Positions 1 through 35,484 of a DNA stretch of 35,484 nucleotides are shown here, piece after piece. Numbering within the stretch: position 1 is the first letter of the stretch; the number at the start of each line of letters is the position of its first letter. The notes beneath the pieces were generated by a model. The model had not been told where the DNA came from. It searched no databases and saw only the letters and a program-made list of their open reading frames with translations. A program made the translations under genes and the position numbers. The stretch comes from an uncultured Candidatus Saccharibacteria bacterium. GTDB lineage: Bacteria; Patescibacteriota; Minisyncoccia; Phycocordibacterales; UBA9973. The DNA is taken from assembly GCA_964596395.1 (NCBI GenBank), contig CAZQSY010000007.1, positions 1 to 35,484 on the forward strand, given 5' to 3'.

Positions 1-52
1 TATTGATAAACAAAGAGAGTTTAACGCTTTGTGCGATAAAAATCTCGTAATG

Positions 53-138
53 CGGAGGCGGTGAGATTCGAACTCACGATGCCTTTCGGCATACCGGTTT
101 TCGAAACCGGCGCACTAGACCAACTATGCGACGCCTCC
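53..138 (-). tRNA. tRNA-Ser (anticodon CGA)
   Basis: The reverse complement folds as a cloverleaf. Acceptor GGAGGCG/CGCCTCC; anticodon stem CCGGT/ACCGG with loop TTCGAAA. A 16-nt variable arm TATGCCGAAAGGCATC is typical of class II Ser tRNA. T arm GTGAG-TTCGAAT-CTCAC. CCA is not encoded. Confidence 0.9.
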
Positions 139-207
139 GTACAGCTATAAATCTAGCATTTCTTTGCCATTTTGCCAAAAAATGTTATATTATTTCAGTT
201 CTTATTT

Positions 208-279
208 GGCCCTATCGTCTAACGGTTAGGACATCGGCTTTTCAAGCCGGTAATCCGGGTTCGATTCCCGGTGGGGTCA
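208..279 (+). tRNA. tRNA-Glu (anticodon UUC)
   Basis: Acceptor GGCCCTA/TGGGGTC (with G2-U71); D arm GTCT-AACGGTTA-GGAC; anticodon stem TCGGC/GCCGG with loop TTTTCAA; T arm CCGGG-TTCGATT-CCCGG. Confidence 0.9.
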
Positions 280-295
280 CAAAGCACTTAACACG

Positions 296-323
296 AAAAA
301 GAGCACACTGCTGTGCTCTTTTT
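296..323 (+). terminator. Rho-independent terminator after tRNA-Glu
   Basis: Perfect hairpin AAAAAGAGCACA-ctgc-TGTGCTCTTTTT ending in a T-run. Confidence 0.7.
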
Positions 324-542
324 CTGTGCTTTGTGAAGACGGAAGCATGTTTTTCTAGCAAGAAAAACGGCTGAGTCCGGGTCTGGAAAATTTGCTTAAG
401 ACGTTAAGCAAATTATTGTGGATCACGTAAAGCGTGCAACTCAACTAAAATGAATCCAGAGCAAAAATCCTCTCCCCTTGTGCTTTACCTAATGTATAAT
501 ATAATAACTTTATTATATATTTATATCTAAAACAAAAACATT

Positions 543-908
543 ATGGATAATGCTCAACTTGAGAGACCCGTACGCTTAGATCAAAAGTTAGTAAAAGAAC
601 TTGAACCTTTTTTGAAACAGGTATTCCCGTGTTGTGTCCTTACTGTGGACAGTAATATAAGCGGATTAAGTGGTCCCATTTTAAGGTTGAAGCTTGAGCG
701 TAAAAAGAAGCGTAAAAAGAAAGGAGGAGAAGAAAAATTTTATACAAATGAAGAAAAAGTGATTAAACTTTTTACGGATGCTGGTTATGAAGTTGCCAAG
801 ATCACAGATGGTAAAAATAAGATTGAATGCAAAAGAAACAGTGAAGAGTTCCGTGTAGAATTAAAAATATATGAAGATTCAGTTTTTATGTATCTGAATA
901 CGTTTTAA
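543..908 (+). CDS. Hypothetical protein (121 aa) with an internal poly-Lys tract
   Basis: Clean ATG ORF in a visibly AT-rich segment directly downstream of two tRNA genes. No motif I recognise. Contains KKKRKKKGGEE. Confidence 0.5.
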   Translation: MDNAQLERPVRLDQKLVKELEPFLKQVFPCCVLTVDSNISGLSGPILRLKLERKKKRKKKGGEEKFYTNEEKVIKLFTDAGYEVAKITDGKNKIECKRNSEEFRVELKIYEDSVFMYLNTF

Positions 909-922
909 GTGATTAGCTTTTT

Positions 923-1159
923 GTGTCTCCTAAACTCATCAAAGTTAAAGTAACCGCCGGGGCGAAAAGGGAGGGGATTGAGAAGATTGGCGAGGGTGTT
1001 TTTAAAGTCAGGGTTTCGGCGCCGCCAGAGAAGGGGAAGGCGAACGAGAGGGTGAGGGAACTGTTGGCCGAACATTTCAGGATTGCCAAGTCGCGAGTTG
1101 TTTTGATAAGCGGGGCGGCTTTTCGCGAGAAAGTTTTTTCGGTAATTTTTAATTTATGA
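923..1159 (+). CDS. DUF167 (YggU-like) family protein
   Basis: 78 aa with a GTG start. The pattern IKVKVTAGAKREGI...FKVRVSAPPEKGKANERVRELLAEHF...V.LISG resembles UPF0235/DUF167. Its stop overlaps the next start (ATGA). Confidence 0.7.
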   Translation: MSPKLIKVKVTAGAKREGIEKIGEGVFKVRVSAPPEKGKANERVRELLAEHFRIAKSRVVLISGAAFREKVFSVIFNL

Positions 1160-1479
1160 GCAAGACGAAACTTGCCGAGGGCGTGGTTCACAAAGTTCCG
1201 GCCGATTTGCGGGTTTCTCTCTTTTCCGCCAAGGCGGCGCTTTCCGCGTGGGAGGATATTACGCCGCTTGCGCGGAACGAGTGGATTTGCTGGGTTATGG
1301 ACGCCAAGAAACCCGAAACGAGAGCTCATCGAATCGAGAGAGCGCGCGCGGAATTGATGGAGGGAATCCGCCGCCCTTGCTGTTGGGCCGGCTGTGTTCA
1401 CCGCACGGATAAGCCGGTAAGCCCTTCAGTGCGGGCAATACTCAACAGGCGCTCTAAAAAACAAGAAATGGAAAAATAA
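1156..1479 (+). CDS. YdeI/OmpD-associated (OmdA-like) family protein
   Basis: 107 aa. The segment W..ITPLARNEWICWV..AKKPETRAHRIERA...L..G.RRPCCW resembles the YdeI/OmdA domain. Translationally coupled to the upstream gene. Confidence 0.65.
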   Translation: MSKTKLAEGVVHKVPADLRVSLFSAKAALSAWEDITPLARNEWICWVMDAKKPETRAHRIERARAELMEGIRRPCCWAGCVHRTDKPVSPSVRAILNRRSKKQEMEK

Positions 1480-1530
1480 TAATTCGGTAGTATAATCCTA
1501 AAGTCGCTGAACCAAAAAACCAGTAAGTTT

Positions 1531-2592
1531 ATGACCAACGGAAAAATTGCCAGATTTTTACTTGAACACAACAAGGAACAGAGTGAAATTTATCGCAGTC
1601 CCGACGAGACGCTGGCCCGCCGGCAGTATAGAGCGTCGCATCCGACCGAGATTGCCGCGCTTAAATGCATGGACGGGCGCTTGAATTTGCCGATTATCAC
1701 CAAGACGCCGTGGGGTATAATTCAGCCCTTCAGAAACGTGGGAGGCGCTTTTGATTTTGGCTGGCCGTTTTTCGGACAGCTCATTCTTGATTGGGTGGGC
1801 TACTCTACGATGCGCGCCCGCGATTGCGTGCTGCTCATCACTTACCATTGGTCTAAAGGGGATGTACACAGAGGATGCAAAGGTTTTAACTATGACGTGC
1901 AGGCGGCGAGGGAACACACCGAAGGGCTGAAGAAACAAGCTGAGAGAATTTTTGGTGGTCGTCATTTTGTAGTTTATCCGATTCAGATTGGAGTTGAAAC
2001 TGATGAGGACGCGATAACGCTTCATGGTAGAGATGGAGATGCTTTAAATCTGTCCCAGATTGGCAGTTTATCTCCAGAAGAAATGCGGATTATGCTTGAA
2101 AAATTGTACCCCGACATGAAGCCAAAAATGATAGACGACCTTTTGCCGCTGGTGCTGGGCAACATAAAACACATAGACGAGATTAGAAAACTCAACCGTC
2201 CGGCCAGGGCGGTCGAACACAGCGAAGACACCATCGCGCTCGGACGCGGATTCAGCTGGCTGCATATCCCGAATAAAGCGCTGATTATCGGGCCTTATAG
2301 CTATGATTTGGCGCAGCCGGTTGCCACCGCGGCAAAAATTGTTTTGGATAATTTGAACAAAGGACGGATTCCAAAAGGGGATGGAGCGGTTCTGATGGTG
2401 TCGGCTCTTTATCGCGAAGCGAGCGGCCCCGAGCGCCCCGCCGCCGTAGAAAAAGCGGATTCTCTGGCGCGTTTTGCGGTAGAGACGGTCAAAAGAGAAG
2501 TCCCCGAGCTTATGCCGCATCTTTCTGTCTTGGTCGGTACGGTTGATTCGGACACGATGTTTTTTACCAAGCAGGAATCGGTGAGCCGGTAA
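1531..2592 (+). CDS. Hypothetical protein with a beta-carbonic-anhydrase-like zinc-site motif set
   Basis: 353-aa ORF. Motifs: C46-M-D48-G-R50 (nt 1666-1680), then FRNVGG, then H113-R-G-C116 (nt 1867-1878). This matches the order CxDxR ... RNxG ... HxxC of beta-class carbonic anhydrases. The length and remaining sequence are atypical for that family. Confidence 0.6.
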   Translation: MTNGKIARFLLEHNKEQSEIYRSPDETLARRQYRASHPTEIAALKCMDGRLNLPIITKTPWGIIQPFRNVGGAFDFGWPFFGQLILDWVGYSTMRARDCVLLITYHWSKGDVHRGCKGFNYDVQAAREHTEGLKKQAERIFGGRHFVVYPIQIGVETDEDAITLHGRDGDALNLSQIGSLSPEEMRIMLEKLYPDMKPKMIDDLLPLVLGNIKHIDEIRKLNRPARAVEHSEDTIALGRGFSWLHIPNKALIIGPYSYDLAQPVATAAKIVLDNLNKGRIPKGDGAVLMVSALYREASGPERPAAVEKADSLARFAVETVKREVPELMPHLSVLVGTVDSDTMFFTKQESVSR

Positions 2593-2600
2593 CGGCCGGC

Positions 2601-3536
2601 TTATTTCGCGTGCAGGTATAGATATATATCCTCGAGCGCTTTCACCGCGTCGCCGGCGGCGATGTTGTTTTGATGATACAAGACGTTCGTACAGTCGCCG
2701 GCGGCCCAGACGCCCTTCAATTCGGTCTGTTGGTTGAGCGGATTTATTTTTATGTTTCCTTTTTCGTCGAGCGGCACGAGTTCTTTAGAGAATTCGGTGT
2801 TCGGTATATGGCCGATTTCCACGAAAATTCCGGCGGCTTTCAATTCGCTTTGCTCTCCCGTTTTTTTATCTTTAAAAATTATTCCTTCCACGAATTTGTC
2901 ACCCTTGATTTCAAGTATTTCTACATTCCTCAGGGCTTTCATTTTTTCGTTTTTCAAAACTTTTTCCACCGTGATTTCATCGGCGCGAAATTTTTCGCTT
3001 CGGTTTAGGAGCGTTACCGATTTAGCATAAGCGAGGAGCTGAGCGGCGGTTTCAAAACCGGCGTTGCCTCCGCCGACGACGATAGTGTCCTGGTCGGCGA
3101 AAAGCGGGCCGTCGCAAGAGGCGCAGTAGGTAAGGCCTTTGTTTTCAAATTGGTTTGCGCCCGGCACTTCGAGCTTTCGCCGGTGGCTGCCCGAGGAGAT
3201 CAGAATGGTTTTCGCCAGAAATTCTTTTTCATTTTCGGTTCTCACTTTAAACAGGTCTCCTTCTTTGGAAAGCAGGGTGGCCTTGAAACCCTCGATTACT
3301 TCCAAGCTCTCGCCGGTGTTTGCCGCCACGTGCGCTTTGAAATTCTTGGCCAAGTCGGCGCCCGAAATAGAGACCGAACCTATCCAGTTGTAAATCTGCT
3401 CAGAGACGACCGACTGCCCGCCCCACTCTTTGATGAGAAGGAGTGTCTTCAGCCGTTTGCGGGCGGCATATACCGCGGCCGCCGTACCTGCCGGCCCCCC
3501 GCCGATGATTATTAAATCGTAAAGCATAGGAAACAT
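2601..3536 (-). CDS. trxB: Thioredoxin-disulfide reductase
   Basis: FAD motif IIIGGGPAGTAAAVYAAR, redox-active CASCDG, NADPH motif VVGGGNAGFETA, C-terminal GVWAAGD. An alternative start lies 3 codons in (3527). Confidence 0.9.
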   Translation of the reverse strand: MFPMLYDLIIIGGGPAGTAAAVYAARKRLKTLLLIKEWGGQSVVSEQIYNWIGSVSISGADLAKNFKAHVAANTGESLEVIEGFKATLLSKEGDLFKVRTENEKEFLAKTILISSGSHRRKLEVPGANQFENKGLTYCASCDGPLFADQDTIVVGGGNAGFETAAQLLAYAKSVTLLNRSEKFRADEITVEKVLKNEKMKALRNVEILEIKGDKFVEGIIFKDKKTGEQSELKAAGIFVEIGHIPNTEFSKELVPLDEKGNIKINPLNQQTELKGVWAAGDCTNVLYHQNNIAAGDAVKALEDIYLYLHAK

Positions 3537-3644
3537 TATACACCAGAATCACTCGCGGGTGCAGTTTTTTCGAAACATTGCGCAGGAGCTTAGAAAATAA
3601 AAGAGGTAATCCGATTATTATTTTCTTGAGCGACGAGCATAGCA

Positions 3645-3662
3645 AAAAGCCAGCCGGCTTTT
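3645..3662 (-). terminator. Hairpin terminator downstream of ftsZ
   Basis: AAAAGCC-agcc-GGCTTTT hairpin about 35 nt past the ftsZ stop. The symmetric A/T flanks could make it bidirectional. Confidence 0.45.
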
Positions 3663-3696
3663 ATGCGCGTTGAGAAAAAACTGCGCCAAGAGGGAT

Positions 3697-4911
3697 TTAA
3701 TTTTTCTTCCTTCTCAAAAAGGCCGGTACGGCGCTCCAGTCGTCTCCGTCATCGTCTATGATTATTTCCTCTTTTTCTTTTTTATCTTTGTCGCCCGTCT
3801 TCTTGATAAAATCGGGAATTTCCTTGTTTTCTTTTACGCCCATCCGGTCGGCTATGGCGCTGTGTATTTCCTTCACCGCCTGGTTTTTGTTTTCTTCCTT
3901 AAGCGTCGTCTGGTTTAAGATATTCGTGCCGCTAAAAAGATTTTTGCGGGGAACTTCGCCGGCGAAACTGGTGGCGATTACCGTGACTTTCAGTTCGCCT
4001 TTTTTCATGTTCTCGTCGTGTATTGTGCCGAAGATTACTTTCGCGTCTTTGTCGATGGATTCAGTTATGATTTTCGCTGCTTCCTGGATTTCGTGAATCG
4101 TTATGTCGTCGCCGCCCGAAATGGCAAAGAGCACGCCCTTGGCGCCGTTAATTGAAATTTCAAGCAGGGGAGAGTTGATTGCCTGGGTCGCGGCTTTGGA
4201 TGCCCGGTCGTCTCCGGCGGCAAGCCCTATACCCATCAGCGCGCTTCCGGCTTCGGCCATGACGGCGCGAATATCGGCGAAGTCGACGTTGATTATTCCC
4301 GGGGTCGTAATTAGGTCAGAGATTCCTTCTACCGCCTGTTTCAATACGTTGTCGCATTGAGCGAAAGCGTCGCGGAAGTTCGTGGTTTTATCGGCGAGCT
4401 GTATCAGTTTGTCATTCGGGATTATGATAATCGCGTCAACCTCTTTTGAAAGTTCTTCGATTCCTTTCTCGGCGATTTTCAGGCGCTGGTTTCCTTCGAA
4501 GAAGAAGGGCTTGGTAACCACGGCCACAGTGAGGATGCCCTGCTCTTTAGCCGCGCGCGCCACTATCGGCGCCGCGCCGGTGCCGGTGCCGCCGCCCATG
4601 CCGCAGGCGATGAAAACCATGTCCGCGCCTTTCATTACGTCTTGGATTTCCGATTTTGTTTCTTCGGCGGCCTTCTTGCCGACTTCCGGATTCATGCCGG
4701 CGCCCAGGCCCTTGGTCAGGTTTTTACCGATGTGAATTTTCTTTTCAGCCAGCGAATGATGCAGGTCCTGCGTGTCGGTATTCATGCAGATAAAGGTTAC
4801 CCCCTTGACCTTTGAGTTTATCATGTGGTTGACGGCATTCTTGCCGGAGCCGCCGATGCCGATAACCATGATGCGGGCGAAGCTTTCTATCTCTGGGTTT
4901 AATTTGGGCAT
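3697..4911 (-). CDS. ftsZ: Cell division GTPase FtsZ
   Basis: Tubulin signature GGGTGTGAAP, N-terminal GIGGSGKNAVNHM, and the conserved C-terminal peptide DDWSAVPAFLRRKK. Confidence 0.97.
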   Translation of the reverse strand: MPKLNPEIESFARIMVIGIGGSGKNAVNHMINSKVKGVTFICMNTDTQDLHHSLAEKKIHIGKNLTKGLGAGMNPEVGKKAAEETKSEIQDVMKGADMVFIACGMGGGTGTGAAPIVARAAKEQGILTVAVVTKPFFFEGNQRLKIAEKGIEELSKEVDAIIIIPNDKLIQLADKTTNFRDAFAQCDNVLKQAVEGISDLITTPGIINVDFADIRAVMAEAGSALMGIGLAAGDDRASKAATQAINSPLLEISINGAKGVLFAISGGDDITIHEIQEAAKIITESIDKDAKVIFGTIHDENMKKGELKVTVIATSFAGEVPRKNLFSGTNILNQTTLKEENKNQAVKEIHSAIADRMGVKENKEIPDFIKKTGDKDKKEKEEIIIDDDGDDWSAVPAFLRRKKN

Positions 4912-4980
4912 ATAAAATATGACTTAATTTATTAATTAGTTGCTTCGCCCTATAATAGCAGAAAAAATATTTAATACAAC

Positions 4981-6147
4981 TTACGGCAGAAGTTCGCGCA
5001 GGTTTGATTTGATGGAATTTTTCAGGTTTTTAAACAGGTTTCTGGCGGAGCCCGGAGGGTAATATTCTTCTTCGCCGTGAGGCAGAGCGATGAGCCCCAG
5101 CGCGTTAAACCACGCCGGGTCGCGGAGCTTTGTTTTTATGCTTCCGAACATTTCAGTCGCTCCGATTTTCGAAGGAAGCTTGAGCGCCGACTTTGAAACC
5201 TCGATGAGCATTGGTATGTTCGCCTCGCCTCCGATGAAAACCACGCCGGCCGGGAGAAGTTCGTTCCTTTTTATTTTTTTCAGATGGTTTCCCACCAGTT
5301 CAAAAATATCGTACAGCCGCGCCTCGATTATTTCGTCTAGCTTTTTTTTAGAAAAACTTTCCGAAGCGCTGCCGAGTTTCAGATGTTCCGCCTCTTCGAG
5401 CGAGACCTTCATGCCGAGCGCTATGTCGTTAGTCACGTCTGACCCCCCGATGGAAAAAGTGTGCAAAGAAGAAAGCGTATCGTTTTCAAAGACCGACAAC
5501 GCGGTGGTTTCCGAGCCGATGTCTACCAGAGCGCATCCGACAATTTTCTGCCTCTGCGAGAGAGCGATGCGGCTGCCGGCAATCGAAGGTATCGCGATAT
5601 CGGTCGGCTCTATCCCGACCGAAGTGACTACCTCCAGAAGGTCTTCGAAATGCGAAGCCGAACAGGTGACAAAAAGCGCTTTTGTCTCAAGCTTAGTTCC
5701 CCGCATGCCTTCGGGGCGGCCAAGAATTTCTTTGCCGTCCAGTTTGAAAGAAACCGGAAAAGTCCCCAGAACTTTTTTGTTGTTCAGGTTCAAATTTGCT
5801 TCGCAATCCTCTAGGGCTTTGGCCACGTCGAGTTCGGTCACTTCGCCGTCGGCTTTTGAAACAATGCCCGTGCCGTTCGAAGTTTCTCCCCGTACCGTCA
5901 CGCTTCCCATCGAAACAGCCGCGCGCCTTATCCTTATGCCCGAATTTTTCTCCGCCGCCGAGACGGCGGCGCGCAAAGAAGAGACGGCTTCATGTATGTC
6001 CGTCACATAGCCGTGCCGCAGGCCTCTGGTTTCCGCTTCTCCTGTGCCTATGATTTTAGGATTTTTTTCTCCCTTCAGGAACTCTCCCACCACTACTCTC
6101 GTTGCCGAGGTTCCTATGTCCACTCCGATGGAAATATTTCTTATCAT
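4981..6147 (-). CDS. ftsA: Cell division protein FtsA
   Basis: Actin-fold phosphate-1 motif ISIGVDIGTS at the N-terminus, later VDIGSETT and VFIGGEANIP. Start set at ATG 6147, which has GGAAG 6 nt upstream. The ORF is open back to 6180. Confidence 0.9.
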   Translation of the reverse strand: MIRNISIGVDIGTSATRVVVGEFLKGEKNPKIIGTGEAETRGLRHGYVTDIHEAVSSLRAAVSAAEKNSGIRIRRAAVSMGSVTVRGETSNGTGIVSKADGEVTELDVAKALEDCEANLNLNNKKVLGTFPVSFKLDGKEILGRPEGMRGTKLETKALFVTCSASHFEDLLEVVTSVGIEPTDIAIPSIAGSRIALSQRQKIVGCALVDIGSETTALSVFENDTLSSLHTFSIGGSDVTNDIALGMKVSLEEAEHLKLGSASESFSKKKLDEIIEARLYDIFELVGNHLKKIKRNELLPAGVVFIGGEANIPMLIEVSKSALKLPSKIGATEMFGSIKTKLRDPAWFNALGLIALPHGEEEYYPPGSARNLFKNLKNSIKSNLRELLP

Positions 6148-6508
6148 AAATGTCTTCCGCTTTCTCCATTTTACTACCATGTCGCATTCCTTTCAAATGC
6201 AGCATGCCGTGGATAACGAGAAAGCCGAGCCAATCCGCGAAATTTTTGCGCTTCGCGGCCGCTTCTTTTTTCACAACCGAAGGGCAGAGCAGAATTTCAC
6301 CGGAAGTTTTAGAAAGAGGGAAAGAAAGTATGTTCGTGGGCTTGTCTTTTCCGCGCCAGGCGTGGTTCAGTTCCCGCATTTTCGCCGGCCGGAGGTACGC
6401 CACGGAGAGGGAGTATCCTTTTCCGAGAATTTCGTTTTTCAGCGGCAAGAAAGAAATCCCCGGTATTTTTACCGCTGTCCTGTTTGAGATTGAAAGTTTT
6501 TCTTCCAT
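6056..6508 (-). CDS. ybeY: rRNA maturation endoribonuclease YbeY
   Basis: Metal-binding motif HGMLHLKGMRHG in a protein of about 150 aa. The C-terminal tail runs 92 nt into ftsA. Confidence 0.85.
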   Translation of the reverse strand: MEEKLSISNRTAVKIPGISFLPLKNEILGKGYSLSVAYLRPAKMRELNHAWRGKDKPTNILSFPLSKTSGEILLCPSVVKKEAAAKRKNFADWLGFLVIHGMLHLKGMRHGSKMEKAEDIYDKKYFHRSGHRNLGNESSGGRVPEGRKKS

Positions 6509-6517
6509 CGCGGAAGC

Positions 6518-6745
6518 TTATTTTAGTTTGCCCAGTTTGCGCAGTTTCTCAACTTCTTTTCTTCTGCCCAGGCGCTTCAGAGTTGATTTTTTGACCTTCA
6601 GCTTTGAGTCCTTGCGCTGGCTATAGCGGGAATTTTTTATTTTCGGGATGATGTTGGATTCCTGCACCCTGCGGCTGAATCGGCGCAACAAGCTCGTGTT
6701 GTTTTCGCTCATACCCCGCGTCACTTCTATAACTGTTTTTGCCAT
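6518..6745 (-). CDS. rpsU: 30S ribosomal protein bS21
   Basis: 75 aa and highly basic. The segments LLRRFSRRVQESNIIPKIK and YSQRKDSK match the S21 pattern. Confidence 0.85.
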   Translation of the reverse strand: MAKTVIEVTRGMSENNTSLLRRFSRRVQESNIIPKIKNSRYSQRKDSKLKVKKSTLKRLGRRKEVEKLRKLGKLK

Positions 6746-6802
6746 GCGCTTAGGTTATCATAAGTTTACTTTTCCGTCAAAAAAAGTTAAAATCAAAATT
6801 CA

Positions 6803-7273
6803 ATGAAGACCGCGAACGATTACATAACCAAAGAAAAGAAAAAAGCCCTAGAGGAAGAGCTGGAGGAACTGAAGGGTCCGAAAAGGAAAAAAATCTTGGA
6901 AGCGCTGGCTTACGCCAAGTCCCTAGGCGACCTGAAGGAAAATGCCGAATATCATCAGGCGCGCGAAGACCAGGCCTTGCTCGAAGAGCGGATTTTGAAA
7001 ATTGAACAGATTCTGAGGTCCGCCCAGGTGATTTTGAATTATTCGGGCGCCGTGGCCGGGATGGGCTCGCGGGTAGTCGTGCAAAAAGAAGGCGAAAAGG
7101 AAGAAAGAACTTACCGAATCGTCGGCTCCGAAGAGGCCAGCATGCTAGAAGGAAAGGTCTCAAACAAGTCTCCGTTCGGGCAGGCTCTGCTCGGCAAAAA
7201 GGAAGGGGATACGGCCACTTTCAAAACTCCCGCCGGAGGGACGACAAATTACAAAGTGCTCAAGGTGAATTAG
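6803..7273 (+). CDS. greA: Transcription elongation factor GreA
   Basis: 156 aa. N-terminal coiled coil with LGDLKENAEYHQAREDQ, and a C-terminal FKBP-like domain with G.EEA....G.VS..SPFGQALLGKKEGD. Confidence 0.9.
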   Translation: MKTANDYITKEKKKALEEELEELKGPKRKKILEALAYAKSLGDLKENAEYHQAREDQALLEERILKIEQILRSAQVILNYSGAVAGMGSRVVVQKEGEKEERTYRIVGSEEASMLEGKVSNKSPFGQALLGKKEGDTATFKTPAGGTTNYKVLKVN

Positions 7274-7278
7274 CCCAA

Positions 7279-8763
7279 ATGTCTTCCATCGAGGAAATAA
7301 AAAACGCCCGGCTCAAAAAAATAAACCTTCTGAAGGAGAAAGGTGTAGAGCCCTACGCGGCTTTGTCCCGGAGGGAGATTTCTTTGAAAGAAGCCGTAGA
7401 CAACTTTGATTCCCTCGAAAAAAGCGGGGAAGAAAAATGGGTAGCCGGCCGTGTCATGTCTCTGCGCGGACAGGGAGCGATTATTTTTACAACTCTTTAT
7501 GACGGCACGGCGAGCTTTCAGGGGCTTCTGAAGAAAGACGTGCTGGGGGAAGAAAAGTTCGGCTTGTGGGAAGAGACGGCTGATATCGGCGATTTCGTGG
7601 AGCTACGGGGAAAATTTTTCGTAACCAAGAGGGGAGAAAAGACCGTTGAGGCGCGGGATTGGCGGATGCTTACCAAAAGTTTACGCCCGCTTCCCGAGAA
7701 GTGGCACGGCCTACAGGATGTGGAGGAAATCTACCGGGCCCGATACCTCGATCTCGTGATGGACCGCGAGGCGCACGAGGTTTTCATAACCCGCGCGAAA
7801 ATCATCAAAGCGATTAGGCAGTATCTGGACGGCAAAAATTTGCTTGAGGTTGAGACGCCCGTTTTGCAGCACCAGGCCGGCGGGGCCATGGCAAAGGTTT
7901 TTGAAACGCGCCACAACGATTACCAGATGGACATGGTGCTGCGCATCGCGCTTGAGCTCGACCACAAGAAAATCATGGTTGGCGGATACGAAGGGGTTTA
8001 TGAAATCGGCAAATGTTTCAGGAACGAGGGCTCCGACCCCACGCATATTCAGGAATTCACCATGCTCGAGTGGTATGCCGCCTACAAAGACCTTGAAACC
8101 AACATACGCTGGACCGAAGAGATGCTGAAAAAAATCGCTTTTGAAATTGCCGGCAAAAAGATTTATAAAATTTTAAACAAAGAAGGAAAAGAAATCGAAG
8201 TTAATTTTGATACCGTATGGCCGAGAGTAAAATTTGGCGACCTGCTTAAGGAAAACGCGGGTATAGATATAGGCGGCATTTCGCTAGAAGACGCGCGCCA
8301 AGAGGCGGTCAAATGGGGAATGCCCGAAGACGAAGCCCAAAAGATGGGCAAGGGGAATCTGCTTGACCATATTTATAAAAAATCCTCCCGCGCCAAAATA
8401 GTGAATCCGGTTTTTGTTACCGATTTTCCCGGCGAACTCAAGCCGCTGGCCCGGCAGAATCCCGACGGCACGGCGCAGGTGGCCCAGCTCGTGATTGCCG
8501 GAGCGGAGATTACGAACCAGTATGCCGAGCTGGTCGACCCTCTCTTAGAACGGGAACTTCTCGAGGCCCAGGCGCGGGCGAAAAAAGAAGGGGACGAAGA
8601 AGCGATGGAAGTAGACGAGACATTTCTTCTAGCCATGGAACACGGAATGCCTCCGATGACCGGATTCGGCATGGGCATAGACCGGCTGACGGCGATACTT
8701 ACCGAGCGCAAAAATTTGCGCGACGTAATTTTCTTCCCGATTATGAAGCCGAAAGGGGAGTAA
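7279..8763 (+). CDS. lysS: Lysine--tRNA ligase (class II)
   Basis: 494 aa. N-terminal OB anticodon-binding region, class II motifs (FLEVETPVLQ, YEIGKCFRNEG, GMGIDRL). Confidence 0.95.
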   Translation: MSSIEEIKNARLKKINLLKEKGVEPYAALSRREISLKEAVDNFDSLEKSGEEKWVAGRVMSLRGQGAIIFTTLYDGTASFQGLLKKDVLGEEKFGLWEETADIGDFVELRGKFFVTKRGEKTVEARDWRMLTKSLRPLPEKWHGLQDVEEIYRARYLDLVMDREAHEVFITRAKIIKAIRQYLDGKNLLEVETPVLQHQAGGAMAKVFETRHNDYQMDMVLRIALELDHKKIMVGGYEGVYEIGKCFRNEGSDPTHIQEFTMLEWYAAYKDLETNIRWTEEMLKKIAFEIAGKKIYKILNKEGKEIEVNFDTVWPRVKFGDLLKENAGIDIGGISLEDARQEAVKWGMPEDEAQKMGKGNLLDHIYKKSSRAKIVNPVFVTDFPGELKPLARQNPDGTAQVAQLVIAGAEITNQYAELVDPLLERELLEAQARAKKEGDEEAMEVDETFLLAMEHGMPPMTGFGMGIDRLTAILTERKNLRDVIFFPIMKPKGE

Positions 8764-8767
8764 CAAA

Positions 8768-8796
8768 GCACCGAGCCCCGGCTTCGGCGCTTTTTT
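8768..8796 (+). terminator. Probable terminator after lysS
   Basis: GCACCGA-gccccggct-TCGGCGC hairpin with one mismatch, followed by TTTTTT. It abuts the next gene's start. Confidence 0.5.
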
Positions 8797-8803
8797 GTTT
8801 GAC

Positions 8804-10066
8804 ATGAAAAATATTCCAGGCAAAAAACGAATCGTGGTGGTGGGCGGAGGGTTCGGCGGGGTATACACCCTGAAAAATCTTTCGAAATTCATCAGCCGGC
8901 GCGAGCGCAAGAATCTGCATATCACGCTCATCGGCGAGAAAAACCATTTTCTGTTTACTCCGCTTTTGCACGAGGTGGCTACCGGCGGCCTGTCTCCGGC
9001 GAGCGCAATCGAGCCGGTGCGGAAAGTGCTGAGAAAATGCGCTGACGATTTCTATTTAGGCCGCGCAAATAAAATAAACACCAAAAATAAAACTGTCGAG
9101 GTCGGCCCGAATACCGTGCCTTACGATATCTTAGTGCTCGCCCTGGGCGCCAAGACGAATTTTTACGGCATACCGGGAGCGGAAGAAAATTCTTTCACCC
9201 TTAAATCGGCAGAGGATGCCTTAAAGCTCAAGAATCACATAATCGAGCAGGTAGAAAAGGCCGCGCACACGGAGGATTTATCCGCGCGAAAAAAGGCGCT
9301 CTCTTTCGTGATTGTCGGCGGCGGCCCCACCGGCGTGGAGCTTTCCGCCGAAATATCGGAGCTTCTGAAGAAAAATTTTTCCCGCTACTTCGACAAAGAT
9401 ATGATTTCCTCGGCTTCGGTTACGCTGGTGGAAAAGGAGAGGGAGCTTCTGCCGACGTTTCTTTCACAGATCCGTCGAAAAAGTTTACAGGTTTTAAATA
9501 AAAAAGGCGTGGAGGTTTTGTTCGGCGCCGAAGTCGAGAAAATCTCCGATTCGCGCGTTTATCTGAAAAGCGGAGAAAAAATTGAAACAGAAACCGTCGT
9601 TTGGGTGGCCGGGATAAAGCCGGTAGAAATTGATTTCGACACAGAGGTCTCGGAATGGAAATACGGCCGGCTGATGGTAAACAAATTTTTGCAGCTCGCC
9701 GGGCACGAAAATATTTTCGCTCTGGGAGACGGCGCCGCTTTCAAAGCGGCGAGTGGAAGTGTTTTCCTTCCCGCTATGGCCCAAGTGGCGGTAGAAGAAG
9801 CGCGAGCAACGGCCGAAAATATTTCTCTCCTGCTTCGGGGAGAAAAAATGAAGCCCTTCGTGTACAGGCACAAAGGAGAAATGCTTTCGCTCGGGCAATG
9901 GTTCGCCGTCGGCGAGATCCGCCGTTTTGTCTTTTGGGGGCATTTGGCCTGGTGGGTGTGGCGGACTTTCTATCTTTCCAAAATGATTTCTTTCCGCAAA
10001 AAAGCGCGCGTGGCTATAGAATGGACCCTAAATGCCTTCTCGCCCAGAGATATTTCTAGGTACTAA
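8804..10066 (+). CDS. ndh: Type II NADH dehydrogenase-like FAD oxidoreductase (NDH-2 family)
   Basis: Two dinucleotide-binding motifs (VVVGGGFGGV; FVIVGGGPTGVE). LFTPLLHEVATG is typical of NDH-2, and there is a C-terminal amphipathic/membrane segment. Start set at ATG 8804. Confidence 0.8.
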   Translation: MKNIPGKKRIVVVGGGFGGVYTLKNLSKFISRRERKNLHITLIGEKNHFLFTPLLHEVATGGLSPASAIEPVRKVLRKCADDFYLGRANKINTKNKTVEVGPNTVPYDILVLALGAKTNFYGIPGAEENSFTLKSAEDALKLKNHIIEQVEKAAHTEDLSARKKALSFVIVGGGPTGVELSAEISELLKKNFSRYFDKDMISSASVTLVEKERELLPTFLSQIRRKSLQVLNKKGVEVLFGAEVEKISDSRVYLKSGEKIETETVVWVAGIKPVEIDFDTEVSEWKYGRLMVNKFLQLAGHENIFALGDGAAFKAASGSVFLPAMAQVAVEEARATAENISLLLRGEKMKPFVYRHKGEMLSLGQWFAVGEIRRFVFWGHLAWWVWRTFYLSKMISFRKKARVAIEWTLNAFSPRDISRY

Positions 10067-10087
10067 GAGCTCAATATAGTTATCCAC

Positions 10088-10111
10088 AACCTGCTGTTTG
10101 CAGGTTTTTTT
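10088..10111 (+). terminator. Rho-independent terminator after ndh
   Basis: AACCTGC-tgttt-GCAGGTT followed by TTTTT. Confidence 0.65.
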
Positions 10112-10132
10112 GATTCCTTTATAATATTAACC

Positions 10133-10170
10133 AAGTGGGAAAAAGTGGGAAAAAAGTGTAAAAGTGTTTT
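10133..10170 (+). promoter_or_regulatory. Putative MraZ operator (tandem GTGGG/GTGT repeats)
   Basis: GTGGG at 10135 and 10145, GTGTA at 10156 and GTGTT at 10164, giving 10-, 11- and 8-nt phasing. They lie 45-80 nt upstream of mraZ. MraZ is known to bind direct repeats of this kind in its own promoter. Confidence 0.55.
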
Positions 10171-10212
10171 TTGAATATAAATTAAAAGGGTTTTTGAAGG
10201 GCAGGAATCAAC

Positions 10213-10683
10213 ATGCTAATCGGGGAATACATCCACACGATTGACGACAAGAACAGGGTTTCAATGCCTTTCAAATTTCGCAAGGAGCTCGGCAAGAAAG
10301 TGGTCATAACGCCCGGCCTTGAATCGTGTCTCTTTGTTTTTACCGCCGCGGAGTGGAAGAAGGTCTCGAAAAAACTCTCCGGCTCTGATGCAGAACTTTC
10401 TTTCTTAAAAGCCGACCAGCGAAGTTTCAATCGGTACATGTTCGGACGCGCGGCAGAAGCCGAAATCGATTCAATCGGCAGGGTCTTGATTCCGGATTTT
10501 CTGAAACAAAAAATCGGGCTCAAGGACAAGGCGGCGATAATCGGCGTCGAAGACAGAATTGAAATCTGGAACGAAGAGGCCTGGTCGCAGAACAAGGAGG
10601 CCGTAGAGAAACAGGCGGCGGAGCTGGCAGAACATCTCGGCGGCGGAGAAAAGAATGAAAGAATTTACCGGAAGTTTGCATAA
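10213..10683 (+). CDS. mraZ: Transcriptional regulator MraZ
   Basis: The duplicated SpoVT/AbrB-like halves carry DDKNRVSMPFKFR and DSIGRVLIPDFL. Confidence 0.93.
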   Translation: MLIGEYIHTIDDKNRVSMPFKFRKELGKKVVITPGLESCLFVFTAAEWKKVSKKLSGSDAELSFLKADQRSFNRYMFGRAAEAEIDSIGRVLIPDFLKQKIGLKDKAAIIGVEDRIEIWNEEAWSQNKEAVEKQAAELAEHLGGGEKNERIYRKFA

Positions 10684-11575
10684 GGCAGTTCTTTTAAAAG
10701 AAACAATACAGGGCTTAGGCCTGAAAAAAGGCGCCAGGATTCTGGACGCCACATTCGGCGGCGGGGGACACTCGCTCTATGCGCTCGAGAATTTCCCGGG
10801 GACGGAAGTAACGGCGGTTGACCAGGATGCGGGAGCATGGAAGAGGGCAAAGGGAAAGTTCGCGGGTTTTGAAAAAAGAATTTTTTTCAGAAACATGAAC
10901 TTTCGGGATATAGACAAGCTGGCCCAAGGCGGCTTTGACGCAGTAATCCTCGACTTAGGCATTTCTTCAGACCAGCTCAACCCGAATCCGGCGGCCGGAG
11001 GCGCTTCCGGGAGAGGATTTTCTTTCATGGTATTGAGCGAACCGCTCCTCATGACCATGAAAGAAAATCCTTCTCCGGAGGACCTCTCTGCCATGGATGT
11101 GCTAAACGATTGGAGCGAGCAAACTCTGGCCGACATAATTTACGGCTACGGGGAAGAAAGGTACGCCAGGCGAATCGCCAAAGGCATCGCCGAAGCAAGA
11201 AGAAAGAAAAAAATCGAAACGGTCGGCGACTTAGTCGCGATTATCGAAAGGGCCGTGCCGGCGGGGTACAAGCGAGGCAGGACGCATTTTGCCACCAAGA
11301 CCTTTCAGGCGATTCGAATTGCGGTAAACGATGAACTTCGCGCCCTGAAAGAAGGATTGGAAAAAGGTTTTCAAGTTTTGAAAAAGAACGGGAGAATCGC
11401 GGTAATTTCTTTTCACAGTTTGGAAGACAGAATCGTAAAAAATTTTTACAAGCAAAAAGAAAAGGAGAGTGTCGGAAAAATTATAAATAAAAAGCCCTTG
11501 GTGCCCGGTGAAAAAGAGAGAAAAGAAAACCCGAGGTCAAGAAGCGCAAAACTTAGAATTTTAGAAAAAATATGA
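10655..11575 (+). CDS. rsmH: 16S rRNA (cytosine1402-N4)-methyltransferase RsmH
   Basis: H.AVLL.E....L......LDATFGGGGHS, DLGISS.QL, RGFSF and SFHSLEDRIVK motifs. Position directly after mraZ. Confidence 0.93.
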   Translation: MKEFTGSLHKAVLLKETIQGLGLKKGARILDATFGGGGHSLYALENFPGTEVTAVDQDAGAWKRAKGKFAGFEKRIFFRNMNFRDIDKLAQGGFDAVILDLGISSDQLNPNPAAGGASGRGFSFMVLSEPLLMTMKENPSPEDLSAMDVLNDWSEQTLADIIYGYGEERYARRIAKGIAEARRKKKIETVGDLVAIIERAVPAGYKRGRTHFATKTFQAIRIAVNDELRALKEGLEKGFQVLKKNGRIAVISFHSLEDRIVKNFYKQKEKESVGKIINKKPLVPGEKERKENPRSRSAKLRILEKI

Positions 11576-11925
11576 GAGTGGCAAGTTTAAAAATCAAAAA
11601 TTACGCGGAGAACATGGTTTTTATAGACAGCGGCAACCTGAGAAAGAAAACCCTATACCTCCTGCTATCTGTCCTGTCTGCTTTGGCGGTGGTGTACGTG
11701 ATTTCTCTTTCCAACGTCATCTGGAACGTGCTTGAACGGAAGGCTCTCGAGAAGCGCGCGGTGGCATTGGAAAGCGAAGTGACCAAGCTACAGTCGGAAT
11801 ATCTTTCCGCCGCCCAAAAAATAAATTTGAGCTTAGCCCGCGATATGGGTTTTAGGGAAACACCTTCGAGGTTCGTTTCCCGCAAAACTCTCTTCAGCGC
11901 TTCGGTTCAAAGAAATGAAATCTAA
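11572..11925 (+). CDS. FtsL-like cell division membrane protein
   Basis: 117 aa with a single TM helix (LYLLLSVLSALAVVYVISL) followed by a coiled coil. It occupies the canonical slot between rsmH and ftsI and overlaps both neighbours. Confidence 0.55.
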   Translation: MRVASLKIKNYAENMVFIDSGNLRKKTLYLLLSVLSALAVVYVISLSNVIWNVLERKALEKRAVALESEVTKLQSEYLSAAQKINLSLARDMGFRETPSRFVSRKTLFSASVQRNEI

Positions 11926-13621
11926 TTCTCAGTTTCGAACCAGGATTATTTTCTTTTTCGTTCTGTCTTTTGCCGCGCTTCTGCTCGGCAAGCTTTTTAT
12001 AGTGCAGGTGGTGCACAGCTCGCTCTACAGCGAAAAGGCGGACAGGCAATACTCGTCTCCGTCTTCGGGAGTGTTCGAACGCGGGACGATTTATTTCACC
12101 GACCGCGACGGGTCTCTTTCTCCGGCGGCCGCGCAAAATGCCGGTTTCAAGGCGGCGATAGAACCCTCTAAAATTTTGAATAAAGAAGAGGCCTATGAAA
12201 AATTGTCGGAGGTCTTGGATTTAGACAAGGAAGATTTTTTAACCAAGGCGAGTAAAGAAGGCGACCCGTATGAAGAGATAGCCGTTCGCCTGAGCAGGGA
12301 AGAAGCCGACGCAGTATCGGCGCTCAAAATTCCGGGGGTGTCTATTTTCAAGGAAAAGTGGCGTTTTTATCCTGGCGGCAGTTTGGCTTCGCAGACGCTC
12401 GGCTTCGTGGCATACAAAGGCGCCGAGCTTGCTGGGCGCTACGGGCTCGAGAGGCAATATGACGGCGTGCTCGACAGAAACGGCACAAACCCCTATGTTA
12501 ATTTTTTCGCGGAGGTTTTTTCTGACATCAGCGACGCCTTGTCGGGCGCTCCCGAGCAGGGAGATATCGTGACTTCTATCGAACCTTCGGTGCAGAGGTT
12601 TTTAGAGGACACCCTTTCGGATGTCTGGGGAAAGTATCGCCCCGAATCCGTGGGCGGGCTCATCATGAATCCCGCTACCGGCGAGATATACGCGCTGGGT
12701 TCCGAGCCGAATTTCGACCTGAATAATTTTTCCAAAGAAAAAAACGCGTCCGTTTTCAGCAACCCCTTGGTGGAAGATGTTTTAGAATTCGGTTCGGTGG
12801 TCAAGCCCTTGGTCATGGCTTCGGCTCTGGATGCTGGAGCGGTGAAAGCGTCTACCGTTTACGAAGACAAGGGTTCGGTGACGGTGGAGAAAAAAGAAAT
12901 TTTTAATTTTGACAAAAAGGCCCGCGGGACGGTGAACATGCAGGAAGTTCTGAATCAATCGCTCAACACCGGCATGGTTTTTGTGTACAAAAAGCTCGGC
13001 CGGGAAAAAATGAAAGAATACCTTTTATCTTTTGGCATCAGCGAAAAAACCGGCGTGGATTTGCCAGCCGAGGCCAAAAGCTTGGTTGATAATTTTTTAA
13101 AAAGTCCGCGCGAGATAGAGTACGCCAACGCTTCTTTCGGGCAGGGTATCGCGCTTACGCCGGTCGGCATGATTCGCTCGCTTTCTTCGCTCGGCAACGG
13201 CGGATTTCTGGTGACCCCGCATGTCGTTCGGGAAATCAAACGCAAAAGCGGGCTGTATGATTCTTTAGAGTACGATAAAAAACCGGTAAAAATTTCGAAA
13301 GAAACCGGGGAAGAAATTACCCGCATGCTGGTGAATGTGATGGATAATTCCTTGGGAGGAAAAACGAAATTTCCGCATTACAGCGTGGCGGCCAAGACCG
13401 GTACGGCGCAGGTGGCCGACCGGGTCGCGGGGGGATATTACGAAGACAGGCACAATCATTCGCTTTTCGGGTACTTTCCCGCGTATGACCCCAGGTTTAT
13501 AATTTTTCTGTACGCCGAAAACCCGAAAGGCGTGCGCTATGCGGCCGAAACCTGGTCGGAACCATTTACTTCGGTGGTAAAATTTCTGATAAATTACTAC
13601 GAGGTTCCGCCGGACAGATAG
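11915..13621 (+). CDS. ftsI: Peptidoglycan D,D-transpeptidase (class B PBP, FtsI/PBP2-like)
   Basis: N-terminal TM anchor. Transpeptidase motifs SVVKP (SxxK), SLN (SxN) and KTGTA (KTG). Confidence 0.9.
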   Translation: MKSNSQFRTRIIFFFVLSFAALLLGKLFIVQVVHSSLYSEKADRQYSSPSSGVFERGTIYFTDRDGSLSPAAAQNAGFKAAIEPSKILNKEEAYEKLSEVLDLDKEDFLTKASKEGDPYEEIAVRLSREEADAVSALKIPGVSIFKEKWRFYPGGSLASQTLGFVAYKGAELAGRYGLERQYDGVLDRNGTNPYVNFFAEVFSDISDALSGAPEQGDIVTSIEPSVQRFLEDTLSDVWGKYRPESVGGLIMNPATGEIYALGSEPNFDLNNFSKEKNASVFSNPLVEDVLEFGSVVKPLVMASALDAGAVKASTVYEDKGSVTVEKKEIFNFDKKARGTVNMQEVLNQSLNTGMVFVYKKLGREKMKEYLLSFGISEKTGVDLPAEAKSLVDNFLKSPREIEYANASFGQGIALTPVGMIRSLSSLGNGGFLVTPHVVREIKRKSGLYDSLEYDKKPVKISKETGEEITRMLVNVMDNSLGGKTKFPHYSVAAKTGTAQVADRVAGGYYEDRHNHSLFGYFPAYDPRFIIFLYAENPKGVRYAAETWSEPFTSVVKFLINYYEVPPDR

Positions 13622-13624
13622 ATT

Positions 13625-14917
13625 ATGAAAAATTTTTTTAAAAAACTGGTAACAAATATTTTGCGGGCCGAATCAAGGATGGTGCTGAAAAAGTACAAGC
13701 CCAAAATCGTCGCCATTACCGGTTCGGTGGGGAAGACGTCGACCAAAGACGCGATTTTCGCCGCACTTTCGGGGTTTTCGTACGTTCGGAAAAGCGAAAA
13801 AAGTTACAACAAGGAAATCGGTCTGGCACTTACCGTTTTGGGCATTCCGAACGCCTGTAATAATTTATTTTTATGGTTTCTGAATATCCTGAAAGGCCTG
13901 TGGCTTTTTATCTACCCGCATCGCTACCCCGAATGGCTCGTGCTCGAGGTCGGCGTAGGCAAGCCGGGCGACATGGCGCGCACCGCTTTGTGGCTCGAGA
14001 CCGATGCGGTAGTTATGACCTCTATCGGCGATCTGCCTTCGCACGTTGAATTTTTCGAGTCGCGCAAGCACCTGGTCGAAGAAAAAACCCTGCTTCTGAA
14101 GACCTTGAAAAAAGACGGCATTCTGTTTTTAAACGCCGATGATGAAACGGTCTTGGAACTGAAAGAAAAGACAAAAAACCGGACGCTGTCGTACGGGTTC
14201 GGAGAAAAAGCCGACGTGCGGGGTTCGGGGGAAAATATTTTATATTCGAAAGAAAATGTTCCGGCCGGAATTCTTTTCAGGGTGGATGAAGAAGGCAAGA
14301 GTTTGCCGATAACCATAGAGGGTGTTTTCGGCCGCAATCATGTTTATGCTTCGCTGGCGGCGCTGGCTTTTTGCTCGGGTTTCAAGTTGAACATGGTCGA
14401 AGCGATAGACCGCTTGAAAAACCACAGCGTTCCGCCCGGCCGCATGCGCCTGCTTTTGGGAATCAAAGAGACGCTGATCATAGATGACACGTATAATTCG
14501 TCGCCTCTTGCCTGCGAAGCGGCACTCAAGACACTGGCCGAAATAAAAAACAGCGGGAGGAAAATCGCCGTGCTGGGCGACATGCTCGAGCTCGGCAAAC
14601 ATACCGAAGAAGCGCATCTCAATATAGGCGTTTTGGCGAAAGAGTGCGCGCAAATTTTAGTGACAGTAGGCGGAAGAGCTGAGAAAATCAAAGAAGGCGC
14701 GTTACAGGCGGGAATGGCAGAGGAAAATATCCGTGAATTTTCAAATTCAACCGAAGCGGGGAAGTTTCTGAAGGATTTTGCCGAGCCCGGCGACTTCATT
14801 CTCGTCAAAGGTTCGCAAGCCATGCGCATGGAGCGCGCGGTTTTTGAAATACTTAAAGACAAAGCGAACGCCAAAGACCTCCTTGTACGCCAGGATGATG
14901 AGTGGCTTAAGAGATAG
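13625..14917 (+). CDS. murF: UDP-N-acetylmuramoyl-tripeptide--D-alanyl-D-alanine ligase (Mur ligase)
   Basis: P-loop ITGSVGKTSTKD, Mur ligase middle and C-terminal domains (DDTYNSSP, VLGDMLELG), and the dcw position after ftsI. Confidence 0.82.
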   Translation: MKNFFKKLVTNILRAESRMVLKKYKPKIVAITGSVGKTSTKDAIFAALSGFSYVRKSEKSYNKEIGLALTVLGIPNACNNLFLWFLNILKGLWLFIYPHRYPEWLVLEVGVGKPGDMARTALWLETDAVVMTSIGDLPSHVEFFESRKHLVEEKTLLLKTLKKDGILFLNADDETVLELKEKTKNRTLSYGFGEKADVRGSGENILYSKENVPAGILFRVDEEGKSLPITIEGVFGRNHVYASLAALAFCSGFKLNMVEAIDRLKNHSVPPGRMRLLLGIKETLIIDDTYNSSPLACEAALKTLAEIKNSGRKIAVLGDMLELGKHTEEAHLNIGVLAKECAQILVTVGGRAEKIKEGALQAGMAEENIREFSNSTEAGKFLKDFAEPGDFILVKGSQAMRMERAVFEILKDKANAKDLLVRQDDEWLKR

Positions 14918-15308
14918 GTTGCGCGCAATGTGAACAGCGCTTGGCTTCAATAGGTATCTCTGACAGGCACTCTTTGCATTTTTTCGTCGTCGGGTCGGCC
15001 GGGGGTTCTTTGCGGGCGCGGGAAATGAGCACATTCATCGGTTTGACCACGAAGAAAAACACCGCCGAGGCGACCAGAATGAATGAGATTAGCGCGTTTA
15101 TGAAGTGGCCTATCATAAACTTGCTGCCGTTTATCGTGAACGTGATTTCGGAAAAGTCCGGCACTTTCGCTATGGCCGCAATAAGCGGCGTGAGCAAGTC
15201 GGCGACCAGCGCTGAAACAATAGTGCCGAACGCCGCGCCGACCACCACGCCGACGGCGAGGTCTACTACATTACCCCTCAGCAAAAACTGCTTGAATTCT
15301 TTGAGCAT
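14907..15308 (-). CDS. mscL: Large-conductance mechanosensitive channel MscL with a C-terminal CxxC..CxxC tail
   Basis: MLKEFKQFLLRGNVVDLAVGVVVGAAFG is the MscL signature. The tail KKCKECLSEIPIEAKRCSHCAQPIS looks like a zinc ribbon. Convergent with murF, overlapping it by 11 nt. Confidence 0.92.
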   Translation of the reverse strand: MLKEFKQFLLRGNVVDLAVGVVVGAAFGTIVSALVADLLTPLIAAIAKVPDFSEITFTINGSKFMIGHFINALISFILVASAVFFFVVKPMNVLISRARKEPPADPTTKKCKECLSEIPIEAKRCSHCAQPIS

Positions 15309-15326
15309 AAGAATATTATAACAAAT

Positions 15327-15905
15327 CTAGTTTTTTAATAAATCAAAAAATTCTTTGTGATATCTGTCTTTTAACTGCGCCCAAACTATAGGAGATTTTT
15401 TTTCTATAAAGTTGGCGTCTTCTCTGGCTGTTTTTATATCTTCCTCTAAGGTTCCTTTTGATAGAACTTTAGGTAAAAAAGGCGGCAGGATTTCTAAAAA
15501 CGAACGTTCCGTTCCTATTGCTTCATGCAAGATTTTTGCATTGTTTTTTTCGGTAAGTTCGTTAATTTGGTCAGGATAATAACCGAAATAAGCAGAACAT
15601 GCCTCTTTGTTTTCTTCCTCCAGCGCCGCTGCCAAAATACTTGCCACTCTTTCACTTTCCGCCACCAGAATTTTGCGTAGTTTTTTTAATTCTTTAAGTC
15701 CGAGGTATGTTCCTAGCCAATTATTTAAAAAACGAAAATCAAAATCTTTGTCGAGCGGAATGTCAAACAAGATCGCCTTGCGTCTTTTAAAGAATAAGAG
15801 AATTAACTCGGCCTTGATTACGGGGTCAAAATTTTGTTTCTCAATAAGGCCTACTATTCTTTTCTGTTCTTCCTCTTCTTCTTGCGGATTAAGTTGTTCG
15901 CGCAT
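15327..15905 (-). CDS. Hypothetical protein (192 aa)
   Basis: Clean ATG ORF in an AT-rich segment between mscL and tRNA-Glu(CUC). Acidic N-terminus (EEEEEQ). No recognisable motif. Confidence 0.55.
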   Translation of the reverse strand: MREQLNPQEEEEEQKRIVGLIEKQNFDPVIKAELILLFFKRRKAILFDIPLDKDFDFRFLNNWLGTYLGLKELKKLRKILVAESERVASILAAALEEENKEACSAYFGYYPDQINELTEKNNAKILHEAIGTERSFLEILPPFLPKVLSKGTLEEDIKTAREDANFIEKKSPIVWAQLKDRYHKEFFDLLKN

Positions 15906-15921
15906 ATTTTTAATGCTTCTG

Positions 15922-15993
15922 TGACCTTACTGGGAATCGCACCCAGGTTTGGAGCTTGAGAAGCTCCCGTCCTAACTACTAGACGATAAGGCC
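15922..15993 (-). tRNA. tRNA-Glu (anticodon CUC) with a non-canonical T-loop
   Basis: Reverse complement: acceptor GGCCTTA/TAAGGTC, D arm GTCT-AGTAGTTA-GGAC, anticodon stem GGAGC/GCTCC with loop TTCTCAA, T arm CTGGG-TGCGATT-CCCAG. The T-loop reads TGCGATT, with G where the near-universal U55 is expected. Confidence 0.85.
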
Positions 15994-16005
15994 GGATTAA
16001 AACAA

Positions 16006-16218
16006 TCAAGTTTCTATTTTTCTAAACTCCTGTTTTAAATATTGCTTAGATGTCCTTCTTGTCCTTCTGCTGTTTAATTTTTTTAATTCTCCCGCCTCTC
16101 TTCTCTGTGTCCTGCTTTTGTTTTTTTCAGTATGCAGTTTTTCGTTTAAAAGATGTTTTTTTGAAATCCAGGGGGTTTTTCCATTTTTTTGTACCAGTTG
16201 AAAATTTTCAAATCCCAT
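16006..16218 (-). CDS. Possible small basic protein (70 aa), uncertain
   Basis: ATG at 16218 opens MGFENFQLVQKNGKTPWISKKH...RRTRRTSKQYLKQEFRKIET. There is no convincing SD. The upstream part of the tracked ORF overlaps a terminator hairpin, so it was trimmed. Confidence 0.3.
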   Translation of the reverse strand: MGFENFQLVQKNGKTPWISKKHLLNEKLHTEKNKSRTQRREAGELKKLNSRRTRRTSKQYLKQEFRKIET

Positions 16219-16244
16219 ACTATGGATTTTACAGAATTTTTTGT

Positions 16245-16286
16245 AAAAATCAAATAAAAGGTGGCGCGGACCGCAAGATCCGCGCC
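16245..16286 (-). terminator. Rho-independent terminator of the small Lys-rich ORF
   Basis: On the minus strand, GGCGCGGA-ucuugcgg-UCCGCGCC (plus-strand arms 16263-16270 and 16279-16286) is followed by ACCTTTTATTTGATTTTT. Confidence 0.55.
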
Positions 16287-16296
16287 GTCTCACTAG

Positions 16297-16443
16297 CTAG
16301 TAGGAATTGCGCTTTTCGCGCCATTCCTTCCTAGCTGTCTTTTCCGCCTTTTCCGCTTTCTTCCACTCTTTCTTTTGTTGCTTCTTAACCGCCTTTACAT
16401 CCGAGAGTGGCGCGGATGTTGATTTTTTGGAAAACAGACCCAT
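16297..16443 (-). CDS. Small Lys-rich protein (48 aa), below the ORF-track cutoff
   Basis: GGAGGA sits 4 nt before the ATG (16443). Product: MGLFSKKSTSAPLSDVKAVKKQQKKEWKKAEKAEKTARKEWREKRNSY, with stop TAG. An upstream TTGACA lies at 16534-16539 (minus strand), and its own terminator lies downstream. Confidence 0.45.
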   Translation of the reverse strand: MGLFSKKSTSAPLSDVKAVKKQQKKEWKKAEKAEKTARKEWREKRNSY

Positions 16444-16555
16444 AAGGTCCTCCTGTTTAAGGGTGATAAACAAAAATCACTACACAACAAGCATAGTGAT
16501 TTGTCCATATCTATCAAACCAGAGAGAGAGTTCTGTCAAGTTTTTTGTGGATTTA

Positions 16556-16630
16556 CTATTCCTCTTCCCTCGGCTTCTCGAGTGAAATCGCCGACAGTTC
16601 GGGCGAGGTGCCGGAGATGCTGAGTAGGTC
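16556..16630 (-). pseudogene. Orphan duplicate of the rmuC 3' end (last 24 codons plus stop); left direct repeat of the hicBA cassette
   Basis: By hand alignment, 68 of 75 nt are identical to 17136-17210, including a 49-nt perfect core (16566-16614 = 17146-17194). It translates in frame to DLLSISGTSPELSAISLEKPREEE*, against rmuC DVLRIAGTSPELSAISLEKPREEE*. Confidence 0.85.
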
Positions 16631-16651
16631 TTGCCTAACGCAAACGCAAGA

Positions 16652-16846
16652 TTATCTCTTCTTTATGATTGGCACGCCCAAGTCTTCGCATATTTTCCTT
16701 CCGGTATTGGTATTGATTTCCGAATGTCTAGGTACAGTAGAAGTTCTGCCGGTTGCGGGATTGTACCAGACGCTGTGAGCGCTACCTTCTCGCACAAAAA
16801 TGCACCCATATTTGCGGATGTGTTTTACGAGATCAATGTGCTTCAT
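16652..16846 (-). CDS. hicA: HicA-family mRNA interferase toxin
   Basis: 64 aa. LVKHIRKYGCIFVREGSAHSVWYNPATGRTSTVPRHSEI....RKICEDLGV matches the HicA/YcfA pattern. Confidence 0.85.
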   Translation of the reverse strand: MKHIDLVKHIRKYGCIFVREGSAHSVWYNPATGRTSTVPRHSEINTNTGRKICEDLGVPIIKKR

Positions 16847-16852
16847 CGAAAG

Positions 16853-17086
16853 TTAAGCGAATACCGCCAAATTTTCTCTAGTTACAGTAGATTGCTTCTC
16901 AAACTTCCTGGATAGAAAACGGTTGGTTTCAAGTATCAAAAGAAGCGCCTCTTTCAGGTTTTCTTTTGTTTCTTTTATGGTTCGTCCCTGTGTATTTACG
17001 CCGGGAATTTCTTCAATCCATCCCGAATACCATTTGCCCGATTTTTTATATACTGCCGTAAATGTTCTTTTTGTTGACTGCTTCAT
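16853..17086 (-). CDS. hicB: HicB-like antitoxin (UPF0150-type, no obvious DNA-binding domain)
   Basis: Start set at the internal ATG 17086 (77 aa). FTAVYKKSGKWYSGWIEEIPGVNTQGRTIKETKENLKEALLLILE matches the HicB N-terminal fold pattern. It ends 6 nt before hicA. Confidence 0.75.
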   Translation of the reverse strand: MKQSTKRTFTAVYKKSGKWYSGWIEEIPGVNTQGRTIKETKENLKEALLLILETNRFLSRKFEKQSTVTRENLAVFA

Positions 17087-17095
17087 AACTCTTGT

Positions 17096-17125
17096 ATTAT
17101 AGCAAAATTTATATAGTTTAGCCAA
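17096..17125 (-). promoter_or_regulatory. Putative hicBA promoter
   Basis: Minus strand: TTGGCT (17120-17125), an 18-nt spacer, then TATAAT (17096-17101). The -10 ends 9 nt before the hicB ATG, implying a very short leader. Confidence 0.45.
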
Positions 17126-17135
17126 TTTAAGTATG

Positions 17136-18206
17136 TTATTCCTCCTCCCTCGGCTTCTCGAGTGAAATCGCCGACAGTTCGGGCGAGGTGCCGGCGATGC
17201 GGAGGACATCTTTGTCAATTTTCTTCAGTTCTTTGTTCGAGGCGTTGTAGTGGTTTACCACCGTACCCAAGGCATTGCCGAGTTTACCGTGATACTCGTC
17301 GTATGACTTCAGGTGTTTGCCGAGTTCTTCAACCCTTTTGATTATTTCTTTGGCCGATTCTTCGATTTGCAGGGCTTTCAGGCCTTGCAGAACAGTTTGT
17401 AAGTAAGCGAGGAAAGAAGTGGGGGAAGTGATAATAACTTTATATTTTCCGGCCGCGCGCTGAATAAGATTTTCGGAGCTTTCCTCGGTGGCCCCAACCT
17501 TGTTTGTCAGTAAGTCATAATAAATCGCTTCGTGCGGGATGAACATAAAGGCAAAGTCGGTAGTACCGCGCGAGGGCTGTATATATTTTGATGTTTCTAC
17601 GATTCTGTTTTTCAAATCATTCACGAAAATCGTTTCAAGTTTTTTCTTTTCGGCGGGGTCTCTTTCTTCGGCCATTTTGTTGTAGTTTTCAAGCGAGAAT
17701 TTTGAGTCAATCGGGATGATTTTATCTTTCACGAAAACAGCGGCGTCTACGATGGTCTCGTCGGGAAAGGCGTACTGCATCTGGTAGCTTCCGGGTGGCA
17801 AAACATTTTTTAGAACCGTCTCAAGATAATATTCGCCGAGGATTCCGCGCTGTTTCGGATTTTTCAATATATCCTGCAGGTTTTGCAGCTGGTCGGCGAA
17901 AGATATGACTTGCTTGTTGGTCTCATCCAGCCGGGTCAAGCGCTCGGTCACGTCGCGGATTATTTTGTTGGATTCGCTTGAGTGGAATTTAAGGCTTTCG
18001 TTTACCTGCTTGTGCGTTTCGCCGATTTTCTGGTCCACCGTGCGCGAAAGCTCATTCAACTGCTGGAGTATCAGCGTAAGCCCAGTGTCGTTTTTGCCGC
18101 CCTTCTTACCAAGCAAGAGATATACAATAATCCCTCCCGTCAAGATTGCTATGATTATCAGTAAGATATTTTCCATGAATGTTACGTAATGTATTACGTA
18201 ATACAT
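17136..18206 (-). CDS. rmuC: DNA recombination protein RmuC
   Basis: N-terminal TM helix, a long coiled coil, then an RmuC nuclease-like region (GILGEYYLETVL, VDAAVFVKDKIIPIDSKF, FMFIPHEAIY). ATG 18206 overlaps the upstream stop (TAATG). An alternative ATG is at 18176. Confidence 0.88.
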   Translation of the reverse strand: MYYVIHYVTFMENILLIIIAILTGGIIVYLLLGKKGGKNDTGLTLILQQLNELSRTVDQKIGETHKQVNESLKFHSSESNKIIRDVTERLTRLDETNKQVISFADQLQNLQDILKNPKQRGILGEYYLETVLKNVLPPGSYQMQYAFPDETIVDAAVFVKDKIIPIDSKFSLENYNKMAEERDPAEKKKLETIFVNDLKNRIVETSKYIQPSRGTTDFAFMFIPHEAIYYDLLTNKVGATEESSENLIQRAAGKYKVIITSPTSFLAYLQTVLQGLKALQIEESAKEIIKRVEELGKHLKSYDEYHGKLGNALGTVVNHYNASNKELKKIDKDVLRIAGTSPELSAISLEKPREEE

Positions 18207-18209
18207 TAC
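18182..18209. repeat. AT-rich perfect palindrome / tandem TTACGTAA boxes at the exonuclease-rmuC junction
   Basis: GTAATGTATTAC|GTAATACATTAC (18186-18209) is a perfect 24-bp palindrome. The palindromic octamer TTACGTAA occurs at 18182 and 18194. Confidence 0.8.
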
Positions 18210-18928
18210 TTACCTAAATAATACCTCAAAGTATAAACCCAATCCTCGTCTAACTCCGCGTTCTGGATTTTTTGGTCTAACAGCCATTCAAGGTATCCGC
18301 GGTCGGTTTGAAGGATTTCTTCGATTTTACTTCCGTTGTATTTGCCGAATTTTATGGATTTGAAAATGGACGGGTGGGAGGAAATCTCAATCATTTTTTC
18401 GATGACGCTGTCACTTGGAAGTCCGACTTCCAAGTTCTCGGATAGCTTCTTTTTTAGTCGCTCGTAGAGTTTTTCCAATACCAACACATCACCCAAGGCA
18501 TCGTGTGCTGTAGCATCTATTTCTATATCCAAAAAGTAGCGCAGATATTGCAGGTTGTATTTTTCTATTTTCTCGTCTGGGTCTAAGTGTCTTGCCAGCC
18601 GCAGAGTGCAGATAAAATTTTTCGGCTCGATGCCTTCTTTTTTTACCATCAGCAGGTCAAAAGGCGCGTTGTGCGCTATCAGCACCGAATTTTCATTTTC
18701 AAAAAGTTCTTTTATTTTTTCGTATTCTGGGCTGTCTTTGAAAGCCGGTTTTTCTTCCACCATCCTGTTTGAAATATGGTGCACGGCCGAGGCCTCGGGG
18801 GGAATTCTGAGGGGCGGTTTGTATAATCCGGCAAAGCTTTCTTCGCCGTCTTTATAGGCGATCTGGCACAAAAAATCTTTCTCGGTATTGCCGGTGGTTT
18901 CGGTGTCGAAGAAGATTATGTTTTTCAT
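18206..18928 (-). CDS. DEDDh 3'-5' exonuclease (DnaQ/ExoX-like) with a DUF3820-like C-terminal domain
   Basis: Exo I motif FFDTETTG, Exo II LIAHNAPFDL, Exo III HDALGDV. The C-terminal FGKYNGSKIEEI...YLEWLL resembles the ExoX-type C-terminal domain. Confidence 0.82.
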   Translation of the reverse strand: MKNIIFFDTETTGNTEKDFLCQIAYKDGEESFAGLYKPPLRIPPEASAVHHISNRMVEEKPAFKDSPEYEKIKELFENENSVLIAHNAPFDLLMVKKEGIEPKNFICTLRLARHLDPDEKIEKYNLQYLRYFLDIEIDATAHDALGDVLVLEKLYERLKKKLSENLEVGLPSDSVIEKMIEISSHPSIFKSIKFGKYNGSKIEEILQTDRGYLEWLLDQKIQNAELDEDWVYTLRYYLGK

Positions 18929-18957
18929 TAGTGCTATTTTAGCATAGTTTTGTTAAA

Positions 18958-19413
18958 ATGAATTTTATGTTACACCAACAGATTAAAGACAAAATAAAAG
19001 AAGCGATGCTTGCCAAAGACGGCACTCTTTTAGAGACATTGCGCTCGATGGTCGCCGGTTTCGTAAACGAGCTTGTGTCAAAAAACAGAAAGCCCAACGA
19101 GCTGCTTTCTGATGAAGATGTTTTAGTTGTGATAAATCGTCTGGCAAAGCAGAGGAAGGACTCGATTGAGCAGTTTAAGAAGGGGAATAGGGAAGACCTG
19201 GTGAAAATAGAAGAGGCCCAGTTGAAAATTTTAGAGGCCTATCTGCCGAAAATGATGGAAAGAGAGGAAATTGAAAAAATTGCCCGCGCGAAAAAAGAAG
19301 AATTGAATGCGGATGTGTCGAAGAAAGGCATGCTGATGTCGGCTCTGATGAAAGAAATGAAAGGCAAGGCCGACGGGGGGCTGGTGAAAGAGGTGGTGGA
19401 TAGTTTGTTTTAG
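18958..19413 (+). CDS. GatB/YqeY domain protein
   Basis: 151 aa. The pattern IK.AMLAKD...L..LR.........NK........L.D.DVL.VI.RLAKQRKDSIEQF...R.DL...E..QL.ILE.YLP is typical of YqeY. Confidence 0.85.
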   Translation: MNFMLHQQIKDKIKEAMLAKDGTLLETLRSMVAGFVNELVSKNRKPNELLSDEDVLVVINRLAKQRKDSIEQFKKGNREDLVKIEEAQLKILEAYLPKMMEREEIEKIARAKKEELNADVSKKGMLMSALMKEMKGKADGGLVKEVVDSLF

Positions 19414-19421
19414 GTCTTTAT

Positions 19422-19516
19422 GGCGAACACAGAAAATTTTATCGGGTCCTCGGGTCGCCCGCAGGAAATCCTTTGCGGGCTCAACCAGACCAGCTCGAAA
19501 ATATTCCGTGTTCGCC
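19422..19516 (+). other. Nested-hairpin intergenic element upstream of dedA
   Basis: Outer stem GGCGAACAC (19422-19430) / GTGTTCGCC (19508-19516). Inner hairpin GCCCGCAgg-aaatcc-ttTGCGGGC (19457-19480). Confidence 0.4.
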
Positions 19517-20149
19517 TCCTACATGCATACTGTACAAATCTTAAACAATCTGGTGGGCGAATATCATACGCTGGCCTATCTGGTAATTTTTCTCGGCCTC
19601 ATTTTTGAGGGCGAGGTGGTGGTGCTCACTGCGGGGGTGTTGTCTCAGCTCGGGGCGCTCAATTTTTGGCCTTCGCTCGTTTTCATTTTTGCCGGGGGTA
19701 TGGTCAAGACCTTCGGCGGGTATTGGCTTGGCACATGGTTCGCCAGAAGGTATAAAGAAAATCATTTTCTGCGCGCGCTCGAAAGAAGAATTCTGTATTT
19801 CATGCCGAATTTTCGGAAGAAACCCTTCTGGTCTATTTTTCTTTCCAAGTTTATAATGGGAGTGAATTATCTGGTAGTTGTTTTTTCGGGATACCAGAAA
19901 GTAAATTTGAAAAATTATTTGCGGGCGGAAATTCTTTCAACACTCATTTGGGCGCCGGCTTTGCTCGCTCTCGGGTTCTTTTTCAGTCAGACGGCTCTGT
20001 CTATCACCAAAGAAATCGGAAAGTTTTCGCTGATAGTTGTTATCTTTGTGGCCGTGTTTTTGCTTTTCGATAAACTGGCCGCGACTTTTTACCGGGTGGT
20101 GCAGTATATAAAAAGTTTTAGCAATGGAAATGGAAACAGAGAAAAATAA
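19508..20149 (+). CDS. DedA/VTT-family membrane protein
   Basis: Multi-TM protein with the DedA-type motif YLVIFLGLIFEGE. The start is uncertain (GTG 19508 or ATG 19523), and neither has a clear SD. Confidence 0.75.
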   Translation: MFASYMHTVQILNNLVGEYHTLAYLVIFLGLIFEGEVVVLTAGVLSQLGALNFWPSLVFIFAGGMVKTFGGYWLGTWFARRYKENHFLRALERRILYFMPNFRKKPFWSIFLSKFIMGVNYLVVVFSGYQKVNLKNYLRAEILSTLIWAPALLALGFFFSQTALSITKEIGKFSLIVVIFVAVFLLFDKLAATFYRVVQYIKSFSNGNGNREK

Positions 20150-21059
20150 AAAAATATTGGTGACACACAACGGGTCTTTTCACGCCGATGATATTTTTGC
20201 CGCCGCGGCGCTTTCTTTGTATTTAGAAGGAAAGAGAGAAGATTTTGAAATAATCCGCACCCGCGACCCCGAAACGATAGAAAAAGGCGACTATGTTTTT
20301 GACATTGGCGGGATTTACGATCCCGAGAAAAACAGGTTCGACCACCACCAAAAGGGCGGAGCAGGCAAGTGGGAAGGCGGCCTGCCGGCGCAGGCGGGGA
20401 TAGAGTACGCCGCCTTCGGTCTGGTTTGGAAAAAGTTCGGACTGGGGCTTGCCGGCTCGGAAGAAGCAAAAGAAATCATAGACGAAAAACTGGTAGCTCC
20501 GATAGACGCGGGCGACAACGGCTTGGATTTAGAGGAAGAAGAAAGCGAGCACGCGATTTCTCCTTATTACATTCAGCATTTTTTTTCTTCGATGAGGCCG
20601 ACTTGGCGCGAAGCGAACATAAGCGCCGACGAAATGTTTTTAAAATGCGCGGAAGTGGCGAAAGAAATATTGCGCCGGGAAATTATTCAGGCAAAAGATT
20701 TTCTTTTGGCCGAAGAAAGAGTCGCGCATATTTATCGCGAGACCAAAGACAAACGGCTCATAATTCTAGACCAAGATTATCCGCACGAGTATGTTTTGAG
20801 AAATTTCCCCGAACCACTCTTTGTCGTGTATCCGAGGACCACCTACGGCACCTGGGGCGTGAAGGCCGTGCGCGATAATCCTAAAACATTCAAAAACCGT
20901 AAAAACTTTCCGGCTCACTGGGGTGGTTTGCGCGATGAAGAGCTTCAAAATGTTACCGGTGTGAAAGACGCTGTTTTTTGCCACAGAGGGCTTTTCTTGG
21001 CGGTGGCGAAATCCAAAGAAGGCGCGCTGGCACTGGCGAACCTCGCGTTGAAAAACTGA
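20124..21059 (+). CDS. MYG1/UPF0160 family metal-dependent hydrolase
   Basis: VTHNGSFHADDIFA and NRFDHHQ motifs. 311 aa. Confidence 0.85.
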   Translation: MEMETEKNKKILVTHNGSFHADDIFAAAALSLYLEGKREDFEIIRTRDPETIEKGDYVFDIGGIYDPEKNRFDHHQKGGAGKWEGGLPAQAGIEYAAFGLVWKKFGLGLAGSEEAKEIIDEKLVAPIDAGDNGLDLEEEESEHAISPYYIQHFFSSMRPTWREANISADEMFLKCAEVAKEILRREIIQAKDFLLAEERVAHIYRETKDKRLIILDQDYPHEYVLRNFPEPLFVVYPRTTYGTWGVKAVRDNPKTFKNRKNFPAHWGGLRDEELQNVTGVKDAVFCHRGLFLAVAKSKEGALALANLALKN

Positions 21060-21064
21060 ATTGG

Positions 21065-21208
21065 GCACAAAGAAAATAAAAACCTAATTTTTTGTCGGTA
21101 CGGAATTTTTGAAGCTTTAAAATTCCTGAAGTTGGCTCGCCGTCCCTGCCTGCCGGCAGGCAGGGCTCGCCAAACCCCTTAAAAAATTTGTTTTTGTTTT
21201 CTTTGTGC
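21065..21208. repeat. 144-nt composite nested palindrome (MITE-like or structured-RNA-like) between the MYG1 gene and obg
   Basis: Outer arms GCACAAAGAAAATAAAAAC (21065-21083) / GTTTTTGTTTTCTTTGTGC (21190-21208), 18/19 complementary. A second pair is AATTTTTT (21086-21093) / AAAAAATT (21181-21188). Two inner hairpins: GGAATTTT...AAAATTCC (21102-21126) and the perfect 22-bp palindrome CCCTGCCTGCCGGCAGGCAGGG (21144-21165). Confidence 0.7.
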
Positions 21209-21233
21209 TGGAACTTTATGGTAACATCAAGCT

Positions 21234-22244
21234 ATGGCTTTCATTGACGAAATAACGATACACGCCGAGGCGGGTAGGGGCGGCGACGGCGTGGTGAGAT
21301 GGCGCAAAGAAAAATTCGTGCCGAAAGGCGGACCGGCCGGCGGCGACGGCGGCCGGGGCGGCGATTTCTACGCGCGGGCGGTGCGGGATATTCACATACT
21401 TTCAAAGTACAAAGCAAAAAAAGAATTCAAAGCCGGGCGGGGAGAAGACGGCGCCAAAAAAAGTTTGCATGGAAAAAAAGGAGAGGACTTGTCGCTCGAC
21501 CTGCCGGTCGGCTGTGTAGTTACGAACATCGATTCGGGCGATAAATGGCAGCTCTTGACAGAAGGGGAAAAAATTCTGCTTCTCCGAGGCGGCTACGGCG
21601 GCTACGGTAACGAGCATTTTAAAAGTTCCACGAATGTTGCTCCGAAAGAATCGAATCTGGGGAAGGAGGGGGAACAGGGCAATTTTCTTATCGAGCTTGA
21701 ACTTTTTGCCGATGTCGGTCTGATAGGCCTGCCAAATGCCGGCAAATCGTCGCTTTTGAACGCGCTTACCAATGCGGAGGCCAAGGTCGGCGATTACGCT
21801 TTCACTACGCTCGACCCGAATTTGGGAAGTTTCTACGGCTACACAGTCGCCGATATCCCCGGGCTTATCGAAGGCGCCAACGTCGGCAAGGGCTTGGGTG
21901 TGAAATTTTTGCGTCACATAAAACGCACGAAAATGCTCGCGCATTTGGTTTCTTTTGAAAATTTATCCCGCGGTTCGGGCGGAATGATGAAGGCCTATCA
22001 GGAAATACGCGCGGAATTGAAGAAATACGACGAGAAACAGAACTTGGCAGGAAATGGGCTTTGCGAAAAGGACGAAATCGTCGTTCTTACTAAATCAGAC
22101 ACAGTGGAAGACCCCACTCTGCGCGCTAAAAAAGTCAAGGAGTTTGAAAAATTAGGCGATAAGGTTTTTGAAATTTCTCTATTTGATGATAAGTCCGTAA
22201 AAGAATTTGCGGACAGCTTGATTAAAATTCTGCGTGAATTATGA
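21234..22244 (+). CDS. obg: GTPase Obg/CgtA
   Basis: Glycine-rich Obg fold (GGDGGRGG), G1 motif GLPNAGKSSL, DIPGLIEGA, and TKSD (NKxD-like). Confidence 0.95.
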   Translation: MAFIDEITIHAEAGRGGDGVVRWRKEKFVPKGGPAGGDGGRGGDFYARAVRDIHILSKYKAKKEFKAGRGEDGAKKSLHGKKGEDLSLDLPVGCVVTNIDSGDKWQLLTEGEKILLLRGGYGGYGNEHFKSSTNVAPKESNLGKEGEQGNFLIELELFADVGLIGLPNAGKSSLLNALTNAEAKVGDYAFTTLDPNLGSFYGYTVADIPGLIEGANVGKGLGVKFLRHIKRTKMLAHLVSFENLSRGSGGMMKAYQEIRAELKKYDEKQNLAGNGLCEKDEIVVLTKSDTVEDPTLRAKKVKEFEKLGDKVFEISLFDDKSVKEFADSLIKILREL

Positions 22245-22276
22245 AATTATGAGCAAATAAAATTCTACTAAACATT

Positions 22277-23173
22277 ATGGAACGACCTAAAATCGGTTAC
22301 TTTTATTTGGCTTGCACAATATTTCTATGGTCTACTACAGCTGCTGTAGCTAAAATCGCACTAAATGAATTGGATAATTACCAGCTTGTTTTCTATATGA
22401 ACTTGGTGAGTGTAATGTCTCTTCTTATTGTGAATTTTTTTCAAGGCAAATTGGGACTTTTTTCTCAATACAAAGTAAAAGATTATTTAGTTATGTTTTG
22501 CATGGGTTTTGTTGGTATCTTTCTTTATTCCGTTTTTTTGTATGGTGCTTTTTATCTGGCGCCAGCAGGTCAAGTAAATGTCGTTAATTACCTATGGCCG
22601 GCTTTTGTTATAATTTTTTCAATTCCGGTTTTACAAGAAAGTTTCAATTACAGAACTGCTTTTGCGGTTGCTTTTAGTTTTGTCGGGGCCTTTGTTGCTT
22701 TCACGCAAGGTAATATTTTTAGTTTCAGCAGCGAATATACAAAAGGTTATTTACTTGCTGCGCTCGGAGCGGTATGTTATGGACTTTTCTCTGTTTTTGG
22801 CAAAAAACTGAAGTACGATAAATTTTCAAGTATGCTGATTTATTATCTGTCGGCAACGGTGTTTATTGCACCTATTTCTATACTAGTGTCGAATTTCAAA
22901 ATTCCTCAATCTCCTGAAACTATTGTATCAATTCTGTTTCTAGGCGGCCTAGTTAACTCTCTCGCGTTTGTTTTTTGGTTTAAGGCTCTTGAAACAGAAA
23001 ACACACACAAGGTCGCCAATCTTGTTTACGGTGTCCCTTTTCTTTCCATGGTTTGGACGTATTTCTTAAATGGTGAACAGTTTTCGATTGCTTCCGTGTT
23101 GGGGTTAATTCTTATTGTTTTGGGTATCTTGGTCCAGTTTACGAATAAACAATCAAATACTAGGACAGAGTAA
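22277..23173 (+). CDS. EamA/DMT-family transporter
   Basis: About 10 predicted TM helices arranged as two EamA-like halves. The gene is visibly AT-rich. Confidence 0.75.
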   Translation: MERPKIGYFYLACTIFLWSTTAAVAKIALNELDNYQLVFYMNLVSVMSLLIVNFFQGKLGLFSQYKVKDYLVMFCMGFVGIFLYSVFLYGAFYLAPAGQVNVVNYLWPAFVIIFSIPVLQESFNYRTAFAVAFSFVGAFVAFTQGNIFSFSSEYTKGYLLAALGAVCYGLFSVFGKKLKYDKFSSMLIYYLSATVFIAPISILVSNFKIPQSPETIVSILFLGGLVNSLAFVFWFKALETENTHKVANLVYGVPFLSMVWTYFLNGEQFSIASVLGLILIVLGILVQFTNKQSNTRTE

Positions 23174-23199
23174 AATAAAATTTGTGATAATATATTGAT

Positions 23200-24654
23200 A
23201 TGGAAAACAAATTCTACCCCACTATCGGTCTTGAAGTTCACGCCGAACTGGCTACTCGGACAAAAATGTTCTGCGCCTGCAAGAATAATCCCGACGAGGA
23301 AATGCCGAACGTAAATGTCTGTCCCGTGTGCATGGCGCATCCGGGGACCCTGCCCGTCGCCAACAAGAAAGCCGTCGAATTCGTGGTAAAAGTCGGTCTA
23401 GCTCTGGGCGGCAAAATTGCCGATTTTACCGAATTTGACCGCAAAAATTATTTTTACCCGGATATCCCGAAAGGATTTCAGATTTCGCAGTACAAATATC
23501 CGATCGTCTCGGGCGGGCATTTGAGCGGCTTCGACATAACCCGTGTGCATCTAGAAGAAGATACCGGGAACGACAAGCATGTTGGAAGCGACTCCGCCGC
23601 TTCGGGCGGAGCAGGCCACTCGCTGGTTGATTTCAACCGCGCCGGCGTGCCTTTGATGGAACTTGTCACCGAACCGCGTACCTTTCTAAGCGCAGAAGAA
23701 GCCGCGAAAACTGTTTCTTCTTTTGCCAAAGAGTTGCAGCTTTTATTTTGGTACCTCGGTGTTTCCCACGCGAACATGGAAAAAGGCGAAATGCGTGTAG
23801 AGGCGAACATTTCGCTATCAAAAGAAAAAGAGAAGCTCGGGACTAAAGTCGAAGTGAAGAATTTAAACTCTTTTCGAAGCGTGGAGAAGGCGATTTTATT
23901 CGAGCTCAAAAGGATGGCGGAGCTTTTTGAAAAAGGAAAAGAAAACGAGATTGTGCAGGAGACGCGCGGATGGGATGAAGCAAGGCAGAAAACTTTTTCC
24001 CAGCGGAGCAAGGAAACTGCTCAGGATTACCGGTATTTCCCCGAACCGGATTTGCCGAAGATGAAACTGCACGAGATTTTCGATTTGGAAAAAATGAAAA
24101 AAGAACTGCCGGAATTGCCGGAACAAAAGCGGGAAAGATACGTGAGGGATTTCGGATTAAAAGAAGAGGATATAGAAGTGTACGTAAACGACCATGGGCT
24201 CAGCGAGTGGCTTGAAAAGACGGCAGAAATTCTGAAAGACAAAGAAAAAATAAAAATTGCGTCTAACTTCATAACCTCCGACTTTATTGGGCTAAAAAAA
24301 TCTAACTTGGACATCCGATGTCCAAGCGCTAAAAATTTCGCCGAATTAGTGGACATGTTTGCGGAAGGTAAAATTTCTTCGCGAGCGGCAAAAGATATCC
24401 TGGCCAAGATAGTGAAGACGGATGAGTCGCCGCTTGCCATAGCTACGAGAGAAAATCTTATCCAAACCAGTGACGAGAATACCCTGAAAGAATTGGCGCA
24501 GAAAATAATAGAGGCGAATCCCAAAGTCGCGGCCGATTACAAGGGCGGCAAAGAACAGGCGCTGATGTCGCTGGTGGGGCAAATTATGAAAGAAACAAAA
24601 GGGTCGGCGAACCCCCAAGTGGCCAGGCAAATTTTAATTGAGTTTCTTAAATAA
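23200..24654 (+). CDS. gatB: Asp-tRNA(Asn)/Glu-tRNA(Gln) amidotransferase subunit B
   Basis: YPTIGLEVHAEL, CPVCMAHPGTLP, HLEEDTG, NRAGVPLMELVTEP, and a C-terminal YqeY-like domain. Confidence 0.95.
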   Translation: MENKFYPTIGLEVHAELATRTKMFCACKNNPDEEMPNVNVCPVCMAHPGTLPVANKKAVEFVVKVGLALGGKIADFTEFDRKNYFYPDIPKGFQISQYKYPIVSGGHLSGFDITRVHLEEDTGNDKHVGSDSAASGGAGHSLVDFNRAGVPLMELVTEPRTFLSAEEAAKTVSSFAKELQLLFWYLGVSHANMEKGEMRVEANISLSKEKEKLGTKVEVKNLNSFRSVEKAILFELKRMAELFEKGKENEIVQETRGWDEARQKTFSQRSKETAQDYRYFPEPDLPKMKLHEIFDLEKMKKELPELPEQKRERYVRDFGLKEEDIEVYVNDHGLSEWLEKTAEILKDKEKIKIASNFITSDFIGLKKSNLDIRCPSAKNFAELVDMFAEGKISSRAAKDILAKIVKTDESPLAIATRENLIQTSDENTLKELAQKIIEANPKVAADYKGGKEQALMSLVGQIMKETKGSANPQVARQILIEFLK

Positions 24655-24664
24655 AATAAAAAAA

Positions 24665-25519
24665 ATGAAAACCTTGCGCGAATATATACGCGAAGCCGAA
24701 GAGAAAAAAGTCGCCATTGGGCATTTCAATATTTCCAATCTTGAAACATTTCACGGCGTGTATAGTGCCGCCAAGAAACTCGGCGTGCCGATAATTATCG
24801 GTCTCTCTGAAGGAGAAGAGGATTTTATGGGAAAAAATGAAATGGTTTCCATGATAAAGGGATTGCGGGAAAAAGAAAATTATCCTGTGTTCTTAAACGC
24901 TGACCATCATTATAGTTTTGAAAGAGTGAAGGACTCGATTGATGCCGGTTTTGATTCGGTTATTTTCGACGGAGCCAAATTAAGTTTTGAAGAAAACGTC
25001 AAAATGGCCAGACAATGTGTTGATTACGCCAAAGAGTCAGAAAAAGGGACACTCATTGAAGCCGAGCTGGGTTACATCGGCTCTGGTTCAAACATAAAAG
25101 AAAATGTTCCAGAAGGGGCAGGGATAAAGACAGAACCGGAAGAAGCAAAAAAATTCGTAGAGATGACGGGCGTGGATATGCTAGCGCCTTCAGTCGGTAG
25201 TATTCACGGCCTCATAAAAAGCGGCAAGCCCCACATAGACGGGGAGTTAGTGGCCCAAATTAGAGCGTCGGCCGGAGTGCCTCTGGTGCTCCATGGCGGG
25301 TCGGGCTTGCGAGACGAAGATTTTGTAAACGCGATAAAGAACGGTATATCTATCGTCCACATCAGCACCGAATTGCGCGTCGCATACGACGAGGCGCTCA
25401 AGAAATCTCTCTCCGAGCACCCCGAAGAAATCGCTCCCTACAAAATACTAGAACCCGCCGTACAAGCTGTCGAAAAAGCCGCCGAAGCCCGCCTGAAACT
25501 TTTCAATAATCTTCTTTAG
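24665..25519 (+). CDS. fba: Class II fructose-bisphosphate aldolase family protein
   Basis: AIGHFN, LNADHH, and LVLHGGSG motifs. Start set at ATG 24665. Confidence 0.88.
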   Translation: MKTLREYIREAEEKKVAIGHFNISNLETFHGVYSAAKKLGVPIIIGLSEGEEDFMGKNEMVSMIKGLREKENYPVFLNADHHYSFERVKDSIDAGFDSVIFDGAKLSFEENVKMARQCVDYAKESEKGTLIEAELGYIGSGSNIKENVPEGAGIKTEPEEAKKFVEMTGVDMLAPSVGSIHGLIKSGKPHIDGELVAQIRASAGVPLVLHGGSGLRDEDFVNAIKNGISIVHISTELRVAYDEALKKSLSEHPEEIAPYKILEPAVQAVEKAAEARLKLFNNLL

Positions 25520-25529
25520 TTGAAATTAT

Positions 25530-25560
25530 CATTCCAATGTTCTATAGAATGTTAGAATGA
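25530..25560 (+). promoter_or_regulatory. Imperfect palindrome / 16-mer box overlapping the arsR-family gene start
   Basis: CATTC-caatg-TTCTA|TAGAA-tgtta-GAATG is symmetric about 25544/25545. The 16-mer TAGAATGTTAGAATGA (25545-25560) recurs at 25829-25844 with 15/16 identity. Confidence 0.45.
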
Positions 25561-25844
25561 AAAATATGCCTAAAAAATTAGAGTATAAAAGATTGGAAAG
25601 AATCGTAAAAGGTTTTTCGAATCACAGGAGGATTCAGATATTGGAACTTCTAAACAAAGAGCCAGAACTGTCCGTGCAGGAAATTTCCGAAAGGTTAAAC
25701 TCGGAAATGAAAAATATTTCCGCCCACATTACTAAAATGGCGGTCGCAGGTCTTTTGATGAAACGTAGCGACAGTAAATCCATCCGTCACAAACTAACCA
25801 ATCGCGGAAAAGTCATTCTAAAGTTCGTTAGAATGTTGGAATGA
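25557..25844 (+). CDS. ArsR/SmtB-family transcriptional regulator
   Basis: 95 aa. Winged-HTH pattern FSNHRRIQILELLNKEPELSVQEISERLNSEMKNISAHITKMAVAGLL. Confidence 0.85.
   Translation: MKNMPKKLEYKRLERIVKGFSNHRRIQILELLNKEPELSVQEISERLNSEMKNISAHITKMAVAGLLMKRSDSKSIRHKLTNRGKVILKFVRMLE
25814..25844 (+). promoter_or_regulatory. Second GAATG-box site (inverted repeat plus 16-mer) just upstream of the FAD-oxidase gene
   Basis: CATTCTAA-agttcg-TTAGAATG (25814-25835) and TAGAATGTTGGAATGA (25829-25844), inside the last codons of the regulator gene and 12 nt before GTG 25857. Confidence 0.4.
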
Positions 25845-25856
25845 GTTTAAAACACC

Positions 25857-27623
25857 GTGAAAGACGAAATTAAAAAAATTTTCAGGGGGGGAGTGGAGGA
25901 TGATGAAGAAACGCTTATGAAATATTCGCGCGACGCGAGCATTTTTGAAGTGCGGCCGAAGATGGTGCTTTTTCCGCTCGACTCGGAAGACGTGAAAAAT
26001 TTAGTGAAATGGGTTTCGGAAAATAAAGACAAATACAATCTTTCAATCACTCCGCGCGGCGCGGGGACGGACATGTCGGGCGGAGCGATTGGCGAATCGT
26101 TGATTTTGGATTTTACCAGACACATGAATAAATTAATTTCTTTTAAATCCTCAAAGCATGCGGGTTCAGCTTTTTCTTCTATTACTGTCCAACCCGGCAT
26201 GTTTTACCGAGATTTTGAAAAAATAACTTTAAAAAAAGGGCTTATTTTGCCTTGCTATACGGCTTCAAAGAATTTGAACACGATCGGCGGAATGTTCGGA
26301 AACAATTCGGCGGGGGAAAGGACGCTTAAATACGGGCAGACAGAGGATTACGTACTTGAGGCGAAAATTGTTTTGTCGGACGGGAATGAATACACAGTGA
26401 AGCCGCTCTCTCAGAAAGAACTCCAAGAAAAAATCGTACGGAACGATTTTGAAGCGGAAATTTATAAGAAGATTTATGAACTGGTAAACAAAAACAGGGA
26501 AGAAATAAAACACGCCAAGCCGGGCGTGCATAAAAATTCTTCGGGATATTTTATATGGAATGTAGTGAACGAGGGACTGCACGATTTTCGAAATTGCGCC
26601 CTCGGAGACAAAAGGACAGGGAACCCACACGTTTCTGAAAATCGTGCAGTCCCTCGTTTTGATTTAAACAAATTGCTGGTCGGCTCGCAGGGGACATTGG
26701 GAATAATGACCGAGGTGACTCTTCGGCTCGTACCGAATCCAAAATATTCAAAGCTGGTGGTAATTTTTCTCAATGATTTGGAGCCCCTCGGCCGTCTGGT
26801 TGACGAAATATTGAAGGAAAATCCTGAAACTCTAGAATCCTACGACAATAAGACGCTGAAACTCGCCGTAAAATTTTTCAGGGATTTTATGCGGAACAAG
26901 GGAATAGCGGGTATGACAAAATTTTTATGGAATTTTTTGCCCGAGTTTAAAATGCTTGTGTCGGGCGGGTTCCCGAAGATGATTCTTTTGGCCGAATTTT
27001 CGGGCGAGAACGAGGCCTCGGTGCACGAGAAATGCGCGTCTCTGGAAAAAAGAATCAGCGTGTTTCGGTTGAAGACGCACATCACGAAGTCGGAAGAAGA
27101 AGCCGAAAAATATTGGGACATCCGCCGGGAAAGTTTTTCCCTGCTTCGGCATCACGTGAAGAAACTCCACACCGCGCCTTTCATAGACGACATCATCGTG
27201 CGCCCCGAGTTTCTGCCGAAATTTATCCCCGAACTTAACGCCATTTTAAAAAAATACAAACTGATTTACACCATCGCCGGCCACGCAGGGGACGGGAATT
27301 TTCATATTATTCCGCTGATGGATTTTTCGCGCTCTGACACGGCCGAAATAATATCCGAACTTTCCGAAAAAGTATACGACCTAGTCTTGAAATATCACGG
27401 TTCGATTACTGCCGAGCACAACGACGGGCTGGTTCGCACGCCTTACCTGGAAAAGATGTTTGGGAAAGAGATCTGCAAAATTTTCAGAGAAATAAAAAAC
27501 ATTTTTGACCCGCAAAATATTTTCAATCCCGGCAAGAAAGTTCCCGTTCCCGGTGCCGCCGGAACGAAAGAGTATCTGACTTCGCATATAATTTCAGAAC
27601 ACAACGTGACCCACAGGGTCTGA
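25857..27623 (+). CDS. FAD-linked oxidase (GlcD/D-lactate dehydrogenase-like) carrying an internal palindromic insert
   Basis: FAD-binding PCMH-type region (PRGAGTDMSGG), LLVGSQGTLGIMTEVTLRL, and C-terminal HAGDGNFH..AEHNDG. GTG start. Confidence 0.85.
   Translation: MKDEIKKIFRGGVEDDEETLMKYSRDASIFEVRPKMVLFPLDSEDVKNLVKWVSENKDKYNLSITPRGAGTDMSGGAIGESLILDFTRHMNKLISFKSSKHAGSAFSSITVQPGMFYRDFEKITLKKGLILPCYTASKNLNTIGGMFGNNSAGERTLKYGQTEDYVLEAKIVLSDGNEYTVKPLSQKELQEKIVRNDFEAEIYKKIYELVNKNREEIKHAKPGVHKNSSGYFIWNVVNEGLHDFRNCALGDKRTGNPHVSENRAVPRFDLNKLLVGSQGTLGIMTEVTLRLVPNPKYSKLVVIFLNDLEPLGRLVDEILKENPETLESYDNKTLKLAVKFFRDFMRNKGIAGMTKFLWNFLPEFKMLVSGGFPKMILLAEFSGENEASVHEKCASLEKRISVFRLKTHITKSEEEAEKYWDIRRESFSLLRHHVKKLHTAPFIDDIIVRPEFLPKFIPELNAILKKYKLIYTIAGHAGDGNFHIIPLMDFSRSDTAEIISELSEKVYDLVLKYHGSITAEHNDGLVRTPYLEKMFGKEICKIFREIKNIFDPQNIFNPGKKVPVPGAAGTKEYLTSHIISEHNVTHRV
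26567..26659. repeat. 93-nt palindromic element in-frame within the FAD-oxidase CDS
   Basis: Perfect 22-nt inverted repeat AACGAGGGACTGCACGATTTTC (26568-26589) / GAAAATCGTGCAGTCCCTCGTT (26637-26658), extendable by one G-U pair at each end. Confidence 0.9.
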
Positions 27624-27665
27624 AAATTAGTTGCATTTTAAAGATTTTCCTATATACTCTAGGTC

Positions 27666-28346
27666 ATGTTTGCAATCAAGGCCAAAAAGAGAGGCAAGGA
27701 AGAAAAACTAGACGCGCTGAGAAAGATGGGAGAATTGCCTGCGGTTTTTTACGGCGCGGGCAAGACATCTACATCGATTACTGTGCCGATGCCGGCTTTC
27801 AAGAAGCTTTGGCGCGAGGCGGGTGAATCCTCTACCGTCAAGATAAACTTGGACAAGGAAAGCGTGGATGCCTTGATTTACGAAGTGCAGCTGCACCCGG
27901 TGACCGAAGAGCCGCTGCATGTTGATTTCTTGGTGGTAGACATGAACAAATTGATTAAGGTGAAGGTGCCGCTCGAATTCGAAGGTATTTCCGAGGCAGT
28001 AAAGAATGGTCTGGGTAATCTGGTGAAGGTCTTGCATGAAATTGAAGTCGAGGCCCTGCCGAAAGACCTGCCCAAAAACCTGATTGCAGATATTTCTAAA
28101 CTTAAAACTTTGGACGACAACATAACTGTCGCTGAAATCAAGTTGCCGGCGGGCGTGACTGCTATTACGCCTGGCAGCGATATTGTGGCTTCGATAGTCG
28201 CGCAGGTTGAAGAAAAAGAAGAAGTCGCACCGGCACCCGATTTGTCTTCTATCGAGGTTTCCGTAGAGAAAGGGAAGAAAGAGGAGGAAGGAGCTGAAGC
28301 CGGAGGGGCCGTCGAGCCAGCAGAGAAAAAAGAAGAGAAGAAATAA
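27666..28346 (+). CDS. rplY: 50S ribosomal protein bL25 (Ctc form)
   Basis: LPAVFYG, the HPV...PLHVDF motif, and a long acidic C-terminal domain. Confidence 0.9.
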   Translation: MFAIKAKKRGKEEKLDALRKMGELPAVFYGAGKTSTSITVPMPAFKKLWREAGESSTVKINLDKESVDALIYEVQLHPVTEEPLHVDFLVVDMNKLIKVKVPLEFEGISEAVKNGLGNLVKVLHEIEVEALPKDLPKNLIADISKLKTLDDNITVAEIKLPAGVTAITPGSDIVASIVAQVEEKEEVAPAPDLSSIEVSVEKGKKEEEGAEAGGAVEPAEKKEEKK

Positions 28347-28382
28347 TTTTTCTGAATTCCATAATTTTGGTATAATAAAACC

Positions 28383-29759
28383 ATGGCAAAGAAATTTACC
28401 ATGGTTTTGTTTTTGTCTCTGTTTGCGGCGCTGTTTTTTTCTTCGCGTTTTGCTTTTTCTGTCGTTGACTGCTTGTCCATTACAAGTTCTGCCAGCAAAG
28501 AAGACAAAGATTATTGCCGCAGAGAGTTACAGGACCTGGAAAATCAATACGCCGAACTTTTGGCAAAGCAAAAAGCCCAGCAGAAAGAAACCGGTACCTT
28601 GAAAGGTGACGTGGATTATTTGAACAGCCAGATAAACGCGCTCAAGACGAAAATCAAAGCCAGAAGCGTGAAGATTGCCCAGCTTAAAATTGATATAAAA
28701 GAAAAAACAGGCAAACTGGAAAATCTGACGCGAAAAATAGAACGCGAACACGAATCTTTGGCTCAGCTTCTGCGCAACACCAATGATTTCGACAACCGTA
28801 ACTTGGTGTACTTGGTTCTTTCCGACGGAGGAATTTCAGATTTCTACAGCGACCTTGAATCTTATGATTCAATAAAACAGGCGATAAAGGCATCAGTTGA
28901 CCAGATTCGGGGGATAAAAGAAGAGACCGAAACCGAAAAAAAGGAATTGGAAAAAAAGCGCGACGACGAGACCGATGCCAAAGATGAGCTGGAGTCGGCG
29001 CAGAAAAAAGTGGCTCAGAGTGAAGCAGAGAAGAAAAAGCTTCTTGCCATCAGTAAAGATTTGGAATCCGCCTATCAAAAATTGGCAATAGACAAGAAAG
29101 TTAAAGCCGACAAGATTAGGGCGGCGCTGTTTCCTTTAGCCGGCACCACGCAGAAAATTGATTTCGGTACGGCTCTGGTGTATGCGAACGAGGCGCAGAA
29201 AACTTTTGGCATCGACCCGGCTTTTCTGCTCGCCATTCTCACCAAAGAAAGCCAGCTGGGGGGAAATGTCGGTTCATGCTATGTGACTGACCCGACTACG
29301 GGAAGCGGTGTGGGCGCGAATACCGGCAGTCCACAGATTCGCGTTATGCACCCTACTCGCGACGTTCCGGTGTTCTTGGGTATAACGGAAAAATTAAAGA
29401 TTACCTATTCTTCTACCCGGGTTTCCTGCTGGATACCCGCCTACAGCCGGGACGGTTCTCCTTTTGGCTGGGGAGGGGCGATGGGGCCGGCGCAATTCAT
29501 ACCCTCTACCTGGAAACTTTTTGAGACGCGCCTGAAAAATATTTTGAATCATGATGCGAACCCCTGGGACCCGAGAGACGCTTTCATGGCATCCGCCATG
29601 TATCTCACCGACCTGGGTGCCTTCGGCGCTTCTGCCAGCGCTCAACAAAAAGCAGCTTGCAGTTACTACGGCACGCAGGGCTCTACCTGTGTTTACGGCA
29701 GAAGCGTGATGTCTTTGAAAGCAGGTTTACAGGCGAATATTGATTTGCTTTCAAGCTGA
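28383..29759 (+). CDS. Secreted coiled-coil protein with a C-terminal lytic transglycosylase (SLT_2/MltB-like) domain
   Basis: Signal peptide ([20 protein letters not shown]) and a coiled coil of about 200 aa. The catalytic region carries [10 protein letters not shown] and [23 protein letters not shown]. Confidence 0.72.
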
Positions 29760-29781
29760 AATTGTGTTAACCTGTCGCAAT

Positions 29782-30003
29782 ATGAAGAAAGACATTCATC
29801 CGAAATTTAGTTTAAACACCAAAGCCGTCTGCGCGTGCGGAGCGGTTTTTGAAGTTGGCTCAACTATGGAAGAAATAAAAATAGAAATCTGCAGCAACTG
29901 CCACCCTTTCTTTACGGGCAACGAAAAAGTAATGGATACCGCTGGACGGGTGGAGCGATTTAACAAACGCCGGGCCGCCGCGACTCTGAAAGTGAAAAAA
30001 TAA
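29782..30003 (+). CDS. rpmE: 50S ribosomal protein bL31
   Basis: MKKDIHPKF...C.CG.....S......[12 protein letters not shown]......DTAGRVERF. Start set at ATG 29782. Confidence 0.92.
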
Positions 30004-30004
30004 C

Positions 30005-30111
30005 GAAGCTAGAGCTCCTAAAATTTTTTGTCCCTGAGCCCTTCTTCGGTGCGCTTTAGGTCCCCGAAGCGGGACCCTCGGGTAGCAAAAAATTTTGGGG
30101 CTCTAGCTTTT
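30005..30111 (+). repeat. About 107-nt long imperfect hairpin between rpmE and prfA
   Basis: Outer stem AAGCTAGAGCTCCTAAAATTTTTTG (30006-30030) / CAAAAAATTTTGGGGCTCTAGCTT (30086-30109), about 24 bp with one bulge and one G-U. The GC-rich interior pairs CCC(T)GAG/CTCGGG and CTTCGG/CCGAAG. Confidence 0.7.
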
Positions 30112-30120
30112 AAGACATTT

Positions 30121-31083
30121 ATGGACCTAGATGAACTTAAAAAAGATCATAAGACGAGTTATTTGGCGGAAACACTCGAGAAACTCGCTCGCGAAGAAGC
30201 GCAAGTCAGGGAAATGCTCGGCGGTGATGATGACTTGCATGAGATGGCGGCGGCCGAACTGAAATACATAGAAGAGCAAAGGGATACCGTACGGAAACAA
30301 GTTGAGGATATTCTGAAAAAAGAAAAAGAAGAAGACGAATCTCCTAACGAAATAGTGCTCGAAATACGAGCCGGAGCGGGGGGCGACGAGGCCTCGCTTT
30401 TTGCCTGGGAGCTTGCCCATATGTACGAGATGTTTTCAGACGCGCAGGGCTGGCAATGGAGGGTAAATTACGAATCAAAAAGCGAGTTGGGCGGTTTTAA
30501 GGAAGCCAGTTTCGAAATAAAAGGGAAGGATGTGTACAAGATGCTCCGGTACGAGACGGGCGTGCATCGGGTGCAGAGAGTTCCGGCTACCGAGAAGAAC
30601 GGCAGGGTGCACACTTCTACCGCTTCGGTCGCCATTTTGCCGATTCGCAAAAAAGTAACGGTGGAAATAAATCCGGCTGACATCGAAATGGAATACTCGC
30701 GCTCGGGCGGCAAAGGCGGACAAAATGTGAACAAGGTTGAGACAGCCGTGCGGCTCATTCACAAGCCGACGGGCATCGACGTGCGTTCTACCAACGAACG
30801 CAGCCAACAGGCGAACCGCGAAAAAGCAATGATGATTTTAACTGCCAAACTGCAGGCATTGAAAGAAGAAGAAGAGGCGAAAAAATACGCCGGCGAGCGG
30901 AAAAATCAAATCGGTACCGGCGACCGAAGCGAGAAAATCCGCACTTACAACTTTCCGCAGGACCGCATTACCGACCACCGGGTGAAAAAATCCTGGCACA
31001 ATCTGCCGAAACTGATGGGGGGCGGGATAAGCGATATCGTAGAGGCCTTAGAATCCGGCGAGCAGGGAACCGACGAAGAGTAA
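30121..31083 (+). CDS. prfA: Peptide chain release factor 1
   Basis: PAT tripeptide ([14 protein letters not shown]) and the GGQ motif ([11 protein letters not shown]). Start set at ATG 30121. The N-terminal domain looks shorter than in E. coli RF1. Confidence 0.92.
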
Positions 31084-31092
31084 CACCTCTAG

Positions 31093-31301
31093 TTGACATA
31101 TTTTTGATTGCTTTTCCTTGGATATGTGATATACTATGAAAAGTAGTTTCTCGGAAGAGCTTCTAGGTTTTTGTTGAGAGTTTATACTCGGCAGGAGACA
31201 TTGTAAGCGTTGAAAGAGCATCTACATTCCCCTAGGTTGTATCGGGGAATATTAAAAATATTTTTTGTCCTTTTTTGCAAAAAAGGAAGAAGTTAAGTTA
31301 G
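31093..31301 (+). promoter_or_regulatory. Promoter region and long structured leader of the RRM-protein gene
   Basis: TTGACA at 31093. A candidate TTGCTT (31108-31113) is followed by 16 nt and an extended -10 TGaTATACT (31127-31135). Hairpin ATTCCCC...GGGGAAT at 31226-31250. The perfect 18-nt palindrome CCTTTTTTGCAAAAAAGG (31269-31286) includes the GG of the likely SD. Confidence 0.4.
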
Positions 31302-31619
31302 ATGGCTAAAAAGCTATACGTAGGGGGTCTCCCTTACAGCACACAGGAAGATGCTCTTCGCGAGTATTTCTCCCAGGCCGGCAATGTTACGTCGGCTACT
31401 ATTATCATGGATAAAATGACTGGTCGTTCAAAGGGTTTCGGATTCGTTGAAATGTCAAACGATGATGAAGCGCTGAAGGCGATTGAAATGTTCCATGACA
31501 AGGAATTTGAGGGCCGCAAGCTGACGGTTAACGAAGCTCGCCCGATGGAATCCCGCCCGCCTCGTTCGCAGGGTTACTCAAACGGTAACGGCGGATACGG
31601 TGGCAGGAGAGAATACTAA
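31302..31619 (+). CDS. RRM-type RNA-binding protein with a Gly-rich tail
   Basis: RNP-2 LYVGGL, RNP-1 KGFGFVEM, and a C-terminal GYSNGNGGYGGRREY. Confidence 0.9.
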   Translation: MAKKLYVGGLPYSTQEDALREYFSQAGNVTSATIIMDKMTGRSKGFGFVEMSNDDEALKAIEMFHDKEFEGRKLTVNEARPMESRPPRSQGYSNGNGGYGGRREY

Positions 31620-31635
31620 ATTTCTTTCACAAAAC

Positions 31636-31663
31636 AAAAAAACCACTTCATAGTGGTTTTTTT
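31636..31663 (+). terminator. Rho-independent terminator after the RRM-protein gene
   Basis: AAAAAAACCACT-tcat-AGTGGTTTTTTT, a perfect 12-bp stem with a T-run. Confidence 0.8.
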
Positions 31664-31700
31664 GTTTCTTTTTTGTTATATTTTCCCCATTGAGTATTTC

Positions 31701-31757
31701 GAGCGTGTAGTTCAGTGGTACCTGCCTGCCGGTAGGCAGGGAACGCTGTCCTGAAAG
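31701..31757 (+). pseudogene. Truncated tRNA-Ile 5' half carrying a 20-nt palindromic insertion
   Basis: 31701-31720 and 31741-31754 are identical to nt 1-20 and 21-34 of the intact tRNA-Ile. They are split by CCTGCCTGCCGGTAGGCAGG (31721-31740). There is no 3' half. Confidence 0.85.
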
Positions 31758-31784
31758 CTTTGGTTGTTTTAAAATTTTAAAAAT

Positions 31785-31856
31785 GAGCGTGTAGTTCAGT
31801 GGTAGAACGCTGTCCTGATAAGACAGAGGTCGATGGTTCGATCCCATCCACGCTCA
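31785..31856 (+). tRNA. tRNA-Ile (anticodon GAU)
   Basis: Acceptor GAGCGTG/CACGCTC, D arm GTTC-AGTGGTA-GAAC, anticodon stem CTGTC/GACAG with loop CTGATAA, T arm GATGG-TTCGATC-CCATC. Confidence 0.92.
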
Positions 31857-31893
31857 CCGATTTGCATCTTGGATTTCTTTGCCCTATACTATA

Positions 31894-31921
31894 CAAAAGT
31901 CTCGCGGAGACTTTTGTTTTT
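31894..31921 (+). terminator. Rho-independent terminator after tRNA-Ile
   Basis: CAAAAGTCTC-gcg-GAGACTTTTG followed by TTTTT. Confidence 0.8.
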
Positions 31922-31934
31922 GCCTTTCATTCCA

Positions 31935-32216
31935 ATGCAGGAAATCGAAAAACCCCCAAATATTGTTGAAGACGGACCCCGCCAGAGCGGGGCAAGCTGG
32001 CTTCCCGGGTTCCGGGTTTTCAGCGAAATATCCACCTGGATAGCGGTGCCGGTTATATTGGCTGTTATCGGAGGCAAGGCCTTGGATAAGCGGTATGGCA
32101 CAGAGCCATGGCTTCTGGCCACTCTCGCTTTCCTTGGGTTTCTAGTTTCGGCTTACGGGATAGTCAAAGCGGTCAAGAAATATGCCGATGACATTAAAAA
32201 AGGAGAGAAAAAATAA
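31935..32216 (+). CDS. AtpZ/AtpI-like small membrane protein of the ATP synthase operon
   Basis: 93 aa from ATG 31935 with two TM helices. GGKALDKRYGTEPWLLATLAFLGFLVSAYG resembles the ATPase_gene1 (AtpZ) pattern. Immediately precedes atpB. Confidence 0.68.
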   Translation: MQEIEKPPNIVEDGPRQSGASWLPGFRVFSEISTWIAVPVILAVIGGKALDKRYGTEPWLLATLAFLGFLVSAYGIVKAVKKYADDIKKGEKK

Positions 32217-32219
32217 TTT

Positions 32220-33218
32220 ATGGTGCAATTAGGAGAAACTGTACAGGAGGTGCGGGAAGAACCCGGCGCAGAGCAAGAAGCCGAAAAAGAAATCGGCCAC
32301 GAGATTACGCTTTTCGCCGAGCCGGTATATCACGCGGGCGATTTTAAAGTCACCAACGCGCTTTTGACCAGTTGGTTCGCGGTGCTGGCTCTCGTGGTGC
32401 TCGCTCTATTTTTGCGTAAAAAACTCAGCGAGATTCCCAAAGGCATTCAGAATTTTTTTGAATTTATTATTGAAGGCGCGCTCGGTCTTTGCGACCAGGT
32501 GACAAATGACCGCAAACTCTCCGAGAAAATTTTTCCCTTCGCGATTTCCGCCTTTTTTCTGATACTTTTCAACAACTGGTTCGGCATCTTGCCGCTCGGC
32601 TGGGTGGGAATTTTGGAAGAAGGCGAGCATGGTCTTTCTTTTGTGCCGTATTTCCGGGGCGGAACAGCTGATATCAATACGACGCTTGCCCTGGCGATAA
32701 CTTCGGTGATAGGAGCGAACCTCTTTGGAGTTTTCTCTATTGGCATCTGGAAAACACTCAATAAATATGTTAACCTGAAGGCGCTCGGCGAAATTGGAAG
32801 GAAAATCAAAAAAGAGCCGACAGTGGTGCTGGTGGCTCCTATTACATTCTTTGTCGGACTGATAGAAATTGTCGGGGAATTCGCTAAAATTGCCTCGCTT
32901 TCTTTCCGTCTTTTTGGCAATGTTTTCGCTGGCGAGGTTCTTTTGGTTTCCATGGCGGCGCTGGTGTCTTATGTGGTGCCGATACCTTTTTTGTTTTTGG
33001 AAATTATCGTCGGCTTTATCCAGGCGCTGATATTTTCAATACTGTCGGTTGTCTATTTCACGATTAGCGCGAGTGACCATGAACACGAGCCTGCCCGCCA
33101 TGCTTCGCAAGGCGATGCGGGCGGGGAAGGGCATCAACACAATGAATATCATGAAAAACCCGCCCGAACGACTGAGGTCGTTCAGTCGGGCATGCATGAG
33201 GTCGTTATTACAAGTTAA
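32220..33218 (+). CDS. atpB: F0F1 ATP synthase subunit a with a His-rich C-terminal extension
   Basis: Essential-Arg motif SLSFRLFGNVFAGE. The canonical C-terminus-like VVYFTISASDHEH is followed by 43 extra residues. Confidence 0.92.
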   Translation: MVQLGETVQEVREEPGAEQEAEKEIGHEITLFAEPVYHAGDFKVTNALLTSWFAVLALVVLALFLRKKLSEIPKGIQNFFEFIIEGALGLCDQVTNDRKLSEKIFPFAISAFFLILFNNWFGILPLGWVGILEEGEHGLSFVPYFRGGTADINTTLALAITSVIGANLFGVFSIGIWKTLNKYVNLKALGEIGRKIKKEPTVVLVAPITFFVGLIEIVGEFAKIASLSFRLFGNVFAGEVLLVSMAALVSYVVPIPFLFLEIIVGFIQALIFSILSVVYFTISASDHEHEPARHASQGDAGGEGHQHNEYHEKPARTTEVVQSGMHEVVITS

Positions 33219-33443
<225 letters not shown>

Positions 33444-33458
33444 ATTGGTTTCTAGTCC

Positions 33459-33507
33459 CTAGGCCCCCGCCGCAAGGCGGGACACGGAGCGGCAAGCTCG
33501 GGCCTAG
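33459..33507 (+). other. GC-rich three-way-junction-like element between atpE and atpF
   Basis: Closing stem CTAGGCCC/GGGCCTAG around two hairpins: CCGCC-GCAA-GGCGG and GAGC-ggcaa-GCTC. No T-run follows. Confidence 0.55.
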
Positions 33508-33540
33508 CATCTAGCAGCTAATTAAAATAATTTTAATTGT

Positions 33541-34032
33541 ATGGAATCGATTATAGAAACATTTCACATAAGCTGGGGCGCGATGGTCGCGCAGGTTTTG
33601 AATTTCGGAGTGGTATTCGTAGTTTTATATCTTTTCGCCTTCAAACCGCTGGTAAAAATCATGAAGGAAAGAACCGAGAAAATACAGAGAGGAGTTCTAG
33701 ATGCTAAAACAAACGCCGAATTGTTAGCAAGCGCCAAGACGGAATATGAAAAAGCTCTGACCAAAGCCCGCCTGGAGGCCGACCGGATTTTTGAAGAAGG
33801 TAAGAAAGAGGCCGAAAAGAAGAGGGAGCAGATGCTCGGAGAAACAAAAGAAGAAGTGGCGGCCATGATTTTAAGCGGGAAAAATAATCTTCTGAACGAA
33901 AAAGAGAAAATGCTTAAGGATGTCCGCGCAGAAATTACGTCTATCTCGGTGAAAATCGCGGAAAAAATTTTGGGCTCAAAAATAGACGGGAGTTTTGGCG
34001 AAAAAACAATTAAAGAATTGGAAAACATATAA
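33541..34032 (+). CDS. atpF: F0F1 ATP synthase subunit b
   Basis: N-terminal TM helix followed by a long charged helix. Position in the operon. Confidence 0.88.
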   Translation: MESIIETFHISWGAMVAQVLNFGVVFVVLYLFAFKPLVKIMKERTEKIQRGVLDAKTNAELLASAKTEYEKALTKARLEADRIFEEGKKEAEKKREQMLGETKEEVAAMILSGKNNLLNEKEKMLKDVRAEITSISVKIAEKILGSKIDGSFGEKTIKELENI

Positions 34033-34038
34033 ATTAGA

Positions 34039-34449
34039 ATGGCAAGTTTATCGAACAACGACATAGCCCGGGCTGTGTACCTCGTATGCAAAGACAAAAC
34101 CGGCGCGAATATCCAGTCGGCGGGCCAAATGGTGGCGAGGTTTCTTTACCGCAAACGTTTGCTTTCCAGAAAGCGCGCCATACTTCTGAAGCTAGAGAAG
34201 ACAATAAACGAGGAAAATCAAGTGGTGTCGGCCGAAGTACGCGCGGCAGAGCCCCTTTCGGAAAATGCAAAAACAAAAATTCGGATTTTCCTGAAAGAGC
34301 GTTATCGAAGCAGGGAAGCGGTTTTGAAAGAAATCATAGACAAGAATCTTTTTGGGGGATTCAAGATAGAGGTAAAAGACGAAGTGATAGACCTGTCCGT
34401 AAAAAATAAAATTAAAAAATTACAAGAGCATTTAACCAGAGTATCATGA
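34039..34449 (+). CDS. atpH: F0F1 ATP synthase subunit delta (short form)
   Basis: C-terminal [23 protein letters not shown] matches the OSCP/delta signature. At 136 aa it is shorter than typical. Its stop overlaps the atpA start (ATGA). Confidence 0.8.
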
Positions 34450-35484
34450 GTTTAAATCACATAGTAGAAAGTTTAAGAAAGGAGATAGACGAATTCGCGC
34501 TTTCTGTGAAAGCCGAAAAAGTCGGCCGTGTGCTGGAGGTTTTCGACGGAATCGCGAAAGTTTCGGGATTGTCTGACGTGCAGTCCTCAGAAATGGTGCT
34601 CTTTGCCGGAGGCGAGACGGGGGTGGCGCTCAACTTGGAAGAAGAAACCGTCGGTGTCATTATTCTAAGTGACTTTTCAAAAATTAAGGAAGGGGATGAA
34701 GTAAAGGCCACCGGCCGAATTCTGGAAATGCCGGTTTCCGCGGGCATTATCGGTCGAGTGGTGAATGCCCTTGGCGCGCCGATTGACGGCAAAGGCGCAC
34801 TTAAACTCGAAAAAACATACCCGATTGAAAAAGTGGCTCCGGGTGTCATAACCCGACTTTCCGTTTCCGAACCGGTGGCAACTGGCATTAAAGTAATTGA
34901 CTCGGCGATACCGATCGGCCGAGGTCAGCGCGAGCTTATTATCGGCGACCGGCAGACCGGAAAAACAGCCATAGCAATTGATACGATTCTGAACCAGAAG
35001 GGGCAGAATATGATATGCGTGTATGTTTCAATTTCCCAAAAGGACTCGAAACTGCGAAAGATTGAAGCCCGCCTAGAGGAAGGCGGAGCCATGGCTTACA
35101 CGGTGATTGTCTCGGCCGGTTCTTCTGAACCGGCGCCGCTCTCTTACATTGCCCCGTATACCGGCGCCGCGATTGCCGAATATTTTATGGACCAAGGCAA
35201 GGATGTTTTGATAATTTACGACGACCTTTCGAAACATGCTGTGGCTTACCGCGAAATTTCTCTTCTGCTTCGCCGCCCGCCGGGCCGTGAAGCATTCCCG
35301 GGAGACGTGTTTTATTTGCACTCACGGCTCTTAGAGCGCGCCTGCCGGCGAAACAAAGAGCACGGCGGCGGTTCTATTACCGCGCTTCCGATAATCGAAA
35401 CGCAGGCGGGCGACATCTCGGCCTACATACCCACGAACGTGATTTCAATCACCGACGGCCAGATTTTTCTCGAGACCGACCTTT
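34446..35484 (+). CDS. atpA: F0F1 ATP synthase subunit alpha (3'-truncated by the window end)
   Basis: My translation from ATG 34446 gives [14 protein letters not shown]...[16 protein letters not shown], Walker [41 protein letters not shown] and ITDGQIFLE. It is absent from the ORF track because it runs off the end of the window. Confidence 0.95.

Follow-up and report, generated by a model that had tools for sequence, protein, structure and literature searches.

The chromosomal integrons of Vibrio hold gene cassettes that carry toxin-antitoxin genes, the CIME-type elements of streptococci are flanked by att sites and have no integrase, phages and genomic islands also integrate into the 3' ends of genes, and insertion sequences of the IS1634/IS1549 group in Mycoplasma and Mycobacterium produce long target duplications of variable length. 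Target duplications of 19-26 bp are produced by IS1630 (cited in PMC2853133), a ParE/ParD module of Microcystis aeruginosa has two identical 152-bp direct repeats at its flanks (PMC7935541), and a 2026 comparative study still explains the acquisition of chromosomal toxin-antitoxin modules by transposons and other mobile elements (PMC13617665). The known phenomenon closest to the locus described here is the insertion with long target duplication of restriction-modification systems, in which restriction-modification complexes without mobility genes have entered genomes of mostly naturally competent species (Nobusato 2000, Gene 259:99; Furuta, Abe & Kobayashi 2010, NAR, PMC2853133). The criteria of the 2010 study are a complete module, an insert of less than 20 kb without other mobile elements, and a repeat of more than 30 bp that aligns with a single copy in an insert-free genome and is not dispersed (PMC2853133).

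In the window, by which we mean the whole 35,484-nt stretch of DNA that was analyzed, a hicB-hicA cassette lies at the 3' end of the DNA-repair gene rmuC between two copies of a direct repeat. Set beside the criteria above, the insert measures 504-512 nt and consists of a promoter, hicB and hicA, with no recombinase match to Pfam in the window; the repeat measures 68-76 nt (65/68 or 70/76 identical); in 82 loci of other species (RmuC identity 65-90%) rmuC has a single end and nothing is inserted; and the repeat is present in two copies in the window and in none of the 180 loci compared. As in the restriction-modification insertions, a small addiction-type module is all that lies between direct repeats tens of bases long; these consist of target sequence, which differs from site to site and often overlaps the 3' end of a neighboring gene, and no integrase or transposase accompanies them. 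The hosts of the restriction-modification insertions are mostly naturally competent, a trait presumed here as well. What differs is that the insertion sits in an uncultured CPR bacterium and that its cargo is a toxin-antitoxin pair of type II; the toxin is of an RNase family, so that DNA double-strand breakage by the cargo, which has been invoked for restriction-modification systems, cannot be the cause here. At about 0.5 kb the insert is also much smaller than those of restriction-modification systems, the repeats of the hicBA family are 18-79 nt compared with 46-423 bp, and empty rmuC sites come only from other species within the clade.

A repeat search of the window returned a single direct-repeat family, with members at 16557-16632 and 17137-17212 (76 nt, 92% identity, 70/76, spacing 580 nt) and an E-value of 6.5e-29 for the flanks in blastn-short; the rest of the 35-kb window holds no second direct repeat of comparable kind. 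A sequence-only reading of the same DNA had given 68 of 75 identical positions for 16556-16630 and 17136-17210, which is the same repeat offset by 1-2 bases, and the 49-nt perfect core that it reported was found again in our re-count. Counted position by position, the section 16557-16624 is identical to 17137-17204 at 65 of 68 positions. The outermost ~8 nt of the repeat (AAGACCTA versus AAGATGTC, 5/8 matching) are doubtful because they coincide with a 14-mer that is common to an unrelated palindrome in a relative, L006, and the secure duplication is therefore one of 68 nt, extending to the second base of the stop codon. As that reading had also claimed, the rmuC reading frame and a stop codon are kept in both copies, TAA in the upstream copy A and TAG in the downstream copy B.

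The rmuC gene itself (17136..18176, minus strand; ATG at 18176) encodes 346 amino acids with a Pfam RmuC match of 2.4e-52 and is 85-90% identical to RmuC of Paceibacteria/Nomurabacteria. Copy A (17137..17212, secure over 17137-17204, minus strand) comprises the last 24 codons of this working gene, encodes DVLRIAGTSPELSAISLEKPREEE, which fits the family-invariant KDVLRIAG motif, and is the true rmuC 3' end, with a C-terminus conserved in 120 homologues. As read from the junction, the rmuC stop codon TAA (17136-17138) is a hybrid, its TA coming from the target and its final A from the cassette. Copy B (16556..16632, secure over 16557-16624, minus strand) represents the displaced native end, with the native TAG at 16556-16558 following the encoded (D)LLSISGTSPELSAISLEKPREEE. 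It is not, as had been considered, a piece of a longer decayed rmuC paralog; its tblastn match is limited to residues 320-346 and hicA abuts it, and this candidate was rejected. Both copies encode the tail SAISLEKPREEE, and none of the 120 closest RmuC proteins has the same tail; since it is lineage-specific, neither end was imported from a different lineage. Both amino-acid changes between the copies fall in the non-functional copy B and, together with the shared tail, they suggest that the duplication arose within the present lineage.

In 82 related rmuC loci (80 genome loci together with L099 and L100), with RmuC identities of 65-90% and with yqeY, exoX and rmuC conserved, the gene has one end and there is no hicBA, so that a search for cassette-free relatives, proposed earlier as a check, gave a single end without cassette in 82 of 82 cases; at the level of the genus these loci can serve as empty sites. 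The 26 nt that follow copy B (16530..16555, minus strand; TAAATCCACAAAAAACTTGACAGAAC, with TTGACA at 16534-16539) are read as the native 3' flank of rmuC and hold a promoter-like motif of a type that relatives have directly after rmuC. The pattern [CT]CAC[AT]-N3-14-TTGAC occurs after the rmuC stop in 6 of the 82 relatives, including the closest (L099), against a background of 10/1640, and in the window copy B is followed by it and copy A is not. Copy B, and not copy A, is thus followed by what resembles the native flank, and this, with the 82 single-ended relatives, upholds the earlier claim of an insertion into the rmuC 3' end. Exact-protein look-ups with the RmuC (356-aa form) and HicA of the window returned no other contig, a degenerate nucleotide pattern built on the lineage-specific end of rmuC had no match in metagenome contigs, and no same-species empty site was obtained, the closest RmuC being 90% identical.

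Between the two copies lie only a promoter-like site, hicB and hicA, as had been noted before. The left end of the cassette (17087..17136, 50 nt, minus strand) begins with ACATACTTAA and contains a promoter-like -35 TTGGCT (17120-17125) separated by an 18-nt spacer, with TG, from a -10 TATAAT (17096-17101). The antitoxin gene hicB (16853..17086, minus strand) encodes 77 amino acids matching Pfam PF21748 (UPF0150) with 28.1 bits against a cutoff of 27.3, and has 1646 homologues, of which the closest, 84-86% identical, are from CPR bacteria. In Pfam searches the N-terminal UPF0150/HicB fold was the only match and no DNA-binding domain was detected, and the protein is by its predicted domain content a minimal HicB without the C-terminal autoregulatory DNA-binding domain. 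The gene hicA (16652..16846, minus strand) encodes a predicted toxin of 64 amino acids of the mRNA-interferase family (PF07927 HicA_toxin, 1.1e-11, 45.1 bits against a cutoff of 27, residues 5-58). The two genes are co-oriented, with the antitoxin gene first and a gap of 6 nt, and the same pairing is seen in 94 related loci; the toxin domain and the adjacent, co-oriented HicB fold place the predicted module in type II HicA/HicB. The spacer of 27 nt between the hicA stop and copy B (16625..16651, minus strand) holds the 14-mer TTAGGCAAGACCTA, which is common only to the palindromic insert in the rmuC tail of L006. With this short tail the promoter, hicB and hicA make up the insert, and no anomaly of base composition was found in the cassette. 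A role of HicB as a nuclease or integrase, by way of its RNase H-like fold, was considered and dropped, there being no evidence for it.

The same signature was found at other hicBA sites. A unique flanking direct repeat is present at 9 of 55 distinct hicBA sites, the window included, with lengths of 18, 21, 23, 26, 34, 49, 68-76, 77 and 79 nt and sequences that all differ; the proposal to look for the cassette elsewhere was therefore borne out by related cassettes with flanking repeats of 18-79 nt at eight further independent sites. At the nine sites the first copy is separated from hicB by 49-87 nt and hicA from the second copy by 2-43 nt, and the cassette measures 461-517 nt. Among random pseudo-cassettes in related genomes 2/367 had a repeat (Fisher p = 2.6e-7), and none of the 367 did so when the repeat was restricted to the cassette geometry (Fisher p = 5.9e-9). 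In three independent sites (the window, L102 and L109) the left end is located 49-50 nt before the ATG. Neighboring genes are restored in several ways: the repeat regenerates the 3' end of a Mur-ligase-like gene at L150, the 3' end of the upstream gene at L163 and that of a cysteine desulfurase at L102, where the downstream copy encodes KKWYN before the stop, the commonest end in that family, and at L158 and L180 it regenerates the 5' end of the downstream gene. A search through the cysteine desulfurase gave no empty-site allele for L102, as 8 of 8 cluster members end in the junction-derived KKWYT. The apparent flanking repeats of L119, L132, L138 and L164 were withdrawn as a dispersed intergenic motif, AATTTAGGCCGAAGTTGA, which lowered the count from 13 to 9 of 55, and a hairpin at L153, taken at one point for a target duplication, was withdrawn as a dispersed GC hairpin. 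No flanking repeats were seen around the hicBA copies located after pilM (L081-L090) or mnmA (L091-L098). As 46 of the 55 sites lack a unique repeat, most insertions are old, were made without duplication or were made in another way.

The other systems introduced above share some of these features. In the CIME-type elements and the phages and islands, direct repeats also bracket an insert at a gene 3' end that is preserved, and in CIME the insert likewise has no recombinase, but their repeats are a fixed att core, brought by the element and reused at one attB, whereas those of hicBA vary in sequence and length with the site and both copies belong to the host lineage. To judge from the aligned loci, the repeat is target DNA and not an att core borne by the element; the nine sites have nine unrelated repeats, and the attL/attR interpretation offered by the sequence-only reading does not hold. 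Its observation that integrase and transposase genes are missing agrees with the Pfam search, in which neither the 35-kb window nor the insert gave an integrase, transposase or recombinase match. Like an integron cassette, the module is a compact toxin-antitoxin cassette between repeated sequences in a chromosome; unlike one, it has its own promoter and is without an attC-type imperfect palindrome, a conserved repeat, an array or intI. An integron gene cassette was accordingly rejected, no inverted repeat adjoining hicA and the cassette being single in a window without integrase; a GTTAGGC adjoins copy B, but the order of core sites and their pairing do not fit attC. The Microcystis ParE/ParD module is likewise a type II pair, situated immediately after a gene and with long direct repeats on both sides, but it is a single case with inverted repeats inside the repeats, and target origin and recurrence are established for hicBA and not there. 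Variable and unusually long target duplications are shared with IS1634/IS1549 and IS1630; the transposase gene and terminal inverted repeats that those elements possess are both missing from the hicBA cassette. An insertion sequence, MITE or mobile insertion cassette was rejected for the reason that terminal inverted repeats are missing, with scores at or below the shuffled 95th percentile in 17 of 17 flanked copies, and that the duplications, at 18-79 nt, are not fixed and short. As to vectors, no HicB relatives were found on viral contigs, and a single plasmid match, 43% identical, identified no vector. The earlier judgment that a toxin-antitoxin module alone between such long repeats is unusual is only partly right, since the arrangement recurs in the hicBA family (9/55) and matches the restriction-modification phenomenon (PMC2853133). 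In the literature searched, we found no report of recurrent long target duplication as a feature of a toxin-antitoxin family.

These comparisons demonstrate how the insertion is built, that the repeat derives from the target and that the signature recurs with different targets in the hicBA family, and the locus is probably best explained as an insertion with long target duplication, made neither by site-specific integration nor by transposition with a dedicated enzyme. A unit of about 505 bp, comprising the promoter, hicB, hicA and a short tail, would have entered the rmuC stop codon between its second and third bases, in the chromosome of a CPR bacterium of Paceibacteria/Nomurabacteria type, and the 68, or at most 76, bases of target upstream of the entry point would have been duplicated. 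The upstream copy would have stayed on rmuC, closed by a new TAA with a cassette-derived last base, and the downstream copy would be the orphaned original end with its native TAG and native flank. The cassette DNA may have been taken up from outside or copied from another locus; host functions could have linked it to the chromosome illegitimately, where a staggered break or a single-strand gap had arisen or where replication switched template, and fill-in synthesis would then give a duplication of arbitrary length. The hosts are assumed to be competent, as relatives have type IV pilus/competence-type genes. The insertion may have persisted because the toxin-antitoxin pair penalizes its loss and the duplication leaves both neighboring genes intact; we infer, in short, a host-mediated illegitimate insertion retained through addiction and intact neighbors.

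Several other histories could be written for the same structure. A Campbell-type integration, in which a circle from the same species (the cassette with ~70 nt of rmuC end, illegitimately excised) where the cassette sat next to rmuC in another cell, was taken up and inserted by a single RecA crossover at the resident rmuC end, leaving the homology duplicated, would account for the mismatches on both sides of the 49-nt core, as with a crossover inside it, for the 27 nt after hicA as carried-along donor flank, and for the species-specific tail in both copies. Decay of the unselected copy B explains the mismatches equally well, however, and a prior simple insertion at the same place is needed, so that the arrival of the cassette at rmuC is left unexplained. 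Repeats of 18-26 nt, such as occur at other sites, are by general minimal homology lengths poor substrates for RecA, too short for efficient recombination, which argues against homologous recombination as the general route, and we consider this history rather unlikely. Mobilization in trans, of the kind the sequence-only reading had in mind when it spoke of hitch-hiking, would make the cassette a non-autonomous element moved by a transposase with long, variable staggered cuts or by an integrase encoded elsewhere. The cassette is indeed discrete in length at the nine unique-repeat sites, contigs often break at it, as they do at multi-copy sequence, and the constant left end of the three independent sites, with similar first bases (ACATACTTAA, CACTTAA), could point to defined ends and so possibly to an enzyme that acts in trans. 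Against this, the right end is variable, terminal inverted repeats were seen in 0/17 flanked copies, the repeats have no conserved core, the window has no recombinase match and the same site is used in none of the 82 rmuC loci; such mobilization appears quite improbable.

A local rearrangement without insertion, by which a cassette already downstream of rmuC came to lie between repeats through tandem duplication and partial deletion or through gene conversion, has a precedent, since for structures of similar kind a tandem duplication with subsequent recombination is accepted as an alternative (PMC3457768). It would require at least two events per locus, yet at nine unrelated sites the cassette lies always exactly between the copies, and with no second cassette remnant in the window this course is very improbable. 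The contig is of metagenome type and related contigs often end at the cassette, which could raise the suspicion of an artefact, but the two copies are not identical (3-6 differences) and copy B is contiguous with unique cassette DNA, a structure that neither a collapsed cycle nor a strain chimera can produce, and the same architecture is found in eight other independent assemblies. A chance repeat is opposed by the E-value of its flanks, and both possibilities can practically be dismissed.

If the insertion with long target duplication is the correct reading, the empty site should read ...GAGGAATAG directly followed by TAAATCCACAAAAAAC, with rmuC upstream reading CTCCGCATCGCC. As a possible next step, the 49-nt perfect core could allow RecA-mediated precise excision of a 580-bp circle, which could re-enter an empty site of the same species; its junction, or that of a tandem, would have hicA...TTAGGCAAGACCTA joined to the repeat and then ACATACTTAAATTGGC.

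Nine independent sites thus bear the insertion scars of a minimal cassette that lacks both mobility genes and end repeats. The scars are target duplications, 18-79 nt long, by which the ends of neighboring genes are regenerated, and the spread of these hicBA "addiction" genes seems to take place with no recombinase of their own. The spread of toxin-antitoxin genes is thereby linked to a poorly understood route so far documented for restriction-modification systems, and DNA cleavage by the cargo itself is removed as an explanation of that route. More tentatively, the hicBA family could be a self-sufficient selfish module that uses a recombinase-free host pathway across CPR genomes, possibly coupled to DNA uptake, and that creates long target duplications, with the duplication as its handle for excision and re-entry. 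If this were true, the "virus-like life cycle" proposed for restriction-modification systems would extend to toxin-antitoxin modules, and the cargo would not need to cut DNA. CPR genomes are otherwise considered streamlined, and the insertion signature offers a simple way to date and count their recent gene gains.

An Rfam search returned tRNAs and no other RNA. A tRNA-Glu(CTC) gene (15921..15993, minus strand) serves as a context marker: many relatives have it after rmuC in the same orientation, and it forms a boundary of the variable interval between rmuC and murF.

The repeat-bracketed hicBA feature is real. A repeat search of the window recovered a single family of direct repeats, whose copies of 76 nt at 16557-16632 and 17137-17212 lie 580 nt apart and are 92% identical, and no other long direct repeat. 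Formal alignment gives 70/76 identical positions and a perfect core of 49 nt; when 16557-16624 alone is set against 17137-17204, the figure is 65/68. This agrees with the measurement made by hand in the sequence-only reading. Copy A, the 3' end of the working rmuC, translates as DVLRIAGTSPELSAISLEKPREEE and copy B, the second copy, as (D)LLSISGTSPELSAISLEKPREEE, each followed by a stop. In a tblastn search RmuC matched copy B over residues 320-346 only, and hicA adjoins it, so that copy B is a discrete fragment; a piece of a longer decayed rmuC paralogue, the case named at the outset as contrary to an insertion, is thereby ruled out.

Along the minus strand, an exoX-like exonuclease gene (18206-18928; Pfam RNase_T/ExoX) is followed by rmuC (17136-18176; Pfam RmuC, 2.4e-52), a promoter-like site between rmuC and hicB, hicB (16853-17086; Pfam UPF0150/HicB, 28 bits against a cutoff of 27.3), hicA (16652-16846; Pfam HicA_toxin, 1.1e-11), a 27-nt spacer, copy B (16556-16632), a small ORF rich in lysine (16297-16443), a hairpin that resembles a terminator (16263-16286) and tRNA-Glu(CTC) (15921-15993). 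An ORF of unknown kind and mscL (Pfam MscL) come next, and beyond them the convergent murF. Housekeeping genes make up the rest of the window: ftsZ, ftsA, greA, mraZ, rsmH, murF, yqeY, obg, gatB, fba and atpB/atpF, with those for a class II tRNA synthetase, a PBP, L25 and a release factor. No match to an integrase or transposase was obtained anywhere in the 35-kb window, as the sequence-only reading had stated. The nearest proteins to RmuC, 85-90% identical, come from Nomurabacteria, Paceibacterota and Patescibacteria metagenome genomes, which marks the organism as a CPR bacterium.

Both repeat copies end in GGAATA. In copy B this is followed by G (stop TAG) and then TAAATCCACAAAAAACTTGACAG; in copy A it is followed by A (stop TAA) and then CATACTTAAATTGGC, which is the cassette promoter. 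A motif consisting of (T)CCACA, a few bases and TTGACA stands directly 3' of rmuC in 6/82 relative loci, including the closest (L099), against a background of 10/1640 random windows. Its presence after copy B, and not after copy A, places copy B at the ancestral position. The insertion point lies between bases two and three of the rmuC stop codon, and a hybrid TAA ends the working rmuC. Both copies have the same C-terminal dodecapeptide, SAISLEKPREEE, which is unique among the 120 closest RmuC homologues, so neither of them came in with the cassette from a different lineage. Copy A retains the near-invariant family motif LRIAG, which in copy B reads LSISG; apart from this the copies differ by one synonymous change and at the junction base of the stop codon, a pattern such as decay of an unselected copy would be expected to give.

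The relatives comprised 80 rmuC loci from species-representative genomes and the loci of the two closest metagenome proteins. In all 82 the order yqeY, usually exoX, and rmuC is conserved, there is a single rmuC end, and no hicBA is present; a variable stretch of 0.5-3.3 kb, often with tRNA-Glu(CTC) first in it, separates rmuC from convergent murF. Loci without hicBA, which the sequence-only reading had proposed to look for, were thus found, none of them from the same species, and neither a same-species genome nor its empty site was found in the searched collections; these loci serve as empty sites at the genus level.

HicB has 1646 homologues at E <= 1e-5, the nearest being CPR proteins with 84-86% identity. 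The cassette was also found elsewhere, another check proposed earlier: the promoter-hicB-hicA unit stands after pilM (L081-L090) or mnmA (L091-L098) in other genomes, with no flanking repeats at either place, and a scan of metagenome contigs gave 80 additional hicBA loci. For each locus, the 500 nt upstream of hicB were compared with the 500 nt downstream of hicA; loci with common flanks were merged into 55 distinct sites, and repeats shown to be dispersed motifs were dropped. A unique flanking direct repeat was present at 9/55 sites: the window (68-76 nt, 65/68 or 70/76), L150 (79 nt, 90%), L152 (77 nt, 99%), L158 (49 nt, 96%), L163 (34 nt, 91%), L102 (26 nt, 100%), L109 (23 nt, 96%), L162 (21 nt, 100%) and L180 (18 nt, 100%). 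No two of the nine repeats are alike in sequence, and their geometry is constant: one copy ends 49-87 nt ahead of the hicB start codon, and its partner starts 2-43 nt past hicA. Among 367 random 430-nt pseudo-cassettes placed in related rmuC loci as a control, a repeat at E <= 1e-4 occurred in 2/367 (Fisher p = 2.6e-7 against 9/55) and the same geometry in 0/367 (5.9e-9).

The flanking repeats are pieces of the adjoining genes or terminators. In L150 and L163 they comprise the 3' end of a gene together with its stop, a Mur-ligase-like gene in the first and the upstream gene in the second; in L102 the 3' end is that of a cysteine desulfurase gene. The repeat of L158 holds the ribosome-binding site and first 14 codons of the downstream MIP-channel gene, that of L180 the start of the downstream gene, and that of L109 the 3' half of a terminator hairpin. 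Each time both flanking genes are left intact. At L102 the downstream copy with the next bases encodes KKWYN and a stop, the commonest C-terminus among 59 homologues, and the upstream copy reads KKWYT with a TAA that comes from the cassette; this end follows the same logic as that of rmuC in the window.

The DNA between the repeat copies measures 461-517 nt across the nine sites. When eleven related cassettes are aligned, the homology begins about 45-50 nt ahead of the ATG (the -35/-10 region) and runs to the hicA stop. Terminal inverted repeats are absent. No HicB relatives were found on viral contigs, and the best plasmid match of HicB is only 43% identical. The sequence-only reading was right in placing an insertion at the rmuC end; its attL/attR interpretation is unsupported, because there is no conserved att core, no nearby recombinase and no reused attB, and the features of a transposon fail as well. 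The constant left end of the cassette, 49-50 nt before the ATG at three independent sites (the window, L102 and L109), leaves movement by a trans-acting enzyme as a less likely, minority reading. Homologous integration of the Campbell type is possible for the window itself, but repeats down to 18-26 nt count against it as a general route.

[quoted passage not shown] In the restriction-modification cases the repeats, 46-423 bp long, derive from the target and may overlap the 3' end of a neighbouring gene, as they do in Haemophilus influenzae; mobility genes are absent, and most hosts are naturally competent (PMC2853133). For the CPR organisms considered here, natural competence is assumed. DNA breakage by the cargo has been suggested for restriction-modification insertions (PMC2853133), whereas HicA is a member of an RNase family, so that breakage of this kind cannot be the cause here; on this ground we infer that host functions inserted the cassette illegitimately, at a staggered break, gap or template switch, with fill-in synthesis. 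Retention would follow from the addictive nature of the hicBA module and the survival of the neighbouring genes. The open-access literature describes the phenomenon for restriction-modification systems (PMC2853133), and one toxin-antitoxin case with 152-bp flanking repeats is reported from Microcystis (PMC7935541); no description of a recurrent toxin-antitoxin pattern was found in it. We rate the hicBA case as a variant of an already described kind of insertion, its recurrence in a toxin-antitoxin family being apparently new in that literature.

Some repeats around hicBA only mimic target duplications and were rejected. They are copies of AATTTAGGCCGAAGTTGA, an intergenic motif dispersed on the same strand and often with AAAATAATCA in front of it; in one host clade it precedes many start codons by a few to about 40 nt (L122, L124 and L126, five copies each; L119, L132, L133, L138, L159, L164); these cases correspond to the separate class "chance insertion between repeated sequences" (PMC2853133). 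L161 and L163, aligned from L163 2701, are identical in the upstream gene, in the upstream copy of the repeat and in the cassette up to the last ~20 nt of hicA, beyond which the downstream DNA is unrelated. This reflects either recombination or a jump of the assembly from one cassette copy to another; many contigs stop at or within the cassette. L158 (3-1043) carries two tandem hicB-hicA pairs of different subfamilies upstream of the MIP-channel gene, the 49-nt duplication flanking the second. In the stretch 16556-16654 of the window, copy B shares its reading frame with hicA, and if the hicA TAA were read through, the product would gain 32 residues with the RmuC tail at their end; with one chance in three, this is probably coincidence.

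Within the clade the very 3' terminus of rmuC seems to act as an insertion hot spot. In L099 (6020-6078), L010 and L038 (same place) and L006 (6036-6082), a palindromic insert of 34-37 nt splits the last rmuC codons and brings a new stop, the old tail and stop remaining just downstream; the split tail of L099 reads GAAAAACC[CCGCCTGAATGACTGATTATTCAGTCGGGCAGGC]AAAACTAGAAGAATAA. The 14-mer TTAGGCAAGACCTA occurs only in the spacer after hicA (window 16625-16638) and in the insert of L006 (6054-6067); the match may be due to chance, to a small mobile palindrome or to the remnant of a cassette end. Besides the rmuC-murF interval, the exoX-rmuC junction varies as well: the gap is only a few bases in many relatives, holds 0.7-1.5 kb of extra DNA in L003, L005, L013, L022, L023, L037 and others, and in the window is occupied by a near-perfect 30-nt palindrome (18183-18212; core GTAATGTATTAC/GTAATACATTAC) that overlaps the exoX stop codon. 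Other inserted genes in related CPR genomes, such as a 199-aa ORF between exoX and rmuC in L014 (714-1412), are flanked by duplicates of terminator hairpins or of intergenic segments of 45-103 nt (also L063 2169-2582, L064 6596-8663 and L028 1957-4176), and duplication-flanked insertion may extend beyond hicBA.

Follow-up and report, generated by a model that had tools for sequence, protein, structure and literature searches.

The window, by which we mean the whole 35,484-nt stretch of DNA analysed here, carries a MYG1/UPF0160-family gene followed by the gene for the Obg GTPase (Table 1), and the 174-nt spacer that separates them is mostly a nested palindrome. The first-pass annotation had described this spacer as nearly all one symmetric structure, and this was confirmed; the RNA fold of positions 21060-21215 reached -64.9 kcal/mol versus -37.1 ± 3.7 kcal/mol for dinucleotide shuffles (z = -7.5). 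The outer arms reported there were also confirmed, with 18 of 19 positions complementary between 21065-21083 and 21190-21208 and a second pairing of 8/8 between 21086-21093 and 21181-21188; an inverted-repeat search joined these sub-arms into a single pair (21065-21092 with 21181-21208, 28 nt, 86% complementary). Both of the internal hairpins that had been proposed were found in the sequence. Hairpin 1 is an AT hairpin (21102-21109 with 21119-21126), while hairpin 2 contains the perfect 22-nt palindrome CCCTGCCTGCCGGCAGGCAGGG at 21144-21165, the 20-nt core of which we refer to as P; the palindromic repeat that surrounds P is referred to as type A. Direct repeats of GGCTCGCC lie at 21134-21141 and 21164-21171. 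The trinucleotide TGG flanks the element at both ends (21062-21064 and 21209-21211), with nothing comparable at the related loci L241 and L239 described below.

Table 1. Features of the MYG1-obg spacer and of related sites, given as positions in the window.
Feature	Position	Strand	Basis or remark
MYG1/UPF0160-family gene	20124-21059	+	Pfam PF03690, E = 4e-66; upstream neighbour
Composite element: type A palindromic repeat with nested palindrome P	21065-21208	.	Inverted repeats, fold, covariance model
Left outer arm, A-rich, copy-specific	21065-21093	.	Complementary to 21181-21208
Type A core, 5' part: junction GTCGGTAC, hairpin 1 (GGAATTTT-TGAAGCTTT-AAAATTCC), junction TGAAG	21094-21131	+	
Type A hairpin 2, 5' side (TTGGCTCGCCGTC), ending at the P insertion point	21132-21144	+	
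Palindrome P (CCTGCCTGCCGGCAGGCAGG), nested 20-nt clean insertion	21145-21164	.	
Hairpin 2, 3' side (GCTCGCCAA), and conserved junction ACCCCTT	21165-21180	+	
Right outer arm, T-rich	21181-21208	.	Inverted-repeat search
Extended -10-like motif TGGTAACAT, 7 nt before the obg ATG	21219-21227	+	Read by eye
obg GTPase gene	21234-22244	+	Pfam GTP1_OBG and MMR_HSR1; downstream neighbour
Type B sister element, 22-nt perfect arms and conserved core	26568-26658	+	In frame in FAD-linked oxidase ORF
Long-stem palindromic element with B-like core	30006-30109	.	rpmE-prfA spacer
tRNA-Ile 5' pseudo-copy (positions 1-34), with P (T variant) at 31721-31740 in the D-loop	31701-31754	+	
30-nt linker, then intact tRNA-Ile(GAT) at 31785-31858	31755-31858	+	ARAGORN, Rfam

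A consensus promoter scan returned a weak -35/-10 match at 21048-21077, and TGGTAACAT was not among its calls; these two sequences are the sole promoter candidates for obg. Judged from its sequence, this motif could be an extended -10 element giving rise to a leaderless obg mRNA, and obg may use its own start there. No terminator was called within 21060-21233, where P is followed by GCTCGCCAAACCCC and no U-tract comes after the GC stem. Any RNA reading through from MYG1 into obg would form a three-way junction of very high stability, and this fold may insulate the RNA or make it more stable.

Orthologous spacers were compared using a tblastn-confirmed scan for obg, which gave 80 metagenomic loci with 67-78% identity at the amino-acid level. 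In nearly all of these related loci MYG1 is the immediate upstream neighbour of obg, and many of the spacers between the two genes are only 5-15 nt long (among them L168, L172 and L208). Others span 100-270 nt and hold one of three types of insert: type A (L241, L239 and L218), the sister element type B (approximately 14 relatives), or a promoter-like type C. Type A is an insertion and not a conserved spacer. The alternative of a plain terminator and promoter region conserved between the two genes, which the first-pass annotation had allowed for, would accord with the intergenic position, the weak promoter-like match and the GC-rich hairpin; however, the GC stem has neither a U-tract nor a terminator call, the same core is found at other loci, and the orthologous spacers, most of which measure 5-15 nt and are without the element, contradict it. 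We regard this explanation as scarcely credible.

Type A has the same orientation in L241 and L239 as in the window and is inverted in L218. Its core follows the pattern G(Y)CGGTAC-GGATTTTTTGAAGCTTAAAAAATCC-TGAAGTT-CTCGGCTCGTCAGCCTCG-AAACCCCTT, the last segment of which is kept in all copies, and the 5' part of the window core is 88-92% identical to L241, L239 and L218. No two copies share the sequence of the long AT-rich arms, and it is the interior that is conserved; the arms, which had been described as TIR-like, are thus not conserved terminal inverted repeats (TIRs). A covariance model built from four type A copies gave the window copy 106.8 bits, and it also recovered A-like elements directly upstream of a yqeY-like gene in L210 (43.5 bits), L229 and L209/L212; the same yqeY-upstream site in L218 holds a type B element instead. 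Type A was seen at intergenic sites only.

Within the source run, word depth over positions 21096-21142 of the type A core is 180-260x versus approximately 11x for the genome, and the core lies on at least 11 contigs of run X1 (SRR15237813), with different flanks in each; four of these contigs measure 12.3, 5.9, 3.2 and 2.8 kb and have depths of 10.7-14x. Type A is a dispersed multi-copy repeat. Additional copies, for which the first-pass annotation had proposed a search, were found in the source metagenome, in three relatives and at a second intergenic site. Type A cores are 81-94% identical, whereas obg from the same genomes is only 71-76% identical at the nucleotide level, and the Obg protein of L241 is closest, at 86% amino-acid identity, to that of L168, where the spacer is empty; the distribution of type A is thus not simply vertical. 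The description of the element as MITE-like stands in the broad sense that it is inserted, dispersed, non-coding and palindromic, with multiple copies and presence or absence at orthologous sites, but type A has no conserved terminal inverted repeats matching a parent insertion sequence (IS), and more than one element is involved. No transposase or other mobilising gene for type A or B was identified, and the window encodes none; arms that vary from copy to copy would also be unusual for a TIR-binding transposase. Filled and empty alleles of this MYG1-obg site were not seen within one population, and the A and B cores were absent from the viral contigs scanned.

The sister family provides a second view of the same kind of element. 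The type B core, GCCCTCGGAG..AAGGACAGGGRACCCAC, sits within copy-specific arms, and in the window the FAD-linked oxidase ORF stays open across the insert, which encodes ALGDKRTGNP and, with the arms, approximately 30 residues. Orthologues of the oxidase in Nomurabacteria and Paceibacterota, at 65-71% identity, either are without these approximately 30 residues at precisely this place, as in seven short proteins (P0134, P0138, P0143, P0178, P0179, P0183 and P0200), or carry inserts with the same core. In the frame used by the window these inserts include ALGDVKTGNP and ALGDIKTGDP, while in other orthologues the core is read in a different frame (APSEPKGQGTHTF); other orthologues also reveal a second type B hot spot within the same oxidase protein. 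Insertion in frame into an ORF with absence from orthologues, the behaviour that characterises Rickettsia palindromic elements (RPEs), is thus seen for type B and was not seen for type A. Because family B lies in frame inside protein-coding genes, the type A and B elements behave like RPEs or MITEs, and because A and B share both architecture and insertion sites, we read type A as belonging to the same class, that is, as a non-autonomous palindromic DNA repeat. Families A, B and the B-like element occupy the few short intergenic spacers of the compact genomes studied here. We also considered whether the arms could be inverted copies of the target; this found no support, as the short oxidase orthologues and the empty MYG1-obg spacers lack both arms.

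The first-pass annotation had offered a three-way-junction non-coding RNA as its other reading, and a functional RNA of this kind, be it a small RNA with its own gene or an obg element acting in cis as a leader or in processing or stability, would be under selection at the RNA level with co-varying stems. It would be in keeping with the very stable fold, with the conservation of junctions and loops while the stems differ yet still pair, with a core that is more conserved than obg itself, and with the tendency of the copies to adjoin the start codons of obg and yqeY. However, a search of Rfam 15 at both gathering and permissive (E ≤ 10) thresholds matched no family to the window element, to P-less A copies or to B copies, and hairpin 2 of the window copy tolerates an insertion of 20 nt. 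The reading is further disfavoured by the multi-copy dispersal in the metagenome, the inverted copy at the same site in L218, the absence of the element from most orthologous spacers, and the occurrence of a sister family with the same architecture in frame within ORFs. A functional RNA is, on this evidence, unlikely. Inspection by eye also brought up the strings CUGAAGU and CGAAAC in L241, which resemble hammerhead core strings; a hammerhead or twister ribozyme was rejected because the strings are not conserved in L239 or in the window.

The palindrome P has a history separate from that of the repeat around it. In L241, L239 and L218, type A lacks P and hairpin 2 is a short GC stem, and a 53-nt unitig of the source run (39.8x) passes from window positions 21101-21144, with two mismatches, directly into GCTCGCCAA, with 21145-21164 missing. 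P is a secondary, clean 20-nt insertion into a pre-existing type A hairpin 2. As the P-less unitig keeps both GCTCGCC copies, these repeats predate P and cannot be the target duplication around P as which they had been read. A single MITE, in which the arms would be TIR-like, the GC palindrome integral and the 8-bp repeat its own target duplication, would explain the inverted arms together with the GGCTCGCC direct repeat; yet both repeat copies persist without P, type A occurs without P in three relatives, hundreds of unrelated sites harbour P by itself, and the arms are not conserved among copies. We consider such a single element very improbable, and the first-pass treatment of the spacer as one element gives way to one in which P arrived separately and later, the P-less hairpin being present in the metagenome.

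The first-pass annotation had equated the GC palindrome with one at a tRNA-Ile locus elsewhere in the window, and the two are indeed the same entity: the 20-nt core of P recurs there with one mismatch, and 0/100 shuffles gave any match. That site, however, is a 5' pseudo-copy of tRNA-Ile and not the functional gene. Beyond the window, exact copies of P were found at no fewer than 120 genome loci, with one genome per species scanned, and in 47 viral contigs; only a few matches are expected by chance. Among the matches listed are Patescibacteria (Saccharibacteria, WWE3, Uhrbacteria, Doudnabacteria, Daviesbacteria and Wolfebacteria), Bacteroidota (including cultured Winogradskyella, Olivibacter and Flagellimonas), Omnitrophota, Planctomycetes, Bdellovibrionales, proteobacterial metagenome-assembled genomes (MAGs), Chloroflexi, Nitrospirae and Ignavibacteria. 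The flanks of P are unrelated between loci and the palindrome does not extend past 20 nt; P is a discrete cross-phylum unit with sharp boundaries.

Eighteen loci hold a filled and an empty version of one local sequence, in tRNA D-loops (GGTA^GAGC and similar) as well as at non-tRNA sites, and these 18 pairs show a clean 20-nt insertion with no target duplication. Direct repeats are enriched beside P (35 versus approximately 6), but a target duplication was rejected as their source; given the 18 pairs, they seem to reflect insertion into tandem-repeat-like DNA. No fixed target motif was detected, the only bias being a depletion of A at position +1. Counting stems of 6 bp or more that close a loop no longer than 10 nt, we found P inserted in hairpin loops at 20 of 189 sites, versus approximately 4 in shuffles and 2.7% at shifted sites; obvious hairpin loops account for only approximately 10-18% of P sites. 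In four cases (L020, L026, L059 and L065), one P sits at the centre of a second.

An assembly or library artefact, such as a palindrome created at a contig join, would be consistent with the fact that Logan contigs break at the centre of P. Against this, a 46-nt unitig of the source run crosses P and its two flanks at a depth of 15x, complete isolate genomes (e.g., CP123444.1) carry P, as do assemblies from many technologies, and the contexts of P are structured and biological, namely tRNA D-loops and sites upstream of a GIY-YIG gene. The probability that we assign to an artefact is close to negligible. Contigs of the source run cover the palindrome locus at a depth of approximately 11-15x. 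None of the Logan contigs of runs X1-X4 includes the stretch 31567-31786, and the tRNA-Ile copy of P therefore rests on the window's own assembly.

At this tRNA-Ile locus, positions 1-20 of the tRNA are followed by P, positions 21-34, the 30-nt linker and the intact tRNA-Ile. To place this arrangement in context, all ORFs within 3.5 kb of P were clustered across 167 loci. The only recurrent family of meaning was a GIY-YIG protein of approximately 80 aa, no family being present in more than 7 of the 167 loci, and neither enrichment of RAYT-like genes nor TnpA was found in this set. The protein matches Pfam GIY-YIG at E = 1e-14 to 1e-15, its nearest solved structures are the UPF0213 proteins EF2693 and BH0048, followed by SLX1, and it is a minimal putative nuclease without a DNA-binding domain. 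In L025, L052, L089, L093, L117 and L162 the GIY-YIG ORF begins 20-64 nt downstream of P. The resulting cassette has a constant order: the 5' part of a tRNA up to the D-loop, P, the next 9-50 nt of the tRNA, a linker, the GIY-YIG ORF and an intact version of the same tRNA, which often overlaps the GIY-YIG stop codon. Cultivable bacteria that host it include Croceiramulus getboli (CP123444.1), Dokdonia and Namhaeicola. The tRNAs concerned are Lys in L052, Leu in L093, Arg in L025 and Met in L117, whereas L162 is a viral contig.

As an independent test, 10 homologues of the protein were picked by protein similarity alone and their loci were then retrieved. Exact P was present in a pseudo-tRNA at seven of the 10, namely L249 (Asn), L250 (Arg), L252 (Leu), L254 (Arg), L255 (Arg; two tandem cassettes), L256 (Asn) and L258 (Leu). 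Of the remainder, L259 shows another palindrome where P would sit in the D-loop, L251 is mirrored, the duplicated part being the 3' end of the tRNA and the palindrome in it a P-like variant, and L257 has none; nine of the 10 loci adjoin a tRNA gene. The GIY-YIG ORF is present at L052, L093, L162, L249-L256 and L258, while its profile found nothing in 81 obg loci or in the window. Rfam searches of the cassettes returned nothing but tRNAs and chance matches. The cassettes place P in physical linkage with a UPF0213/Slx1-like nuclease gene and with the duplicated 5' parts of tRNAs. The tRNA-Ile pseudo-copy of the window has the architecture of the cassettes in L052, L162, L249, L250, L255 and L256 minus the ORF, and its linker occupies the position that the GIY-YIG ORF holds in other cassettes; as far as its layout indicates, the locus looks like a decayed, ORF-less cassette remnant.

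Taken together, we interpret the MYG1-obg spacer as nested selfish DNA, in which a non-autonomous type A repeat and a later P lie one inside the other in a Nomurabacteria-like CPR (Patescibacteria) groundwater genome, and we place the probability of this reading at roughly 0.75. In the first layer, type A entered a spacer whose usual length is 5-15 nt; in the second, P was later inserted cleanly into hairpin 2 of type A, without target duplication. The A and B elements would be copied as DNA through a hairpin or cruciform, with an enzyme acting in trans that would recognise the core.

How P spreads is a more tentative matter. One possible route, to which we give somewhat less than even odds, is that a structure-specific GIY-YIG nuclease cuts DNA in hairpin loops or D-loop-like structures and that repair then copies P from a donor. 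Its targets would be loops, such as the D-arm, P itself and hairpin 2 of type A, and the sequence conservation of tRNAs would supply the homology for a cassette to cross phyla. Both P copies in this genome would be passive remnants, since the window holds no nuclease gene. The same odds apply to the broader proposal that P and the minimal UPF0213/Slx1-like nuclease form a new cross-phylum mobile system, which would home to tRNA D-loops and seed solo P into hairpin loops. Homing would duplicate the 5' part of the tRNA and restore the gene, using near-universal tRNA sequence as homology, and the seeding of solo P would extend to other selfish elements, for example this CPR repeat. Approximately 10% of P copies are near a tRNA and approximately 90% are solo, far from any tRNA or GIY-YIG gene, and for this reason the link between solo insertion and the nuclease is one that we infer.

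Among known systems, the closest parallel for types A and B is offered by the RPEs, selfish non-coding palindromic repeats found in the protein-coding genes of Rickettsia, an organism with a reduced genome; to our knowledge, no transposase has been described for them. The likeness lies in non-coding palindromic repeats of approximately 90-150 bp, dispersed in the intergenic spacers of a reduced genome, with type B in frame in ORFs and present or absent among orthologues. The elements described here, however, have variable stems with only the core conserved, and they belong to a different phylum (CPR), for which reason homology is not expected; RPEs serve here as a functional analogue. Types A and B also resemble MITEs and Correia/ERIC-type elements in being small, non-autonomous, multi-copy and hairpin-forming and in lying in spacers beside genes, but type A lacks conserved TIRs, a clear target-site duplication and an identified cognate IS.

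For P, short GC-rich palindromes with mobile-like behaviour are known from Neurospora mitochondria as PstI palindromes. Very short GC-rich palindromes also occur as mobile GC clusters in yeast mitochondria (PMC4478555). P shares with both its short GC-rich sequence, its nesting and its presence in AT-rich intergenic DNA, but they are organellar and lineage-specific and have no nuclease-tRNA cassette. REP/REPIN sequences, which are species-specific, are mobilised by RAYT (Y1 HUH) transposases and co-evolve with the RAYT gene (PMC3116915). Like them, P is a GC-rich palindrome of approximately 20 nt that lies mostly outside genes and shows no obvious duplication on insertion; unlike them, it is identical across phyla and phages, and its sole associated gene encodes a GIY-YIG nuclease and not a RAYT. 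Elements of the IS200/IS605 type insert without duplication beside a fixed 4-5-nt target, in genomes that carry a TnpA gene; insertion without duplication is seen for P, whereas no fixed target motif was found and no TnpA gene was seen near P. The cassette itself recalls SegB, a free-standing GIY-YIG homing endonuclease in the tRNA gene cluster of phage T4 (PMC2330249, PMC13096335). By analogy, a GIY-YIG gene situated among tRNA genes and inherited with adjacent tRNA sequence may drive local duplication or amplification. The cassette protein differs from SegB in being a minimal putative nuclease of approximately 80 aa, from the UPF0213/Slx1 branch and without a DNA-binding domain, and the cassette is chromosomal in many phyla, duplicates the 5' part of a tRNA and carries a fixed palindrome in the pseudo-copy. 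Our literature searches found no description of the P sequence or of the GIY-YIG/tRNA/palindrome cassette, which is apparently an undescribed cross-phylum element, and no paper linking RPE-like elements to Patescibacteria.

If the nested reading is right, RPE-like selfish palindromes would be a feature of the few spacers of ultra-small CPR genomes and would reach even into essential-looking ORFs. Non-coding DNA seldom shows identity across phyla of the kind seen for P, which is shared by Patescibacteria, Bacteroidota, Planctomycetes, Omnitrophota, proteobacterial MAGs and phages, and this identity points to horizontal spread with tRNA genes as universal landing pads. It also suggests a testable role for the widespread, uncharacterised UPF0213/YhbQ-like GIY-YIG proteins; should P and the nuclease prove to be one system, P would be among the smallest mobile DNA units known in bacteria and the UPF0213 family would gain a function. 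A practical consequence matters for MAG annotation: P and the elements described here break de Bruijn assemblies, whose contigs stop in the middle of P, and they also give rise to pseudo-tRNA calls.

The FAD-linked oxidase encoded in the window carries a type B element; types A and B are families of palindromic repeats in which a conserved core is set within copy-specific arms. Among orthologues of this oxidase, inserts of approximately 30 aa were found to be present or absent at two hot spots, and these inserts have one core, which is translated in differing reading frames. In relatives, A-like and B elements share a second hot spot besides the MYG1-obg spacer, namely the short intergenic stretch that precedes a yqeY-like gene. 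The source metagenome run (X1) yielded another copy of the type A element in which hairpin 1, the first hairpin of the A core, has 37 nt inserted at its apex (CCGCCTGCATCAGCTATGCTGAAAGCATTGCGGGCAG; joint at window 21114/21115); this is one more instance of hairpin-loop nesting.

Features in the window and at the yqeY-like hot spot
Feature	Location	Context	Structure
Inverted repeat	11006-11079	within rsmH (MraW) ORF	32 nt, 84% complementarity
Direct repeat	16557-16632 and 17137-17212		76 nt, 92% identity; copies 580 nt apart
Overlapping AT-rich palindrome	25512-25577	spacer between aldolase gene and small winged-helix regulator gene	
Type B palindromic element	26568-26658	in frame within FAD-linked oxidase ORF 25857-27623	22-nt perfect arms
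Long-stem palindromic element	30006-30109	fills rpmE-prfA spacer	33-nt arms, B-like GC core
tRNA-Ile locus	31701-31858		5' pseudo-copy with P in D-loop, 30-nt linker, intact tRNA-Ile(GAT)
A-like or B elements	L210 1403-1523; L229 1345-1453; L209 927-1034; L218 671-767	upstream of yqeY-like gene	

P, the 20-nt GC palindrome nested in the type A element, recurs at the tRNA-Ile locus. As judged from its sequence, this locus looks like a remnant, lacking the ORF, of the cassettes in which a P-bearing tRNA 5' pseudo-copy and a GIY-YIG ORF precede an intact tRNA. Positions 31567-31786 of the window were not found in the Logan contigs of four sequencing runs (X1-X4). Some cassettes from other genomes carry GC palindromes that are not P: CCTGCCCGAACGTACCTTTTCGGTACGGGCGGG occupies the usual D-loop position of P in L259 (~1140-1200), and CCGCCTTGCCGGCGAGGCAGG lies in a duplicated tRNA 3' end in L251 (1752-1775). 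It may be the hairpin, rather than its exact sequence, that matters in these cassettes.

Direct repeats flanking P are in excess (35 versus ~6), apparently because P often lies inside or adjoining short degenerate tandem word repeats, as at L029, L066, L071, L080, L090, L105, L130 and many other loci.

Two P-GIY-YIG cassettes stand in tandem before a single tRNA-Arg in L255 (1158-1764), which comes from the complete Croceiramulus getboli genome. In L252 (1458-1898), a tRNA-Leu is preceded by two successive pseudo-copies, both P-bearing, and a second 20-nt hairpin different from P is also present. P lies within a tRNA-Met called as full-length in L151 (2239-2330). In L089 (3741-4151), an ORF is interrupted midway by an in-frame insertion of P plus a GIY-YIG domain; identified by eye from its translation, this ORF resembles HsdS, the specificity subunit of type I restriction-modification systems.

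The inverted repeat in rsmH is probably not an insertion, as the encoded protein aligns to the Pfam model over the model's whole length. The AT-rich palindrome beside the winged-helix regulator gene may be an operator. At the rpmE-prfA spacer, a TTG-start ORF is listed at 30028; its true start is probably later, at an ATG near 30122.

Follow-up and report, generated by a model that had tools for sequence, protein, structure and literature searches.

A previously undescribed family of palindromic repeats in genes and intergenic DNA of CPR bacteria

The closest described counterparts of the elements reported here are the Rickettsia palindromic elements, RPE-1 to RPE-10 (Ogata et al., 2000, 2002; summarised in PMC10969869). 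RPEs are hairpin-forming repeats of about 100–150 bp that occur in tens of copies per small, reduced genome; a large share of them lies in frame in unrelated housekeeping genes, with a conserved peptide and a preferred frame, at positions that are compatible with the protein fold and that recur as orthologous positions in related species (PMC10969869). The elements of CPR bacteria (Patescibacteria) resemble RPEs in these points. In the window, by which we mean the whole 35,484-nt stretch of DNA analysed here, a 93-nt hairpin inside an FAD-linked oxidase gene had been likened to RPEs by the first-pass annotation of this DNA. The likeness holds for the hairpin, the multiple copies, the in-frame position in unrelated genes and the permissive loop, but not for sequence homology, and the element is thus an analogue rather than a homologue of RPEs. 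The CPR elements lack sequence similarity to RPEs and belong to a different phylum; they form many coexisting classes with one architecture, every copy has outer arms of its own (RPE copies, by contrast, are conserved from end to end), and their sites are reused by different classes and orientations. The NCBIfam library holds RPE domain models, and three insert peptides found no match in it at E ≤ 1. In-frame selfish palindromes in essential genes have hitherto been essentially a Rickettsia curiosity, and the presence in CPR bacteria of an independent and far more diverse system suggests that they recur in small reduced genomes, CPR being another such lineage.

The bacterial MITEs include Correia, ERIC, BOX/RUP/SPRITE and, in Coxiella, QMITE1 and QMITE2 (PMC5896051). 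In common with the CPR elements, they are small, non-coding repeats that fold stably and end in inverted repeats; they usually lie between genes, often on the 3' side of one, and are now and then fused to a gene in frame, and QMITE1 also combines variable ends with a conserved core (PMC5896051). The CPR elements differ in having no target-site duplication above chance and no shared terminal inverted repeats beyond the inner arm, in having no identified parent IS (the comparison being confined to the loci and the intervals between paired copies), and in that in-frame copies in essential genes are far commoner. The REP/REPIN-RAYT system also consists of short hairpin palindromes that spread without target-site duplications and are recognised as single-stranded hairpins. 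REPs are extragenic, however, and in REPINs the arms (REP with GTAG) are conserved and the loop is variable, which is the reverse of the CPR elements, and the loci covered here showed no RAYT gene. PARCELs are dyad-symmetric coding DNA spread within and between genomes, but they are tandem 25-residue domains in surface or membrane ORFs, whereas the CPR elements are single hairpins in housekeeping enzymes or intergenic DNA. In the mitochondria of Nematomorpha, long perfect inverted repeats lie in translated genes with coding capacity kept (PMC6649704). In that case, each arm codes for conserved segments of the host protein, and the repeats do not form a dispersed family (PMC6649704), while the CPR palindrome is an added, dispensable insert with a shared core. 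A hairpin in the RsmH gene of the window (11006–11079) is nearer to the nematomorph case.

Nothing on repeats, MITEs or in-frame palindromes of this sort in CPR/Patescibacteria was found in the literature searched, in agreement with the earlier remark that no CPR equivalent had been described, and the palindromic repeat family is previously undescribed. In all likelihood, the 93-nt hairpin is one copy of a dispersed palindromic superfamily of ~70–150-nt repeats in Paceibacteria/Nomurabacteria-type CPR genomes, which is selfish DNA of an RPE-like or MITE-like kind, translated and tolerated in permissive loops.

The hairpin element in the oxidase gene

The closest curated relatives of the host oxidase are YdiJ-type D-2-hydroxyglutarate dehydrogenase and GlcD, both under the family cut-offs. 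The parts of the gene and of the element are as follows.

25857..27623, + strand: host gene, FAD-linked oxidase (YdiJ/GlcD-like) of 588 aa, with FAD_binding_4 and FAD-oxidase_C domains
26136..26180, + strand: site 2 of the oxidase gene, residues 94–108, ISFKSSKHAGSAFSS (from ortholog comparison)
26567..26659, + strand: whole palindromic element of 93 nt, a class-1 copy in forward orientation and in the 'ALG' frame
26568..26589, + strand: 5' private outer arm, AACGAGGGACTGCACGATTTTC (from the inverted-repeat match, class alignment and covariation)
26590..26636, + strand: conserved core, GAAATTGCGCCCTCGGAGACAAAAGGACAGGGAACCCACACGTTTCT (from class alignment)
26637..26658, + strand: 3' private outer arm, GAAAATCGTGCAGTCCCTCGTT (from the inverted-repeat match)

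The perfect 22-nt inverted repeat that had been noticed inside this coding sequence is as described: its arms (26568–26589 and 26637–26658) are 22 nt each and 100% complementary, with a 47-nt spacer. The accompanying details were also borne out. A G-U pair can extend the stem (G26567 with T26659), about five more pairs continue inward after a 1-nt bulge, and the 93-nt unit is read in frame without a stop as residues 238–268, (V)NEGLHDFRNCALGDKRTGNPHVSENRAVPRF. In the 5' arm, the last ~7 nt (GATTTTC) alone belong to the family-conserved part, and the core contains the diagnostic match CGCCCTCGGAG-N6-GGACAGGGAACCCAC at 26597–26628. The palindrome had been judged to exceed what chance produces, and rightly: with up to three mismatches the arms match at two places only in the window, where the chance expectation is 0, and no second copy of this element's own arms was found. 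The RNA fold of the 107-nt region, which had been proposed as a check, is a stable hairpin of -48.1 kcal/mol, compared with -25.3 ± 3.3 kcal/mol for shuffled sequences (z = -6.9; 0/200 shuffles equal). These values, and the presence of homologous elements in hundreds of independent assemblies, leave a chance palindrome or an assembly artefact with a practically negligible probability.

In the protein, the insert is preceded by KNSSGYFIWNV and followed by DLNKLLVGSQGTLGI, lies between the FAD-binding and cap domains, and occupies a hot spot termed site 1. An AF2 model of the oxidase (pTM 0.82) gives residues 240–263 a pLDDT of ~31 (<50) and no secondary structure, and the insert is predicted to form a disordered loop in a permissive region, consistent with the surface loop considered in the first-pass annotation.

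Homology search returned thousands of relatives of the oxidase, of which the best 120 (62–71% identity) were listed. Among these listed matches, the homologs with a named source come from Nomurabacteria, Paceibacterota and other Patescibacteria (CPR), and the proteins are 557 to 659 aa long; when 64 of the listed homologs are aligned, the length variation is concentrated exactly at site 1. The site was sized as the DNA between the invariant anchors ..GY[YF]xWN and ..LLVGSQG at 80 orthologous loci of species-representative genomes, both anchors being found in 74, which together with the window gives 75 alleles. In all 75 the anchors share a frame, the length is a multiple of 3 and there is no stop between them. 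An empty site, with an anchor distance of 30–39 nt, is found in 21 alleles; 24 carry remnants of 42–87 nt, short hairpins retaining pieces of the inner arm; and the remaining 30 carry long hairpin inserts of 105–189 nt. The window has 111 nt here, against 30–33 nt in empty-site orthologs, and the net insertion is ~78–81 nt. As the segment of residues ~238–268 is missing from 21 of the 75 alleles and also from PDB relatives, it is a lineage-specific insertion, as had been suspected.

Nearly all of the long site-1 inserts fold as one long hairpin (-23 to -69 kcal/mol), the exceptions without a single stem being L026 (-13.8) and L044. They fall into at least five sequence classes and occur in both orientations, always in frame. 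Between orthologs the outer stems are wholly different yet almost perfectly complementary, while the inner parts form recognisable classes. Site 2, which lies between FTRHMNKLI and ITVQPG in orthologs, is a second in-frame hot spot for the same element classes; in the window it has 15 aa, compared with 7 aa in empty orthologs, and shows no clear palindrome.

Copies in other genes, genomes and intergenic DNA

A hairpin scan over 1.34 Mb of loci found the same cores at oxidase site 2, in reverse orientation and in intergenic DNA. Clustering of the hairpins gave nine classes with at least two members, and the window element, assigned to class 1, clusters with 11 other copies in nine genomes, which are distributed as follows.

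Site 1, forward: L002, L006, L012, L049
Site 1, reverse: L028, L036
Site 2: L012
Intergenic: L001, L002, L011, L030

Profile searches over the 1.34 Mb gave 103 non-overlapping copies of the nine classes; 56 are non-coding, and all others are in-frame copies at one or the other of the two oxidase sites. In the ~1.2 Mb flanking the oxidase in 80 genomes, the oxidase is the only gene with in-frame copies. The reuse of sites by different classes, taken with this restriction of nearby in-frame copies to the oxidase, could mean targeting or function instead of random insertion with later filtering.

Relatives of the window element measure 70–150 nt. The class-1 core, CGCCCTCGGAG..GGACAGGGRAYCCAC, is flanked by copy-specific, strictly Watson-Crick arms. 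A near-identical core is present in the window, in L095 (UvrC), and in L085, L145, L006 and L049, and conservation of the core, including its asymmetric unpaired bases, extends to genomes with a protein identity of only 65–70%. Each element of the superfamily comprises a core of ~50–70 nt conserved between genomes, with its own interrupted hairpin and conserved unpaired bases, between outer arms that are unique to the copy yet perfectly complementary. The window holds two further members, and hence three elements of three classes within 35 kb.

21061..21212, + strand: class-4 superfamily member, intergenic hairpin of 152 nt (profile E 7e-27, -64 kcal/mol)
30005..30110, + strand: class-8 superfamily member, hairpin of 106 nt (profile E 1e-8, -57.7 kcal/mol)

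The class-4 element starts 2 nt past the stop of the ORF at 20124..21059, and the class-8 element lies 2 nt past the stop codon of a small ribosomal protein L31-like gene. The intergenic gap after L31 is itself a hot spot, where various classes are present in many other genomes.

A metagenome scan with the class-1 core pattern CGCCCTCGGAG-N(4-7)-GGACAGGGRAYCCAC found at least 120 stretches with the core. Several contigs are multi-copy, with at least three class-1 copies on one 598-kb contig and three in the 11-kb locus L123. Of these copies, 118 could be evaluated: long ORFs contain 37 of them in frame, and the other 81 are non-coding. The Pfam-confirmed hosts are RsmH/MraW, MnmA, UvrC, LigA (NAD-dependent DNA ligase), the CCA-adding enzyme, a class II aaRS and LeuRS; one MnmA gene carries two copies. 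The copy in UvrC (L095) encodes NFRNCALGDKRTGDPHVSKN, which is almost the window's peptide, while its outer arms are different. As to other copies of the element, which had been proposed as a check, the core recurs at oxidase site 2, in intergenic DNA and in frame in many unrelated genes. A scan of viral contigs with the same core pattern gave no match.

This distribution bears on the possibility, raised along with the element itself, of a regulatory hairpin in the mRNA. A hairpin specific to the oxidase transcript might act as an inter-domain translational pause, an RNase III site or an attenuator; its fold is very stable, it is located between the FAD-binding and cap domains, and TTTTGATTT follows directly downstream. 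The hairpin is nevertheless absent from 21 of the 75 alleles and replaced in others by unrelated classes and orientations, the same element occurs in intergenic DNA and unrelated genes, and its arms bear no G-U signature of RNA-level selection. A gene-specific regulatory role is consequently unsupported and highly improbable. The element is almost certainly a passenger tolerated in the oxidase loop rather than a regulatory device of the oxidase gene, and the insert would have no specific function for the oxidase.

Reading frame and probable translation of the coding copies

The coding copies differ from the non-coding ones at a stop codon. In the frame used by coding copies, the non-coding consensus has a TGA (TTT-TGA-GCC), and the coding copies have GGC, AGC or CGA at this position. 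ORFs of 200 codons or more contain 34 coding copies, of which 29 are read in the frame ..AFALGD.., four in a second frame and one in reverse orientation; the core frame that is most often free of stops (open in 88% of copies) is used by no coding copy. Since the site-1 alleles are in frame and stop-free, the TGA is avoided and one frame is preferred, coding copies are presumably transcribed and translated together with the host protein.

The insert had also been suggested to be an intervening sequence that is excised, and one may think equally of a segment that is bypassed by the ribosome and so never appears in the protein. The stem does bring the ends of the hairpin together, and CPR bacteria carry unusual rRNA insertions, a matter of general knowledge. 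Constraints on frame and stop codons would be needless, though, if the segment were spliced out or bypassed, which argues against removal: 75 of 75 site-1 alleles are divisible by 3 and stop-free, in coding copies the TGA of the non-coding consensus is missing and one frame is strongly favoured, and no ribozyme or intron family matches. The suggestion of excision finds no support here, and we give it a very small likelihood.

Most copies of the superfamily are intergenic, and about one third sit in housekeeping genes. In the reading that we prefer, the only survivors there would be in-frame, stop-free copies in permissive loops, carried in the host protein as a disordered loop of 25–35 aa. Many unexplained 'lineage-specific insertions' of 25–35 aa in CPR proteins may be such elements, and annotation, alignment and phylogenomics of CPR genomes would be affected by them. 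They would also serve as natural markers of permissive loops in conserved enzymes.

Turnover, arms and possible modes of spread

Presence, class and orientation of the inserts at site 1 are spread irregularly over the tree of the host gene. Host distance averages 0.224 for pairs of one class and 0.226 for pairs of different classes (permutation p = 0.36), and the nearest filled/empty pair, L017 (filled) and L054 (empty), has a protein distance of only 0.05. Vertical co-divergence of one ancient insert was considered and rejected, because the class of an insert is unrelated to host distance and identical cores are also present at other sites and in other genes. That such cores turn up at different sites and in different genes, and that one site can carry different classes, speaks for repeated gain, loss or replacement. 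The elements would be, or have been, mobile non-autonomous DNA of the MITE type, or would spread between sites by a copy-and-convert process.

Traces of conventional transposition were sought around the copies. The longest flanking direct repeats in 127 copies equal the shuffled expectation, and the pair L017/L054 has no target-site duplication. The element is too short to encode a transposase, and none was found adjoining or between copies. An autonomous element between the paired copies in L113 and L157 was rejected, as the intervals contain only Obg, DedA, GatA and similar genes. The absence of target-site duplications above chance, of a transposase and of viral copies counts against the reading of the elements as selfish mobile DNA, as do the private arms, which are unlike those of a classical MITE with shared terminal repeats.

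The same absence of duplications and transposase is in favour of a module, DNA or RNA, that benefits the host, is recognised by a cellular protein and is kept at defined positions, for example an element acting at transcript ends or on stability, a site connected with the nucleoid or with replication, or an uptake signal; gene conversion would homogenise its copies, and coding copies would be by-products. Conservation of the core, asymmetric unpaired bases included, between genomes at 65–70% protein identity also fits such a module, as do the many copies directly after stop codons, the filling of the post-L31 gap by one class or another, and the reuse of sites by different classes. Against it, the elements occur in both orientations, they are patchy among close relatives (as in L017 and L054), and copies are found deep inside essential genes, in which a terminator or a binding site would do harm. 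An intrinsic terminator was rejected, though on weak evidence: the T content after non-coding copies averages 3.1 per 10 nt and is thus about background, as far as noisy hairpin boundaries and the ORF cut-off allow, so that no T-run follows the hairpins. Nor does an Rfam family match: in Rfam 15, tRNAs alone reach the gathering score in the window, and at the element there are only sub-threshold generic miRNA-hairpin matches (31 bits, gathering score 90). A host function of the core in protein binding or transcript ends thus fits patchy presence and essential-gene copies poorly, and a host-beneficial module is a distinctly improbable account of the family. The conservation of the core across distant genomes is nonetheless an observation that could reflect host function.

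The complementarity of the arms was followed in a gapless alignment of 44 class-1 copies (A2). Both sides vary in 25 of the 30 arm pairs, and doubly changed cells number 315, compared with 114 ± 8 in shuffles (0/500). The covariation score of the arms is 0.576, whereas it is 0.164 after shuffling (0/500) and 0.13–0.22 when the partner is slid. Columns 18–28 show three or four Watson-Crick pair types with zero one-sided (G-U) changes, and among interior mispairs of coding copies, counted on gapless diagonals, G.T is not enriched (11, against 34 A.C). Judged from this alignment, the arm pattern is the one to be expected of a palindrome that is produced, or kept homogeneous, at the DNA level by exact inverted copying, and not the one that RNA-style compensatory evolution leaves. 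Perfect arms would be kept or extended by a process at the DNA level, such as intrastrand template switching or fold-back synthesis, and their perfection would not come from selection on mRNA structure.

The inner arm (..AAAAATTTYT.. / ..AAAATTTTT..) is common to the copies, many intergenic copies share ~25 nt of arm, and the outermost arms are private. The MnmA copies L108 and L124 suggested that arms are inverted copies of the host flank; a four-way comparison shows the inner arm to be element-derived and the rest to be ambiguous, which leaves such an origin of the arms speculative. Private arms without target duplications point to a palindrome-generating or palindrome-targeting process that can be studied in metagenomic populations, and private perfect arms together with recurrent hot spots may reflect an unusual mechanism of mobility.

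What moves or is conserved seems to be the core and not the full 93 nt. Site 2 of L030 and of L002 contains an 'empty' perfect palindrome with private arms and no core. It is conceivable, but on balance unlikely, that the elements represent a novel type of mobile DNA in which the ~50–70-nt core, instead of the whole hairpin, is what spreads. The core would enter the dyad centre of palindromes by insertion or by exchange; as another possibility, it would initiate synthesis by fold-back or template switching, through which the adjacent flank is copied into a new and perfectly complementary arm. Spread of the core alone would explain the private Watson-Crick arms, the absent target-site duplications, the 'empty' site-2 palindromes (L030, L002) and the reuse of sites by different classes and orientations, and, if true, would imply an enzyme recognising hairpins in CPR bacteria. 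The site-2 junction AGAATTCT is itself palindromic, and this places a direct repeat on both sides of the core, so that precise loss or gain of the core is possible.

Insertion sites in the oxidase gene and between genes

Palindromic hairpin elements, whose sequence classes combine a core common to the copies with outer arms private to each copy, occupy the following places of the window besides that of the class 1 element in the FAD-linked oxidase gene or, for site 2 of the oxidase, the corresponding place in orthologs.

26136-26180, residues 94-108 of the oxidase, its second hot spot for in-frame inserts (site 2)
21061-21212, class 4 hairpin element, 152 nt, -64 kcal/mol, intergenic
30005-30110, class 8 hairpin element, 106 nt, -57.7 kcal/mol, 2 nt past the stop codon of an L31-like gene

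Oxidase site 2 consists of 15 amino acids in the window, where a palindrome is not clear, and of 7 amino acids in empty orthologs, which lack an insert. Filled orthologs have hairpin elements of class 0, 1, 2, 6 or 7 at this site, and in some orthologs it carries inserts of an unrelated family (GGPLP...WE / GGPLP...NYPLVPSY). The class 4 element begins 2 nt past the stop codon of ORF 20124..21059, and its relatives are found in at least nine further CPR loci. The class 8 element follows a small gene (29783-30003) that reads as ribosomal protein L31. In other genomes class 0, 3, 5 or 6 is present in this gap, and thus the post-L31 gap is an intergenic hot spot, since various classes fill it across genomes. 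As for the class 1 element itself (26567-26659), five of its six reading frames are free of stop codons.

Empty palindromes and multiple copies

In two other CPR loci, L030 (10315-10356, GGAGTCAGGATGTGAAG-AATT-CTTCACATCCTGACTCC) and L002 (site 2), the coding sequence includes a perfect "empty" palindrome, in which the private arms of the element are kept and the core is absent. These palindromes are either the footprint of core loss or the target of core insertion. Elements also occur repeatedly: two hairpins lie in tandem at the other oxidase hot spot (site 1) of L061, a whole element is duplicated in tandem in L119 (7813/7924), and a single MnmA gene of L108 has two class 1 copies (4217/4730). 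In L107, 24 amino acids of LeuRS are duplicated in tandem (VDPVRERSPQGDRSTASGRAFSN twice), and this repeat may be another element type.

Other hairpins of the window

11006-11079, strong hairpin within the RsmH gene (ORF 10655..11575), -35 kcal/mol
31632-31667, perfect hairpin of 16 bp, loop of 4 nt, AAACAAAAAAACCACT/AGTGGTTTTTTTGTTT

The two arms of the RsmH hairpin encode the conserved motifs GRGFSFM and LLMTMKENP, and all seven CPR RsmH genes compared share this coding palindrome (-13 to -35 kcal/mol). This hairpin is not an insert, and is similar to the "coding palindromes" of mitochondrial genes in Nematomorpha (PMC6649704). The hairpin at 31632-31667 resembles a common type of bidirectional terminator and lies some 120 nt upstream of the tRNA gene at 31785-31856.

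Follow-up and report, generated by a model that had tools for sequence, protein, structure and literature searches.

In an uncultured bacterium of Paceibacteria type (Parcubacteria), a truncated copy of a tRNA-Ile gene is split by a 20-nt palindrome, CCTGCCTGCCGGTAGGCAGG (hereafter PAL), that recurs with unrelated flanks across many bacterial phyla and is associated with one family of very small GIY-YIG nuclease genes lodged in tRNA genes. We consider the locus, with moderate confidence, to be the ORF-less scar of a tRNA-targeting nuclease cassette; that the nuclease ORF once lay here is inferred and not shown. The window, that is the whole stretch of DNA analysed, is a complete contig of 35,484 nt (GenBank assembly GCA_964596395.1, contig CAZQSY010000007.1). 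The closest known system is that of the Ssn nucleases and their hairpin repeats described in 2025 (Chenal et al., PMC11893778), from which the present arrangement differs in its tRNA targeting with duplication of the 5' part, in an ORF that is fused to the tRNA, and in direct evidence that the repeat inserts as a unit.

The observation set out in an earlier note on this sequence, of a duplicated tRNA-Ile 5' half interrupted by a precise palindrome beside the intact gene, is correct. The blocks at 31701-31720 (GAGCGTGTAGTTCAGTGGTA, + strand, tRNA nt 1-20) and 31741-31754 (GAACGCTGTCCTGA, + strand, tRNA nt 21-34), once joined, equal nt 1-34 of the intact tRNA-Ile(GAU) at 31785-31858 (+ strand), which is the only ungapped match to that 34-mer in the window. 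The interruption is exactly 31721-31740, lies at the D-loop/D-stem junction GGTA^GAAC and is accompanied by no target duplication. After a 1-nt gap in which T35 is missing, AAG at 31755-31757 matches nt 36-38, so that the fragment (part B at 31741-31757) ends in the anticodon loop, and an AT-rich spacer at 31755-31784 (AAGCTTTGGTTGTTTTAAAATTTTAAAAAT, 30 nt) precedes the intact gene. ARAGORN and Rfam (73.8 bits) call only 31785-31858 as tRNA-Ile(GAT), and the fragment gives no tRNA hit even at E<=10. As single-stranded DNA the insert is predicted to fold into an 8-bp stem with a CCGG loop, including one G-T pair, at -7 kcal/mol (-8 kcal/mol for the perfect form); the 10-bp hairpin of the earlier note counts the loop bases as paired. 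A second, perfect copy of PAL lies at 21145-21164, between the ORFs 20124-21059 and 21234-22244, bracketed by the 8-nt direct repeat GGCTCGCC (21134-21141 and 21164-21171), whereas none is expected from 100 shuffles; the window contains no further copies or near-copies.

Comparison with relatives reveals the ancestral state of the locus. The ATP synthase subunit a of the window is at most 79% identical to anything on record and an exact look-up of the neighbouring RRM protein returned nothing, so that filled and empty sites could be compared with more distant relatives but not at strain level. Three such relatives (loci L121, L124 and L127; numbers of this kind denote the loci that we retrieved) share the gene order L31, RF1, RRM protein, terminator, tRNA-Ile(GAU), atpI, atpB, and each has one intact tRNA-Ile with neither fragment nor PAL. 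In the window a terminator-like hairpin at 31632-31667 (+ strand), downstream of the RRM-protein ORF, marks the start of the tRNA-Ile intergenic region. The sequence just upstream of the fragment (ttgttatatttt..attgag) is homologous to the region upstream of the single intact gene in L121 and L127, and the sequence downstream of the intact gene is homologous to that of L121. The fragment hence sits at the ancestral position next to the native upstream region, and the extra 84 nt comprise PAL (20 nt), a 34-nt duplication and 30 nt of unknown origin.

PAL is not a local feature. A scan of one genome per species, allowing the G/A and C/T variant pair, found the 20-mer in more than 120 stretches, which is a lower bound, compared to about 2 that we calculate to be expected by chance in 596 Gb. 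The hits span Patescibacteria lineages, Bacteroidota (including isolates such as Winogradskyella, Olivibacter and Flagellimonas), Omnitrophota, Planctomycetota, Nitrospirota, Chloroflexota, Bdellovibrionota and uncultured Gammaproteobacteria; a further 48 stretches were found in IMG/VR, whereas exact matches are absent from 2.3 Gb of cultured phages and 7.3 Gb of plasmids. The condition that had been set beforehand as refuting the note's claim, namely that the 20-mer be unique to the two loci of the window, clearly does not hold. No base outside the 20-mer is conserved. PAL is nested inside PAL, one base off centre, in L020, L026, L059 and L065, and it sits in the loop of a terminator-like hairpin (L111) and of other palindromes (L030, L101, L070), although a preference for hairpin loops as a general rule is weak (12.7% versus 7.4%). 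PAL avoids long open reading frames, with 33% of sites against 84% of bases. A search of the literature for the 20-mer and for its 12-mer halves returned nothing relevant. An assembly artefact, by which a collapsed or chimeric join created the tandem partial copy, is very unlikely: the window is a single metagenome contig without a close relative in the databases, but the same 20-mer at the same D-loop position of other tRNA fragments is found in hundreds of independent assemblies from different projects, including isolate genomes and one MAG marked as complete and curated.

The interpretation offered in the earlier note is only partly borne out. That the palindrome is a discrete inserted unit is supported by the empty site 84 nt downstream, by the identical 20-mer in unrelated flanks in more than 120 species and by its nesting within itself; likewise the end of the fragment in the anticodon loop is meaningful, as in dozens of related loci the fragment ends at nt 33-38. 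The proposal of a reversed attachment-site scar left by recombination at the anticodon loop is, in contrast, unsupported or incomplete, and the locus is not a simple reversed scar of an integrase element. tRNA anticodon loops are classic integrase targets, and integrase-type elements also leave a partial tRNA copy beside an intact one and supply the part that they displace, but their scars duplicate the 3' part and flank kilobases of element DNA (Williams 2002, as cited in PMC9897764), whereas here the 5' 34 nt are duplicated, the copies are only 30 nt apart and the element measures 0.03-0.3 kb. Clustering of the ORFs of 168 PAL loci found no recurrent gene family, such as an integrase, near PAL in the bacterial loci, and the dozens of parallel loci carry in that gap a tiny GIY-YIG gene fused to the 5' end of the intact tRNA, and not integrase-element DNA. 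We consider it very unlikely that the fragment is the scar of a phage or island that was later almost wholly deleted, with PAL as an unrelated later insertion. Nor does the fragment represent an intron-split gene, since it is not continued by a 3' half but followed by a complete separate tRNA, and Rfam finds no intron family at gathering scores in the window or at E<=10 across 31600-31900.

The link to tRNA genes first emerged from scans for PAL alone. Sixteen of about 128 PAL sites lie within 400 nt of a tRNA gene, where about 4% would be expected from the local tRNA density, and the architecture of the window, a 5' fragment with PAL in its D-arm region upstream of the intact same tRNA, was found again in L044 (Val), L006 (Leu), L052 (Lys), L093 (Leu, two PALs) and L025 (Arg). 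PAL also sits in the variable loop of a full-length tRNA-Met on a viral contig (L160), next to the T-loop region of a tRNA 3' part (L146) and in a tRNA-Lys fragment (L171). Where the gap between fragment and tRNA is long (about 250-300 nt) it encodes a 77-87-aa protein in which Pfam finds only PF01541, the GIY-YIG catalytic domain, over nearly the whole length (E 1e-14 to 5e-17); the window itself encodes no such protein. A metagenome scan for the exact insertion context of the window, TCAGT(N)GGTA followed by PAL, yielded at least 128 sites on more than 120 contigs, of which 93 have a same-strand tRNA downstream and 61 have the ORF, which starts 5-57 nt after PAL and ends at, or 10 nt inside, an intact copy of the same tRNA. 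In most of these full cassettes the stop codon is the TAG formed by tRNA nt 8-10. At least 33 other unique loci are ORF-less short forms built like the window, consisting of fragment nt 1-20, PAL, 3-17 more tRNA bases, a 6-90-nt spacer and the intact tRNA; the tRNA-Ile short forms L243 and L182 end at ..CCTGA, as the window does. The duplication begins within 3 nt of tRNA +1 in 40 of 48 loci, and within 2 nt in 12 of 14 short forms.

As these samples had been chosen by PAL, we also started from the protein. The family is very large, with 7707 proteins at E<=1e-8 among the 8000 candidates scored, and the organism names given by the sources are Chitinophagaceae, Cyclobacteriaceae, Salibacteraceae, Flavobacteriales, Patescibacteria and Paceibacterota. 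Seven members were selected by taxon and by the extent of the sequence on which they lie, without regard to PAL, and in 7 of 7 loci the ORF is next to a tRNA and an exact PAL lies within about 150 nt, on both sides in L306. In five the ORF abuts or overlaps the tRNA start, in L303 the tRNA starts 14 nt after the ORF, and in L313 the ORF follows the intact tRNA, the two lying between PAL-bearing halves of an older copy. Several (L306, L308, L312) also have a second, full-length copy of the tRNA downstream that is split by PAL. A protein-first scan of viral contigs found only three loci, all with PAL or a diverged PAL, and tblastn of the nuclease against plasmids gave no hit. The 20-mer is by this evidence the companion repeat of the nuclease family, which could not have been known from the sequence of the window alone. 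The nucleases are only about 50% identical to each other, yet PAL is invariant; they cluster weakly by tRNA type (53.8% versus 51.3% identity, the nearest neighbour having the same tRNA in 22 of 40), which rules out strict tRNA-specific lineages. The pairing is not restricted to tRNA targets, since in L089 a GIY-YIG domain lies in frame inside an hsdS-like gene with PAL 15 nt upstream of the junction. There are exceptions: about 85% of PAL copies are not near tRNAs or GIY genes, several GIY genes encountered in passing lack PAL or lack a fragment (L283, L268, L112), and other 15-nt hairpins occupy the same D-loop spot in L286, L118 and L063.

In the explanation that we favour, the truncated tRNA-Ile copy is the displaced 5' part of the original gene, left when a small mobile cassette entered the anticodon loop with a replacement 5' part, so that a whole tRNA was rebuilt downstream. 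The nuclease gene of such cassettes could, by its position, be read through from the tRNA promoter. A scan for sigma-70-type promoters found nothing convincing upstream of the fragment or in the spacer of the window. Our analysis establishes the anatomy of the locus, the single-copy ancestral state in relatives, the base-precise insertion of PAL, the recurrence of the architecture and the association of PAL with the nuclease and tRNA genes. The remainder is inference: that an ORF was deleted from the 30-nt spacer; that cassettes spread by break repair or recombination using the tRNA's own sequence as homology, an order of events that reproduces fragment, ORF and tRNA with the native upstream region on the fragment; that the nuclease, by analogy with Ssn and not from biochemistry of this subfamily, binds PAL folded on single-stranded DNA and cuts nearby; and that PAL copies arise through this activity plus host repair. 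PAL would persist in the dispensable fragment because insertions there are harmless, with the possible benefits that it breaks the direct repeat that could delete the cassette and that it keeps the fragment from competing with the real tRNA for folding. A difficulty for this view is that the rebuilt tRNA still contains the PAL target site, which leaves the immunity of the cassette-bearing allele unexplained.

The chief alternative, which we regard as less likely, is that the partial duplication arose on its own by replication slippage or template switching at the folded, heavily transcribed tRNA gene, with 30 nt of filler, and that PAL, supplied in trans, later landed in the harmless copy; no nuclease ORF would ever have lain in this spacer, and short forms would then be a primary product, or even the landing pad that full cassettes later use. 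In its favour, the window contains no GIY-YIG gene and no credible remnant at E<=50, and Smith-Waterman comparison of its spacer with 40 cassette ORFs, assessed by shuffling, was not significant (p~0.13), nor was it for most short-form spacers; a search of these spacers with an nhmmer profile of cassette DNA returned no usable hits. In the frame that ends at the TAG of tRNA nt 8-10 the spacer reads ..ESFGCFKILKMSV*, against ..KSGCGKEFLK.. of the family, which is suggestive only; the stretch against which the 3' ends of tRNA-Ile(GAU) cassettes would be compared is ..GGTTGTTTTAAAATTTTAAAAAT. The distances from PAL to the tRNA are bimodal (10-100 versus 240-285 nt) with few intermediates, which random ORF decay does not obviously predict. 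PAL-free 5' fragments exist (L112), as do fragments with other 15-nt hairpins and no ORF (L118 tRNA-Asp, L063), L213 looks like serial tandem copies of fragment plus spacer, and PAL sites in general show a modest excess of nearby direct repeats (12% versus 3.4% for repeats of at least 10 nt). On the other hand, short forms share the exact anatomy of the full cassettes, with a start at tRNA +1, an end in the anticodon loop and the same PAL site; L292 and L233 retain nominally significant ORF remnants, that of L292 in the REKYL-coding region; in many short forms the acceptor stem of the fragment differs from that of the adjacent tRNA, which points to imported DNA and not to local slippage; and the relatives of the window show no such duplication.

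It is also unlikely that fragment and PAL form a selected RNA leader of the tRNA-Ile precursor, for example a processing or stability signal. The fragment lies between the native upstream region and the tRNA and could, by inference, be co-transcribed; in tRNA-sense orientation the wobble-compatible G..T variant outnumbers A..C by 9 to 2, a bias that is not significant; and the leader plus tRNA is predicted to fold more stably than shuffles (z = -3.7). However, the three relatives do without it, fragments differ in length, PAL position and spacer between loci, and the predicted minimum-energy fold mispairs the acceptor strand of the fragment with the 3' end of the real tRNA, which would be harmful rather than useful.

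Among described systems the Ssn nucleases are closest (PMC11893778). Both involve single-domain GIY-YIG proteins of about 80-95 aa whose genes are flanked by a short GC-rich hairpin repeat that is also scattered, mostly intergenically, through the genome; Ssn proteins bind their repeat (NTS/SRM) on single-stranded DNA and cut just 5' of it, which suggests a plausible activity here. As a proxy for the published family criteria (blastp E<1e-10 with 75% coverage to Neisseria meningitidis SsnA, CAX49033.1, or a top CDD hit to cd10448), we compared our family with an Ssn-type family that was retrieved with an approximate query sequence and accepted only because a real member, P0312, has an upstream repeat (TGTCATTCCCGCGCAGGCGGGAACCCAG) matching the published SRM search string. 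The two are homologous (hhalign 97.8%, E 1e-12) but share only 31% identity over 65 columns, and on present evidence we treat ours as a distinct protein subfamily; its best solved relatives are the UPF0213 proteins EF2693 and BH0048 (E~1e-10) and SLX1. PAL, a perfect, orientation-less 20-mer, fails the SRM string HGTCWYN(0-2)YYVSBRHN(0-5)WNVSBRGN(0-2)RNCYNB, with matches at 0 of 348 PAL sites (plus or minus 12 nt), and there is none near the GIY genes of L300, L303, L306 or L308, or in the window. PAL is furthermore the same sequence across phyla and not lineage-specific, and the genes described here are inserted in tRNA genes with a duplicated 5' fragment, whereas the main text of the Ssn paper does not mention tRNA, Bacteroidota or Patescibacteria, and its authors suggest an IS-like origin and hypothesise mobility without showing it.

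Other systems share single features. REP/REPIN elements and their RAYT (Y1 HUH) transposases likewise pair short extragenic palindromes that fold on single-stranded DNA with a single-copy nuclease gene around which they cluster and by which they are thought to be spread. The enzyme fold and chemistry differ, however (a GIY-YIG hydrolase and not an HUH enzyme with a covalent intermediate), PAL lacks a conserved GTAG or CGTC head, REPs are lineage-specific, and PAL inserts singly, inside tRNA-derived hairpin loops and inside itself; ORF clustering of the 168 loci found no recurrent gene family near PAL in the bacterial loci, and the recurring neighbour turned out to be the small GIY-YIG gene. 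The free-standing GIY-YIG homing endonucleases of phage T4, the Seg proteins, include SegB in the tRNA gene cluster (PMC2330249) and are likewise lodged among or next to tRNA genes without an intron, and spread by break repair using flanking homology, as in intronless homing, would reproduce the observed order. Seg proteins carry DNA-binding domains and cut double-stranded DNA, while here there is only the ~80-aa catalytic domain; Seg genes sit between genes and are not known to lie inside a tRNA gene with a duplicated 5' part or to be accompanied by a hairpin repeat. A classical IS or MITE would have terminal inverted repeats and leave a target-site duplication of fixed length, whereas only 7.7% of 181 PAL sites have an abutting direct repeat of at least 7 nt with one mismatch allowed (0.4% of controls), the lengths vary from 7 to 14 nt, and the tRNA insertions have none.

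A bolder reading, possible but doubtful on present evidence, is that PAL and this minimal nuclease form a previously undescribed selfish system that colonises tRNA genes across Patescibacteria, Bacteroidota and other phyla, in which the nuclease gene rides the tRNA promoter, fused to the tRNA 5' end, and brings a replacement tRNA part or a whole tRNA, leaving the resident copy dead and studded with hairpins that the nuclease itself spreads. PAL would then be the smallest known unit of mobile DNA, and the arrangement an addiction-like or drive-like device, because the only working tRNA is the one linked to the nuclease.

The Ssn work left open how the repeats multiply and what the genes are for outside Neisseria. 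Here the repeat is caught in filled and empty states side by side, at hundreds of sites, inserted base-precisely into loops of tRNA-derived hairpins and into itself, which makes its mobility directly testable. The local feature is a relic, but it exposes a very large, apparently undescribed pairing of a universal 20-nt hairpin with a minimal GIY-YIG nuclease family that lives in tRNA genes, and a compact way for a nuclease gene to live inside an essential tRNA gene without an intron, by duplicating the 5' part and borrowing the TAG of the tRNA as a stop codon. It also provides a defined 20-nt candidate recognition site for an uncharacterised nuclease subfamily of thousands of proteins, which is relevant to single-strand-DNA tools. 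PAL-split tRNA copies and fragments are a trap for tRNA annotation in Patescibacteria and Bacteroidota genomes, and ARAGORN called two such copies 'tRNA-???'.

PAL, the 20-nt palindromic hairpin repeat, may be one of several hairpin families. PAL-free tRNA 5' fragments carry other short GC-rich hairpins at the same D-loop spot (after nt 17). In the locus L118 (upstream of tRNA-Asp, about 2420-2510, minus strand) these are TCGGCCCTAGGCCGA plus TCAGTCTTGGGCTGA, whereas in the locus L063 (1784-1880) they are TCCGCCAGAGGCGGA plus CCAGCCTAGGGCTGG plus a longer palindrome. Other short palindromes recur in unrelated phyla near PAL amongst the PAL-bearing stretches L001-L120 (e.g. L014, L022 and L092), namely CCGCCAGCTGGCGG (5 loci) and CCCGATAGCTATCGGG (5 loci). 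In one stretch, L070, PAL sits around position 940 in the centre of gtcattgcgaggagcg^cagcgacgaagcaatctcc, which by eye resembles the Ssn NTS/SRM repeat (CGTCATTCCCGCG..GCGGGAATC) and is suggestive of one hairpin family inserted into another. A longer hairpin with the arms of PAL and an 11-nt loop (CCTGCCTGACTGCGTCAAGCAGGCAGG) is located in the T-loop of a PAL-split tRNA-Arg copy in the locus L306 (1079-1160), and may represent a PAL variant or precursor. In the window itself, the flank of the second PAL (21100-21125, tgaagctttaaaatt) and the spacer beside the first (31752-31775, tgaaagctttggttgttttaaaatt) share AAGCTTT and TTTAAAATT, although this may be chance in AT-rich DNA.

In the locus L171 (820-1120) the GIY-YIG ORF is followed by a second tRNA-Lys 5' fragment, again cut at the anticodon loop, and then by an ORF with a Cys/His-rich motif (..KGGKCERCGYNRCLEALEFHHAD..); this is possibly a second, HNH-type cassette stacked on the first. 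Tandem arrays of tRNA fragments, each with PAL, are present in the loci L200, L216 and L220 (three D-loop-PAL sites within about 500 nt) and in the locus L213, and suggest repeated invasions or serial duplication at one tRNA gene. On the viral contig L160 (2284) a full-length tRNA-Met carries PAL in the variable loop, where a long extra arm might be tolerated, while in the related viral contig L131 (8616) the T-arm behind PAL is deleted.

In the locus L089 (3700-4300) a GIY-YIG domain is inserted in frame in an hsdS-like restriction-specificity gene, with PAL 15 nt upstream of the junction and a degenerate PAL further upstream (3720-3750), and the combined insertion keeps the host reading frame open. 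In the locus L278 (about 600-1000, oriented) a GIY-YIG ORF of the family is flanked by direct repeats of about 50 nt derived from a non-tRNA target that includes the start codon of the downstream gene; duplication of the 5' part of the target is therefore not limited to tRNAs.

In one relative, L121 (250-720), two small minus-strand ORFs (93 and 42 aa, without a Pfam hit) are inserted between tRNA-Ile and atpI. The tRNA-Ile/atp junction is a variable spot in this lineage. Unrelated to PAL, the window also contains a 76-nt direct repeat (16557-16632 and 17137-17212), the copies of which are 92% identical and lie 580 nt apart in a region of minus-strand ORFs.
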